From Mobula hypostoma (lineage: Eukaryota): DNA of 64,000 nucleotides. Below are positions 1 to 64,000 of this stretch, piece after piece (positions within the stretch are counted from its first letter, which is position 1; every line of letters starts with the position of its first letter). The notes under the pieces are model-generated. The model searched no databases. It saw only the letters and a list, made by a program, of their open reading frames with translations, and was not told the origin of the DNA. The stretch lies in contig NC_086097.1 in the NCBI RefSeq assembly GCF_963921235.1, positions 129,582,001 to 129,646,000 on the forward strand, read 5' to 3'. Both the position numbers and the translations under genes were made by a program.

Positions 1-1455
1 CACATCTATAGAAGTTTGCCAAGGTTTTGGATGACACGCCGAATCTCCACAAACTCCTGAGGAAGTAGAGGCTCACTAAAAATACCTAGTGTTTAGGTGA
101 ATGATAGACCCTGACAAGAGTTGACGAGAATGTGGAGAAGATTTTTAAAATACACATAGGATTAATGTAAACATGTGCTTGATGGTGCAGATTTGATAGA
201 GCCTGTTTCTGTGATGTATCTTCCTATGATTCTCTTGACTTCTCTTGGTCCAAAGACAGTGGAGATCCTGAATAGTTCGACAGTCAGTTAATTTTGTTCG
301 TCTGTAAACCTGGCAGAGGTGCTCCTGAGAAGGTACTGGCATCTCTCCAACTAGCTCACACAACTGTCTTGTGTGCAACCAGCCTGCCCAAGCCAAGCCC
401 TGGGATCTAATTCTAAATGTTGGGTTCAAAACTGGAATCAGTCCTAGTATTATCAGTCCTTTAGCTCGGCTTGGGCTGGACCAAGATGGCACTTCACGAA
501 GTTCACTACTCTTGAGATATCATAAGAGCTAATTCATTTTATTGTCATCTGACTGTACATAGACACAACCAAGTGAAAGAACATTTCTCCAGACCATGGT
601 GCACCTGTTAATAAAATATAATTCAAAGTGCATGTAGTTTGCAGCACAGGTAAACAATATAGTAAACAATTGACCTTGTTTTTGGGAACATGCAATTGGC
701 AAGGGAAGTTGTTCTTGTTTCACTACGGAACCTAGCAACGTGATCTGAGTCTAGCATGATCCAATCATGTGTTGGCTTCAGTTTGATATCAAAGGACTAA
801 GTCCCTGAGTTTTGTTTATGTTGATTGTGTTAGACCTCACGGTTCTCTACACAAATTCCAAGTCAGCCAGTTGCTGATCTTTAGCAAAGTGAAAGAGAGT
901 GTAGCTAGCAGCATTATTGAGCCACGGGTGCTTGCCAGTAACCTCATAGGCCAAATGGCCTAATTCTGCTCCTATACCTTATGGTCTTATGATCTCATCA
1001 TTGCTGTGCTTGAAGTTGCATTTTTATGTTTAAAATTAAGTAGGTAAAAGTGGGAATGTGTATGCCTTGCACATGGACTTTCCCTTTGTAAACTGTTGGT
1101 TTCACAGATCCATTAGAGATCAGCTGGAAAAGTAATTTAAAACTGGATATTTAAATTGTTGATGTTCCTCTAAATTGAAACATGCTGTTCTTTTGTTTAT
1201 TCCATGTATTAATGTTAAAATAGTTCAGCATGGTCTAGAAGGGTCTGTTTGTGTGGTATGGTACTCTGTGACCAAGAGCTCAAATGGTGCACTCTAAATA
1301 AATGAACTAGTACAAGTGGGACATTATGCAGAGTAAACAGGAGATGAAATTTCTGTGCAGTATTTTCATTTACTGGAATTGTGTTTATTACAGCTGTGTT
1401 GTCATTTTTTAAATATTTTATTTAAACTAATATCTTTGCCACTTATATATAACAG

Positions 1456-1617
1456 GTCATCTCAATCTTTCCAATTTTTGAAGACCACTTCAGCCATACT
1501 GAACTTCTACTCATTAGTTGAACTGCCTGGTTTAGGAGTACTTGAAACTCTCATTTGTTTGTACAATAACTTGGAGCTCTTTTTATTCGTATTGGAAGTT
1601 TGTGCAACTCTGCCAAC
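1456..1617 (+). other. TXNL4A: Probable spliced 5' UTR portion of the first TXNL4A coding exon
   Basis: AACAG|G acceptor at 1455/1456 after a T-rich tract; no ATG in the 162 nt before the start codon; no CpG-rich promoter nearby. Confidence 0.55.
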
Positions 1618-1770
1618 ATGTCATATATGTTACCCCATCTTCACAATGGTTGGCAAGTTGACCAGGCCATTCTGTCAGAGGAAGATCGTGTTGTTGTCAT
1701 TCGTTTTGGTCATGACTGGGATCCAACTTGCATGAAGATGGATGAGGTGTTGTACAGTATTGCTGAAAAG
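1618..1770 (+). CDS. TXNL4A: TXNL4A (Dim1/U5-15K) coding exon 1, 153 nt
   Basis: ATG at 1618 in GCCAACATG context; encodes MSYMLPHLHNGWQVDQAILSEEDRVVVIRFGHDWDPTCMKMDEVLYSIAEK; donor AAG|GTGAGT at 1770/1771. Confidence 0.98.
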
Positions 1771-2019
1771 GTGAGTATTTGAAAGTATAATGGGATGCAG
1801 CAAAATTTTGTATTAATATTATTTAAATAGAATACCAGAAAAATGATCAGCCAAGGCTACATTTAATCAAAGTATGGCAACATAGGGGTGAAAATACTTG
1901 ACCAGTGTTCAAAGATTAGATTGTTGATCTGGAGACATTAGTTGAAATCTCGCTAAGACAGCTGGCGACTTAAATTCAGAAAATTAGGTAAACTGGCAAT
2001 AAAAATCCGCAAGCAAAGG

Positions 2020-2170
2020 AAAACTGCTGGAGGAAATCAGTGGATCAAGCTGCATCTGTAGAAGGAAATGAAGGTCTCAACCTGAAATGTTAACTCTCCA
2101 TTTTCCTCTACAGGTGCAGCCTGATCTGTTGAATTCCTCCAGCAGTTTTTTTTAACTCTAGATTCCACCA
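2020..2170. mobile_element. Decayed Penelope-derived fold-back element
   Basis: About 50-bp imperfect inverted arms (2020-2070 / 2099-2149) made of the PLE 3' terminal sequence; loop holds a degenerate AAGGTCTCAACCTGAAATGTT hammerhead remnant. Confidence 0.55.
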
Positions 2171-2951
2171 TTTCATGTCTAATAATTATCTTATCAATGA
2201 TTGCAATGAAACTGCGGAGATAGCTTAAAAAATCCTTTGATTTTGTTAATCTCTCTGAGTAAAGGAAATCCATCATTTTTACTCTCCTTGGTCGACTTGT
2301 AACTGGAGATCCACCAATGTGCTTGATTTGTAAAACTCTTCTGAAATGTCTGATACAACTACAAGCAGATTGTAAATATTAGTGTTCTTTGTGGAATATT
2401 GTTGTTTACAAATAAAAATCCATGTCCTTTTGTCTTGAATTTACTGTTTTTGAACTTATGTAAAGATCCAGTCCTCATTTTTCCTGGATTTGCAAAGAAC
2501 AGCCAGAAACAGTCTTACTAATTTTCCACACTGACTTGAAGTCATGGTCAATCATATTTTACAGCTCCATCCCATTTTTTTTTCCTCAATCCATCAGGAA
2601 AATGCTCTGGTCTCCATTTATGGTCTCCCACTTTGAAGCGCTGTGCAGTCAAATGTCATTGCGTGTACAGCCATTGCACCCTGCTTCAGTTGAAATCAGC
2701 ATTATGCTATGCTTTACAATCCTAACTTTAAATATTGAATAAGTTTCAGCAAAAAAAATCATGCAAAACATAATTGCTACTTGGAGATGGTATCAAGTGT
2801 GTAAGTTATATCTTTGTTATAAGCTATAATAAAATTGAAATCACCATTTTTCATTTCTGTTTTGTGTATTAACTCTTAAGAAAAACAATAATTGATTCTT
2901 GGAAAATATTTTTTGATATCATATAAATGTTGTAATCAATGTTGTTTTTAG

Positions 2952-3055
2952 GTGAAAAATTTTGCTGTTATTTACCTTGTGGATATCACCGAGGTACCAG
3001 ACTTCAACAAGATGTACGAGTTATATGATCCATGCACTGTTATGTTTTTCTTCCG
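2952..3055 (+). CDS. TXNL4A: TXNL4A coding exon 2, 104 nt
   Basis: Acceptor TTTTTAG|GTG; encodes VKNFAVIYLVDITEVPDFNKMYELYDPCTVMFFF(R); donor CG|GTATGT. Confidence 0.98.
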
Positions 3056-6009
3056 GTATGTAAAATCATAGTTCTAAGTCAGAGTAGCACAAATTGTCAC
3101 AACCTTTCAACTACCTTTTATAAGATCTGTAGTTTGGTAATTGATTAGAGTAAGTTCTGCATTTTGTAAAGAGTAATGCTGTTGTCATCAAACATCATCA
3201 AGTCTGGTGCTTCACTAGTCTAGTTTGTGATTACAATGCAACTTCCTAAATTTTGCAGAAGGTAGAAAATCCCTAAGTGAAGCTGCTCACATTATCTTCG
3301 CTCTGCCGCTGGTATTCTGGTGCATTGTTGTGCTTTCTGAGTCTATAAACTGCATATTAGGTTGCTTATTCAGATTATGGTGTTCTTCCCCTTATGTATT
3401 TATTGTTTTTTAACTTAACTTTTGCATTCATAGCCAGGCTGGATTGTTTATAAGTGCAGTCTGTAGTAGATCACTATTGTAAGAACATTACAGCCTTAGG
3501 TAAAACAGATAACTTGGTTGTCCTCCACACTGAAGAAATGTTTCATCCCTGATTAACGTATACCTTCAGCTGTGTCATTAAAGGGTTTCTGTTCCTTCTG
3601 CTAACTGACCTGCTGACCTCTTCTACTATTTTACTTGTTGCTCCTTTCCATCGCAATTTACTGAATACCTTTTTGCCTTTTTATCTTTAAATACCTTTTT
3701 CCAATAATTGGTCTTATAGTAGGCATTGATATTACTTTCCATTATTCCTGATAAAATACCAGTGATCTGATTGGTTGCCATCAGATCATCGGCAACCTTA
3801 GTGCGCAAATGTTTTGCCCCATATTTCTGTTACCTCAAGGCACCATAAGAAATGGCTGTGGGAATAGGCCATGTGACCCCCCCCACCCCCTTTAATTTAC
3901 TGCACCACTCATTGAGAGTCTGACTGCTACTTTAATCATTACTTTCCCCATACCTCCTTTAATATCCAGACATTTATGAGTCTTTTTTGAATACAATTAA
4001 TGCTGAAGCTCTGCAGCCCATGGGGGAAGAGTTTTCTGAAGATATTTGTGAGGTTTTTCCTCATTTCAGTTCCAAATGGACTGTCCCAATTGTTTTTAAT
4101 CTTAGCTGATAGTTCCTTGGGAGGGATTTATGCACTCAGCATTTTCTTCCAACAAGTTAATGCATAATTTGTACTTCTGCACTGCTAGCTTCTGTTAATT
4201 CATGATACCGTGGCTACCATATATAGTGTTACAAACACCCAACTTTTGGATAAGAACAAACTTCCTTCATAATATTAAATACAGAAATCAAACATAGAGC
4301 ACACATTTGTTCCTACAAATGCAGAAGTATTTACTACTCTCTCCAGTGTTGTTTCTTATCAGTCTTATGTGTTTTTGATACCATTCATTACAATACTGTG
4401 GAGGTATGCCTGATCATATCAAGTGATTTTTGTGTCTTCTGACTTTTCAACTTTTGACATCATTGATTTGTAGATTTTTGACAAAATTGACTTATGGACA
4501 TCTGTATAAACACAACCCATTTTTTTACCCAAGGGTGGCCTGAAATTGTTTTTACTAATTTGAAATTTGACTTCTAAAAGGGACTCGATGACAGTTTAGG
4601 GAATTTCTTGCCGTAAATTTGACAGATGGAAGAAAATTCTGTAAGATCAGAAGCTGACTAGCAGACTTGTACTAGGCATTCAGATTAATTGCAATCTATT
4701 CACTAGAACTGTTAACAAAAGTGCCAATATCCTTTAGTTTTTCGTGAACATACCTGAGTTCATGCTAAGTTAGGCACATGGACAGAAACAAAAGGAATAG
4801 CATTGGCAAATAAACCACTGAAACAGGATATTGTACCATCTGGTTTTAATACTAAAGGAGATTTGCAGTAGCAGGCCAAATATTTATTTTTGAACAAATG
4901 ATGTAAAAAGGTGGGTTATTATCAAATACTAGTGTTGACTGATGAGTAATTATCAGTATCCTCACTAACACACTGCTTCATGTAGATTCATGGTTTTACT
5001 ATCAGCAGAAATAATTTATCTTCAGATTTTCCCCAGATATTTGTGTTTCATCTCAACTATTTTTAGATGAATAATAAAATTGCTTGCTTGCCATTTATTG
5101 TTGACTGTAATTGAAATTGTCTGCTGCATTGGCCAATTCTCCTACAATGGGCAGCACTGTACCAAAACCTCTGCACTACATTTAAAGGTCAGTTAGCACA
5201 GATACTTTCTGGAGTGCACCAGGATGACAAATAAGTTACTCAGGTTGCTCAAAGGAAAACATCATAAGTCAGGAACAACAATTAGCAAAATCAGCAAATA
5301 ATATGATTCTGGTGTTGCATTACATGATAACATTTGACATGAATTACAGGTATGTGGATGAGAAATTGAATTGCCAAGGCATAGGAGTATCTGGTCCAAG
5401 TGCCAGTGAATGGGATTGTATAGATGGGTACTTGAGGGGCTGCTTCTGTGCTGCATGAATCAAAAAAGGCTGGACTTCCAGCTCTCCCAGTCATCACCTA
5501 AATTTGTGAATGTGCTATATATTCTGATCTATTTCTGAAGAAATAAGGGCCAGGGTTTGAGGTAAGATGCCTGCATTCACTACTGCCTTCCAAGGAAGTA
5601 CATACACATGTATATCCCATAGCAGGAACTTGAGGGTGATGCTGATTGAATCCATTTTTGCACGGCCATTTGTCAAGCAGTGTCTTCTCTGCCATGACGG
5701 GATCAGATGGTGGTAATGTGAACACCTTAAGAAAAATGCTGGAGACATATTTTAACCAGTGGAGCTATGGCCCTTGACTTAGCTGGCTGGCATTCACAAA
5801 GATTTTTAAAAAACTATTTAAACTAGTAAAAACGTTCATAAGTAATGAATATATCAAACCTTTAAATCCAAGTAGTTCTAAAAGATCTAATTACCTAATG
5901 TGTTAGTCTCCTTCCTTTGAGGCAAACCTCAAGGAGAGTTCATACTGTAAGTGTAGAACAGTAGATCCAAGTTACTCTTTCTACCAAGACTCCAGTGTTG
6001 GAATAGTAG

Positions 6010-7940
6010 ATTGAGAGAACTATACAGCATGGAAACAGCTCTTGGCTCAAATTTGTCCATGCCAACCAAGGCGCCTTCCTGAGCCAGTCCCATTTACCTG
6101 CATTTGACCCATTACTTCCTGCCCAAGTATCTTTTAAATTTTTAATTGTACCTACCTTCTCCATTTCCTCTGGCAGCTACTTCCATGCACCCACCAGTGA
6201 GAAAAACAGACCATAAGAAATAGGGGCAGAATTGGGCAGTTTGGTTGTCAAGTCTCCTCTGCTATTCAGTCATGGCTGATTTTCCTTCTCAACCTCTTTC
6301 TCCTGCCTTCTCCCCATAACTTTTGACCCCCTTACTAATTATGAACCCATCATTCTCCACTTTAAATAATACCCAATGATTTGGCCTTCACAGCCCTTTG
6401 TGGCAGTAAATTCAACAGATTCACTACCTCTGGCTGAAGAACTTCCTCCTCATCTCTTTTCCAAAGGGGTGACATATTCAGAGGCTGCACACTACGGTCC
6501 TAGACTCTCCCACCATTGGAAATGTTCTTTCCATGACCACTCTATCTAGACCTTTCATCACTCGGTAGGTTTCAAGTGGGATTCTCTCCACCTCCATTCT
6601 ACTAAACTTCAGTGAGAACAGGCCAAGAGCCATCAAACCCTTTAATTTCCAGGACCATTTTTGTGGATCTCCTCTGGACCCTGTCCAATCCCAGCACATC
6701 TTTTCATAGATATAGGGTCCAAAGCTGCTCACAATACTCCCAAGTGTGATCTGATATTTCCTCAGTGTTTCATGCTTGCTTTTATATTCTCGCACTCTGG
6801 AAATGAATGCTGATGTTGTATTTGTCTTCTTTAATACCAATTCAACCTGCAAGTTGACCTTTAGGGAATCCTTCACTAGGACTCCCAAGTCCCATAGCCC
6901 CTTCCATTTCCTAATTTGCTCCCTGTTTGGAAAAGAATCTATACCTTTATTCTTTTACCAAAATGTATGACCATACACTTCCTTACACTGTATTCCATCT
7001 GCTATTTCTTTACCCATTTTCCGATTCTATCCAAGATATTTTGCATTCTTCCTACTTCCTCAACACTATTTGCCCCTCCACCTATCTTCGCATCATCTGG
7101 AAACTTGGTCACAAAGCTATTAATTTGATCATCCAGATCATTAACATATAGAATGACAAATAGACTGGCAGCCATTCAAAATGGCACCCTTTATTCCCAC
7201 TCTTTGCCTCCTCCCGGTGAGCCAATCCTCTGTCCATGCTAGTAACATTTTTTGTAATACTATAGGTTCTTGTAAGGCACCTTGTCAAAGGCCTTCTGAA
7301 AATTCTAATAAACAACATCCACTGAGTCTGCTTTGTCTACCTGTTATTCATTCAAAGAATTTCAGCAGATTTTGTCAGGCATGATTTCCCTGTGGGGATG
7401 ATTTCTTGTCCTCCCGAACCATTCCAGAATCTAGTGATTCTTGAAAGATCACTGCTTGTGTCTCCACAGTCTCTTCAGCTACCTCTTTCAGAATCCTGGG
7501 GTATAGTCCATCTGGTCCAGGTAACCTTTCTACCTTAAGACCTTTCAGTTTCCCAAGCACCCTTTCCTTAGTAATAGCGATTATACTCACCTCTGCAACC
7601 TGACACTGTCGAATTTTTGGCATGCTCCTATAGTATCTTCCACAGTGAAGACTGACTCAAAATACTTACTTAGTTCATCCGCGATTTCTTTGTTCCCATC
7701 ACTACTTCTCTCGTGTCATTTCCAACTCGCCCCTTAAGTCCCCTTTCAATCTTTCCCCTTGAGTGTTTTCCCTCTAGTTTTAGTCACCCCTGTCCTGGAT
7801 TAAAAGGCTGTGACTATTCACTTTATCTATGCTTATCATGTTTTTCTAAGCACCAATAAGGTTATACCCCCCCCCACCCCCGGCCTTCTTTGTCTTAAGG
7901 AAAACCGTCCCAGTCTATCCAGGTTCTCCTTATAACTCAA
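6010..7940 (-). mobile_element. Nested CR1-type LINE remnants (inner copy ~6208-7722 inside an older 3' fragment)
   Basis: Minus-strand ORF pieces [30 protein letters not shown] and ETYRVMKGLDRV; CR1 3' tail at ~6208; outer fragment resumes at ~7726. Confidence 0.8.
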
Positions 7941-8371
7941 AGGAAAAATCATCAACAAATGGTTCACTGTAATTTAAGAACTTTCTTGTTCACATGTTGA
8001 CCATGAAGTTGTGATTGGAGGGAAATCTTGGCTATAAGACACACAACTGTTGACATTTGCCTTCAAAATTAGGAATTATTTTTCATATTGTCCTGCCATG
8101 TTAGTTAAGGCACTGATCCAGTAGAGGGCAGACTTGGCACAAGTTCCATTTGCCTGGCAATCCTGCTTTATATCTTGTTTGAGAGCAGTCTATGATTACT
8201 GGTCCTCTGTTTTTAATGCATTCTTGTGGCTTTCAATCACCAGTGCAACATCTTTCTGGTTAATAATACTGTACACACAATCTACAAGGAAAGTACTATC
8301 TACAACCCTTGTAACATGCGACTGAAAATCAGATTGGTTGAAGACGTTGAGAAATAACTAACTATAAACTT

Positions 8372-8676
8372 ACCTGCCCATTACCTCCCTCTTGTGTTCC
8401 TTCCCCTTCCCTTTCTTCCATGGCCTTCTGTCCTGTCCAATCAGATTCCTCTTCTTTAGCCCTTTATCTCTTTCACCACTCGACTTCCCGGCTTTTTACT
8501 TCACCCTTCCCTCTTTCCCGGTTTCACCTATCACCTACCACCTTGTATTCCACCCCTTCCTCACATTCTTACTCTGACCTCATCATTTTTTTTTCTCCAT
8601 TCCTGGCAGAGTCTTGGCCAAAATGTCGACTGTTTACTCTTTTCCATAGATGCTGAGTTCCAGATTTTGTGTGTGT
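8372..8676 (+). mobile_element. Penelope-like 3' fragment with 13-bp TSD
   Basis: Pyrimidine-rich PLE 3' UTR matching the other PLE copies; TAACTATAAACTT duplicated at 8359-8371 and 8677-8689. Confidence 0.75.
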
Positions 8677-9264
8677 TAACTATAAACTTTTTCGTCCATT
8701 CACTTCTGTACTATGCTATTTCAGAGCACAGTTGTTATCTCTGTTTTGAAATATTGAGCAATTCAATGATGCTTTGGCATTTTTAATGTTAATTATAATA
8801 CATGGGTACTAAAATAAAATTTTACTTCATTTTTTATCATTTCCCTTCTGCAACCTTTAAATCCTTTGACTCTGCTTAGTAATTTGTACTAATAGTTTGC
8901 TCGTGACTTCTGGAAGCTTTATTGCAGTCAAACTTGATGCTTATCCTATAGTAATGTGTGCATTTCCAGTACGCTAAATGGACAAGTGGAATCTCAGTTG
9001 TTTCTCCCTTGATCTAGGGCTGGTAAGTAAGAAAACAGTGCTTTGTGCATTACCTGAGCTGAGATTTTCAGACTCTATACTTTGTGATTCAAATGTGAAT
9101 TATGTACTCCGTGCCTTCTTAGTGGATTGTCTGAGCACTTGTAGCTCATTTTAGTAACTGGGGAATTTAAATGAAGTAAAGTAGCAATTTGCTTTTCTGT
9201 CACAAACTTGCCTCAGCAAAAAACTTTTTAACTTTTTATCTTGCCTATTTTTTGCTCTTTTCAG

Positions 9265-9436
9265 AAATAAGCACATCATGATTGACTTGGGTACTGGCAA
9301 CAACAACAAAATTAATTGGCCAATGGAAGACAAGCAGGAGATGATTGATATCGTTGAAACAGTTTACAGAGGAGCTCGCAAGGGACGGGGTCTTGTGGTA
9401 TCGCCAAAAGACTACTCCACAAAATACAGATATTGA
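9265..9436 (+). CDS. TXNL4A: TXNL4A coding exon 3, 172 nt including TGA; total CDS 429 nt = 142 aa
   Basis: Polypyrimidine tract and TTTCAG|A; encodes (R)NKHIMIDLGTGNNNKINWPMEDKQEMIDIVETVYRGARKGRGLVVSPKDYSTKYRY*; splice phases join correctly. Confidence 0.98.
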
Positions 9437-9499
9437 AGTATTGTGCAAGTACAAATGAACATTTTGCCATATACTTCATCCTGGATTACTACCATTGTA

Positions 9500-9955
9500 A
9501 ATAAAATACCAGCCTTTCAACTTTATTTCCGTTTAAACATTTGCACTGAATACCGTCATTATTTTATATTATATAATGCAAAACATGTGTACTGTAAATG
9601 AATGGAAAATTGTGGTTGTTTTCTGCTGTCCTTAAAAGAAAGTTTGGAATATTTGCCATCCTAACTTTTACATAAATGTGACCCAACTGTATGGTAATAA
9701 ATTATATTTTTAGTTTAGAAAATTTGAATCATTACAGTTTGTGCCTTTTTGACATCCAAGTAAAAATAGAACAGCTCATGACTAATGGGAGGTTGTTTAT
9801 TATGTTGCTGTCTTAGCAGATTGGAAAGGCATAAGTCAACATCTCTTTGGAATAGCAGTTGTGTTATTTGTGTTTACAGGACAAGATTTTTTGGTTATCT
9901 GCCACATGGTAGCTGACTTTCTAAAGATATAAATTATAAACTACTTCTGAATAAA
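9500..9955 (+). terminator. TXNL4A: Two candidate polyadenylation signals for TXNL4A (AATAAA at 9500-9505 and 9950-9955)
   Basis: Canonical hexamers downstream of the stop codon; the distal one is followed by a T/GT-rich tract. Confidence 0.55.
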
Positions 9956-10369
9956 ATATGTTATTATTTGTATCATTTGCTCTGGATGTCTGTTGTTTAT
10001 ATTGCCAAGAGGTAATCTCACCAAAAAGTTATGGTGGACTTAGGAAAAATTTGAAGTATAGTTATTATAAATGTTGACATGTAATTGTATTTTTAAAATT
10101 GCATTGTTTAGTTTTAGGAATATGCCCAAGCTTAGAATATATAATGTTGGTTTTCCTATTAAAACTGCATGCCGAACATTTTTTCTGCAATGGATATTTC
10201 TAGAGAGATGTAATGCTGGTTCATACCATTGTAGAATTACACAATGGCCCTAACAATCTCAGAATATATTTTCTGTAATGAAGGAATCTTACTGGAAAGA
10301 GAAAATTATCTAGTAATATTAGTCATGTCTGCACTTATGAAATAGCTAATTGCAAACGATCACAACGTT

Positions 10370-11040
10370 GTCAAATTCAGTGTCTTTCTTTTAAAAATGA
10401 AAGTGGTATAAAAACTGATTAGAATTGAGGCAAATGCAATGTTAGCATTCAAGAGGACTGGAATATAAAAAGAAAGGATGTAATGCTGAAGCTTTATAAC
10501 CCATTGGTCAGACCATATTTTGAATATTGTGAGCACATCTAAGGAAGGATGTGCTGGCATTGGAGAGGGTCCAGAGGAAGTTTATGAGAATGATCCTGGG
10601 AGTGAAAGGGTTAACATATGACCCCCATTTGGCGGCTCTGGGCCTGTACTTGCTGGAGTTTAGAAGACTGATGGGGTTCTCCTTGGAATCTACCAAATAT
10701 TGAAAGGCTTAGACAGAGATGTTTCCAATTCGGGAGAGTCAAGAACTAGAGAACACAGCCTCAGAATACAAGGACATACCTTTAGATGAGATATGAAGAG
10801 GAATTTCTTTAGCCAGAGTGTACTGAATCTGGAATTCATTGTCACAGATGTCTGTGAAGACCAAGTCATTGAGTATATTTAAAGCAGAGGTTGATGGGTT
10901 CTTGATTACTAACAGCATCAAAAGTTATGGGGAGAAGGCAGGAGAATGGGGTTGAGAGGGAAAAAAATAAATCAGCCGTGATCAAATGTTGCAGGAGACT
11001 CTGGGCTGAATGACCTAATTCTGCTCTAATGTTATATGGT
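10370..11040 (+). mobile_element. CR1-type LINE 3' fragment
   Basis: Decayed LVRP.LEYC / LGLYLLEFRR coding tail and CR1 3' UTR GGGCTGAATGACCTAATTCTGCTC. Confidence 0.8.
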
Positions 11041-11567
11041 ACTTTCCGTACCCTGAAAGCTCAACAAACTACTAGAATATGATCCTGAAGATAACATGGT
11101 TTGATAGTTACTTTGGCCAAAAAAAACAGTTAATGTTTCAGGTCAATTACCTTTTGCTAAATTGCTGGCTAAGGTCATCACATTGAAATGTCAATTCTCC
11201 ACAGATGCTGATTGAGATTTTCAGATTTCCATCATCTGCAGTATTTTATCTCTTTACCGCACTCTTTCAACTGCATGATTTTGGCAACTAAATGTTCAGG
11301 CTTGATCAAAATAATAGCATTTTTCTCTGAAGGTCAAAACTCTCAAGTGTCAGTATAAAAGTAGTGAGCAATATTGTCACTTTACACACAGATGTATACA
11401 TCAGTAGGAACTAATCTTGATTATTTAGGAATCAAAAGCAGTGATTTTTTTGTTAAATTGTGTGACTCTGTAAATCACCTGTTGGATCAATTTGTTTGCC
11501 TGTTCTCTCATAAAAGTAAGTGTTTCTTTGGATTGTTGGAACTGATATTCATTTATATAGTCACATA

Positions 11568-11920
11568 CAGGTTCCCCAAGTTGTGAACACCCGGCATTGG
11601 CACCCTGTAAATACGAATAATTGTTTGGGATTTTAATTGTTGAGCATCTCCTGTCAGGTTATAATGTACTTTCTCTCCACAAGATTTCCCACCCTCTCAC
11701 TGAACTGTAACAATCAGGCGGAGTTAAGCCAAGCAGATCTGGGAGCCCTAAGGAGACTTACTCACTCAGTGAGGTCCCCGGTGGCTTTTTTTCCCATGTC
11801 TGTTCTCCTATCATAGCTGTTTCTTGTGATCCTCTCCCGCATACTGTTTTAGTTCATTTCTGATTTAGGGTTACAAACAGTTCCTGGGTACAGACCTTGT
11901 CATAATCTGGGGTCTGCCTG
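11568..11920. mobile_element. Possible Tigger/pogo-type non-autonomous DNA transposon
   Basis: TA|CAGG...CCTG|TA ends with imperfect terminal inverted repeats (CAGGTTCCCCAAGTTGTG vs CAGGCAGACCCCAGATTATG). Confidence 0.45.
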
Positions 11921-13410
11921 TATGAGACTGTCAGTTACCCATGCATGCAGGACATATCTCCAGAATGTCCACTGCAATAATCATTCCAGTTACTGGTTTT
12001 TCTGATCATAGTAAGTAGTACTGAAATATTATTTACACTGACCTATACTACATTGTACTTTAGGCAATAGTTTTTAAAAAAAATTATTTGCAGATTAGCA
12101 GCCATCCAAAGTCCTCATAATATTACTTTCCTCCAGAACAAATGTGTGCAGGTCAGTGATGGGCTTCTGGACGATGCAGTGCTGAAAATGGAATAGAATA
12201 ACATGCAATTACATACTACCTTTCACTCAGTAAAAAATCCCTTCACATTGACAGAAGCAAGGATATTGAACAGTTTAAAAGCAGAAAGAATTGAACAGCA
12301 TACAATGGGTCAATACCACTTCATTACTTCTCTGATGAAATGTATTGATTCAAACATTGTTTCCTGGTATTATATCATCAAAGTATATAGCTGCTATCAA
12401 AAGGAAGTGATTTTAATAATTAAATTTGGAAAATTGGATTGAATTCCAAAAAAAGAGAAGCTAATGTAAACAAGTAAAGCTTGTGGACTCGAAGTGTGCA
12501 CTAAGACTGGCAGTAAGTACTTCATGATAAATCTGCTTATCACTTCAATCAAAGTTTTTAAAAATTCTTACTTTCTTTGTCATAAAGTGTGACTATCATT
12601 GCTCAAAATCTTTTAAAATGCTAGCACTATTAGACTTAATTGAGTTAAACTGTTAAGAATATCAATTTTTAAAAATTGGTTCCCTGTGAATACTTGGAAG
12701 TATACTTATGAAAGTATGTTGTCGTTTCAGATTATAATTACTCATTTGACAGTTTACAGACTTGCATTTTCCCTGGGTATCAATTTGGCCTACACAGAAA
12801 TTTAAGAGAATGAATGTTTCTGTAATTCAGTTTTGAAAAAAAATTGAACTAAACAGGATTTTATGGGCAAACATGCAGTTTAATGCTCTTCAGATCCAAA
12901 AATGCCAGAATCATCTTGGTTAATGCAGATTTGTATCCACAAAAGGTTTGCAATTGATTTCGTACAAAGGAAAAATGAGTAGCTACAGTAAATGTAGATG
13001 ACTGTTGTTCGCAGATACAGCCTTGAATTGGGTGTTAGTTTTTATCAGCCTTATTCAGGAAGAACAATGACCTATGTTTAAAGCTAAAGACATCAATTGC
13101 TTTAAGAGTAGACAGCAAATTGGCTAATCAGATGTCAGGCATAAATGGTGTTTTGGTTGGTAAAATTGTAAAGAGTGATATGTCATAGCATTGATGCTGA
13201 ACAACTTTATTAGTATCTTGAGTGAAGGTATAGTTAACTTTGTTGCTGACATAGAGATAGGCAGTACAGTAAGTGGTGAGGATATAAGTCAAAAGTCAAG
13301 TTTATTTTCATATGCATAAGTACATGCATGCACAGATACAATGAAAATCTTATCCACAACAAGATCACAGGCATATAAACAGCATTCAGACAGATGAAAA
13401 CTACAAGATG

Positions 13411-13870
13411 TTCATGCCACTTGAGATACTGAATGGCATCAAAGTCTCCCCATTTAACAGAACAAGGCCACTCATGTCATTGTGGAAGAGACGGACGAGA
13501 TTGACGAATCTGTGCGGGAACCCAAGTTTTAACAGCACCCCTCATAGGGTCTCCTGTCAACCATATCGAAGGCTTTGGTTAGATCTATGAAGACAGCAAG
13601 TAGTTGCAAATTCTGTTCAGTACTTTTCTTGAATCTGACGAACGGTGAAAACCATGTCGACAGTACTATGGCCTGGGCAAAAGCCACATCGTGCCTTAGG
13701 AAGGTTCACCTCTGATATGTTGGCAATCAAGCAGTTGAGGATAATGTGAGCTAAGATTTTCCCCCTGACAGACAGGAGAGATATGCCCTGTTAGTTGCCA
13801 CAGTGAGCTCTGCTACCTTTGAGCAGTGTAACAATTATGGCGTCCCTTAAGTCCTCAGGCATGTTTTCAG
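13411..13870 (-). mobile_element. RTE-clade LINE, inverted 5' segment (RT N-terminal half)
   Basis: Minus strand encodes decayed PEDLRDAIIVTL..GN*QGISLLSVRGKILAHIILNCL..CGFCPGHSTVDMVFTVRQIQEK..VFIDLTKAFD..FSISSGM. Confidence 0.9.
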
Positions 13871-16800
13871 GCAAAGGTGCATACTGGCGCCTGTATAGTT
13901 TAATCTGGTCCTCATGTACATACTACACCACATATTCGGCACCATGCAATGTGGGTGTGCAGGATGGATGGATCACTTTTTGACCTGTGTCGCTTGAGCA
14001 CCCGTACAAAAACAATCAGTAATCCAATTCAAGAAGACCTATACACTGATTACTGTATCCCCATGGCTCACACAGAGGCCAATCTTCTGCTGTTTGTCGA
14101 TAGGTTTGCGGAAGCCAGTTGTCTGTTTGGCCTCATCATCAGCCTGCAAAAGGTGAAAGTCCTGTTCCAACCCAGCCAACATCTGCTGCATCCACCCCAT
14201 CCATCTGCATGAAGGTACACAGCTTACAACAGCGGGAGAATTCAAATAGCTCGGAAGTGTTATTTCTAGTGATGGCTCCCTAGACAAAGAAATCAGTGCT
14301 ATGATTTGCAAGGCCAGTCAAGTCCTTGGGCACTTGTATTCACGCGTCCTGAACCAGCATAACAATCAAAAAGCCACGAAATTCAGGGTGTACAAAGCGG
14401 TCATCCTTTGTAGTCTATCATACAGCTGTGAAATTGGTAAAGGTGCTGAGGAAGAGGATTTCTTGGAATGTATGCGGGATGGTTTTTTGAACCAACATGT
14501 CGAGGAACCAACTAGAGAGCAGGCTATTCTGGACTGGGTTTTGAGCAATGAGGAAGGGTTAATTAGCAATCTTGTCGTGAGAGGCCCCTTGGGTAAAAGT
14601 GACCATAATATGATGGAATTCTTCATTAAGATGGAGAGTGACATAGTTAATTCAGAAACAAAGGTTCTGAACTTAAAGAGGGGTAACTTTGAAGGTATGA
14701 GACGTGAATTAGCTAAGATAGACTGGCAAATGACACTTAAAGGATTGACGGTGGATATGCAATGGCAAGCATTTAAAGGTTGCATGGATGAACTACAACA
14801 ATTGTTCATCCCAGTTTGGCAAAAGAATAAATCAAGGAAGGTAGTGCACCCGTGGCTGACAAGAGAAATTAGGGATAGTATCAATTCCAAAGAAGAAGCA
14901 TACAAATTAGCCAGAGAAAGTGGCTCACCTGAGGACTGGGAGAAATTCAGAGTTCAGCAGAGGAGGACAAAGGGCTTAATTAGGAAGGGGAAAAAAGATT
15001 ATGAGAGAAAACTGGCAGGGAACATAAAAACGGACTGTAAAAGCTGTTATAGATATGTAAAAAGGAAAAGACTGGTAAAGACAAATGTAGGTCCCCTGCA
15101 GACAGAAACAGGTGAATTGATTATGGGGAGCAAGGACATGGCAGACCAATTGAATAATTACTTTGGTTCTGTCTTCACTAAGGAGGACATAAATAATCTT
15201 CCAGAAATAGTAGGGGACAGAGGGTCCAGTGAGATGGAGGAACTGAGTGAAATACATGTTAGTAGGGAAGTGGTGTTAGGTAAATTGAAGGGATTGAAGG
15301 CAGATAAATCCCCAGGGCCAGATGGTCTGCATCCTAGAGTGCTTAAGGAAGTAGCCCAAGAAATAGTGAATGCATTAGTGATAATTTTTCAAAACTCGTT
15401 AGATTCTGGACTAGTTCCTGAGGATTGGAGGGTGGCTAATATAACTCCACTTTTTAAAAAAGGAGGGAGAGAGAAACCGGGGAATTATAGACCGGTTAGC
15501 CTAATGTCGGTGGTGGGGAAACTGCTGGAGTCAGTTATCAAGGATGTGATAACAGCACATTTGGAAAGCGGTGAAATGATCGGACAAAGTCAGCATGGAT
15601 TTGTGAAAGGAAAATCATGTCTGACGAATCTCATAGAGTTTTTTGAGGATGTAACTAGTAGAGTGGATAGGGGAGAACCAGTGGATGTGGTATATTTGGA
15701 TTTTCAAAAGGCTTTTGACAAGGTCCCACACAGGAGATTAGTGTGCAAACTTAAAGCACACGGTATTGGGGGTAAGGTATTGGTGTGGGTGGAGAATTGG
15801 TTAGCAGACAGGAAGCAAAGAGTGGGAATAAACGGGACCTTTTCAGAATGGCAGGCGGTGACTAGTGGGGTACCGCAAGGCTCAGTGCTGGGACCCCAGT
15901 TGTTTACAATATATATTAATGACTTGGATGAGGGAATTAAATGCAGCATCTCCGAGTTTGCGGATGACACGAAGCTGGGTGGCAGTGTTAGCTGTGAGGA
16001 GGATGCTAAGAGGATGCAGAGTGACTTGGATAGGTTGGGTTAGTGGGCAAATTCATGGCAGATGCAATTTAATGTGGATAAATGTGAAGTTATCCACTTT
16101 GGTGGCAAAAATAGGAAAACATTATTATCTGAATGGTGGCTGATTAGGAAAAGGGGAGGTGCAACGAGACCTGGGTGTCATTATACACCAGTCATTGAAA
16201 GTGGGCATGCGGGTACAGCAGGCGGTGAAAAAGGCGAATGGTATGCTGGCATTTATAGTGAGAGGATTCAAGTACAGGAGCAGGGAGGTACTACTGCAGT
16301 TGTACAAGGCCTTGGTGAGACCACACCTGGAGTATTGTGTGCAGTTTTGGTCCCCTAATCTGAGGAAAGACATCCTTGCCAGAGAGGGAGTACAAAGAAG
16401 GTTCACCAGATTGATTCCTGGGATGGCAGGACTTTCATATGAAGAAAGACTGGATGAACTGGGCTTGTACTCGTTGGAATTTAGAAGATTGAGGGGGGAT
16501 CTGATTGAAACGTATAAGATCTTAAAGGGATTGGACAGGCTAGATGCAGGAAGATTGTTCCCGATGTTGGGGAAGTCCAAAACGAGGGGCCACAGTTTGA
16601 GGATAAAGGGGAAGCCTTTTAGGACCGAGATTAGGAAAAACTTCTTCACACAGAGAGTGGTGAATCTGTGGAATTCTCTGCCACAGGAAACAGTTGAGGC
16701 CAGTTCATTGGCTATATTTAAGAGGGAGTTAGATATGGCCCTTGTGGCTACGGGGGGTCAGGGGGTATGGAGGGAAAGCTGGGGCAGGGTTCTGAGTTGG

Positions 16801-17480
16801 ATGATCAGCCATGATCATAATAAATGGCGGTGCAGGCTCGAAGGGCCAAATGGCCTACTCCTGCACCTATTTTCTATGTTTCTATGTTTCTATGAAATCT
16901 GGACCATATCCAGAAGCCACCTTAAAATGCTGTAACCCTTCCATACAAGAAGCCTGAGATCAATCCTGGGCATCCGTTGGCAGGACCATGTCACCAACTG
17001 GAAGTCCTTGAAAGAGCAGAGCAAGTACAGAAGCATTGATCCTGCAAGCTCCGCTTTGCTGGACATGGCATGCTAGATGCATGGGGGATTCCAGAATACC
17101 CAAGCATTTGCTATACGGGGAACTGTCGCCAGGAAGAAGAGGCAGGTGGTGACCTCGTAAGAGGATCAGGAACTGTGTGAAAGCCATCCTCGTGCATGCG
17201 GACATTGCGTCTAAGCAGCTTGGGCAGAGTGCTCAGGACTGGACTGGATGGTGAGCCTCCAACAACTTTGAGAATAGTCACCTTGCAGATTTGGGCACTG
17301 ATCGAGAGAGGAGGAAAGTGGCCACATCAGCTGCACCTACAGTGCCTGGACGGTTTACCTGCCCCTACTGTCAACATTCATGCCTTTCTAGAGTCAGACT
17401 GCAGAGCCACCTCAGAACGCACAATTGACGAGCTGCACAGAGAAACATCATCGTCAGACACGACAGGCAACCAACTCATT
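13871..17480 (+). mobile_element. RTE-clade LINE, sense 3' segment, interrupted by a CR1 at 14435-16892
   Basis: [48 protein letters not shown]; resumes after the CR1 with IWT..LRWHG..RIPKHLLYGEL; RTE-like 3' end CATCATCGTCAGACACGAC. Confidence 0.9.
14435..16892 (+). mobile_element. Young 5'-truncated CR1 (HER1-like) LINE; ORF2 broken by one stop (16041-16043) and one frameshift (~16120)
   Basis: EN C-terminal motif SDH; RT motifs [34 protein letters not shown]; (TTTCTATG)n tail; TGAAAT at both junctions. Confidence 0.97.
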
Positions 17481-17814
17481 GGATAAAATAAAACACAACC
17501 TTTACAAGAAACGAAGAGTTAAAACAAAAGAAAAGTCAACTTTAGTGCAAATTGATCAAAGTGGTTATAGTGTTGCTAAACTATAGTAATTAGGGTTGTG
17601 TGGGTTGGTTCAAGAACCAAATGCTGATGAGATGTACCTGTTCTTATACCCAGTGGTGTGGGACTTCAGGGTTTGTATCTCTTGCCTGATGATAGCTGCA
17701 TGGCCTGAAATGGTGAGGATCTTTGATGCATATTGCCTTCTTTAGTCAATGGGTACTATTGATGGTGGGGAAGTACGTGTCAATGATGTATTAGTCTGAG
17801 TCCACTACTCTGCT

Positions 17815-18010
17815 GTTTACAATGATCAACTAACCTACCTGATAACGTCCCTGGACTGTGGAAGGAAACAAAATCACCCGGGGAAAACCCACGCACTCCA
17901 TGGAGAGGACGTATACTCTCCTTACAGAAGATGCCTGGCTTGAACTCCAAACTCTGACACTCCAAGCTGTAAAAGTTTTTTGCAAACCACCGCGCTACCA
18001 TGATGCCCAC
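17815..18010 (-). mobile_element. HE1-like tRNA-derived SINE
   Basis: TGTGGAAGGAAAC..CCCGGGGAAAACCCACGCA core shared with copies at 39650-39970 (+), 50570-50840 (-) and 51780-52090 (-). Confidence 0.6.
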
Positions 18011-20733
18011 AGATATTATCCCCCTGCTACTCACCTTTCATCCCACCAGCCTCTTCATTCTATACACCATTCTTTGCAATTTTCAGCATCTTTAACAAAT
18101 TTCTATCACACCTTCTCCTTCTTTCTCCACTCCCTGCTTCGATTGTACATCTCCACCAGCCAATCCCTTCTCTAGGCAATTCCTCGTGAAACCACAGGGG
18201 ATGCGACAATTATTCTTCCACCTCATCCATTTTCACCAACCAGGGTTCCAAGAGTCCTTCTAGGTGAATCATTCATTTCTTAAAACATTTTGTGAGCACC
18301 AAAAGTAAAACACAAGGTTCCCTTTTTCATTAGAGTCACTAAATGTAGATTGGGTGAAATCTGTCAAAATCTGAGGATTAGACTGGTGGATTTTTGCAGA
18401 TCCATTTCAAACAAATTAACATCCTTCCTTAAATAAGTAGACCACTATTGTATATAAAGTATTCCAACTGTGGTCTTGCCAATGCTGTACATAACTGAAT
18501 ACACATAATTTCATAGCAATTAACAATATTGTTAGCTCCCTTAATCACTCACTAAACCCACATACTGTACCCACATCAGGCACTTGTAGAATACCTCAGA
18601 GCTCTGAAAATACTCATTTAGATATTGTCTTTTTTAAATGCCCTGCCAAAAAAGATAGGTAGATGTTTTCCCATATTATATTCTACTTATTAGATCTTTG
18701 TCCTTACACTTAACTTGACTCTATCTTTTTTGTAAAAGACCGTTCCTTTATTCAGGACCCTCACTGAGGAAGGCCAGTGTGCTCGGCACCTTCACACCAC
18801 ACTGTCTACCTATGACATCTCTTCTAATGAACTATGCACTTGTGTTTCTAGGTTCCCCTGTTCCATTACGCTACCTAGTGCCTTACTATTTATAGTATAA
18901 GTCCAACACTGATTTGACTTTCCAAATTCCATCATGCCATACTTAACTAAGTTGAAATCTATTTGCCACTCCTCAGCCCACTTCTCTAATCAATCAAGTT
19001 CCCCTGTAATCTATAATACCATTTTCATGATCAAAAACACCTCCCAATCTGTGTCATCTGTAAATTTACTGATCGAGCCTCGTGTGATTGCATTCATATC
19101 ATTTATATAAGTAATGAATAATCCCTGCAGCAGACTACTGGTCACAAGCCTTCATTCCAAGAAACAACTATTAGATGTCATCCTCTGCTTCTTACATCTG
19201 AGCCAATTTTGAATCAACCTAACTTGTTCCCTGGATTTCACGGGACCTAACCTTCAACTGCCCACTGACATCATCTTTCTTTATAGTTGCCTCTTCAAAA
19301 AACTAAGCATTTCATTATGCACAAACGCATGCTGATTCCTCCAAATCAGATTCTGTCTATCCAAACACTGCTAGATCCTGCCCCTTCAAATTCCTTCCAA
19401 TAATTTGCTCACTACTGATATCATGCTGACCAAAGTTCAAAAGAAAGTTATTATCAAAGTACTTATATGTCACCATATACAACACCGAGATACAATTTCT
19501 TGCGGATGTGCTTAATAAATCCATAATAGAATCGGTGAAAAACCGCACCAACTTGGGCACTCAACCATCGTGCAAAAGGCAACAGACTGTGCAAATACAA
19601 AAAGAAAGAAATAATACATAGGCAATAATTATCAAGAACATGAGATGGTAAGTCCACAGGTTGTGGGAACATTTTATTGATGGTGCAGAGAAGTTGAGTA
19701 AAGTTATCCTCACTAGTTCAAAAACCTTATGGTTGAGGGTTAATAACTGTTCCTGAACCTGGTGGTGTGGATCCTGAGGCTCCTGTACTTTCTTCCTGAT
19801 GGCAGCAGTGAGAAGTGATTTTAACCTGGGTGATGGGGTCCCAGATGATAGATGCTTTCCTATGACAATGATCCCTGTAGGTGTGCTCAACGGTGGGGTA
19901 GACTTTACCCATGATGGACTGGGCCTTATCCACTACTTCTTGTAGGATTTTCCATTCAAGGGCATTGGTGTTTCCATACCAGGCTGTAATGCAAGCAGTT
20001 AATATACTCTCCACTACACAGCTATAGAAGTTTGTCGAAGTTTTAGATGGCATGCCGAATTTTCACTAGCTCCTAAGGAAGTGGAGGCACTGGCTGTTTC
20101 CTTTGTCATTGCTTGGCCCAAGGCTGGTCCTCCAAAATGATAACACAGTGGAATTTAAAGTTGCTCACCCTCTCCACTTCTATTCCCCTGATGAGGACTG
20201 GCTCATGACCTCTGGCTTCCTCATCCTGAAGTCAAAAATCAGATCCTTGGTCTTGTACACATTGAGTAGGAGGTTGTATTATGGTACCTCTCAGCCAGAT
20301 TTTCAGTATCCCTCCAATATGCTAATTTGCGCCCCTCTTCTTTTGGTCTAAGACAGTGGTGTCATCAAAAATCTTGAATATGGCACAGGAGCTGTGCTTA
20401 GCCAGACAGTCATAAGCGTAAAGTGAATAGAGCAGGGGTTAAACGCACAGCCTTGTGACACACCTGTGCTGATGGAGATTGTGGAGGAGATGTTGTTACC
20501 AATCTAAACTGACTGGGGTCTGCAAGTGAGGAAATCGAGTATCCAATACCACAGGGAGGTATTAAGACCAAAGTCTTAAAGTTTATTGATTAGTTTTGAG
20601 GGGATGATGGTATTGAATACAAAGCTGTAGTTGATAGAGAGCATCCTGGTGTATGCATCTTTGCTGTCCAGATGTTGAGTGAAGATGGCATCTGCTCTGG
20701 ATCTGTTGTTTTGGTAGGCAAATTGGAGCAGAT

Positions 20734-20829
20734 GTTAGTCCTGACGAAGGGTCTCGGCCTGAAACGTCGACTGCGCCTCGTCCTATAGATGCTGCCTGGC
20801 CTGCTGCGTTCACCAGCAACTTTGATGTA
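20734..20829 (+). mobile_element. 96-bp Penelope-derived insertion with 10-bp TSD inside the Rex1 element
   Basis: TGGAGCAGAT at 20724-20733 and 20830-20839; body nearly identical to 38722-38788. Confidence 0.85.
20736..20773 (+). ncRNA. Minimal type-I hammerhead ribozyme motif of the Penelope-associated kind
   Basis: TAGTC-CTGACGA-AGGGTCTCGGCCT-GAAAC-GTC-GACTG: stem I TAGTC/GACTG, intact core, short stem II, loop-less palindromic stem III (ACGT); predicted cut after 20768. Confidence 0.7.
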
Positions 20830-21381
20830 TGGAGCAGATTCAAGTTACTTCTCAAGTGGGAGTTGATGCGTTTCATTACCAACTTTTCAAAACACTTCAT
20901 CACTGTGGATGTAAATGCCATTGGATGATAGTCATTGAGGCTGGTTACCACGTTCTTCTTGGGCACTGGTATAAGTGAAGCTTGAAGCAGATGGATACCC
21001 CAGACTGCCAAAGCAAGAGTTTAAAGATATCAGTGAACACTCCAGTCAGGTTTAGTACTTGGCCAGGTACCCCGCATGGGCTGGATGCTTTATGTGGATT
21101 CGCCCTCCTGATGGCTGCTCCCACTTTGGTCTCAGAGACTGAAATCACAGGATCATTGGGTACTGTGGGAGACTGTGATGGATCCCCCATGTTTTGATGG
21201 TCAAAGCGAGCACAAAAGGCACTTTAACTCTATGTGGATTTTGCAAAGAGCCAGAATAGCGATGTTGTGGTAGTTAATAGGTTATTCCTATGACATTTAG
21301 CTAGCCGCCCCCAAAGGGGAGGAGTTCATATACTGTACAAGCAGGGTTATTGATAAAGTTCGGTTGCGTATCCTGCATGCT

Positions 21382-21518
21382 GGCAGAAGAAGATGAGTTA
21401 TTAACTTCAAGCTTTCTGCATAATCACTCAAAGAGTTGAACTGAACATGCATGTAATAAGAGCTGTATAACTCATCTCCTTCTACCATAGGCCACGAACC
21501 TATCAATCACCCCTCATA
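21382..21518. mobile_element. Mariner-type MITE lacking its left end
   Basis: Internal inverted repeat GGCAGAAGAAGATGAGTTAT / ATAACTCATCTCCTTCTACC (18/20); right end GGCCACGAACCTATCAATCACCCCTCA|TA. Confidence 0.6.
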
Positions 21519-22831
21519 AATGGCTTCATCACAGCATTGTGTACCCCATCAGACAACTGTGCATATGGAAATCTGAGAGGTGAGCTCATTAGAGACAGGA
21601 TTGTTGCCGGGCTACCAGACAGCAAACTATCAGAGAGACTTCAGTTGTAGGCAAATCTTACACTCGTGAAAGCTATTACTCTGGTCAGGCAGAGGGAAAG
21701 TGTTCATCAGCAACAGGCAGAACTCAGGCATGAAAATGATGCTGAGGTTCTAGATTCAAATAAAGAATGGTTCAGTTGTAAAATGAGGCAGTAAGGTTCA
21801 GAATAGACACTGGGGCAGATGTCACAGCCATCCCTCAATGTCTATTTGCAGTAAACAGGCATTACACCAAACCCAACAAAGAAAGTGCCCATGGGGCCAG
21901 GGAACCATTAGCTCAGTGTGAAAGGAATGTTTGCTACTTCCACCCGTAAAAATGAGAAACAGTTAAAAGAGGATGTCTATGTTGTTCAGAATCTCTTCTG
22001 ACCACTTCTGGGATGACATGCCGTTGAGAAGCTGAACCTCCTTGCTAGGCTGGATTGTCTGAACAATGTTCAGTGGCAGGAGAAGTACCCAGAGTGTTTG
22101 CACAGGCCTGGGGATACTGAAAGAAGAGTACTATACCCAACTGAGGCCAGGTGCGACGTCCTACTCTCTGACCACATTGAAGTACATAACAGTTGCATTG
22201 ATGAACAAAGTCAAAGCTGAACTTGAGGGAGCGGTGGTACTGAACATCATAACTAGAGAGAATGCACCTACTGACTGGTGTGCAGGCATTGTTCCTCTTC
22301 CCAAGCCAGATGGTGCAGAGAGGATAAGTGTTGATCTAATAAAATTGAATAATGCAGTGAGGCAGAAGAAGTTTATTCTGCCCTCTGTTGAGCACACAGT
22401 TGGGAGATTATGTAAAGTAATGTGAAGCATGCAGAAAGCTGCACAAAAATCATGCTGAACCTCTCTATCCCATAGAAATCCCAGACTTTCCACGGCAAGT
22501 TGCAGGAACAGGCATCTTCGAGCTAAAAAGAGACATTATAAACTCTCACTGTAGAATACTCTCACAGAATGTTGAAGTGTCCAAGCTGTCTTCTACATCC
22601 TTAGCAGCTGTTATACAGCACCAGAAAGCTGTATTCACTCACCGTGGAATACCAGAGACACTTGTGATAGGCAACGGTCCAGAATTCAGCTGCTCTGAAT
22701 TTAAAGCCTTTGCTAGGGACAATGAGCTGAAACACAAGCACTCACACGGAACCCACAGGCAAGCAGAGAAGTGGTAAGAGCAGTGCAAATTGCTAAGAGT
22801 CTCCTACTAAAAGCAAAAGTACCCTACAAAT

Positions 22832-23866
22832 GACTACACACAAAATGCTGGAGGAACTCAGCAGGCCAAACAGCATCTATGGAAAAAAGTACAATTGACA
22901 TTTCGGGCTCATTGGTGAAAGAGATACAGGGCTGGAGAAGGGGAAATCTGAAAGGAGAGGACAGAAGGATATGGAAGAAAGAAAAGGAGGAGGAGTACCA
23001 GAGGGAGGTGATGGGCAGGTAAAGAGATAAGGTGAGAAAGAGAGAAATGGGAATGGGGAATGGTCAGTGGGAGCAACATTACTGAAAGTTTGAGAAAACA
23101 GATGTTCACGCCATCAGGTTGGAGGCTACCCAGACGGAATATAAGGTTTCGCTCCTCTAACCTGAGTGTGGCCTCATCGCAACAGTAGAGGAAGCCATGG
23201 ACTGACATGTCGGAATGGGAATGGGAAGCGGAATTAAAATGGGTGGCTACTGGGAGATCCTGCTTTTTCTGGTGGATGGACCGTAGGTGTTTGTCAAAGC
23301 GGTCTCCCAATCTGTATCAGACCTCACTGATATACAGGAGGCCACACCGGGAGCACTGGATACAGTAGATGACCCTAACAGACTCATCTGGAAGGACTGT
23401 TTGGGGCTCTGAATAGTAGTGAGAGAGGAAGTGTAGGGGCAGGTGTAGCACTTGTTCCACTTGTAAGGTTAGGTGCCAGGAGGGAGATTAGTGGGGAGGG
23501 ACGAATGGACAAGGGAGTTGCGTAGGGAGTGATCCCTGCAGAAAGCAGAAAGTTGGGGGGGGGTGGGGGGAGGGAAAGATGTGCTTGTTGGTGGGAAACC
23601 ACTGGAGCTGGCAGAAGCTCCGGAGGTTATGTGTTAGACGCAGAGGCTGGTGGGGTGGTGGGTGAGGACAAGAGGAACCCTATCCCTGGTGGGATGGCAG
23701 GACGATGGGGAGTGGGCAGACGTGCGCTTAATGGAAGAGGTGTGTTTGAGGACGGTGTTAATAGTGGAGGAACGGAAGCCCCTATCTTTGAAGAAGGAGG
23801 AGATCTCCTTAGTTCTGGAATGAAAAGCCTCATCCTGAGAGCAGATGCAGTGAAGATGGAGGAATT
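22832..23866 (-). mobile_element. Penelope-like element 3' part (GIY-YIG endonuclease remnant) inserted in the Gypsy integrase
   Basis: ORF 22909-23310: GDRFDKHLRSI..PVATHFNS.SHSHSDM..RLEERNLIFRLGSLQPDGVN; integrase frame is split between ..PYK and LLVYHSTP. Confidence 0.9.
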
Positions 23867-25479
23867 CCCTGGCTTATCACTGCTGGTCTATCATTCCACG
23901 CCTCATGCGAATGGCTACAGTCCATCAGAGATGTCAATGAGCCGGAGACCGAGAACAAGCCCGCCCGTTTGTTCTTCTGTTTGGGTTTTTAACCAATTCA
24001 CCACAGGAACGATAGTCCAGCAGCATGCACCATGATCGTTTGTGATCAGAACATCTCAAGGTGAAATCAGGTGGAACAGGGATGTGCTGGAGCACCTTCA
24101 AAGTCCATGAAAAGTAGAGAAATAAAGAGAGTGGCCTGATCCTTATGACGAGGACCACTTACCCGATGTGGACGTATGTACCTGTTCAAGAATCTCATCC
24201 ACTCCAACACTTCCAGGAACCTATACTAGATTGGGCCATTTATCTATCCCACCACAAAGATATACTCCATAGCGGTACAACTTAGGGCAAACGACTAAAG
24301 AGGCAGAATAATCCCTTCACTTTGCTGGAGTTTTCAGGCAGTCTACTATGACCTCCACTGGATTTAGTGTTTTTTTAAAAAAGAGTTCGAATGTTGAAAA
24401 CATTTTGCAAAGTGAGACTGTTCTTAAAAAAAAAGGAATTGGTGAAGAAAAGGAGGGAGGGTGGGAGAGAGGGAGAGCATTAAAACAAAGAGAAAGACAG
24501 GTATATGGGCAAGAAATACATATCTAGTTTTTCCTTTTTGTTCAAGCAGGGAGATGTAGTTAATAGTGTGATTCTGGTACAACTCAGTTAGCCAGTACAA
24601 CATGGAAGGAGTTCACATACTGTACAAGCAGAGTTATCAATAAAGTTCAGTTGAGTACTCTACATGCTGGTATCCTGGTGTGCTCTGCACTATCACAACA
24701 GAACACAACAGAAGTGAAGCCCTGTTGTTACCTATGTTGCTTGACCAGTGTCTAGTTCTGTCACTTGTCCTTGCCAGTTGGGGGTAAGGGGGGAGAGATG
24801 TGAGAAATATCTGAACTGTAGTTGAGGACTTTGTCAACTGTAGGAAAGGAAAAGCTGTACTAGAGAACAAAGAAGAAAAGAAAGGAATGTGAGGAGAATA
24901 AAATGAGTGAGAATAGAATCAGTGTAAAATTGGGTGCTGGATGGTCAGCACATACTCGATGAGATGAAGGATCTCTTTCGGTGCTGCGCCTGTCCATGAT
25001 TCCATTATCTCAGAGCAAATATGATGGAGATAGAGAAATTGGGGAAAAGTGTGGAATCCTTCAAAGAAGCAGTAAAGATAGTTGACTGTGGTTAGTAATG
25101 GATCTTGGAGGCCAGCCTAACCTGTGAAATTGCCACTGGCTGCTGTGCTTCGAGTCTGCAAACTTTGCAGAGATTTGCCTCGCTAATATGATGAACTGAA
25201 TTTCGAGGCTCCGGACCTATTCTGGGCTGCTCCAGGGATTTGGATCTAATGATTCAATTTGGATCGGAATGCTGTTGTTGTTGCTTGCTTTGATTGTTTA
25301 TATGATTTGTTTTATGGGTTTTTTTTTCTTTATCTGTGGGCACAGGGGCAGGGGGTGGTTGGTCTTACTTTTTTTAAATTGGGTTCTCTCAGGTTCCTTG
25401 CTTTGCAACTGTTTGTAAGCAAACAAATCTCAAGGTTGTATAATTTATACATTCTTTGAATAAATGCACTTGGAAACAT

Positions 25480-25800
25480 TGAAGTCTCTCTTTCAGATGA
25501 AGACAAGTGGAAGGAAAGCGTCAGATAGACTGAAAGTTTCAAGTTCTTGCAGCAAAAGTATTGTCATCAATGTACCACAGAGGAAAAAAAATATCAAGGG
25601 GACCTGAATAGGACTGAAACAAGCATTGTTTCATATATCCACAGACATGCATAGCTTCAAGTTTCAAAGCCACACCTTTGAGCTGGAGATAGTGCTGAAG
25701 TTGTTCAATGAAAGAACATCGTCAGCATGGCTAAATTGATGTGTTTGAGGAAGGGAACTGGTTCAAGGAAGAGCAGACAACCCCCTCTAATGTGAGATAT
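25480..25800 (-). mobile_element. Old Penelope-like RT fragment
   Basis: Minus strand reads SYAC..GY..LFQSYSGP..WYIDD across frameshifts. Confidence 0.5.
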
Positions 25801-27169
25801 AAAGCTTCTGTAACTGCTTTTGATGGAAAATGCAAAATGTACTGAATGAATGCAGGACAGAATTTGGTCAAGATGCAGTTAAAAATCCTAATAGCTCAGT
25901 ATTATATTTTCATTTAATGACCATATTTTCTATAAAGTAATGACAAAGCAATGTAACTTTCAATTTATAAAATTTCCTGCCGCATAAGGCTTTGAGGCAA
26001 GGTACCTCCAAGTTTCTATTAGAACTAATACCTTGGCATGAGTTGCCACGATTAAACAAAGAGGAAGGGTTAAAAAAATACAACTGCTGAGGCTATCACT
26101 GCTCTTGAACTTATTAGAGAGACTGGTTAAAAATATGTCTCATTGTTTTATTTTATTGACAGGCACATGACTAGCCTAATCCCTGCTTTATGGTCGATGC
26201 ATTAAACACAGATTTAAGGACTGCACATTGGTTTGTTGAAGCACATTTTGTTGTGGTTTGACAATACTTATATGGACTGTTAGTGATGGTGTTCACTGTG
26301 AAATGTATCTTTTTTTTGTGTTCCAGCTGTGACGGCTGAAATTTTGTGTTCACTTTGGTTCAGTGATAACTAACTGGGAGCACTCAGAGTTGGTAGGTTG
26401 TAAGTTCAAGGCCTACTCCAGAATCTTGAGCACTTCAATTTGTTTTCAAAAATTCAAAGTACATTTATTATTAAAGTATGTATGCAGTTAACAACTCCAA
26501 GATTTGTCTTCCCACAGCCAGCCACAAAATAAAGAAAACCATGGAACCTGTTTTAAAAAAAACTATCAAACCAGCAATGTGAAAAAAGAACAAATAGCAC
26601 AAACGGCAAAAGATGAGCGAAAAACGCAGAATATAAAACATCAAATCACAAAACAAATGCTTTAATATTTATTTTTAAGTATTCTCCTAGATTATTGATT
26701 TTACTAAGTTCCAAATAATTGGAAAACATTTTCCCTCTCATTCTGAAAATAGAGAGCATCCATAAAATGTTGGCAGTCTGATTCAATTCACGTTTTCCCA
26801 AATTGTTCCTCAATACAATCTCCTGGTTAATTTGAGATTTTAAGAATATAATAAACCCTGTTGAAATACTCACTTGAGAACAAAATTATCCAAGATGAAA
26901 TGATCTGGTTATTTCTGATCACCAACAGATTCTGCAAAAAAATTTAATAGTCTTTGAACCTGTACAGATAAAAAACAGTAAAGACCAACTTTGAGTCCAT
27001 TTGGAAATAAATAACCACCCTTGTAAAGAACTGTGCAATACAATAAAGGACTTTGCCATTCCGGAGTTAATGCATTTTTACTCTGCCCTGAAGAAAAAGG
27101 AACTCCTACATGTGTACTACTTTTTATATAATCCTGCCTATATCTGGAATTAATCAGGATTACCTAGTC

Positions 27170-27249
27170 AAGGGGTTCCCAACCTGTTTTATGCCATGGA
27201 CACCTAGGATCAATTGAGGGATCTGTAGACCCCAGATTGGGAATCCCTA
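27170..27249. mobile_element. ~80-bp hAT-type MITE (copy 1)
   Basis: AGGGGTTCCCAACC...GATTGGGAATCCCT terminal inverted repeat; homologous to 35138-35217. Confidence 0.65.
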
Positions 27250-28229
27250 CCTGACCTAGACAATCTACACCATTACTTAAAGAAAAGTCAGCTGTTTTTC
27301 TAAGATAGACATTCCTGCCACACATGTGTCAATCAGTTATTGCAATTTCATTATTGAAAATGTATTCTCAGTTCCAATTATTTTATGCAATATTTGAATA
27401 AAGCCATGAGTTTTAACCAAAAACAAAATTCCAAACTTCAATAAGTTTTAACCAAAAGACTACAGATGCTAGAATCTGGAGCAACAAACGCTCAGTTGGA
27501 GGTACTGTGGGTTCCAGGTCCACGTAGTCACTTGCCTTACATTATCTTGCTGACCCAGCATCTGCTGATGTCCTGCAAAGTGGAGTGATCCACACGCGTG
27601 ATACTAAACTGTGGGCAGCAGAGACATCAGCCTTGCCCATGGACTATCTGATCATCTGTCAGCAAATGGCTTTTCCAGTTTTTATATATCTCAGAGATGG
27701 TTGGAATAATAATAGTTAAATATGTTAAAAATTGATGAAAAATTCAAGATTTATAACAAAAAATGTTTAATTATATTGTAGAGAGCAAAATGAAATGGCA
27801 GGTGGGATGGGCACTTGAAATAATAGGCGATTTATTTAAAACTGGTGCGCACAAGGAGATCTGTCAAACTGATTTACCTGAGCGTGAATCTGGTAGAGCT
27901 TTCACATTCTCAGTTGACAAGATCAGCTGTAGAACTACATTTTGATAGCAAAATGGTGGCTGCAGAAAGACTTAATTAAGGAACAGACTCGGTCCTGATT
28001 ACAGAATAAAAAGATTATCCACAGATCTAACAGTAAATCCAGTTTTCTATTACAACAACAATGGATACACTCTATAACGTAATTAGGGAAGTTCTTGAAT
28101 CCTGGCTGGCATTGCTGCTGCATTCCACATTTCTATTTTTGTTTGCAATCCGATGTTACCATATTAGCACAACCCTCTTCACTATTTACTAGTTATTAGT
28201 CCTCACTATACTTTCCCCTATAACAATCA

Positions 28230-30050
28230 AAATAGGCCATTTGTCCCTTTGTGCTTGTTCCACCATTCTTTAAGATCAGGGCTGATATTTAAATTTGGTA
28301 TCATTGTCTCTTGATTATCCAGATATCTAAAAATCTGCTGGTCTGTGTGTGTTAAGCTTACTCAATGACTGAGCCTCTGGAGCTCACGTACAGCACTGAA
28401 AGAGGCCATTCAGCCCATCTAGTCCATGCTGAAAGCCATTTAAACTGCGTACTGCCAACGACCTGCACTGGAACCATAGCCCTCTATATCCCTACTATCC
28501 ATTTACCTATCCAGAATTCTCTTAAATGTTGAAATTGAGCTCGCGTAGATCACTTGTGCTGGCAGCTCATTCCACACTCTCATGACCCTCTGAGTAAAGA
28601 AGTTTCCCCTCATGTTCCCCTTAAACCTCACCTTTCACCCTTAAACCATGACCTCAGGTTGTGGTCTCACCCAAGCTCAGTAGAAAAAGCCTGCTTGCAT
28701 TTACCATATCTATACCCTTCAAAATGTTGTATACATTTTTCAAATCTTCTCTCAATCTTCTATGTTCTAAAGAATACGGTCCTAACCTATTCTATCTTTC
28801 CTTATAATTCAGATCTCCCAGACCCAGTAACATACTCGTGAATTTTCTCTGCACCTTTTCAACCTCGTTTACATCTTTCCTATAGGTAGGTGACCAAAAC
28901 TGCACACAATACAGTACTTCAAATTAGGACTCACCAACTTCAACGTAACATCCCATCTTCTGTATTCAATACATGGATTTATGAAGGCCAATGTGCCAAA
29001 AGCTTTCTTTGCTTCCCTATCTAACTGTGATGCCACTTTCAGCAAATTATGTACCTGTATTCCCAGATCCCTTTGCTCTGCCACACTCATCAGTGCCCTG
29101 TTCACTGTGTAAGACCCTGGTTGCTCCTGCTGAAGTGCAAAACCTTACACTTGTCTGCATTAAATCCCATCTGCTATTTTCAGCCCATTTTCCAGGTGAT
29201 GCAGATCCCTTTGCAAGTCATAGTAGCCTTCCTCACTGACCATTAAACCCCCTGTTTTGGTGTTGCCAGCAAATTTGCTGATCCGGTTAACCACATTATC
29301 ATCTATATAATTGATATAGATGACAAACAAAAAAGGACCCAGCACCGATCCCTGTGGCACACCATCAGTCACAGGCCTCCTGTCAGAGAGGCAACCCTCT
29401 ACAACCACTGTGGGTGAAGGAATTTCATCTCAACTCTGACCTTAATGTCCAGCCTTTTGAGGCCATTACCCTTGGTTCTAGAACTCAGTCTGAGGGAAAA
29501 TCAACTCCAATTTATCTTGTTAGGTTCTGTTTCAATAAGATCATCTCTCCTTCTATAATCGAAGGAATCTGTGAACCTTCGCTGCACTGCTTCCTTCAAT
29601 GTTGCTTCTAGGGTGGGGAGACCTGACCTGTACATAGTATTCCGGATATAATCTCTACATAATTGTAGCAAGACACGCTTGAGCTCAAATATTGAAATAA
29701 AGAAATATGTACGGTTTGCCTTCCCAGTTGTTTTCATGTTAACTTTCTGTGTTTCATGTATGAGAATATTCAGACCCCTCTGAACACCAATACGTGTACT
29801 TTTCGATCATTCACTCTTCAAAAAATACTCCAACCTTTTGTATTTATTCTCCAAAACTGACTAATTTATATTTTCACATTATACTCCATCTGCCTGCCCT
29901 TGCCAATTCACTTAGCTTCTCTGTATCTCCCTCCAGCCTCTCTGCATCCTCCATATAGCCTACCTTACCATCTAATTTTGTTTCATAAACAAACTTAGAT
30001 AAATTACACTTGATCCTTAATACAGAACTTTGATATAGATTGTGAACATC
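28230..30050 (-). mobile_element. Two nested or adjacent CR1 remnants (inner ~28390-29410)
   Basis: [30 protein letters not shown]; second copy LSKFVYETKLDG and EAVQRRFT. Confidence 0.85.
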
Positions 30051-30249
30051 CGGCAATCAATAACTTGGCTCCGTTAGCACTGTTATTCATAGGATCTCAA
30101 CCCAAACATGAATTATTTATTCCTATTGCAACACCTGTAATGACAGTAGCTCAGCAGTTGGCAATATCTACGAATGGAAATGGGTGCGTCAGGTTGAGGT
30201 CTTTCAACTGGATAATCCTTCTCTCTGTTTACTGTCCCATAAGCAACCT

Positions 30250-31570
30250 TTATTCATACCAGTGTATTGTCGCTAACACTATGCACTCCAGTTTTTCATT
30301 TAAAGACATATAAAACTTATAAGACATCTGTGTCATGGTGTTGTTGGGTCTTCTCCGGTTTCTGTTCTGCAGGTGGAAATGGATCAGATGCCATTGTATT
30401 TGCAAAGACTGCAGATGGCTATGAATGGTTGGGCACACTTCTGTGGTCATGAGGATAATCATCCAACTAAGAATATATTGAAAGATTGTTGGAACATCAA
30501 GAGTACTTTCCTTTACCTAGGGTAGATTTGACTCTTCGGTCGAACATGCCCAGAGGTAGTGATGACTCTATTATGCATCATCAATATCATGGAATGGTTC
30601 CAGCATTTACAGATGGTTCTAAAGACCCAGTGTCTCATAACGCCAGTGTAGCAGTCTATGACCCAGAGCTTCAGGTGTCAATTAGAAAAAGGTTATCTAA
30701 TAAACTTTCAGTTTATACTATTGAAATGGTGGCAATCCTTCTTGCATTGCCATGGATAGGGGATGTACAGCCTAACCGTGTTGTCTGTTCTGATTCTTTC
30801 TCCGTATTGTGTAGTCTTAAGGTGGGTGTGTCTTGTAATCGTCCAGACATCTTGTGGAAAGATAGACAAACATTATTACAGCTGCAGTATTTAGGAGCGT
30901 ATGTCTGCTTTTTGTGGATCCCAGCTCATGTAGGGGTGGAAGAAAATGAAGTAGTCAAAAGGCTGGCTCAACAATCTATGAAGGCAAGTGCTGTTGATAC
31001 TGATATTCCACTAAGTAAGGGGGAGGCAAAGGTTTTAACTAAGGACCATGTTCTCTCAATCTGGCAGGGACTGTGGGATACACAATTGAAGGGGAAACGG
31101 TTAAGTGGAATACAGGAAAAGGTTACTCCACTTTGGAGGAGAGGAAGACCCAGAAGGGAAGTAATGAGAACTACTGGACCATACTGGTTTAAATGCCATA
31201 AGGTTCAGACTTGGTCAACATAGTTCAGGTGAAAGTAGACAGTGTCAACTTTCAGAGAAAGTCCCACATGTATTATTGGAATGTAGGGCATGTGAGTGGG
31301 TGAGAAAGCACACCTGGGAAGCAATATTGTTACTTTGGATAGCTTGGTGGGTTTATGGCAGGAGAGAAGTATGAGCAAGTATATAAATCTGTAAAACTTG
31401 TTGGGTAGTTTTATACAATTTAAGTCAATAGCATTGGGGTTTATATTTATAAGTCTTATCCTTATTAATGGTGTCATTTCTTCTTGGGGGTGGTGTTGGT
31501 GGTAGGTGTTACGGCCACTCTCCTGAATCCTCCTCACACTTCCGTTCAGTAGGTGGCGGTAATGCACTTT
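30250..31570 (+). mobile_element. RNase H-encoding non-LTR retrotransposon (I/Nimb type), 3' part
   Basis: ORF 30486-31223: FTDGSK, SVYTIEMVAILLAL, CSDSFS, WIPAHVGVEENE; upstream SPVSVLQVEM..MPL; downstream HVLLEC zinc-knuckle end; 3' motif GTAGGTGGCGGTAATGCAC. Confidence 0.85.
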
Positions 31571-31575
31571 TTCAA

Positions 31576-31730
31576 AAACACTAGAAAATCTGCAGAAAAC
31601 GCACACAAAATGCTGGAGGAACTCAACAGATGGGGTCCTGCTTGAAGAAGGGTTTCGGCCCGAAACGTCAAGCGTTTTCCCTTTTCCATAGATGCTGCCT
31701 GGCCTGCTGAGTTCCTCCAGCGTTTTGTGG
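31576..31730. mobile_element. Penelope-derived fold-back element with a hammerhead-like loop
   Basis: CACAAAATGCTGGAGGAACTCA / TGAGTTCCTCCAGCGTTTTGTG arms; loop TTGAAGAAGGGTTTCGGCCCGAAACGTC. Confidence 0.7.
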
Positions 31731-32170
31731 ATGCGCCTCGTTAGCTGGTCTGACGATAAAAAGCAACAAGAAGGTGGGGAATCCGACGGCGCTGGGACCC
31801 AGCGGAGCAGCCGCTGTAGGGTCGCATGCGCAGTAGGGAGATCTGCTGGCTGCCTGGCAGATGAACGCGGGCGGTAGGAAATGGGCCCGGGTAAGTGGGG
31901 AAGGAAGGGGAGGGGTGGTAGGAGGGTCTGGGGGCAGTTAAATCCGTGGGGCGGGGTGGCTATAGCAAAGTTGGTGGGCTGAGGAAAGAGAGTGAGGCAG
32001 GGGTCGAGGGAAATGTGAGGACTGCAGACTGGGGAGGCGAGGTTAGAGGTTTGGTAGGGTAGTGAAGAAACCGGGTGTATTTGGAGGATGTGAGGGATGG
32101 GGAGAATAAGAAAAAAGGTGCGAGTATAGTGGAAAGCAGGTTGGGTGGGAGAAGGAAAGAAGCGGGGATT
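31730..32170 (+). promoter_or_regulatory. SLC66A2: GC/CpG-rich putative SLC66A2 promoter; non-coding first exon ends at 31890
   Basis: Locally CpG-rich; NRF1-like CGCATGCGCA at 31823-31832; consensus donor CGG|GTAAGT at 31890/31891; GC box GGGGCGGGG at ~31948; G-rich intron start. Confidence 0.65.
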
Positions 32171-33627
32171 TGTGCCATTAGAATACACCTCTAATTGATT
32201 TTAAGATTTCTTTGAGAAAATACACGTTCATGTGTCAACTTGCAGGTCCACACGGGACATCTGGACCCCACACCATGGTTCCATCTCATGACCCACTTGT
32301 GACAGATTATTAGAGGCTGCTGACACACGAGCAACTATTAAGAACTTCATTACAAAACGCGGCAACTCAGGAGAGACCTTCAGCGAAAATTTGAAATACT
32401 TTCATACCGACTGTAATTTTTTCGAATATGATTCAGGTAGTATGTAGGGATATGTTTTATTTGTATCTATTAAATAGAAAAACAGAAAATGGCATCACAG
32501 TGTTAAGAATGACAGCGTTTACACAGTACATTGTGGGGGGCGGGGGGAGACTTTTCATTGATCCATGGCTGAAATAATTACTTATCAAGGATGGTACAGT
32601 AGTATAGACATTTAGACCTTCGGCATCATCACTGACCTCTCCATTAAAAGGTCAGAAGTGAGGATGTGTTTTTGATTTTACCAATGTTCAATTTCACTTC
32701 ACAACTGTGGGTAATTACATAGTCTATACCTGCATGCAGTAAAATCTAGATGAGATACAAGCAGTTAATAATTCCAATAATGTTCAATGGCATTACTAAC
32801 GTTGAACTCTTCCCATCTGACATTCTGAAGGAGCAGAAGATTAACTGGAATAGTCACAAAGGTTATGCCTGCTAAACCAGGTTAGAGGCTGTGTGTATTG
32901 CAGTTACTCTCCAGGTGTGCTAATGTCTTTCCATTATCTGTATGTTGAGACTACTCTTGACATTCTCGAATGAATGCAGCAGCAGCAAACATAGAGCTCT
33001 ACACCATTTGGGAGAAAACGGCTTGCTTGAGTGGCAGCCATTACTTCACGCTAAACACTACTTTCTCCCTCTTGGCACACTGAGGGTTTGGTGAATACCA
33101 TCAACAGCAGTCTCAGTGCTTCCCAAATCCTCCCAATTTCTACCACCCAGGTGAATGAGAACTCTACCACAAGCAATTTCCTCTTTAAATTCTGGCACTG
33201 ATCATTTTCTCACTCTAGTGTTCAACTGCTGGAACAGTCTATCCGTATGGGGTGCAGACTTAGCAATTTACCACCACCTTATCAAGGTTAATTAAACATG
33301 TGCAATAATTATTTGCAATGCCCACATCTGGTGAATGAATTTATTAAAAGAAAGCAACTGAAGACAAGCTGTGACTTTAATCACTGAAAATTGAAAATGT
33401 ATAATCAGATTTATTTTCATGAATTTTTTGTTTTGTAGCATCAGTACAAAGCAGAGACATAAAATTAATACAAATTACAGAAGTAACTGCTGTAAAATAG
33501 AATAATGAAGCTTGTGGGTTCATGGACCACTGAAACTGCTTCTGAATTGTTGCGTGCGAGTCTTTGTTCCATTGCTCAAAACTGGAGGAGTAGACATTCT
33601 GAAGTGTTGCTGGGCTACAGAAAGTTA

Positions 33628-33845
33628 ACACAAGATTCTGCAGATGCTGGAAATCTAGAGCAACACACACAAATACTGGAAGAGCCCTGCACCTCCTTCC
33701 TCTTCTCCACCACCTTATTCTAGCTTCTGCCCCCTTCCTTTCCAGTCCTGGTGAAGAGACTCGGCCTGAAACATCAATTGTTTATTCCCATTCAGATGCA
33801 GCCTGATTTACCAGCTTCCTCCAGAATTTTGTGTGTGTTGGTCTA
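33628..33845. mobile_element. Penelope-derived fold-back element with decayed 13-bp TSD
   Basis: Inverted terminal arms; CTACAGAAAGTTA (33615-33627) vs CTAGAGGAAGTTA (33843-33855); degenerate hammerhead at ~33743-33780. Confidence 0.65.
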
Positions 33846-35137
33846 GAGGAAGTTACAATTAGGGATGACTGAGATTTGGAATGATCTTAACAGTTTTACA
33901 TTCCTAGTATTTTATAAGAACAGGAGGAGGAGGAGAAGACTCTACAGCTCAGCATGCCTATTCAGCCAATCAATAAAACCCAGTTTTTGCTGTTTGGATC
34001 TTTGGCCTTCAATGAGTGTGATAAATAAATGTGAGGTAGGATGCAGTCTGTAGAGAAAAATGGTGGCGCACTCATGCTATGGGTAGTGTACTGACAGAGG
34101 TATATTTCTGATCTCAACTACATGGAGTTAGCACAATGCCCTGCCACATAGAACCATAGAAACTACAGCACAGAAACAGGCCTTTTGGCCCTTCTTGGCA
34201 TCCCAAAGACAAGATGGCTATTAGGCTAATTGGTCTCTGTTGATTGTCCTTTGGGTAGATCACTACTGGGAGAATCATGGGGATGTTAATAGGCATATGA
34301 AAGAGAAAATATTACAGAGAAATAAGGGGGAAATGGGATTGCTGTGGGAGCTGGCATAGATTTGATGGGCTGAATGGTTTGTGTCATAAGGAAATATGAA
34401 GATGTATTACTTTATAGAAGGCTGTTCTGAATTTTGGACTTTCTACTTGTTCTGCTACACATTTTCATTTTTCTTAAGTGAAGAACATTTGGTGTGGTTG
34501 TATGGAAAGCAAAACATGCTATAGGTACCGTGTGGTGTTAATATTGAGCGCCATTAATTTCATGGAGGGCTGTAATCGTAACTGAAGTCTTAATTGCTCT
34601 GATATATCCAATGTAAAATGGTACATATGCGATAGTTAATTACGTGGTTTGAATTATGTTTTGCCAAATGATGTACTATTGTATCTAATAGGGCAAAGAT
34701 TATCTTGTGACAGGCTTTGATTACAGGGAAACTTAGTAATTAACCAGGAGCTCTGTGCCATTGGTGTAAACTATATTGTTGATTCTGTTCTGCATACTTG
34801 TAGCCAAGGTGAATGACAAACTCACTAGATAGCTTTAAAACAGAAATGGACCCTGGGGAAATGGGGCACAAGACACTGATGTGCTATTAGGTGTTAGGTA
34901 CATTAGCTGCTTTACTTTAAGCCAAACACACAATTGGAAATAAATAAACTAACAATCCTGTAAATTCATTTTCTTTCAGATTTATAGCTAGAATTGCCTT
35001 ATTTTTCTCTTACTCCCCCTTCCCTCCTGACTTTAATTTCCTCGAGCATATAATTGTTGCAAGTTTCAGTGTATTTTTGGGCTGTAGAGGACCTAATCAC
35101 ATGATAATGAAACTAATAAAGTCTACTATCATTACAG

Positions 35138-35217
35138 CAGGGCTTCCCAACCTCTTTAATGCTGTGGACCCCCATCATTAACTGAGGGGTTTGTGGACTC
35201 CAGGTTGGGAACTGCTG
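35138..35217. mobile_element. 80-bp hAT-type MITE (copy 2) with 8-bp TSD
   Basis: CAGGGCTTCCCAACC...GGTTGGGAACTGCTG; flanks CATTACAG / CATTACAC. Confidence 0.75.
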
Positions 35218-36624
35218 CATTACACTGAAATTGATGGCAACAATAATTTAGAAATATTCCCTTAAAATCCTTCCTGGTTTACTGCCTAATAATTCTTCAA
35301 CATTCGTAGTTGATTGCATGTCAACCTTCTTGATGATGCCATAGATCCCTTAAAATGGCTGCCTGGTGACAACTCCATGACTTGCATCATTAGATCTTTG
35401 ATAGCTTTCCTCATCACCAGCAAGCACCATTATTCTGGCCTTTGTAGTCCATCCTCACCAAGGTGTACCAAGCACACATTTTCAGTAGAAGTCACTGATT
35501 TTTCCTTTCCTGATCCTGGAGATATAGCATTGCCTTACACTAGGGAAATTGTATGGCCATCAGAAATCGTACCGAGTTCTACTTCCAAGTTCTGAATTGA
35601 TCAGGCTGGGGTTAAACCGGTGGGTTGCTGGAAGGGCCAAGAAGGGTCTATTCCACCCTGTTTCCCTAAATAACAAAAAATACATGCTTAGACTGCAGGA
35701 ATAATGAAGTGGCAAATCTCAAGGCAGGAACAATAATTGCACATGCATTCTGATTAGTTTTGCCTAGAACAATGCAAGGTCTTTATACCGTTGGTTAGTG
35801 GGAGGATAGAGAGATAACCTGTTGAAACAATCAGTTATAAATTTAAACTGTTCAAGGTCGTTTACTGGTGGTAACGTCAGCTGTAACATTACACTGCCGC
35901 TTATTAATTGGGGGAATAGGGACTTAATTCAGGAGAACAATGAGTGTGTAAGAGAGACGAGTCTTTCTTGAAAAGACGAATGTTTTCATTTTGTATCAGT
36001 GAGAGATAAGAACCTTATTGCTCAAACTTTCCTTCTAGTATCAACATTTTATTGTTTCCTATCTTGCTCATTTTAATGATCTTTTAAGGCTTATCTAGGA
36101 AAAGAGGAACGTAACTTTCACAAACCCGTAACTCAGTGTCGAAATGCAATCGAAGGTTTTAACCATAAATAAATGCTTCGTCCCAGTTTCCCGCGGGATC
36201 AATAAAGTATGACTATGTCTTAGAAATACGTACTTTCCAGTGAGACATCATGTGGATGGCTTACAATCAATAAAACGTAATCTGTTTTAACTCATCCTTT
36301 TCCTTACAGTGGGAATAAAATGATGTTTTTTATTGGGTTTTTTTTTCGAAACAAAAATCACGCTTTTTACTATTTCAGTTGTTGGCGTGGCATTGAGGAA
36401 ATCCGGATGTTTAAATGACATCGCGAGAAATTTTAAGGACGTGTTGGTCTCTCCGCGGCGCTCATTTCAACACTGCAATTACCCTACACTTTCGAGACGC
36501 CCGCGGGACCTTTTGCAAGGCTACGAACGCAATGCACCAGCCGGTTGACGATTGGAGATTTGGTGCCTGAAAGGGGTCGACTATCTCTCTCGGAACGTTT
36601 GTTTGGAATCGGGGTGTGAAATAG

Positions 36625-36837
<213 letters not shown>

Positions 36838-37204
36838 TAAGTGTACACGAAACTTTACCAAACTTTCTTACACTCGAGTTAATCGCACGAATCCCCTATT
36901 TTAACCCTTTACTCTAACACTGCGCATGTTTAATTTGATGACTGTGGTTTTGGATACCGATGAATACGGCAATTTAACCTTAGAATCGTGAAGTGTGATG
37001 TCCTAGTGACTTTAATTGATAAAGAATTTACCTGTGCTTTCAGGAAGTTAGTGTGTACGTTTCACAATGCCGCCTAGGCCAAGGGGATTGTGATTTATTG
37101 TACACGTGTGAACATTATTTTGTCTGGATTATACATGGATCATAATTGGATTATACGTTGTAGTTTCATAGATGTGGGTGCGCAAAGTAATAACGAGTTA
37201 TTCA

Positions 37205-38400
37205 GCACCACAGTACAGAAAAGGGCCCTTCGGCCCGTCTAGACCATGCAGAAATATTTTGCCTAGTCCCATTGACCCACACCTGGACCATAGCCCTCCT
37301 TACCCCTCCCATCTATGTACTTAGCCAAACTTCTGTTAAATGTTGCAATCAACCACTTCCACTGGCAGCTTGTTCCACATTCGCACCACCCTCTGAGTGG
37401 GGAGGTTCCCCCTCGGGTTCCCCAAGTATTCCACATTTCACCCTTAACCTATGACCTCTAGTTCAAGTTTCACCCAACCTCAATGAAAAAAGCCTCCTTT
37501 CATTAACCCTCTCTGTACTGCTCATAATTATATATACCTCTATCAAATCCTGTGCTACAGGGTCGGGGTGGGAGATTCCCTGCCTATTTGGCCTTCCCCT
37601 ATAACATACAGTATATCCTCAACATCATTGTATTTTTTTCTGTCCGCTTTTAATCTTATTGATACCTTTCCTGTAGGTAGATGACCAGAATACAACACAA
37701 TACTCCAGATTTGTCCTCACCAATACCTTATACAAGTTCAATATAACGTCCCATCTCCTGTACTTAATACATTGATTATGAAGGGCAATATGCCAAAAAA
37801 TCTCTTTACAACCCTATCTACCTGTAACGCCGCTTTGAAGGATTTATGGATCCATATTTCCAGATCCTTTTGTTCTACCACACTCCTCAATGCTTTACCA
37901 TTCATTGTGTAAGTACTATCATAGTTTGTCCTCCCAAGGTGCATCACCTCACACAAGTCTGCATTAAATTTCATCTAACCATTTATCAGCCCATTTTTCC
38001 AGCTGGTCCAGATTGCACTGATAGACTTTGTCATTGTCCACTACACCGGCTGTCTTTGATGTCATCTGCTGATCCAGTGTACCAGATTATGATCCAGATA
38101 TAGATGACAAACAACAATGGACCCAGTATCAATCGCGGTGGCACACGACTAGTCACAGGCCACCAGTCAGAGAGGCTACCATTTACCATCATTCTCCTGC
38201 TCCTCCTGTGAAGCCAATGTCTAATCCAATTTACTGCCTCATCTTTGCTTTTCTTTTGCTCTCTATATGTCTGTAGAAACTTTTGGGATCCTTCTTTAAC
38301 TTTGTCTGCCAGAGCAACCTCATGCCTTTTAGTCTCCTGTTTTCCTTAAGTGTTTTCTTATATTTCTTGTACTCATTTGTTCCTTGCTGCCTATATTTTA
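37205..38400 (-). mobile_element. CR1-type LINE 3' remnant
   Basis: MKFNADLCEVMHLGRTN..VVEQKDLEIWIH; CR1 3' UTR at ~37210-37250. Confidence 0.85.
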
Positions 38401-38633
38401 TATTCACATTTTTATTTGTTTTTGCACTATTAATTTAACATGCGTATACTGTATATTTATTTTAATTTTTTTCTGTATTTATCATGTATTGCATTGTACT
38501 GCTGCTGCTAAGTTAACAAATTTCACAACATATACCCGTGATATTAAACCTGATTCTGTTAAACTGCTTCTTAACCAGGGCCTCAATATCCCTCGAATCC
38601 AAGGTTCCCTAAACCTGCTAGACTTGTCTTTTA

Positions 38634-38831
38634 AGCAACACACATCAAAGTTGCTGGTGAACGCAGCAGGCCAGGCAGCATCTGTAGGAAGAGGTGCAGT
38701 CGACGTTTCAGGCCGAGACCCAAACGTCGACTGCACCTCTTCCTAGAGATGCTGCCTGGCCTGCTGCGTTCACCAGCAACTTTGATGTGTGTTGCTTGAA
38801 TTTCCAGCATCTGCAGAATTCCTGTTGTTTG
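38634..38831. mobile_element. Young Penelope-derived fold-back insertion: 76-bp inverted arms, 14-bp TSD
   Basis: Arms 38633-38708 / 38722-38797 with one mismatch; AGACTTGTCTTTTA at 38620-38633 and 38832-38845. Confidence 0.92.
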
Positions 38832-39649
38832 AGACTTGTCTTTTATTCTGTCGGCAACATGCAGACAAATCAAAATCCCACTTTTGAAGGCCACTCATTT
38901 TCCAAGCTTTGCCTGACAAAAGACCTATCCCAATCCACACCTGCCTGGCCCGAAATGTCGACTGTACCTCCTCCTATAGATGCTGCCTGGCCTGCTGCGT
39001 TCACCGGCATTTTTTGTGTGTGCTGCCAAAGTTGGCCTCGGATGGTTATGCGCAAAATGTAGACAAATGGACTAGTTCGGGAAGACATACTGGTTGACAT
39101 AGCTGAGTTGGGCCTAAGAGACTGCTTCTGTGCTGTAAACTCTTTGACTTTATTTTCTTAAATAGCATGTAAAATGAGTTAGATCGCAGATTACCCATGA
39201 TGCGATTGAATGGTAAAACAGATTTGGGTTAAAGGCTCTTCCTGTTTCTTTAAAATGAACATGATAAAATAAGTGGCCAATATTTTACTACCATGATAAT
39301 CTTGCTGATAAATACCATAAATTTAAGCTGTTCTATTCGTCAATTTTTCACTATGGGTTCTCATCAGTCTGCTAAAAATGCCCCAGAATTTTCTGAATGT
39401 TCCTTGAGGGGGTGGCACTTGGCACTGAGGGTCTAGGCCCAGTGTTGCAGAATCAGCAATTTTTGCAGTATGTATAGCCACAGACATTACGCAGAACGCA
39501 TGCGTAAGATCCCTACTTACAGTTAACATTTTTTGTAGCTTGAGAAATTCAAAAGCAGTAAGTATCTGGTACATTCAAAACTAGAAAATTGAAGTATGTG
39601 TTAGTCTTGGAATCAGAATGATGATTTTTAGGTTACTTACAAGTTAAAC

Positions 39650-39970
39650 AGAGCCACTGCATCACACCTGCAGTGACCCAGATTCTATTCTATTCTGTTC
39701 TGTCTGTGTGGAGTTTGCACATGCTCTCTGTGACCATGTGGTTTTCTCCTGGGCTCTCCAGTTTTCTCTCACAATCCAAAGGCACATTGTTTAATAGGTT
39801 AATTGAACACTATAAATTGCCCCTGGTATAGGTAGGTCTGTGGAAGGAGAATTAAGGTTGAATTGATCCACACATGAGTGGAAGTGGGTTGCAGAGAACC
39901 AAGTGGGTGAATGTGTTTAATGGGATCGCTCTGATAGCTAGTGTATACTTGATAGGCCAAATGGCTCCCT
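39650..39970 (+). mobile_element. HE1-like SINE
   Basis: GTCTGTGTGGAGTTTGCACATGCTCTCTGTGACCATGTGG..TAAATTGCCCCT core with a CR1-like tail. Confidence 0.65.
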
Positions 39971-40399
39971 CCTATTTCATGTGAAATGTGAGGTAAATTG
40001 AAGTAACTCTGAGGTAAAATGAGGCAAATATGAAATTCTTAGTGCTGATGACCTGATATAAAAAAAATATTTCCTGGTTCTGGATGTGACTGGCCACCCC
40101 TAGTTTCCTTTTAAAGGTGGAAGTGGACTGTGCAATCCTTCTGGTTAAAGTTATTCCTATGATGCTGTTGGACCTCATCCACTGGGCTGTTTTCCCATTG
40201 ATTTAAGTTTTGTAGTTCTTCGATGCTACAGCCAGACAAATGCTAACGGAAGGTTACTCACTCTTGCCTCACCTCTAGAATTCATGTTTGGATCAAAGAA
40301 GTAGTGAGGTCTGAAGTTAATGAGCAGTTTATTGGTGAGTCAGTAAGAAGTATGACCAGTATCCATGGAAGAAGGCTGGTTTCCTAGATGTGCTGAGCT

Positions 40400-40830
40400 G
40401 TACCTACAACTCTGCCGTCATGGGCAAAACAGTTTCCATACCAAGCCATGCTGCATCCAGACAGGATGCTTCCTATGGTACATCAATTAAAAATTGGTGA
40501 GGGTTGACAGGGATGTGGCAAATTTCTTTAGCTTCCTGAGGAAGTAGAGATATTGGTGAGGTTTTTTGGCCGTGGTATCTATGGGTGGACCAAGACAGGC
40601 TATTAGTGATGTAAATTCCCTGGAACTTGAAGCTCTCAACCTTGGCACCATTGATATGGATGAGCGTGTGCACTGCCCAACCTCTTTCTCCCCCCAAAGG
40701 TCAATGATTAACTTTTGTTTTAACACTGAGGACAAGGTGTTGTCATGACGTCATGTTACCTGGTGCTCTATCTCCTTCCAACACTCTGACTCAGTATTAT
40801 TTGACATATGGCTCATTATGGTGTTACATG
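40400..40830 (-). mobile_element. Rex1/Babar fragment
   Basis: INGAKVESFKFQGIYITNSLSW and KKPHQYLYFLRKLKKF. Confidence 0.8.
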
Positions 40831-40912
40831 TTATATAACTGAGCAACTTTCCCCATTGTCAGGTAGAGCTTATCTAGAGGTATAGCTAGCTATTGAGTGC
40901 GTCTTCAATACT

Positions 40913-41078
40913 ACCGTGCCTATAAAAAGTATTTCCTCTCCCTCCCCTCCCCCCCCAAGAAGTTTTCATGTTTTATTGTTTTACAACATTGAATAACAGT
41001 GGATTTAATTTGGCTTTTTTGACACTGGTCAACAGAAAAAGACTTGTATGTCAAAGTGAAAACAGATCATTACAAAAT
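40913..41078. mobile_element. Isolated Tc1-type terminal repeat fragment
   Basis: TACCGTGCCTATAAAAAGTATT resembles a TA|CAGTG..AAAAGTATT Tc1 end; no partner end found. Confidence 0.5.
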
Positions 41079-41751
41079 GTTCAGTAAATCTTGTGTTTAT
41101 TCTGTGGGAGCCACGGAACTTTTTTTTTGCTTGAATGCTGACTACTTGCGAAGTGGAAAGCATTAGAAATAACTCCAGTTTTCTGACACTAAATGCCAGG
41201 CCTGTCTCTAAACAGCAATTTTAATTTGTTTTTGCAACATTACAACAGTTTCTTCACGGACATTTTCTCAAGGTAAACAGTCAATTGGCTCAAATTGTTT
41301 AGCAGTATGTTACAATACAGTTTGATACAATTTGTAGCATAGGAGTTGGTATCTTTTCCCATTATATTGATAGTAAGTGCTTTTGACTTGCCATTAATTG
41401 TCCAGAATTTACTGGCGAACTAAAATTACTGAATGCCCTATTAATGAAACATCAGATTTGAAGTGGCAAGCTAGCATTACGCACTTCAGCATACATCAAT
41501 ATGTCTGAACAGTCACATATGCTAATGTGCATAATAGTAGCCTGCCAGTATTATGGCGGGCTAGTAATATTGCCATGTTATTACAAAAACTCACAGTGAG
41601 TCCCCTTGGTTAGCATAGGATTTCAAAGTCAAGTTTAATTTGAGTTGTATAGAAACAATACAAATTTTAAATCGATAAAGGATCTGATTGGTAGGGGTTG
41701 CAAGCTAAATTGTATGTGACCTGTCAGAATTAGAATTGAAAATACACATCG

Positions 41752-42445
41752 ACTAAGATGTTAACTGTCCTGTGCTATCACCAGTGGGATCATCAGTTGA
41801 TCTGCCACCTGTCTTCAGGAGTTTTGGCCCACTTATGATCAAGACTCCCTCGAGGTGGTGGGCCAGCAGTGCTAAAGCACCACCTCCCACTGATGAGCTC
41901 AAAAACTTGGCATCTGCCTCTATCAGAGTTGTTGGTCGCTTCCATCCAACAGATAGTCTACTCTTCAGGTGTCTATGCACCTACTGAAGGGTTTGCAAAA
42001 GATGAATACACTGTCTGACTATCCGCCCCTCTGGATGTACTTGGTCCACACCCATGATGATCCTGTCTCTGCTGCCCTGCTGGTTGACTTGATCTTTCTT
42101 CTAGTGAAGCCAAGGTCACGCAGCCATTTCTGGAAAGTGAACGCAATAAAGCCATGGCAACCTGCTTCGATTGGATAGCATGAGACCTTCCACCCTCTGT
42201 CTCTGCACTCTGATCTTAATTCTGCATACTTGGTTAACTTGCGCTCATGGGCTGCATCGATGTTGTCTTCCCAGGGGACTGAGTTCACCAGTAACCACTT
42301 CCCTACTGGTGTCAGACCATACGATTATATCTGGACGCAATGTGGTGAAAGCTATTTGCTCCGGGAAACTGCCTTTCCCATCCAGGTCAGCCTTGACACA
42401 CCAATCATTGGCTGAAGAAAGTATACATCCATGCTTGGTGTGCTA
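41752..42445 (-). mobile_element. Hero-clade (restriction-like endonuclease) non-LTR retrotransposon, 3' fragment
   Basis: DWCVKADLD..FPEQIAFTTLRPDIIVWS..EL/VPWEDNIDAAHERKLTKYAELRSECRDRGW..PIEAGCHGF..AAETGSSWVW; PD-(D/E)xK-type motifs; stop at 42019 followed by ~270 nt of 3' UTR. Confidence 0.88.
41783..41858 (-). ncRNA. Hammerhead-ribozyme-like motif with non-circularly permuted strand order (G12>A in this copy)
   Basis: CCACCU-cga-GGGAGUC-UUGAUC-aua-AGUGGG-cc-AAAA-CUCCU-gaagac-AGGUGG-ca-GAUCAA-CUGAUGA-u-CCCACU; four 6-bp complementary pairings around the core nucleotides. Confidence 0.65.
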
Positions 42446-42999
42446 ACTTAATATTTCATAATGGGAAATGTAGTACTATTCAACAGAACATGCCATGTTG
42501 TAAAGCTGTTTATTTTAATTAATTGTTTAAGATATTGTGGGTCTAGTGTCTCAGCAACCAGTGCAGTTGATGCCTTATTTAAAATTTACCAACTTGGGAA
42601 TTAACTGGGAAACTTTCTGGTACCAATCCTACATGTCACTGACAAATTGCTGTCACTCACAGAGAGGTTGAGAAATCTTGCATAACCACTGAATTTTAAT
42701 GAACGAGACATGCGAGAGCTCTTAAAAAATTATAAAAGGATTTAATCAGCTGAATGTAAAGAGCATACTACCGCTTGAATCCCTAACCCTAACAAATGAA
42801 GAAGAAACTCCCTCACTTAGAGAATATTTAGAGTGTGGAGTTTACTTCCATATGGAAAAAGTAAAGTTGGTGTAACTTCCATTTAGGGAAGTTGGGAAAA
42901 CAAAGAAGAAAATGAATACAAATAATGTAGTGGTCAATGCTGGTGGGATAAAGTGAAGAAGACTGGCGGGTGGTTTGTGTACGGTAGAGAGAGACTGGC

Positions 43000-43630
43000 A
43001 TACAGCAGTTAATGCTGTCATCCATAGTGAGTGGAGCCCTAGCTACGTATCAGCTATTCCTGCACGTCTTCTTTCATACCCTTGCCTCCTGGACAGAACA
43101 AGGATTCTCCTGTCGTCACTTTCCGTTCACTAGTCTTCGCAGTGAACAGGTTGCCTTTTCCAGTTTCTGCTGCTTTCAAAGAGTGGCATGTGGCACCACC
43201 ACGCACATCATCCCCACCCCTCCTCTTTTGAAGGGACTATTCTGTTCATGACTCCCCAGTCTGTTCTTTATTACAGCACTTTCCTATGCATCTGCAAGAG
43301 ATGCAACACAACGTCCTTTCACCTTTTCACTTCCTGCCTTCCAGGGACCCCAAAAAGTCCTTCTAGGTGAAGCAGAAATTCACTTGTTCTGATGTTCTGC
43401 ATTCAGTGTTCATATTGTGGTCTTTATATTGGAGAAACCATTGGGTTATTTCTTTGTGGAGCACCAACATTACTCAAGTTCAGTGTCCACAGTGATAAAT
43501 CTGAACTTCTGTTACCTCCAAGCTAATTCCTCCCTTGCACCAACAACCTCCCACCCCCCAGACCTGTCGATCTGTGGTCTGTTTCACTATTATTACAGGC
43601 CCGTTGTAAGCTTCAGCAGTAGCTCCTAAA
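43000..43630 (+). mobile_element. Old Penelope-like fragment
   Basis: Decayed similarity to the reverse complement of 22909-23866 (TGCAAGAGATGCAACAC, CAGGGACCCCAAAA, TATATTGGAGAAACC = YIGET). Confidence 0.55.
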
Positions 43631-43911
43631 CTTTGACCCAATCTCTGATGGAAATACTAAATGAAAACAGAAAATGCTGGAAAATACAGCACTATAGAAA
43701 GAGAAACTGAGTTGGTGTATTGGGTTGAAGACCCTTTGTCAGATCTTGTGCATCAGAATGCATGAAGCTTTAATTCTGGAGCGATAAGTCATTGTTCTTC
43801 ATCAATAGTTTTCTATCATAAGAGTGGATATAATCTCTGATGACTGGTCAGTGTTCAATTTCATTAGTAACACAGAAAATGAAGCACAGAGCAGACATGG
43901 ACAGACATTAG

Positions 43912-46277
43912 CAGAACAGGCCATTTTAGACTGGGTATTGAGCAATGAGGAAGGATTAGTTAGCAATCTTGTCGTGCGAGGTCCCTTGGGTAAGAGTGAC
44001 CATAATATGGTGGAATTCTTCATTAAGATGGAGAGTGATATAGTTAATTCAGTAACAAAGGTTCTGAACTTAAAGAAGGGTAACTTTGAAGGTATGAGAC
44101 GTGAATTAGATAGACTGGCAAATGATACTTAAAGGGTTGACGGTGGATATGCAATGGCAAGCATTTAAAGATCGCATGGATGAACTACAACAATTGTTCA
44201 TCCCAGTTTGGCAGAAGAATAAACCAGGGAAGGTAGTGCACCTGTGGCTGACAAGAGAAGTTAGGGACAGTATTAATTCCAAAGAAGAAACATACAAATT
44301 AGCCAGAAAAAGTGGCACACCTGAGAAGTGGGAGAAATTCAGAGTCCAGCAGAGGAGGACAAAGGGCTTAATTAGGAAAGGGAAAAAAAGATTATGAGAG
44401 AAAGCTGGCAGGGAACATAAAAACTGACTGTAAAAGCTTTTATAGATATGTGAAAAGAAAAAGATTGGTTAAGACAAATGTAGGTCCCTTACCGTCAGAA
44501 AGAGGTGAATTGATCATGGGGAACAAGGACATGGCAGACCAATTGAATAACTACTTTGGTTCTGTCTTCACTAAGGAGGACATAAATAATCTTCTGGAAA
44601 TAGTAGGGGACAGAGGGTCCAGTGAGATGGAGGAACTGAGGGACATTCATGTTAGTAGGGAAGTGGTGTTAGGTAAATTGAAGGGATTAAAGGCAGATAA
44701 AGTCCCCAGGACCAGATGGTCTGCATCCCAGAGTGCTTAAGGAAGTAGCCCAAGAAATAGTGGATGCATTAGTGATAATTTTTCAAAACTCTTCAGATTC
44801 TGGATTAATTCCTGAGGACTGGAGGGTGGCTAATGTAACCCTGCTTTTTAAAAAAGGAGGGAGAGAGAAACCGGCGAATTGTAGACCGGTAAGCCTGACA
44901 TCAGTGGTGGGGAAAATGCTAGAGTCAGTTATCAAAGATGTGATAACAGCACATTTGGAAAGCGGTGAAATCATTGGATAAAGTCAGCATGGATTTGTGA
45001 AAGGAAAATCATGTCTGACAAATCTCAGAATTTTTTGAGGATGTAGCTAGTAGAGTGGATAGGGGAGAATGAGTGGATGTGGTATATTTGGATTTTCAAA
45101 AGGCTTTTGACAAGGTCCCACATAGGAGATTAATGTGCAAACTTAAAGCACACGGTATTGGGGGTATGGTATTGATGTGGATAGAGAATTGGTTGGCAGA
45201 CAGGATGCAAAGAGTGGGAATAAACGGGACCTTTTCAGAATGGCAGGCAGTGACTAGTGGGGTACCGCAAGGCTCAGTGCTGGGACCCCAGTTGTTTACA
45301 ATATATATTAATAACTTAGACGAGGGAATTAAATGCAGCATTTCCAAGTTTGCGGATGACACGAAGTTGGGCGGCAGTATTAGCTGTGAGGAGGATGCTA
45401 AGAGGATGTAGGGTGACTTGGATAGGTTAGGTGAGTGGGCAAATTCATGGCCGATGCAATTTAGTGTGGATAAATGTGAGGTTATCCACTTTGGTGGCAA
45501 GAACAGGAAAATAGGTTATTATCTGAATGCTGGTCGATTAGGAAAAGGGGAGGTGCAACGAGACCTGGGTGTCATTGTATACCAGTCATTGAAAGTGGGC
45601 ATGCAGGTACAGCAGGCGGTGAAAAAGGCGAATGGTATGCTGGCATTCATAGCAAGAGGATTCGAGTACAGGAGCAGGGAGGTACTGCTGCAGTTGTACA
45701 AGGCCTTGGTGAGACCACACCTGGAGTATTGTGTGCAGTTTTGGTCCCCTAATCTGAGGAAAGACATTCTTGCCATAGAGGGAGTACAAAGAAGGTTCAT
45801 CAGATTGATTCCTGGGATGGCAGGACTTTCATATGAAGAAAGACTGGATCGACTAGGCTTATACTCCCTGGAATTTAGAAGATTGAGGGGGGGATCTTAC
45901 TGAAACGTATAAAATTCTAAATGGATTGGACAGGCTAGATACAGGAAGATTGTTCCCGATGTTGGGGAAGTCCAGAACGAGGGGTCACAGTTTAAGGATA
46001 AAGGGGAAGCCTTTTAGGTCCGAGATGAGAAAAAACTTCTTCACTCAATGTGGTGAATCTGTGGAATTCTCTGCCACAGGAAACAGTTGAGGCCAGTTCA
46101 TTGGCTATATTTAAGAGGGAGTTAGATATGGCCCTTGTGGCTAAAGGGATCAGGGGGTATAGGGAGAAGGCAGATACAGGGTTCTGAGTTGGATGATCAG
46201 CCATGAGCATACTGAATGGCAGTGCAGTCTCGAAGGGCCGAATGGCCTACTCGTGCACCTATTTTCTATGTTTCTAT
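43912..46277 (+). mobile_element. 5'-truncated CR1 LINE, same subfamily as 14435-16892, with several frameshifts
   Basis: Collinear and highly similar by eye to 14518-16886; RT motifs; TTTTCTATGTTTCTAT tail. Confidence 0.96.
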
Positions 46278-47574
46278 TGACACTATTAAACCTGCGTGAA
46301 TAAGTAACAGTTAACTTGTTTTTGTCCTATTGATGCCAAGCAAGGATTGGGTCCAGCAAGACTACTTCTAACCACTTGCTTTTGATTTTCAATAATACTA
46401 CCAACACGGAGTCCACCACCCTCAACTTCTTGAAGGTCACGATTCACTCAAAATCAAGCATTGTGGCAGTACTGTAACTGCAAGTGCAGATCAAAGACTG
46501 TGTGCCCCGTAACAAATGACTGTCCTTCTGACTCCTGGAAGCCTTTCCACCGTCAGCAAGCCACAAGTTAACAGTGTGGTGGAATGCTCACCAGTTATCT
46601 GGAAGAGTGCAACTCCATCACCAATTGAGAAGTGTGATACCACTCAGACGAAGTCACTTGTTTGATTGGGAATTTATCCACCACCTTGAATATTCATTCC
46701 CATCACGTCCAGCACACATTGCTAGTGTTTCCATCTTCCTGAGTTAGTTGCCTAGACTACTCCAATAAGACCTAACCAGTGATTCTACCACCTGAGAAGT
46801 CAAGTGTACTGGGTTCATGGGAATGCCTCGAAGTTCCACACCAATCTGACCAGGAACAACCGTTACAGTCACTTATATGCATGGTTTTGTAAACTCGCGA
46901 ACAACCCCTCTGTGGATATAAATATTCCTAGGAACATAAGGCAACATTACAGGAGCAAATTAACAACAGACGCTGTTTACTATAGTTTGAGTAATTGGGA
47001 TTGATTACTTCGGGGTCCCTTGCACTATCCAGACTAAATAAGTTGTTTAAATGGGGCAAAGAACTTTCTCACCATCCACTGCTGAAGTAACAAACTAGCA
47101 CAAATAGTGCTCATAGTGGTAATATTATTAGTGAATATTAAGCTTATTAATGTTAAATTATTTATTATACTTTAAAAAACATTCTGTAGGTAGTAGTTAA
47201 AAATGGAATCCTAGTTACTGAGTTTGGAGCCATTTCTGGATTGTAAACCCTATGTGATTTGAGGCTGTAGTGTATTACCATTTCTTTATGGCTGACTCTA
47301 AATCTTGAACTGCCTGCTTAACAATTTTGTTGGGAGCATCTTTACCAGAATGATTACAGCAGTTCTTTCTTTCAGGCAACTGGGGATGGGCAATAACTAA
47401 TGACTTTAATATTTGCATCCTGTTAAATAGAAAGGTGCATAATAGTTTGAAGTTGGCACCATTAACGCATTTGAGGGAAGACATTGTACATGAGGCAGAG
47501 GGGAATGGAGGCCCAAAATTACCTGTTCTTTTTTGAGATGAAAATAGTTTGTACAGTTCGAAGTGTGAATCTAA

Positions 47575-47727
<153 letters not shown>

Positions 47728-48296
47728 TAGTGTTACTGTAATAAAATGGTGGTAGTCAATAATATAAGTACTTTATTGATCCCGAGTGGGAAATTACAGC
47801 ATCACCATTTAAAAACACTTAGCAATAATAATTAATAATAAATATAAACTAAAAAAGTACAGATTAAAATGCACAATAATTTACTAATGTGCAATAATAA
47901 TGTAGGAAATAATAAAACAGAGATCATTGTACTATGATGTGTGTTCTCCCGTTGCACAGAGATGAACTGTTGTATATGATTACTGCATTTGATAGTGTAT
48001 TTGTTTTATCATGAAAAATATTTTGTGTAACAAATTTAATTGAAAGCAGCAATTTAAATAAACTTGTACTTCTATTAAGTTTTAACAATGTTTTAATTTT
48101 AGTTCCTGATTCCATAATGATTTAATCACACATTGGGTAGGGAGGAATTCATTTTGAATAAAATGCTTGCCTTATCTAGCCCATCTGTGTATTTGTAGTT
48201 AACACACTTGCTGTGAGGTCATTGGATGTGTAATTTAGGCAAATAATTTAAATCAACTACCAAGACATGAAAAGTATGAAGTTTTATTATTAACTT

Positions 48297-49959
48297 AAAC
48301 ACAAGAGGTTCTACAGATGTTGGAAATCTTGAGCAACACACACAAAATGCAGGAGGAACTCAGCAAGTCAGGCAGCATCTGTTGAGGAAAATAAACAGTT
48401 GATGTTTTGAGCTGACTCCCTTCAACAGGACTGGAAATGTGAAAGGTGCAGAAGCAAGAATAAGACAACTGGGGGAGGGGAAGGAGTACAGCTGGCAGGT
48501 GATGTATGTGAGACCAAGTGACGGGGAGGTGGAAGGGTGGGGAAGATGGGATGAAGTGAAAAGCTGGGAGGGGATAGGTGGAAGAGGTAAACGGCTGAAG
48601 GAAGAATCTAACAGTACAGTGGAGCATGGAAGAAAGGGAAGGAGGAGGGGAACTAGAGGGAGGTGATGGCGAGGTGAGGGATGAAAGGGTAACCTGAATG
48701 GAAATGGAAAAGTGGGGGTGGGGGGGAGAAATTACTGAAGCTTAGAGAAATTGATGTTCATACTATCTGGTTGGAGGTTCGCCAGACAGAATGTTAAGTG
48801 TTGCTCTTTCAATTTGAGTTTGGCCACATTATAGCAGTAGAGGAGGCCATGGACAGGCATATCAGAATGGGAATTGGGATTAAAATGGGTAGCCGCTGGG
48901 TACCCTGCCTTTTGTGGTGGAACGAGTGAAGGTGCTTGACTGAGCAGTCCCCGAATCTGCATTAGGCCTTGCCAATGTAGAGGGGACCGCACAGGGTTCA
49001 CTGAATATAATAGATGACCTGACCTGACAGACTTGCTGGTGAATTGTCACTTCTCCTGTAATGACTGTTTAGGGCCTGAACGGTGGTGAAGAAGGAGGTG
49101 TATCCAGCACATTATTCTCCGTAACTTCTGACATCTCGAATGGGATCCTACCACTAACAACATCTTTCCCTATTCTGCCTACGTGACTCTGTGTGATCCC
49201 CTTGTCCACTCATCGCTCCTCACTGATCTCCCTTCTGGCACTTATCCCTGCAAGCATAGCAAGTGCAACACTTGCCCCGATACCTCCTCCCTGACTACCA
49301 TTCAAGATGCTTCTCTTTTACATTGGTGAGACCAGACGTTGACTGGGGGAAACCACTTCATCAAGCACCTTTGCTCTGTCTGCAGCAAAAGGCAGATTCT
49401 CAGTGGCTAACCATTTCAATTCCTTTTCCCATTCCCATTTTGGCATGTTTTTCCATGGTTGTCTCTACTGCATTAGAAGCCCAAACGGGTAGGAGGAGCA
49501 ACACTTCATATTCAATCTGGCTAGTCTGATGGCATGAACATCAATTTCTCTAATTTCTGGTTGTTTCTTTCCCCTTCCCTCCTCCTCTCTTTTTCATTTC
49601 CCATTCTGATTTCCCCTCTCACCCCTTCTTTTCTCCTTACTTGCCTGTCACCTCCCTCCGGTGCCCCCTCCTCCTTTCCTTTCTTCCATGGTCCACTGAG
49701 GTCTCCAATTAGTTTGCTCTTTCTTCAGCCCTTTTCTACCTCCACCTATCACCTTCCAGCTTCATATTTCATCCCCACTCCCTCATCCGCCCAAGTTCCA
49801 TCTCACTTGTTAGCTTGTTCTCCTCCCCCTCTGGCTACCTGCTTATTCTGGATACTACCCCTTTCCAGTCCTGATGAATGGTCAGAGCCTGAAACATTGA
49901 CTGTTTATCCCCTCCATAGATGTTGCCTGACCGACTGAGTTCCTCTGGTAATTTGTGTG
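48297..49959. mobile_element. Penelope-like insertion made of a minus-strand (48297-~49100) and a plus-strand (~49101-49959) 3' segment
   Basis: GIY-YIG remnants on both strands (PAATHFNPNSHSDM..NLQPDSMNINFS; YIGET..MNINFS); decayed 14-bp TSD TTTATTATTAACTT / TTTATCACTAACTT. Confidence 0.85.
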
Positions 49960-52407
49960 TTTATCACTAACTTTACCTTCCAGCACATCTCTTTACTGTT
50001 TGAAGCCATTCTCTCCCTTTTATAACTTGTCCTCTATATCTAATCAGATATATTTGTAGTATTGACCATATGCATTGCATTCTGTTTTAACTAAGTCACA
50101 GGAGAAAACTCAGCCTGACATGGCTAATGAGGTAAATATGTTGCCAACTTCTCAGCTTCTAAATCTAAGCAGCCAATTTGTTGTCATTTGGGGGAAGAAG
50201 GAGGAAGTTGCTGCTGATATTTGAGCCTAAACAAAAGATGTGTTATTTTAACAAAAGGGTGTTCCATCAACTAGTAAGTTTTAAATGTTAATGAGTTGAT
50301 TTTTGTTTAGTATCAATGGTAATTTGTGCAAATTAGACATTCTACAATTTTTACTTCTGTTGAATAAGGTCCCTGATTCTATTGAAATTACGCTAAATCA
50401 TCAGTTATCCTGATGCTTTGCGCTTCGCTGTTACAGATATATACAGCTTTAAGTGTTGGGCGGAAATAAAATTGACTTAAAGTAATTCTGGATACAGATA
50501 AATATGTGCTTTGCACCAGTTTTTATAAAACTGCACCTAACTACTAATTGTTTCCCAGGAGATTATTATTATTGTTTTATTATTGAGATTCCATATTGAG
50601 CTACCGGCCCTTTGAGCCACACAGTGCAACAACCCCTGAGTCATCACAGAACAGTTTACAATGGCCAATTTGCCTACCAACCAGTGCATATTTGGACTGT
50701 GGAAGGAAACCGGCTCACCCAGAGGAAACCCACACAGTCAGGGGGAGAGCATACAAACTCCTTACTAGCAGTAGCGGGAATTGAACCCAGGTCACCTGTA
50801 CTGTAAAATGTTGTACCGTCCCACTACACTACTGTGCCAAAATTGTTTGGTACAAAACTTTCTAAAAAGAAACATAAGACTGTCAGCATTCTGTTTAATG
50901 GCATTGAGTAATGGGATTAATTTCCTCAGATTGAATTCTATTTGTTATCACATCTGGACAATATTCCAACTTTTGTAATGAGACAGATTTTTAAAAGGGA
51001 GGACTTGGGAATACAGTCTGTGTATCAAATGAGACTGATCCTAATTCGAATGTTAATGTGTAGAATCCAAGAAGAGGAGAATGGGGATGAAATGATCTAA
51101 ATTAATTTAATATTTTCCACTGGTGCTCTGTCTTCTGGGGACTCAGTGGTGTACAATGTTTTTGTATGTCTTCCATCCCATTATGTACCTCAAATATTTT
51201 ATTCTACCAATGGGCAATAGTATAATTTTGCCTGTCCTTGTTCTTAATGAATGTAAGGGCTTTTGGGATGTTGAATGATAATCAAGAGTCTGTTCTGAAT
51301 CTTACTGAAGAAATTCTGTCTAAGGCCATTTGTGACACTGTGGAGTTTAACTTGCTTTGGACTAACCAACTTATCCTGTACAACTGAGCATTGTACCTCA
51401 AACATTGATTTGAAGGGAAATCCAAATATTAATGCTTATAGTGCAAGGAAAATACAGGGTTGATTTTCTATATGGGTATTTCCTGAGAATGATTGGAGGA
51501 TGGCCTATATTTGTTGGATTGGCTAAATGCCGTTTGGGTATTTTATATGAATCAAGAAAATGATGTCTGTTAATATTAAACAAAGATACGTCTGAATTTG
51601 TGCAAGATGGAGGTGGCTCCATTCAAGTTGCTAAAATTGTATATCCATACTTAATGGTCTCGTACAGTGCTGCTTTGTACTTTAGATCTGATTAAAGAAA
51701 GAGTGCATTGTCTTAAAAGAAAATTTTAATTTTTATCCTGACACTGTTAAAGATTGAGATTTGGCTTTACTTAAAGATTCACTTTATTTGTCACATGTAC
51801 ATTGAAACAGCATACAATGAAGTGTGCTGTTTGCACCAACGACCAAAACAGTCTTAATATGTGTTGGGAGCATCCTACAAGTGGTATCATGCTTACAGCA
51901 GCAACATAGCATGCCCACAACGTACTAAGCTATATATCTTCGGAACTTGGGAGAAAACTGGAGCACCTGGTGGAAACCCATGTAGTCATAGGAGAATGTA
52001 CGAACTCCTTATAGACAGCAGCATGAATAGAACCCTGATCACTAGCACTGTAAAGCTGTACACTAACCACTATGCTACTACGCTGCAATGATAAACATGT
52101 TGGCTGCTTACTCTGTTTTCAGTTTGGTAAAATAACACAATACAGGAGCCATATCATGAAAACTCAACTATTAAAGCCAATTACAGATTTAAAGAGGAGA
52201 TAAATAGTAACTCCTAGTCTTGAAGAGGGATGTAGGTGATGGAGAAAGCAGGGACTGAAAAGATTAACATTCAAACATTCTTTACTAATCTCTCTGCTTT
52301 GCCAACAAAGTAGCACTGTGCACTGGTCACTGTAAAATGCTGGGCTGAATCAAAATCAACTTGCTTCTTGTTCTCTTTTCTTTTGGGCTATTGATCTAAC
52401 ATGTCAG

Positions 52408-52452
52408 ACTGTAAAGATGAAGAAATCAGAACTCCTAGGAAGTTCTTTCTGG
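52408..52452 (+). CDS. SLC66A2: SLC66A2 45-nt frame-preserving cassette exon
   Basis: Pyrimidine tract, CTAAC and TGTCAG| acceptor; (D)CKDEEIRTPRKFFL resembles the recalled human DSKDEEVKVAPRRSFL; donor GG|GTATGT; phase 1-1. Confidence 0.85.
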
Positions 52453-54454
52453 GTATGTATACATGTATGTAGCATGCAATTATCTCAGATTCTTTCCATA
52501 GTGTCACTCTGCCGCTTGCCTTTCTCCAATTAATTTTTTCTTCTATTCAATGCATGTTTGTTTTGGTGTGGTGTGCAGTGCCTTTTCATTGGAATGGAGG
52601 AGTGTTTGCACATGTTGAAATAAATTGGGTGAGATTGAGTAATTAAATATCATATCCTTGTATATGCTTATCACCTTGATCAGGGAATATTGAACATGTA
52701 TGTGTACAACTTTAATATATAAAAGATTTGCACATTTCAAGATAGCTATATCCATACAGTCTCAGCCAAAAATGGTAAGTGTGTTGAGAATAAAAGGCTG
52801 AATTATTTTCACTTCTGGGAATAAGTAGCAAGTAAGTCTTTTAATTAACATTAACATAGTATAAGAGTTCCTAATAGTGTGACAGTACCTCAGCTGTGCA
52901 GGGCTAATTAATATTTGAAATCTTTAAACTTTTACAATTGCAGCTCCAAAGAAGTATTCACATGGCTGTGTGTGAACCATCCTGTGTAAGCAGGCTCATG
53001 TTTAGTTAGTGAGGAAAGTAGGTTCGTTCCTTTGCTTTTGATCGTAACCATTTACAAAGGTGGAGTCTGCCAAGCGTTTAATCCTGCCTTGGTGCTTGGG
53101 CTGGTTTTACATGATTCTTACAGTTGCCAGACCTGCTGGTTATTCAGAACATATTTTGTGATCCATTCAGCCAAGATGTTAGTATTAGATTATCATTATT
53201 ACTATTATAACATGTACTGAGATACAGTAAAAGGCTTTTGTTCTGCATGCAAACAGACATCATGTCATATGTTGAGGTAGTAAAGAGAAAACAATGCAGA
53301 ATATAGTGTTGAAGTTAGAGTGGAAATGCAGTGCAGGTAGATAAAGTACAAGGCTCAAAATGAAGTAGGTAGGAGTTCAGTAGTTCATTTTTTTAAGTGT
53401 ATGAGAGGTCGATTCAAGAGTCTGATAACAGTGGAATAGAAGCTGTGTTTGAGTCTGGTGGTTCATGCTTTCAGGCGACATCCAATCCTGATATTTTACA
53501 TAAATGGAATGATTAATCGGAAGAATATAATTCCTTTATTATCTATACTATTTAAAAGCACAAGATTTAATCATGGTACAATGCTCAGCAAATGTATATT
53601 CTCACTTGTAGAAGTTTAGGAAGAATTATTAATGGACTGTCTTTCAGATGTGTAAGTTTTGTGTTCTGTGCCATGTTAGGTAAAATACTTATTAGTTTTG
53701 CCTAGTTTAAATATAACTGGGTAGTTATATAATATAGATATTTTACTCTATTTGATAAATTATAATTTAGTTTTTTGCCTGATATCATGGCTTTTTAAAA
53801 GTAAGAGGTAATGAGATTTTGGTCCTGTAGGTGTCAGTGTTTGATAGTGATTACAATAAATTGTAAGATGTATAACTTTTAAAAAGGTACAGCAAATATG
53901 AAAACTGGTAATGAGAATTCATCAGTTTATTAATATGTAACATTATTCTGAGTAATTTTTCAGAAAAGATGTACATTACTACTTGCAGCTAAAGTGGTTT
54001 TAGTTTAAAACTAAACACAATGCCTCAAATGACAAAGATCACTGACCTAGGTATGGGTATACAGCTAGTAACTTCATGCTTTTGCAGTTCTATATATTGG
54101 GCCTTGCAGCGTGGGACACATTCTTTCACAACTTTAGAGAAGAAACTAAACTGAACAGAACTTTCAAAGTAAAATACTGCTTTCACTTTTATAACTTTTC
54201 TAGTAAAAAAAATCTTTGCAGATATTTAAGTTAGGCCCAACTACTGGAGTTTTGCCATGCAAAATCTTAGACCTTAAGTGCAATCCCCACCCTTTTTGCT
54301 CTCCTCTTGAGTTCCAGTTGGACTGTAAACTGTCAAAAGCGTCATGCAGTATTTTGCTGATATATATATTTCTAAGGATTCGTGTCTTTCAGGTACTACT
54401 AAGATCTGAAAATTGGCAGGTAGGAAGCAGGCATATTTTGGGCAAAGAGAAAAA

Positions 54455-55896
54455 CAGGAGTGCTAGAAAGTTAAACCCTATAGAATATTCTTTATTTCTG
54501 CATAATTATGACCTAAAATGTGATCAGATCTTCATGCAAGTCCTAAAACTAGATAAAGAGAACCCAATTAAATAAATAACACAAAAACATTGTACTTGTT
54601 TATTTGTTTATTGAGAAAAATTAACTAATATTGCATGTATCTGTTGGAAAAAGTATGTGACCCTTTGCTTTCAGTAACTGCTGTGACGCACTTGTACAGC
54701 AGTAACTTCAACCAAATGTTTTCGGCAACTGTTGATCAGTCCTGCACATCAGCTTGGAAGAATTTTAGGTGATTCCTCCCGACAAAACTGCTTCAACTCT
54801 GGAATGTTGGTAAGCTTCCTGACACAAACCGCTTGCTTCAGGTCCTTTCACAACATTTCTCTAGGATTACAGTCAGGACTTTGACTCGGCCATTCCAAAA
54901 CACTAATTTTCTTCTTTTTAAACCATTCTATTGTTGATTTACTTTGGTCTTCCGGATCATTGGCTTGTTTCATTATCCAACTTCTGTTAAGCTTCAGGTG
55001 TTGGACTGCTTCCCTGACATTCTCTTGCAAAATGTCTTGATACAATTTTGAATTCACTATTCCCTCCTTGATTGCAAACTGTCCAGGCCCTGAGGCAGCA
55101 AGGTGGCCCCAAACCACAATGTTCCTTCCACCACGCTTCATAGTTAGGATGAGGTTTTGGTGTTGATGTGCAGTGCCCTTTTCCCTCCAAACGTAGCAAT
55201 GTGCATTTCTTCCAAAAAGTTCAACTTTTGCTCATCTATCTACAAAACATTGTCTCAGAAGTGCTATAGAGCATCCAGATGGTCTTTTGCAAACTTGAGA
55301 TGTATAGCAATTGTTTGTTTGTTTGTTTTTTTTTTGGAGAACTGTGGTGTCCTTCCATGAGCACCATTCTTGTTTAGTATTTTTCTTTTAGTGGATACAA
55401 GAACAGAGATTTTAGCAAGTTTTTGAGAATTCTGTAGGTCTTTTGAAATGTTTTTGTAGCCTTTTCCAGCTTTATGCAATTCTTTTTCTAAGGTCCGCTG
55501 AAGTTATTTTGATTGAGACATGGTGCACATATGGATCTTTCTTGAAAAGAGTAGGCTGTGTCAGTAACCTGACTTGTGTGTCTTTTTTATAGGGCAGGCA
55601 CCTCTACAACCCACACCTCCAATCTCATCTCATTGATTGGAACACTCAACTCTAAATAGCTTTTGTAGAAGGTATTACCCCAGAGGTTCATATACCTTTT
55701 CCAACAAATATATGTAATATTGGATCATTTTTCTCAATAAATAAATGAACAAGTATAATGTTATGCATTATTTATTTAATTGGGTTTTCTTTGTCTACTT
55801 TTAGGACTTGCATGAAGATCTGATCACATTTTAGGTCATATTTATGCAGAAATTAGAGAAAATTCTACAGGGTTCACTAACTTTCTAGCATCACTG
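54455..55896 (-). mobile_element. Tc1-type DNA transposon with ~210-bp TIRs and a defective transposase
   Basis: Long inverted repeats (CAGGAGTGCTAGAAAG.. / ..CTTTCTAGCATCACTG|TA); HKAGKGYKNISKDL, GGRNIVVWG, WPSQSPDCNPRE. Confidence 0.93.
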
Positions 55897-57164
55897 TAAG
55901 TTGCTTATACCTGCAGGGATTGGCTCCTGTTCAAATGAAAGTAAAAGGCCTTTGCTTGAGATCCTCCTTGTCGTAACGTAATAAACACTGCTTAGGAAAA
56001 AAAGAGTTTAGTAGTATGCAGTTGGATGATAGTATTGCATATATTAATCAAAAATTTAGAGTCGTTTGGTACAAAATCTGGCTCTCTGCATTGCCATCTT
56101 TAACCCTGAAGCTGCAGTCATATTTTCTACTGTCCCTGCATCCACATCAGCTCCTCACAGCTTGTACCACTAACCTATACACTTGGTAATCTACAGTGAC
56201 CAGTTAACCCGTCAGTCTGCATGTTTTGGAATGTAGGAGGAAGACCATGCAGTCAAACATGGAGAGATGCAACCTCCACAAAGGAGGTTGGAGCTAGAAA
56301 GTACTGTTCCTTTATATTAAAGTTAAGAATGGGACAAAATCAGAGCATCACAACTTCTGAAAATCTGAAGCAAGACAGGAAATGCCTGCAAACACAAAAG
56401 TTTGGTGAGCACCTGTGAAGTGAGAATCAGAGTTAACATTTAATGTTGATGAACTGATGAAAAAAAACACTGAAGATTTTTGAAGATTTAGAAAGAGGAA
56501 AGGGTAAAAGGAAAGGTGTCATAGGATAGATTGAATGGACTACAGAATCTGTCCATGCTGTTGGTAATTTCCAACATCCATTTTCTATTCCCGATATTCA
56601 AAAGCCTGTAAACTACAACTAAAACATTCATTTGCATATCTAACATTCTATTAGTGACAAGGATAATTAAGCCTGACACGTAATTAACTCTGTGGCTGGA
56701 GAATGCTGGTGGTACTTTTATCTGTGGTTCACATAGGCTAATTCTATAGAGATCAGTTTCCAGTCTCTTTACAGCTATATGCCTTTCATTTACTGGAACA
56801 TGGTTATTATTGGCATCTTAATCAAACTCACTTAGTGTGATAAGGAGAACATTGTTATTTCTGCTGATGTTTAATCATAATTCCCTCTAAACTGAACTGT
56901 CAAAATCCAGGCATTAAAAGGGAAGCTGTTTAAAACTTTATAGGAATAGATAGAAATTTAATTTTTAATATAGGTTCTATTTTGCCCAATATGTAATTTT
57001 AATTTGTTGCTGTGGGATGTATAAATGTGCTTTGTTTTATTCCTGGAATTATGTTTGATGAATTGGCCATGCTTTAATTTCTAATAATGAAAGTAATTAT
57101 TACTTCATATAATAAAAAAAATTTCTGCAGGTGAACTTGTCTGAGTTCTGCAGTACAGGATATC

Positions 57165-60100
57165 ATATAATCATATAACATATAACCATATAACAATGAC
57201 AGCACGGAAACAGGCCATCTCGGCCCTTCTAGTCCGTGCTGAACTCTTACTCTCATCTAATCCCACCGACCTGCACTCAGCCCATAACCTTCCATTTCTT
57301 TCCTGTCCATATATCTGTCCAATTTAACTTTAAACAACAACATCGAACCTGCCTCAACCACTTCTGCTGGAAGCTCATTCCACACAGCTACCAATCTCTG
57401 AGTAAAGAAGTTCCCCCTCGTGTTACCCCTAAACTTTTGCCTTTTAACTCTCAACTCATATCCTGTTGTTTGAATCTCCCCCACTCTCAATGGAAAAAGC
57501 CTATCCATGTCAACTCTATCTATCCCCCTCATAATTTTAAATACCTCTATCAAGTCCCCTCTCAACCTTCTATGCTCCAAGGAATAAAGACCTAACTTGT
57601 TCAACCTTTCTCTGTAACTTAGGAGATGAAACCCAGGCAATCTTTTAGTAAATCTCCTCTGTACTCTCTCAATTTTATTGACATCTTTCCTATAATTCGG
57701 TGACCAGAACTGTACACAATACTCCAAATTTGGCCTCACCAATGCCTTATACAATTTCAACATTACACCCCAACTCCTATACTCAATTCTCTGATTTATA
57801 AAGGCCAGCCTACCAAAAGCTTTCTTCACCAGCCAATCCACATGAGATTCCACCTTCAGGGAACTATACAACATTATTCCTGGATCCCTCTGTTCTACTG
57901 CATTCTTTAATGCCCTACCATTTACCATGTACGTCCTATTTTGATTAGTCCTATCAAAATGTAGCACCTCACATTTTTCAGCATTAAACTCCATCTGCCA
58001 TCTTTCAACCCACTCTTCTAACTGGTCTAAGTCTCTCTGCAAGCTTTGAAAACCTACTTCATTATTCACAACACCACCTTTCTTAGTATCATCTGCATAC
58101 TTACTAATCCAATTTACCACCCCATCATCCAGATCATTAATATATATGACAAACAGCATTGGACCCAGTACAGATCCCTGAGGCACACCGCTAGACACCG
58201 TCCTCCAATCTGGCACACAGTTATCCACCACTACTCTCTGGCATCTCCCATCCAGCCACTGCTGAATCCATTTTACTACTTCGATATTAATGCCTAACGA
58301 TTGAACCTTCCTAACTAACCTTCTGTGTGGAACCTTGCCAAAGGCCTTACTGAAGTCCATATAGACAACATCCACTGCTTTACCCTTGTCAACTTTCCTA
58401 TAACCTCATCAAAAAATTCAATAAGATTTGTCAAACATGACCTTCCACGCACAAATCCATGTTGACTGTTCCTAATCAGACCCTGTCTATCCAGATAATT
58501 ATATATACCATCTCTAAGAATACTTTCCATTAATTTACCCACCACTGACGTCAAACTCACAGGCTGATAATTGCTAGGTTTATTCTTAGAACCCTGTTTA
58601 AACAATGGAACCACATGAGCAATACGCTAATCCTCCGACACCATCCCAGTTTCTAATGACATTTGAAATATTCCTGTCTGAGCCCCTGCTATTTCCACAC
58701 TAACTTCCCTCAAGGTCCTAGGGAATATCTTGTCTGGACCCGGAGACTTATCCACTTTTGTATTCCTTAAAGCGCCAGTACTTCCTCTTCTTTAATCATC
58801 ATACTTTCCATAACTACCCTTCTTGTTTCCTTTACCTTACACAATTCAATATCCTTCTCCTTAGTGAATACCGAAGAAAAGAAATTGTTCAAAATATTCC
58901 GTCATCTCTTTTGGCTCTGCACATAGCCGTCCACTCTGATTCTCTAAGGGACCAATTTTATCCCTCACTATCCTTTTGCTATTAATATAACTGTAGAAAC
59001 CCTTTGCATTTATTTTCACCTTACTTGCCAAAGCAGCCTCATATCTTCTTTTAGCTTTTCTAATTTCTTTCTTAAGATTCTTTTTACATTCTTTATATTC
59101 CTCGAGCACCTCATTAACTCCAAGCTGCCTATATTTATTGTAAATCCCTCTCTTTTTCCGAACCAAGTTTCCAATATCCATTGAAAACCCTGGCTCTCTC
59201 AAACTTTTAACCTTTCCTTTCAACCTAACAGGAACATAAAGATCCTGTACCCTCAAAATTTCACCTTTAAATGACCTCCATTTCTCTATTACATCCTTCC
59301 CATAAAATAAATTGTCCCAATCCACTCCTTCTAAATCCTTTCGCATCTCCTCAAAGTTAGCCTTTCTTCAATCAAAAATCTCAACCCTGGGTCCAGTCCT
59401 ATCCTTCTCCATAATTATATTGAAACTAATGGTATTGTGATCACTGGACCCGAAGTGCTCCCCAACACATACCTCTGTCATCTGCCCTATCTCATTCCCT
59501 AACAGGAGATCCAACACTGCCCCTTCTCTAGTTGGTACCTCTATGTATTGCTGCAAAAAACTATCTTGCACACATTTGACAAACTCCAAACCATCCATCC
59601 ATTTTACAGAATGGGCTTCCCAGTCTGTGTGGAAAATTAAAATCTCCCACAATCACAACCTTGTGCTTACTACAAATATCTGCTATCTCCTTATAAATTT
59701 GCTCCTCCAGTTCTCAGTCTCCATTAGGTGGTCTATAATACACCCCTATAAGCATCACTACACCTTTCCCATTCCTCAATTCCACCCAAATAGCCTCCCT
59801 AGATGAGTCCACTAATCTATCCTGCCAGAGCACTGCTGTTATATTTTCTCTGACAAGCAATGCAACACCTCCCCCTCTTGCCCCTCCTATTCTATCACAC
59901 CTGAAGCAACGAAATCCTGGAATATTTAGTTGTCAATCACACCCCTCCTGCAACCATGTTTCACTAATAGCTACAACATCATATTTCCAGGTATCAATCC
60001 ATGCTCTAAGCTCATCCACCTTTCTTACAGTGCTCCTAGCATTAAAATAGATGCATTTAAAAAACTCTCCAACTCTTACTCTCTGTTTATCCTTGATGGA

Positions 60101-60621
60101 GCAAACAACTTTGTTATCTTTTTCTTTCTTCTTTCCTACATCTTTGGTCTGAGTGCTCCTGATCTCTGTCCCCTGCCTATCCTCCCTCACACACTGTCTA
60201 CTAGCTTTCTCTATTTGTGAACTAACCTTCTCTCTCCTAGTCTCTTCAATTTGATTCCCACCCCCCCCCCAACCATTCTAGTTTAAAGTCACCTCAGTAG
60301 CCTTCGCAAATTTCCCCGCCAGGATGTTGGTCCCCCTAGGATTCAAGTGCAACCCATCCTTTTTGTACAGGTCATACCTGCGCCAGGAGAGGTCCCAATG
60401 ATCCAAAAACTTGAATCCCTGCCTCCTGCTCCAATCCCTCAGCCACGGTTTATCCTCCACGTCATTGCATTCCTACTCTCACTGTCGTGTGGCATAGGCA
60501 GTAATCCCGAGATTACTACCTTTGCAGTCCTTTTTCTCAACTCCCTTCCTAACTCCCTATATTCTCCTTTCAGGACCTCTCCCCTTTTCCTACCTATGTC
60601 ATTGGTACCTATATGTACCAC
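57165..60621 (-). mobile_element. Long CR1 LINE: ORF1 SGNH-esterase C-terminus plus ORF2 (APE endonuclease and RT), frameshifted
   Basis: VHIGTND and KKDGLHLN (SGNH blocks III and V); FNARS..DVVAISETWL; SDH; YADD; (TTATATGG)n-like tail; GATATC at both flanks. Confidence 0.96.
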
Positions 60622-61330
60622 ATATAGTGGTACCACAAATGGTACAGAGATATCTCTCTGTACCATTTGACAAGCAAGTGTTGTCTTAACCTGTAGATAC
60701 CATAGGCCACCCTGTGATTGGGAGCCTCCAAACATGGGTGAATGACATCTGCCATGATGTTTCCACAAATTTTTGAGTGCTGTTTTGAGCACCTATATAA
60801 AAACTGAATTGAACCTCTGGTTTCAGATATGATGGTTCAGCCAGCTGACTATTTCAGAGCTGGTTCCAATGGATTATGGGTTCAGTCACAAGAAACGGGA
60901 GCAGAATATCTCACTTGGTCTCTTGAGACTGTCTCACTATTTTAATATAATGGTTCATCTGTACTTACCTCAATTCCTTGAATGTTTTTTTAACTATTTA
61001 TCTATCTTAAATATTTCCTATGATATGGCCTCCAGCATCCTGGTTGGAGGCAATGGGAAGGTTGCTGAAAATTCTGGATGTTCATTACCCCTGCGAGAAG
61101 TCCTCTATATGAACCTCAGTTTTAAATGACTGGTGCCATTCTTTGTAGCTATGCCACTTTGTTTGTGGCTCACCCACTAGCGAAAACATCTACCCTTTAT
61201 AGCCCCCTCCCTTACTTAAATAAAGTCGCTTTTCATTCTTCTAAGCGCAAAAGAATACGGACCAAGCTGTCTAGTTGAACTATGAAAGCAATCATCACAT
61301 TCCAGGAATTAGCCTTCTGCACATCCTTTG

Positions 61331-61553
61331 TGTTATGTTTTGTAAAACTAATGGAAAGAAAAAACATGTGGAACCAGGAGATGTGTGTCCACTTCATTCT
61401 TTACTTTAGTGAGGCGCGCACTTATGATGTGGTAGCATAATGACATGTGCCATTCACGTACTTTTACATATAATAGTACATAATTATGTAAACAATGCCT
61501 AATCAATATTTACAATAGTACTCAAATATTATTGAAATATTAAATATGGAACA
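61331..61553. mobile_element. 223-bp solo LTR inside an old CR1 remnant
   Basis: TGTT...AACA termini; 5-bp TSD CTTTG at 61326-61330 and 61554-61558. Confidence 0.75.
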
Positions 61554-62334
61554 CTTTGGACTGCTTCCAATACTAATATATTGCTTTTTAGGTACAAGGT
61601 TCAAAATTGTGCATAATATTCCAGGAGTGGCCTCAACAACACCCTGGTACAACTATAACAGAACCTATTTGTTCTTAAACTCGGATCTCTTGGTAAAAGC
61701 CAACACACTAACTACTAGTAGGAATTGCCTGATAACTTTTTGTGATTCATGCACTCAGGCACCTAAATCCCTCAGCTTCTCAATTGCAGTCTCTCTCTGT
61801 TCAGATAATAATCCACATTTTGATTCCTTTTGCTGAAGTGGATGACTATGTACTTTTCCACATGAAACTCTATTTATCAGGTTTTATTCCCTATTGCTCA
61901 GTCTTTCGCTCTAAAACTCTGTCTTTCTATATCCCATTGCAGAATCATAATGTGATTCACAATATCCCCTTCCACCTATTTTCATATCATGGACATTTCA
62001 TTCCCTACTTGAGATCACGAATGCACTAGAAGATTTGGTGCAAGGCTGCTATCACATTGAAATTGAGTACTAAATCAAATTCTTTCAAAACTAATATTGT
62101 CTTTGTGATAAAAATGCACTTAAGAGTGGGAGAGTTACTGCATTTTAATCGTAGCTGAGAGAGATGAATGATGAGAGAAAAACATTTTGCTGGAACTCGA
62201 CAGTTGTTGGAAATGAGATGTACAGGAATGCTGAAGGTACTAATTAGATTGGTAACATTGGTAAGGGAGGAAAAGCTGATGTAATGGTTACAGAAGAACA
62301 ACCTTGCTTCAGAATTTACCAGTTCTGACATATC

Positions 62335-62960
62335 CAGCTTTTTCTCTTTATCTGAAAATGTTCAATTTAGTTTTGAGTCCCAACTGCTATGGTGTGCTGG
62401 ACAAGCTGAAGTACTATTTCTTGAGTTTTCATTAGGTTTCATTGAAACATTGTAGAATGCGCAAGATGGAGAGCAGTGGGGTGGAAAATTAAAGTGATTG
62501 GAAGCTGGGATTACCCTGCTGGACAGATGGAGCTGTTCTGTGTCCTTTATTTTAGAGGTGACTACTTTGTGAGTGCAAGAGGCTAAATTGGAAGAACACC
62601 ATAATAATAGTCACTTCACGGAGAAGAACTTCCTGAGTGGCCAAGTGGTGCTGGGGAAGGAGGTGAAAGGGCAGGAGTTGCATGGGAATGTGCTGTGAGA
62701 AGAGTAGTTGGAGGAATGAACCAAGGCATTGGAGTAGCTGTGGTCAGGTGAGGAGAAGGTGCGTATGTTGGAAGAATTTAATTTCAAGGCAGCAAAAATC
62801 ATGGAGGATGATCCATTGCATATGGACAGTGGAAAGTGCAAACCCTATCCTTGCTGGGAGGAGAGGAGATGAGAACAGAAATACATAGTGGACAGGAGGC
62901 CATTGTGGCAGCACGCTTGAATGCAGCGGTGCCTATGGCTCTAACCAAAGGTGTAATTGT
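62335..62960 (-). mobile_element. Old Penelope-like fragment
   Basis: Decayed similarity to 23050-23870. Confidence 0.45.
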
Positions 62961-64000
62961 TAGTCCTTTGCATCTTTTTCACGATCGCAAGACACTGTTG
63001 GTTATTAGGAACACCAAGTACTGCAGGTCTTCCCCCACTAGTGAATCGCTGAATAGGAGTGGAGCTGGACTTGTGCACCATATCTAATGGACAGTGCAAG
63101 ACCCTGCTGGACATTAGCAGTGTAGAACACTGCGAGTCCAATTCACTGTTTAATTAGGGAGACCGACAGTGTTCACCAATTGGGCCACCAGTGGCGGCTT
63201 TGGTTGCATTGTGGACCAGGCCCTTGTGCCTCAGGGTCACCTGTTGCAGCTGCTGAGGTAGGAGACAGGAGTTGACTATGTGCCGCTGAGTTCCACGCCG
63301 GGTTGCCGACTGGCTCTTACTATCGGTGCTACCTGCAGTGTTCGCTCAATGGAAGACGAGCTGGATTGCGTTCATCTGCAGCTGTACTGTGTGATATTAG
63401 GAACTGCCGTGGGCTGTTCTTGCAGAAACATGGCTCCAAGGCAATATATATGCACCATTAATCTACAGGCCATGAAGCTCAGACTTGGGCTATATTATTA
63501 TTCTTTTTGTTATAACTGTTTTTCTGCTTCCATAATGATATGTGATACATGTGCTGTTGGTTCTGCATTTTGCACCTTGGCCCCATGAGGAACGCTGTTT
63601 TGTTTTGGCTCTATTCATGTGTGTGGCTAAATGACAGTTAAACCTGGGCTTGAACTTTAAATTGAAATACATTTCAGAAGCATTGGTGTGAAAAATGCTT
63701 ATTTAATAGAACTGGAAAACCTTAGAGAATGGAATGAAGCAGGATAGGGGGGAGGTAGAGTCAAGGTACCCGTGGGAGTTTTTGGGCTTCTGATGCATAT
63801 TCGCTCCTACCCTAACTCCTGAGATAGAAATGGAGGAGAAGAAGAAAGGGAAGAGTGAAGTCACATGTGGAGCACGTAAAAGTGAAAACAGTGGAATACG
63901 ACAGCAGTCATAACAAAATGCTTGAATTGTGTATGATACCTACAATAAAAGTCAATAGTCACAATGACAGAACTATTGGACTGTCTGAAACACATGTGGT

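Follow-up and report, generated by a model that had tools for sequence, protein, structure and literature searches.

A 5'-truncated copy of an RTE-type LINE in the genome of Mobula hypostoma carries a 5' inversion that was probably made during insertion, by twin priming. The copy lies within the 64-kb stretch of DNA analysed here (64,000 nucleotides; hereafter the window) and consists of an antisense piece from the 5' side of the element followed by a sense piece from its 3' side, with the RNA-3' end of the antisense piece at the outer flank. In the mechanism that we favour, the endonuclease would have nicked the 3' UTR of an older LINE. Starting from the tail of the RNA, the first nick would have primed cDNA synthesis for 1,141 nt, up to the K codon of the G-x-K-Q-G motif; the 3' end of the other strand would have primed internally at this same codon, and its extension would have covered 459 nt in the direction of the RNA 5' end. 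The two cDNA ends would then have been joined. Because no duplication rises above chance and microhomology is unscorable, twin priming is something that we infer at this locus; what the sequence shows is the geometry, the single family and the purity of the inverted block. In its working the copy resembles a twin-primed insertion, and we stop short of counting it among the proven cases.

Results

Structure of the inverted copy

The features of the locus are as follows.

13290–13410, minus strand: 3' end of an older repeat of very high copy number, which probably represents the distal half of the host LINE 3' UTR (13376–13410 without direct match)
13411–13869, minus strand: 5' segment of the RTE-type copy in inverted orientation, 459 bp, N-terminal half of the reverse transcriptase (aa 521–676 of P0010), with stops and frameshifts; most 3' codon towards the left flank
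13870, no strand: single base at the inversion junction, from the alignment of the flipped model; assignable to a segment only through a family consensus
13871–14434, plus strand: sense segment, part 1 (aa 676–867 of P0010); its final 6 bases form the left-hand copy of the CR1 duplication
14435–16892, plus strand: younger 5'-truncated LINE, which we take to be CR1-like, with a tail of 8-bp units; 6-bp duplication at 14429–14434 and 16893–16898
16899–17428, plus strand: sense segment, part 2 (aa 868–1048), with a C2H2-like finger and the stop codon at its end
17429–17478, plus strand: short 3' UTR and decayed tail; end set at 17473–17478 from its resemblance to the 3' ends in L001, L032, L005 and L013
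17479–17793, minus strand: ORF end and proximal 3' UTR of an older LINE, whose other half is probably the left-flank repeat

When the full-length relative P0010 was compared with the window by tblastn, its residues 521–675 matched the minus strand (13868→13413), residues 676–867 the plus strand (13869–14432) and the remainder the plus strand at ~16900–17422; there was no further RTE match anywhere in the window, none to the left of 13413, and a second RTE copy sought within the 64-kb window was not found. Nucleotide similarity to the related locus L001 spans exactly 13411–13869, so that the preliminary description, which had placed antisense RTE reverse transcriptase at 13411–13870, was right to 1 nt. 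Its reading of the two edges of the flip was also borne out. In six-frame translation the final antisense codons at the left flank read S-G-M-(K), and the sense part, which had been said to start at 13871, opens with Q-R-C-I-L-A-P. The claim that flipping the segment restores the motif without a gap holds as well: when the flipped model was aligned to L001 and to L032, the join showed neither gap nor overlap (0 nt). On the 5' side, outside the inverted block, there is no sense element sequence, and the block ends at the truncation point.

The inverted and sense parts measure 459 and 1,141 nt, ~1.6 kb in all, a sense:inverted length ratio of 2.5. The 3' end of the element is present, with a stop, a 3' UTR and a decayed tail (17426–17478) that resemble those of relatives; the fold of the 3' UTR is no better than that of shuffled sequences (z −0.18). 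Old and dead, the copy serves no function of its own and stands as the footprint of a mechanism.

The whole span 13411–17480 had been described as an RTE insertion. RTE sequence does lie at both ends, and 14435–16892, occupying 2.46 kb, is a separate LINE, so that the copy is ~1.6 kb and not 4.07 kb long. This insert, presumably of the CR1 clade, has a reverse transcriptase domain (Pfam RVT_1, E=1e-28) and a tandem tail (16867–16894), and self-comparison of the window aligned it at 92.5% identity over 2,375 columns with 43913–46277. Removing it together with one copy of the 6-bp duplication restores the RTE frame; it landed in the sense part later than the RTE insertion. The copies at 14435–16892 and 43913–46277 are both 5'-truncated and nearly equal in length, and neither contains an inverted piece in the window self-comparison.

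The junctions in contigs of two taxa

The stretch was contained in 8 of the 11 sequencing runs listed, which come from two organisms and two studies. Contigs of four runs, two per organism, were aligned to 12900–14436 at 80% likeness, giving 810–901 contigs per run. In organism A, which is the species of the window and may be the sample behind it, contigs covering 12900–13486 and 13712–14282 showed 0 differences, as did a contig covering 13735–14282 in the second run. Organism B, a sister taxon diverged by ~2–3%, yielded a contig for 12900–13486 with 11 other letters and 8 gaps and one for 13735–14282 with 14 other letters and 2 gaps. Each junction is therefore bridged by contigs in both organisms; no contig among those listed carries both junctions. 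The insertion is older than the split of organisms A and B.

Other copies of the family read collinearly across the flip. Among the 15 joint rows listed (of 30 in all), six are opposite-strand joints: 13411→13882, 13411→13960, 13414→13960, 13420→13961, 13431→13993 and 13449→14059. Alignments of other family copies stop at 13411–13420 and resume on the opposite strand, and in the inverted part other copies diverge from the window copy by 12–16%. Since contigs of two taxa bridge the junctions and family copies read across the flip, the structure is not a fault of assembly, nor does it combine two subfamilies.

The preliminary description had singled out two observations as speaking against its reading, namely flank DNA inside the inverted block and segments of different subfamilies or ages. 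At most one base of the block (13870) is not RTE. When identity to L001 and L032 is expressed relative to the L001–L032 identity, every one of the three parts gives 0.85–0.90; L001 is the first or second match for each part, and the parts, which belong to one family, are alike in decay. Because the block is pure and both segments belong to one family of like decay, an origin coupled to insertion is the best reading.

Target-site duplication and microhomology

That no duplication is visible, as had been remarked, was upheld by a formal scan. Over 12 × 19 offsets around the insertion the best ungapped match was 8/11, and 77 of 150 random controls did as well; the best gapped score was equalled or beaten by 381 of the 2,000 random windows and by 1,128 of the 2,000 shuffles. 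Two candidates were rejected because they do not exceed chance: a gapped match of 24 columns, and a 7-base match between the end of the left flank and 17503–17509, which also falls outside the scanned box, ~25 nt from the element end. In simulations, an 11-bp duplication aged by 6–15% per copy beat the observed score in 88–40% of runs and was missed in 12–60%, indels lying outside the model. As a true 11-bp duplication would have beaten the observed score in 40–88% of simulations, its absence counts mildly against twin priming.

On the simplest reading there is no microhomology at the outer junction; scoring it needs the empty site or a consensus of the host repeat, and neither of the two organisms with the stretch supplies an empty site, the sister taxon sharing the insertion. 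The relatives, at 60–63% identity, are too distant to supply the family bases at the inversion junction. Inverted repeats marking both breakpoints, a sign of recombination, were absent among the 12 pairs listed for the first region. The proposal of twin priming by an RTE-clade element is partly supported, as far as geometry, purity and single family are concerned; no duplication above chance was found, and outer microhomology is not scorable.

The flanks as halves of a probable split host LINE

The RTE copy is likely nested within an older LINE whose two halves form its flanks. In the contig alignment the depth over the left flank (13292–13352) is ~3,000–3,700, compared with ~9 beside it, and the loose ends of these repeat copies diverge to the left of 13292 and follow the window rightwards to ~13377. 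The right flank matches a LINE copy at 19450–21100 (68% over 92 columns; nhmmer E=3e-7), with a weak match at the protein level; Pfam gave no named domain in the right-flank LINE, and we take both it and the copy at 19450–21100 to be Rex1/Babar-like. The two flanks have the same orientation and the right order for one split element. When joined, they align to the 19.5-kb copy through its tail (nhmmer E=4e-9, positions 7–393, with the join at 321), and the contribution of the left half in this test was equalled by 32 of 500 halves made by shuffling and by 10 of 500 drawn at random; alone, the left half did not rise above shuffles, 192 of 1,000 doing as well. The rebuilt host 3' UTR would measure ~220 nt, as against ~200 nt in the copy at 19450–21100. 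No host-repeat copy of the same subfamily was found in the window. Searches for the host repeat gave 0 matches in genome_contigs and 0 and 3 in viral_contigs, the 3 being chance matches without further likeness.

Other repeats were seen in the window. The LINE copy at 19450–21100 (minus strand) is decayed and is broken at ~20742–20831 by a short repeat that recurs at 31643–31729, 38635–38795, 38947–39026, 22836–22909 and 48301–48423, partly as inverted pairs. Inverted repeats of ~210 bp (86.7%) at 54461–55890 flank a transposase-like frame (54848–55231), and we presume this to be a Tc1/mariner-like element. The frames at 22063–22425, 22909–23316 and 30471–31223 are presumably a Gypsy-type reverse transcriptase piece, a Penelope-type endonuclease end and the RNase H of an I/Nimb-type LINE, respectively.

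Relatives and 5' inversions in other organisms

With the minus-strand piece as query, 22 relatives were found among 58 candidates, at 45–71% identity. P0010 is 51% identical over the inverted part and has Exo_endo_phos and RVT_1 domains. All nine full-length loci examined have one frame of 1,080–1,154 aa, and three of the nine also have a frame of 161–251 aa upstream; the 3' UTR is ~45–50 nt long and is followed by a microsatellite-like tail, without poly(A), which is clear in the relatives and decayed in the window copy. This architecture, together with motifs of the clade, suggests that the element is RTE-type. No named RTE member occurred among the sequences read in seven clusters, and the Atlas and PDB names were generic or referred to L1 or R2 only.

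An initial metagenome scan with one protein gave no relative. In a further scan the best 80 of 340 RTE-type stretches, from other organisms and 56–66% identical at the DNA level, were compared with 29 full-length references, and an antisense ORF piece was present in 3 of these best 80 (L051, L060 and L011); many of the 80 may be collapsed consensus contigs, so that this count gives no frequency. In all three the antisense piece is found on the 5' side of the sense part, and its RNA-3' end faces outward. L051 (1337–3281) has an antisense piece at 1342–1565, a loss of ~460 nt at the inversion point and a sense part that runs through an intact tail. It is bounded by a perfect 9-bp duplication (1337–1345 and 3273–3281) that overlaps the antisense start by at most 4 nt and touches both ends at 9/9, and only 1 of 200 controls was as good. 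L051 is the cleaner putative product of twin priming and the better witness; the window copy alone is a weak one. L060 (384–2730) is near full-length, with its whole 5' part, including the UTR, inverted and internally deleted, and with an overlap of 22 nt; a duplication was sought there and none was found. In L011 an antisense piece (1–102) directly precedes the sense part, from which it is 25 nt short on the reference, and is cut by the end of the contig; it could be a 5' inversion or an amplification chimera.

Discussion

Three alternatives to twin priming at this locus deserve consideration. The first, which we regard as unlikely, is a later inversion accompanied by deletion, in which a longer RTE copy was broken at the K codon, 459 bp were flipped, and the other 5' part was lost together with the left duplication. 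Such an event would account for the missing duplication and microhomology, and the age of the copy (12–16% divergence in the inverted part) would have left time for rearrangement. Against this, it requires a flush break at one end combined with total loss of the other 5' RTE sequence; by our estimate a random later inversion of this size would fall within 2 nt of the truncation point in ~5 of 1,600 cases. The flanks, which look like contiguous LINE halves (UTR ~220 versus ~200 nt), would seem to leave little room for a deletion, a point that the flank comparison supports weakly, and the arrangement is already present in the sister taxon.

Less likely again is an event coupled to insertion by a route other than twin priming: either first-strand cDNA was made as far as aa 521, after which its last 459 nt were severed and reattached in reverse by host end-joining, or the second end primed on another RNA from the same family. 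These routes would give the same geometry with no need of a duplication or microhomology, and sequence alone cannot separate them from twin priming. Priming of a second RNA at the exact codon where the first cDNA stopped (a gap of 0 nt) would nevertheless be unexpected, and L051 displays the classical hallmarks in an RTE-type element. An assembly error, or two unrelated RTE fragments lying side by side, is very improbable even though no contig among those listed spans both junctions and organism A may be the window's own sample, since contigs from two organisms and two studies bridge each junction, both segments find their match in single family copies, and the join is codon-exact. Snap-back of cDNA of the R2 type is excluded, as antisense aa 521–676 repeat nothing of sense aa 676–1048.

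Twin-primed, 5'-inverted L1 insertions of mammals were reportedly described by Ostertag and Kazazian in 2001. About 30% of recent human and chimpanzee L1 insertions are 5'-inverted, and 95% of these have microhomology (PMC2912911). At the L1 inversion point 66% show a deletion and 17% a duplication, and the sense:inverted ratio in somatic human L1 insertions is 2.6 (bioRxiv 10.1101/2024.08.27.596794); in 46% of L1 inversions the two ends lie within 20 bp (PMC12016303). The window copy is like mammalian twin-primed L1 in its order of flank, antisense and sense, in the adjacency of the two pieces on the RNA, in its 5' truncation and in its ratio of ~2.5 (PMC2912911, PMC4245944, PMC12016303, bioRxiv 10.1101/2024.08.27.596794). 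Unlike L1, it is RTE-type, with a single ORF and without poly(A), in a non-mammal, and duplication and microhomology are not demonstrable in it; its flush join, moreover, belongs to what is a minority class in L1 (bioRxiv 10.1101/2024.08.27.596794).

Other LINEs offer partial parallels. According to PMC4245944, inversions were seen only for L1 in human cells, with the exception of one Nimb-2_DR insert in chicken DT40 cells, and 5' inversion was concluded to depend on L1 together with human-cell factors, a long 3' overhang being proposed as necessary. The Nimb-2_DR insert, with a duplication of ~12 bp (PMC4245944), resembles the present case as a 5' inversion of a non-L1 LINE in a non-mammalian cell; it differs in being one cell-culture event in another clade, whereas here the copies are germline and RTE-type. 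Snap-back junctions of R2 cDNA have been described (PMC11371274), and there too a non-L1 protein, in the course of insertion, links the flank with antisense sequence of the element; R2 snap-back, however, recopies sequence already in the cDNA, whereas the antisense part in the window lies entirely on the 5' side of the sense part. RTE-clade LINEs have a single ORF and short UTRs (Malik and Eickbush, 1998, cited in PMC13174262), and the relatives found here are like them in having one endonuclease and reverse transcriptase frame of 1,080–1,154 aa, a short 3' UTR and a microsatellite-like tail. RTE duplications peak at 10–12 bp (PMC4245944, PMC6007223) a length that would suffice for priming if the overhang model applies (PMC4245944).

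In the accessible parts of PMC6007223, PMC4476161, PMC5389967, PMC13174262 and PMC3747384 there is no mention of RTE 5' inversion. We found no published case of RTE twin priming; Kojima and Okada (2009) and Ichiyanagi and Okada (2008) may already report or exclude RTE inversions. The mechanism that we favour is itself known; for its occurrence in this clade and in this host we found no report, and the novelty is provisional.

Taking this locus together with the L051, L060 and L011 samples, we lean towards the view that twin priming is regular in RTE-clade LINEs across animals rather than a speciality of mammalian L1, and that its frequency would be set by the length of the staggered cut (frequent in RTE, with 10–12 bp, and absent in CR1/L2, with 3–5 bp), whatever the host, the tail type or ORF1. 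Neither ORF1p nor a poly(A) tail is present in RTE-type elements. Should these elements twin-prime in the germline of a cartilaginous fish and of other animals, ORF1p and mammalian host factors would both be dispensable, and a single genome with RTE as well as CR1 families would then provide a direct test of the overhang model.

Follow-up and report, generated by a model that had tools for sequence, protein, structure and literature searches.

The question raised by this locus is whether the 3' untranslated region (UTR) of a LINE in the genome of Mobula hypostoma encodes a hammerhead ribozyme, and how the strands of such a ribozyme would be connected. An initial annotation of the 64,000-nucleotide stretch analyzed here (the window) had proposed that the sense 3' UTR holds a hammerhead-like RNA with a pseudoknotted fold and a non-circular permutation of its strands, and our results from relatives and covariation support that proposal, although with a different second stem. 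Specifically, we consider that positions 41896-41778 of the minus strand (119 nt) are probably a degenerate copy of a hammerhead-type domain that is conserved, predicted to be self-cleaving, and located in the sense 3' UTR of an abundant endonuclease LINE. The letters and coordinates of the annotated motif proved correct on the minus strand when checked against the sequence, and all features below are on that strand.

The host element is a very abundant LINE with a restriction-like endonuclease, present in hundreds to thousands of copies in the genome, in which a 25-mer from the motif occurs in 582 exact copies. Its reverse transcriptase (RT) is of the Pfam RVT_1 type, and its C-terminal domain contains CCHC and PD-(D/E)xK, a combination that appears compatible with the Hero group of LINEs. 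The motifs RPD...ELTVPWE...K..KY are present in the alignment of the element with its homologues, which occur in Branchiostoma and Amphiura and to which no source found gives a clade name. The window copy is 5'-truncated near 42446, and the list of open reading frames (ORFs) places the ORF end, with the endonuclease domain, at 42019..42324 (stop codon 42019-42021). The element ends at about 41732; genomic copies diverge from each other beyond that point, and contigs from runs X1, X18, and X21 have loose ends at 41732/41733. The final 46 bases of the element (41732..41777) lie 3' of the domain, and the predicted cut site is 111 nt from the element's end.

Many metagenome contigs, marine ones among them, contain relatives of the element. 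The C-terminal protein retrieved 452 of them, of which 80 loci were kept, all with a LINE protein of the same endonuclease type (33-77% identity). A covariance model, against which the window scores 57 bits, placed the motif on the sense strand, in the 3' UTR, in 33 of the 80 loci at E <= 0.003 and in none on the antisense strand. A strict descriptor demanding only U-H, GAAA, CUGANGA, stem I, and stem III in S-G-C order gave 29 sense matches in 28 of the 80 loci, two or three of them probably spurious, and 0 antisense matches; for 25 of these 28, the distance from the ORF match downstream to the cut site was 80-230 nt. With this descriptor, only 20 of the 53 loci that had at least 300 nt downstream yielded the motif, and a detectable motif was absent from most relatives at 33-36% protein identity. 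In the same genome, two distant homologues used as queries for other families of the LINE brought up no family but this one, at 41-47% identity.

Conservation was counted over 21 aligned family representatives, and anchored counts were taken over 23 non-redundant relatives. In all 21 representatives, the C, U, G, A, G, and A of CUGANGA (CUGAUGA in the window, C3 to A9, 41790..41796), the GAAA, the U16.1-A15.1 pair (U41844 and A41822), and G10.1 (G41864) are invariant. Position N7 is variable among the 23 relatives (U 11, A 6, C 4, G 2), and H17 is A in 12, C in 7, U in 4, and G in none. Such constraint on the core appears to be that of a catalytic hammerhead. It also bears out the register of the cut previously predicted after 41843, with C17 (41843) directly after U16.1 and the predicted break between 41843 and 41842.

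The window copy deviates at one of these bases, reading AAA rather than GAA at G12 A13 A14 (41823..41825), i.e., G12A. The initial annotation had ascribed the change from GAAA to AAAA to CpG decay, had taken the copy to be probably inactive, and had expected the family to carry CGAAA. In agreement with this, G is found at 41825 in 42 of 53 distinct genomic copies and in 79%, 100%, 93%, and 94% of the depth in the four runs X1, X7, X18, and X21, respectively, such that G12 is lost in the window copy and kept in most others. From its 5' truncation and its G12A change, the window copy itself would be dead. The copies inside the genome are 92-98% alike, and covariation is not visible among them because they are too alike. 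Covariation was instead sought across the metagenome relatives, as had been suggested with the annotation.

The signal there was strong. Four helices, II, Hx, III, and I, together have 87.6% of their cells paired, versus 40-50% with slid partners; 21 of their 23 base pairs show changes on both sides, and the covariation score of 0.637, versus 0.11-0.19 in controls, was reached by 0 of 500 shuffles. Stem I joins UUGAUC (41837..41842) to GAUCAA (41797..41802) and is 95.5% paired, with double changes in 6 of 6 pairs. Stem III joins GGGAGU (41844..41849, in which U41844 is U16.1) to ACUCCU (41817..41822, in which A41822 is A15.1) and is 90.4% paired, with double changes in 5 of 6 pairs. Both stems are as originally annotated, as are the letters of CCACCU (41853..41858) and AGGUGG (41805..41810), which had been described as an extension of stem III past an internal loop. 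They form the clamp helix Hx, with double changes in 6 of 6 pairs; in the window, its 5' strand lies one base after stem II, and its 3' strand is followed by CA and then by stem I, while in relatives the two strands lie 0-2 nt after the stem II 5' strand and 0-4 nt before the stem I 3' strand. For stem II, the covariation points to GGGCC (41826..41830, in which C41826 is C11.1) pairing with an upstream GGCCC (41860..41864, in which G41864 is G10.1). It occupies alignment columns 7-11 with 48-52 and is 85.7% paired, with double changes in 4 of 5 pairs, bringing the core stems I, II, and III to 15 of 17. Between stems I and II lies a linker of 1-7 nt in relatives and 6 nt in the window (AUAAGU, 41831..41836).

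Beyond these helices, the domain is closed by a further helix, P1, in which UCAUCAGUGGGA (41885..41896, as read in the window copy) faces UCCCACUGGUGA (41778..41789), the latter beginning immediately after A9. P1 measures 12 bp in the family copy L027 and is also present in the minimum free energy (MFE) fold. In 12 of the 23 non-redundant relatives, CUGANGA is followed at once by a P1 of 9-14 contiguous bp, with sequence differing at every position, and, for each of those 12, shuffles match its length in at most 2.5% of trials. Counted separately, positions 41893 and 41781 in run X21 are mostly U and A, where the other runs have C and G. Between P1 and stem II lies a hairpin, Hp (GGUGGUGCUUUAGCACUGCU, 41865..41884), with zero unpaired bases at either end; RNAfold pairs the insert from first to last base in 11 of the 12 loci with a P1 of at least 9 bp, and the sequences differ. 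When the whole domain is aligned with MAFFT, P1 included, the 5' end falls out of register, and P1 and Hp rest for that reason on the anchored counts and shuffles. An automatic search that often chose spurious longer pairings for stem II, Hx, and P1 was replaced by a joint search, which gave no result for locus L075 and mis-set loci L077 and L117.

The wiring that emerges is best compared with the non-circularly permuted hammerheads named type-SGC (the HRIMA-1 motif and its variants) by Eckert, Friedrich, Weinberg and Weinberg in 2023 (PMC10085705). As that paper presents them, these ribozymes cleave in vitro and in cis, require all four helices, are probably parts of circular RNA replicons, and come from metatranscriptomes only, with none in genomes of known organisms among the occurrences it describes (PMC10085705). 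The LINE motif resembles them in having the site block first, then the GAAA block, and then CUGANGA; in identical core nucleotides; in a short linker from stem I to stem II (0-8 nt in the type-SGC pattern); in three core stems that mutually cross; and in a fourth helix, equivalent to Hx, that joins stems I and II at their other sides. The strand order is accordingly S-G-C in published naming, where the initial annotation had wrongly called it C-B-A. The helix set, clamp included, is that of type-SGC, but the site at which the chain is opened differs. In type-SGC, as described in PMC10085705, the stem II strand comes directly after CUGAUGA(U), and the molecule ends outside the blocks. In the LINE motif, the strand from A9 (41790) to G10.1 (41864) is discontinuous, with G10.1 located 74 nt upstream and P1 and the hairpin between. 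Block C is split, the chain having been opened between A9 and G10.1 with P1 and the hairpin inserted, and both the stem II strand and a strand of the clamp precede the cut site. Hence, the S, G, and C blocks are not each uninterrupted, the stem II half of C being upstream of S, and the wiring falls outside the six published permutations. The search pattern reported in PMC10085705 requires CUGAUGA(U)G to be followed immediately by the stem II strand, along with the 0-8 nt linker, and the LINE family has no such strand at that place. The initial annotation had left undecided whether this family was among those reported; judged by the pattern and motifs given in PMC10085705, it was not included. 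The LINE motif further differs from type-SGC in being DNA-encoded, in an animal-type LINE.

Like the classical types I, II, and III (Rfam Hammerhead_1, Hammerhead_3, Hammerhead_II, HH9, and HH10), the LINE motif has the hammerhead catalytic core, three stems, and a predicted cut following H17, whereas the classical forms are unknotted three-way junctions with a continuous A9-G10.1 strand. Rfam gave no match for the window at the gathering score, nor for the window and positions 41500-42200 at E up to 10, as expected for a knotted permutation. In the literature searched, we found no tested example of a hammerhead with its backbone interrupted between A9 and G10.1 and no report of a hammerhead in Hero or other restriction-like-endonuclease LINEs, and in Forgia et al. 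2023 we found no passage on hammerheads with extra helices.

From these comparisons, the chain runs, from its 5' end, through the first strand of P1, Hp, the 5' strands of stem II, Hx, and stem III, U-H with the cut, and the 5' strand of stem I, and then continues through the linker, the 3' strand of stem II, GAAA, the 3' strands of stem III, Hx, and stem I, CUGANGA, and the second strand of P1. Stems I, II, and III each cross the others, and the opening between A9 and G10.1 is occupied by P1 and Hp as a three-way junction with zero unpaired bases, through which the RNA chain both enters and leaves. By the usual hammerhead chemistry, C17 (41843) would use its 2'-OH to attack its own 3' phosphate, so that ...GGGAGUC would end in a 2',3'-cyclic phosphate and UUGAUC... 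would begin with a 5'-OH. Both products would stay joined via P1, II, Hx, and III (about 29 bp), and cleavage would thus produce a site-specific nick rather than free fragments.

Several other readings of the motif can be weighed against this one. A chance likeness, amplified by its location in a high-copy repeat, gains some initial plausibility from the scale of the search. A descriptor with the tolerances of the annotated fold matched exactly once in the 64-kb window (cut after 41843), and the same tolerances gave 0 matches in 14 Mb of Markov-simulated sequence, but at such quality we estimate analytically about one chance match per 0.5-1 Gb, to be expected in a scan of many Gb; statistics alone are thus insufficient across a multi-Gb scan, and the relatives decide. 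That the motif recurs in 33 of the 80 diverged relatives, never on the antisense strand, and that every helix covaries, refutes this reading, to which we give a negligible probability, and argues that the motif is conserved rather than fortuitous. The fold as originally drawn, i.e., a type-SGC form with a contiguous C block, in which the CCCACU after CUGAUGA-U would pair with AGYGGG and leave a U/CC internal loop, is permitted by six possible pairs in the window copy, which our first descriptor accepted. It is nevertheless extremely improbable. Most copies carry C at 41831 (AGCGGG, 43 of 53), which places a C.A mismatch in that stem; an equivalent helix of at least 5 contiguous bp occurs in only 3 of the 23 non-redundant relatives; and it is the upstream-strand stem II and P1 that covary instead, with CCCACU being part of the 12-bp P1. 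The junction that had seemed non-canonical, with U opposite CC, is replaced under the conserved pairing by an ordinary G41864-C41826 pair (G10.1-C11.1) beside GAAA. Cleavage might also take place between molecules only, as a dimer or in trans, in the manner of the minimal hammerheads found in Penelope-like elements; two RNAs could in principle form the crossing helices with each other, and Lunse, Weinberg and Breaker in 2017 reportedly described retroelement hammerheads that cleave as dimers. We regard this as very improbable, given that an intramolecular fold fits strands that all lie within 119 nt, closed by P1 and joined by short linkers of 0-7 nt, and given that type-SGC ribozymes cleave in cis (PMC10085705).

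An alternative of a different kind, which we consider unlikely but to be taken more seriously, is that the domain has no catalytic function and serves as a structured binding site for the element's RT, to start target-primed reverse transcription (TPRT), being a hammerhead in looks only. Zebra finch R2 binds a pseudoknotted 3' UTR element to initiate TPRT, as described in PMC12222951. Like that element, the domain described here is compact and pseudoknotted and lies close to the 3' end of its LINE, which is related to R2, at 46 nt from the end. The R2 element, as presented there, differs in being without a hammerhead core and in having known protein binding. Inserted copies also fit this reading in that their source would be uncut RNA. 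In a search of the genomic copies for a cleavage footprint, none beyond one copy started or ended at the cut site: 18 copies have a non-C base before UUGAUC, of which 17 are point mutants and one starts at the cut site, and 16 have a non-U base after GUC, of which 15 read C. Contigs from X1 bridge the predicted cut site, and all 23 sequencing runs are assembled contigs, so that RNA ends are not represented in them. Inserted copies appear, from this, to derive from uncut RNA, and the suggestion in the initial annotation of a function in processing tandem or read-through transcripts finds no support, as no footprint of cleaved templates is seen. On the other side, a mere scaffold gives no reason for the exact hammerhead pattern, with invariant catalytic bases, a free N7, and an H17 that is never G, and the fixed A15.1-U16.1 pair and the G10.1-C11.1 pair beside GAAA are likewise unexplained by it. 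RT binding and a ribozyme role are, moreover, mutually compatible.

For the preferred reading, a conserved ribozyme domain, a role can be proposed with low confidence. The domain may be an RT-recognized structured 3' UTR module in which self-cleavage removes non-engaged RNAs from the template pool, a suggestion prompted by the apparent derivation of inserted copies from uncut RNA. It counts against the ribozyme reading that retrotransposition would gain nothing obvious from an RNA that cuts itself 111 nt before the end of the element. More doubtful still is a wider scenario, in which this would be a seventh natural hammerhead wiring, its "indivisible" block split by a three-way junction and fixed in a widespread animal-LINE clade, acting as a reversible, protein-controlled nick-and-reseal switch inside an RT-recognized RNA module, its likeness, helix by helix, to the type-SGC of circular RNA replicons being due to common descent through exchange between viroid-like RNAs and retrotransposons.

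Other retroelements carry ribozymes of their own. Cervera and de la Pena, in 2014 and 2020, are said to have described hammerheads of Penelope-like elements and animal retrozymes. Also treated in bioRxiv 10.64898/2026.07.22.740005 and PMC11167929, these resemble the LINE motif in having a eukaryotic retroelement as carrier and a terminal non-coding region as location, but, as characterized there, they are type I, often minimal, and in terminal repeats of GIY-YIG elements, while ours is knotted and belongs to a LINE with a restriction-like endonuclease, in its 3' UTR. R2 and other LINEs carry HDV-like ribozymes (Eickbush and Eickbush 2010; Ruminski et al. 2011; both via PMC13725137), which are likewise self-cleaving and built into non-LTR retrotransposons of the R2-type group; they are of another ribozyme class, lie at the 5' end, and free the element from a co-transcript. 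A 3' UTR ribozyme in endonuclease-type LINEs would be a new LINE feature beside them, one that bears on how such LINEs choose and handle template RNA. To our knowledge, non-circular ribozyme permutations were known before only from metatranscriptomic RNAs of unknown hosts, and the motif would be the first encoded in DNA genomes, inside a defined mobile element. Further, its wiring would go against the working assumption that each of the three hammerhead blocks is uninterruptible, and pattern searches based on that assumption would miss such forms.

The knot may also hold an answer to a structural question. The discoverers of type-SGC left open by what path the clamp helix, starting at the end of stem III, arrives at the ends of stems I and II (PMC10085705). 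In the LINE motif, stem III and Hx are separated by an internal loop, CGA (41850..41852) opposite GAAGAC (41811..41816) in the window, and a strict NGA opposite NNNGAN pattern recurs in 9 of the 23 relatives. The resemblance hints at a kink-turn, and the loop may fold the chain back, offering a testable answer as to how the clamp spans that distance.

Re-reading the window confirmed the letters reported in the initial annotation for the motif at 41858-41783 (minus strand), which run CCACCU CGA GGGAGU C UUGAUC AUA AGUGGG CC AAAA CUCCU GAAGAC AGGUGG CA GAUCAA CUGAUGA U CCCACU. The order of its segments had been given as 'C-B-A'; in the block nomenclature of Eckert et al. 2023, where S is stem III, U-H, and stem I, G is stem II, GAAA, and stem III, and C is stem I, CUGANGA, and stem II, they instead run S, G, C, or 'type SGC' (PMC10085705). 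An Rfam search of the window returned no match. Further, a descriptor with the annotation's own tolerances (U-H, RAAA, CUGANGA, stems I and III of at least 5 bp, stem II with 5/6 pairs, and small spacers) gave a single match in the 64-kb window, at the motif, and none in 14 Mb of Markov-simulated sequence; by an analytic estimate, chance would produce roughly one match of this quality in every 0.5-1 Gb. Given a high-copy repeat and a multi-Gb scan, such statistics alone are insufficient to dismiss chance.

The motif lies 123 nt past the stop codon (42019-42021, minus strand) of an ORF fragment comprising the C-terminal endonuclease domain of a LINE, longer copies of which carry RVT_1. In the window, the copy lacks its 5' part beyond about 42446, and copies terminate at about 41732. 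Across the 3.48-Gb Mobula hypostoma genome, a 301-nt query yielded 1,537 first-look candidates (94-100% identity among the 40 that were scored), protein queries yielded more than 10,000 candidates from a single family, and one motif 25-mer occurs exactly 582 times. Protein homologues were found in Branchiostoma, Amphiura, and many other contigs; their clade is given in no source, so the Hero label of the initial annotation is a provisional one.

It was the spread of the motif among relatives, on the sense strand only, that decided the question chance statistics had left standing. An alignment of 20 C-terminal domains, scanned against metagenome contigs, found 452 relatives, and 80 loci at 33-77% protein identity were kept. 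A descriptor covering all six block orders identified, in 13 loci, compact sense-strand S-G-C motifs a short way 3' of the ORF; a descriptor with no stem II condition, run over 207,877 bases, gave 29 sense-strand matches in 28 of the 80 loci and no antisense match. Two or three of the 29 are likely to be spurious (L062 at 2252, L094, and perhaps L117). With a covariance model derived from 21 distinct motifs, 33 of the 80 loci matched in sense orientation and none in antisense orientation. Strict matches occurred in 20 of the 53 loci having at least 300 nt downstream, and the motif was concentrated in closer relatives, being mostly undetected at 33-36% protein identity.

Comparison of these relatives shows the fold and core of the domain to be conserved, in an arrangement that departs from the one first proposed. 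Specifically, the partner of the bases directly 5' of the GAAA position lies upstream of the cut site and does not follow CUGANGA; in the window, GGCCC (41864-41860, minus strand) pairs with GGGCC (41830-41826, minus strand), yielding a normal G10.1-C11.1 pair. Relatives present this stem II as GGGUC/GACCC, GACCC/GGGUC, GGCGGC/GCCGCC, GGUGGC/GCCACC, GGUGC/GCACC, GUUGA/UCAAC, GAUGA/UCAUC, and GGGGCC/GGCCUC. The stem II originally drawn (AGYGGG/CCCACU) has a C.A mismatch in most copies, position 41831 being C in 43 and U in 10 of 53 distinct copies, and only 3 of 23 non-redundant relatives have a helix of that type with at least five contiguous pairs. The helix CCACCU/AGGUGG, read as an extension of stem III, does exist, but by its connections it is the clamp helix of type SGC, with one strand right after the 5' strand of stem II (41858-41853, minus strand) and the other right before the 3' strand of stem I (41810-41805, minus strand). 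In type-SGC ribozymes, a helix tying the other sides of stems I and II is needed for activity (PMC10085705).

In a MAFFT alignment of the 21 distinct motifs, the four helices have standard pairs in 87.6% of cells (40.1-50.0% with partners slid by 1-3 columns), changes on both sides in 21 of 23 pairs, and a covariation score of 0.637 (0.113-0.188 with slid partners); none of 500 shuffles reached the observed values, except that one of 500 did so for pairs changed on both sides. Stem III and the clamp helix are separated by an internal loop (41850-41852 and 41811-41816, minus strand) that shows NGA opposite NNNGAN, a kink-turn pattern, in 9 of 23 relatives (including L064, L065, L071, L073, L076, L090, and L120). 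A sharp kink there, if formed, could fold the clamp helix back against stems III and II so that it reaches the far ends of I and II. In five metagenome loci (L058, L059, L061, L062, and L095), this loop lacks its 3' side, stem II and GAAA are separated by one C, and the base after CUGAUGA is a G; this subgroup may retain the link between A9 and G10.1, with the chain exiting one base later.

The domain is closed by a helix, P1, whose 3' strand UCCCACUGGUGA (41789-41778, minus strand) pairs with 41896-41885. P1 has 9-14 contiguous pairs, beginning at the first or second base past A9, in 12 of 23 non-redundant relatives, with 3-6 pair types per position across its first nine positions; when the upstream 60 nt were shuffled, no more than 2.5% of trials reached the observed length in any of the 12. 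The remaining relatives have a P1 that is shorter, is interrupted, or is truncated where the contig ends. At 41893/41781, U and A make up 57% and 69% of depth in sequencing run X21 and less than 1% in run X18, which suggests a C-G to U-A exchange, as read from per-position depth that is not linked on single molecules. The insert between P1 and stem II (41884-41865, minus strand) is predicted to fold as a hairpin from first to last base in 11 of the 12 loci with a long P1, and the junction has zero unpaired bases. Hence, P1, hairpin, and stem II would meet where an ordinary hammerhead has its A9-G10.1 bond. De la Pena and Flores are said to have described, in 2001, a viroid hammerhead that tolerates an extra base between A9 and G10.1, which would fit a branch at that spot.

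The core is constrained in a manner that pairing does not require. All 21 motifs share C3, U4, G5, A6, G8, A9, G12, A13, A14, and the A15.1-U16.1 pair; G never occurs at the cleaved position, which is A, C, or U; and N7, the one hammerhead core position known to be free, takes all four bases. As judged from these alignments, this is the pattern that catalysis would demand, beyond the needs of the fold alone. The LINE family has the helix set of type SGC but is closed at the SGC ends, by a short loop joining the clamp strand to stem III, and its chain is opened between A9 and G10.1. By its oligonucleotides, SGC-2 itself runs S, a 3-nt linker, G, clamp strand, stem I, CUGAUGA-U, stem II, and clamp strand (PMC10085705). 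The wiring of the LINE family is not among the six permutations possible when the blocks stay uninterrupted. Eckert et al. demanded stem II right after CUGAUGA(U)G, so the LINE family was out of reach of their patterns; their article gives 583 type-SGC sequences and places none of their RNAs, one GCS candidate excepted, in the genome of a known organism (PMC10085705). In the literature searched, no hammerhead was reported for Hero or for restriction-like-endonuclease LINEs, and the term 'type-SGC' occurred in no paper besides Eckert et al.; a 2026 paper notes only the existence of variants with extra helices or other permutations, with reference to Eckert and two metatranscriptome studies (PMC13725137). 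The LINE domain thus appears to be a hammerhead, putatively self-cleaving, whose wiring and biological setting are both new.

The window copy is decayed, carrying G12A (41825), U at linker position 41831, and a U.G pair in P1 (41893). The prediction of CGAAA in the family proved right: 41825 is G in 42 and A in 11 of the 53 distinct copies, and in four sequencing runs, which represent at least three organisms, G12 accounts for 79%, 100% (depth 4), 93%, and 94% of the depth. From hammerhead knowledge that reportedly goes back to Ruffner et al. in 1990, G12A alone should abolish the activity of the window copy. Some metagenome relatives show similar decay, with A at G12 in L079 (2135-2216) and CUGUUGA in L088 (2618-2696).

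An intact domain would use the hammerhead mechanism to cut itself 3' of C41843. Judging by the pairing, the resulting 5' product would hold one strand each of P1, stem II, the clamp helix, and stem III, about 29 bp in total, so that cleavage would leave the domain nicked yet assembled, and resealing is conceivable. The inserted copies speak against cleavage as the maker of templates: of 18 genomic copies with a non-C base before UUGAUC, a single one begins at the cut site and the other 17, point mutants, continue upstream into element sequence, and the base after GUC is not U in 16 copies, being C in 15. Uncut RNA is thus the source of the inserted copies. R2 proteins recognize a pseudoknotted 3' UTR element (PMC12222951). 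Our best guess, a tentative and rather doubtful one, is that the domain is a 3' UTR module recognized by the element's protein, with cleavage removing or marking RNAs not engaged as templates.

Copies fall into two subfamilies, distinguished only by the element's last 7-8 bases (L034, L036, L038, L040, L041, L043, L045, L046, L049, L050, L052, L053, and L056 versus the rest), with an identical ribozyme domain in both. On contig C36 of the same genome (69962211-69967163), four motif copies (L147-L150) lie within 5 kb on one strand, all sharing one C17-to-U change and, in stem III, a G-to-A change, which suggests that an inserted copy was duplicated locally, in tandem or as a segment. A second, unrelated LINE fragment occupies 43809-45903 (plus strand), about 1.4 kb from the truncated element, as a stop-interrupted ORF run with reverse-transcriptase-like motifs (e.g., ...FADDTKLGG...); inside it, the all-permutation descriptor gave a loose G-S-C match at 43680-43842 (plus strand), with stems of 6, 5, and 5 bp over about 160 nt, that is probably due to chance.
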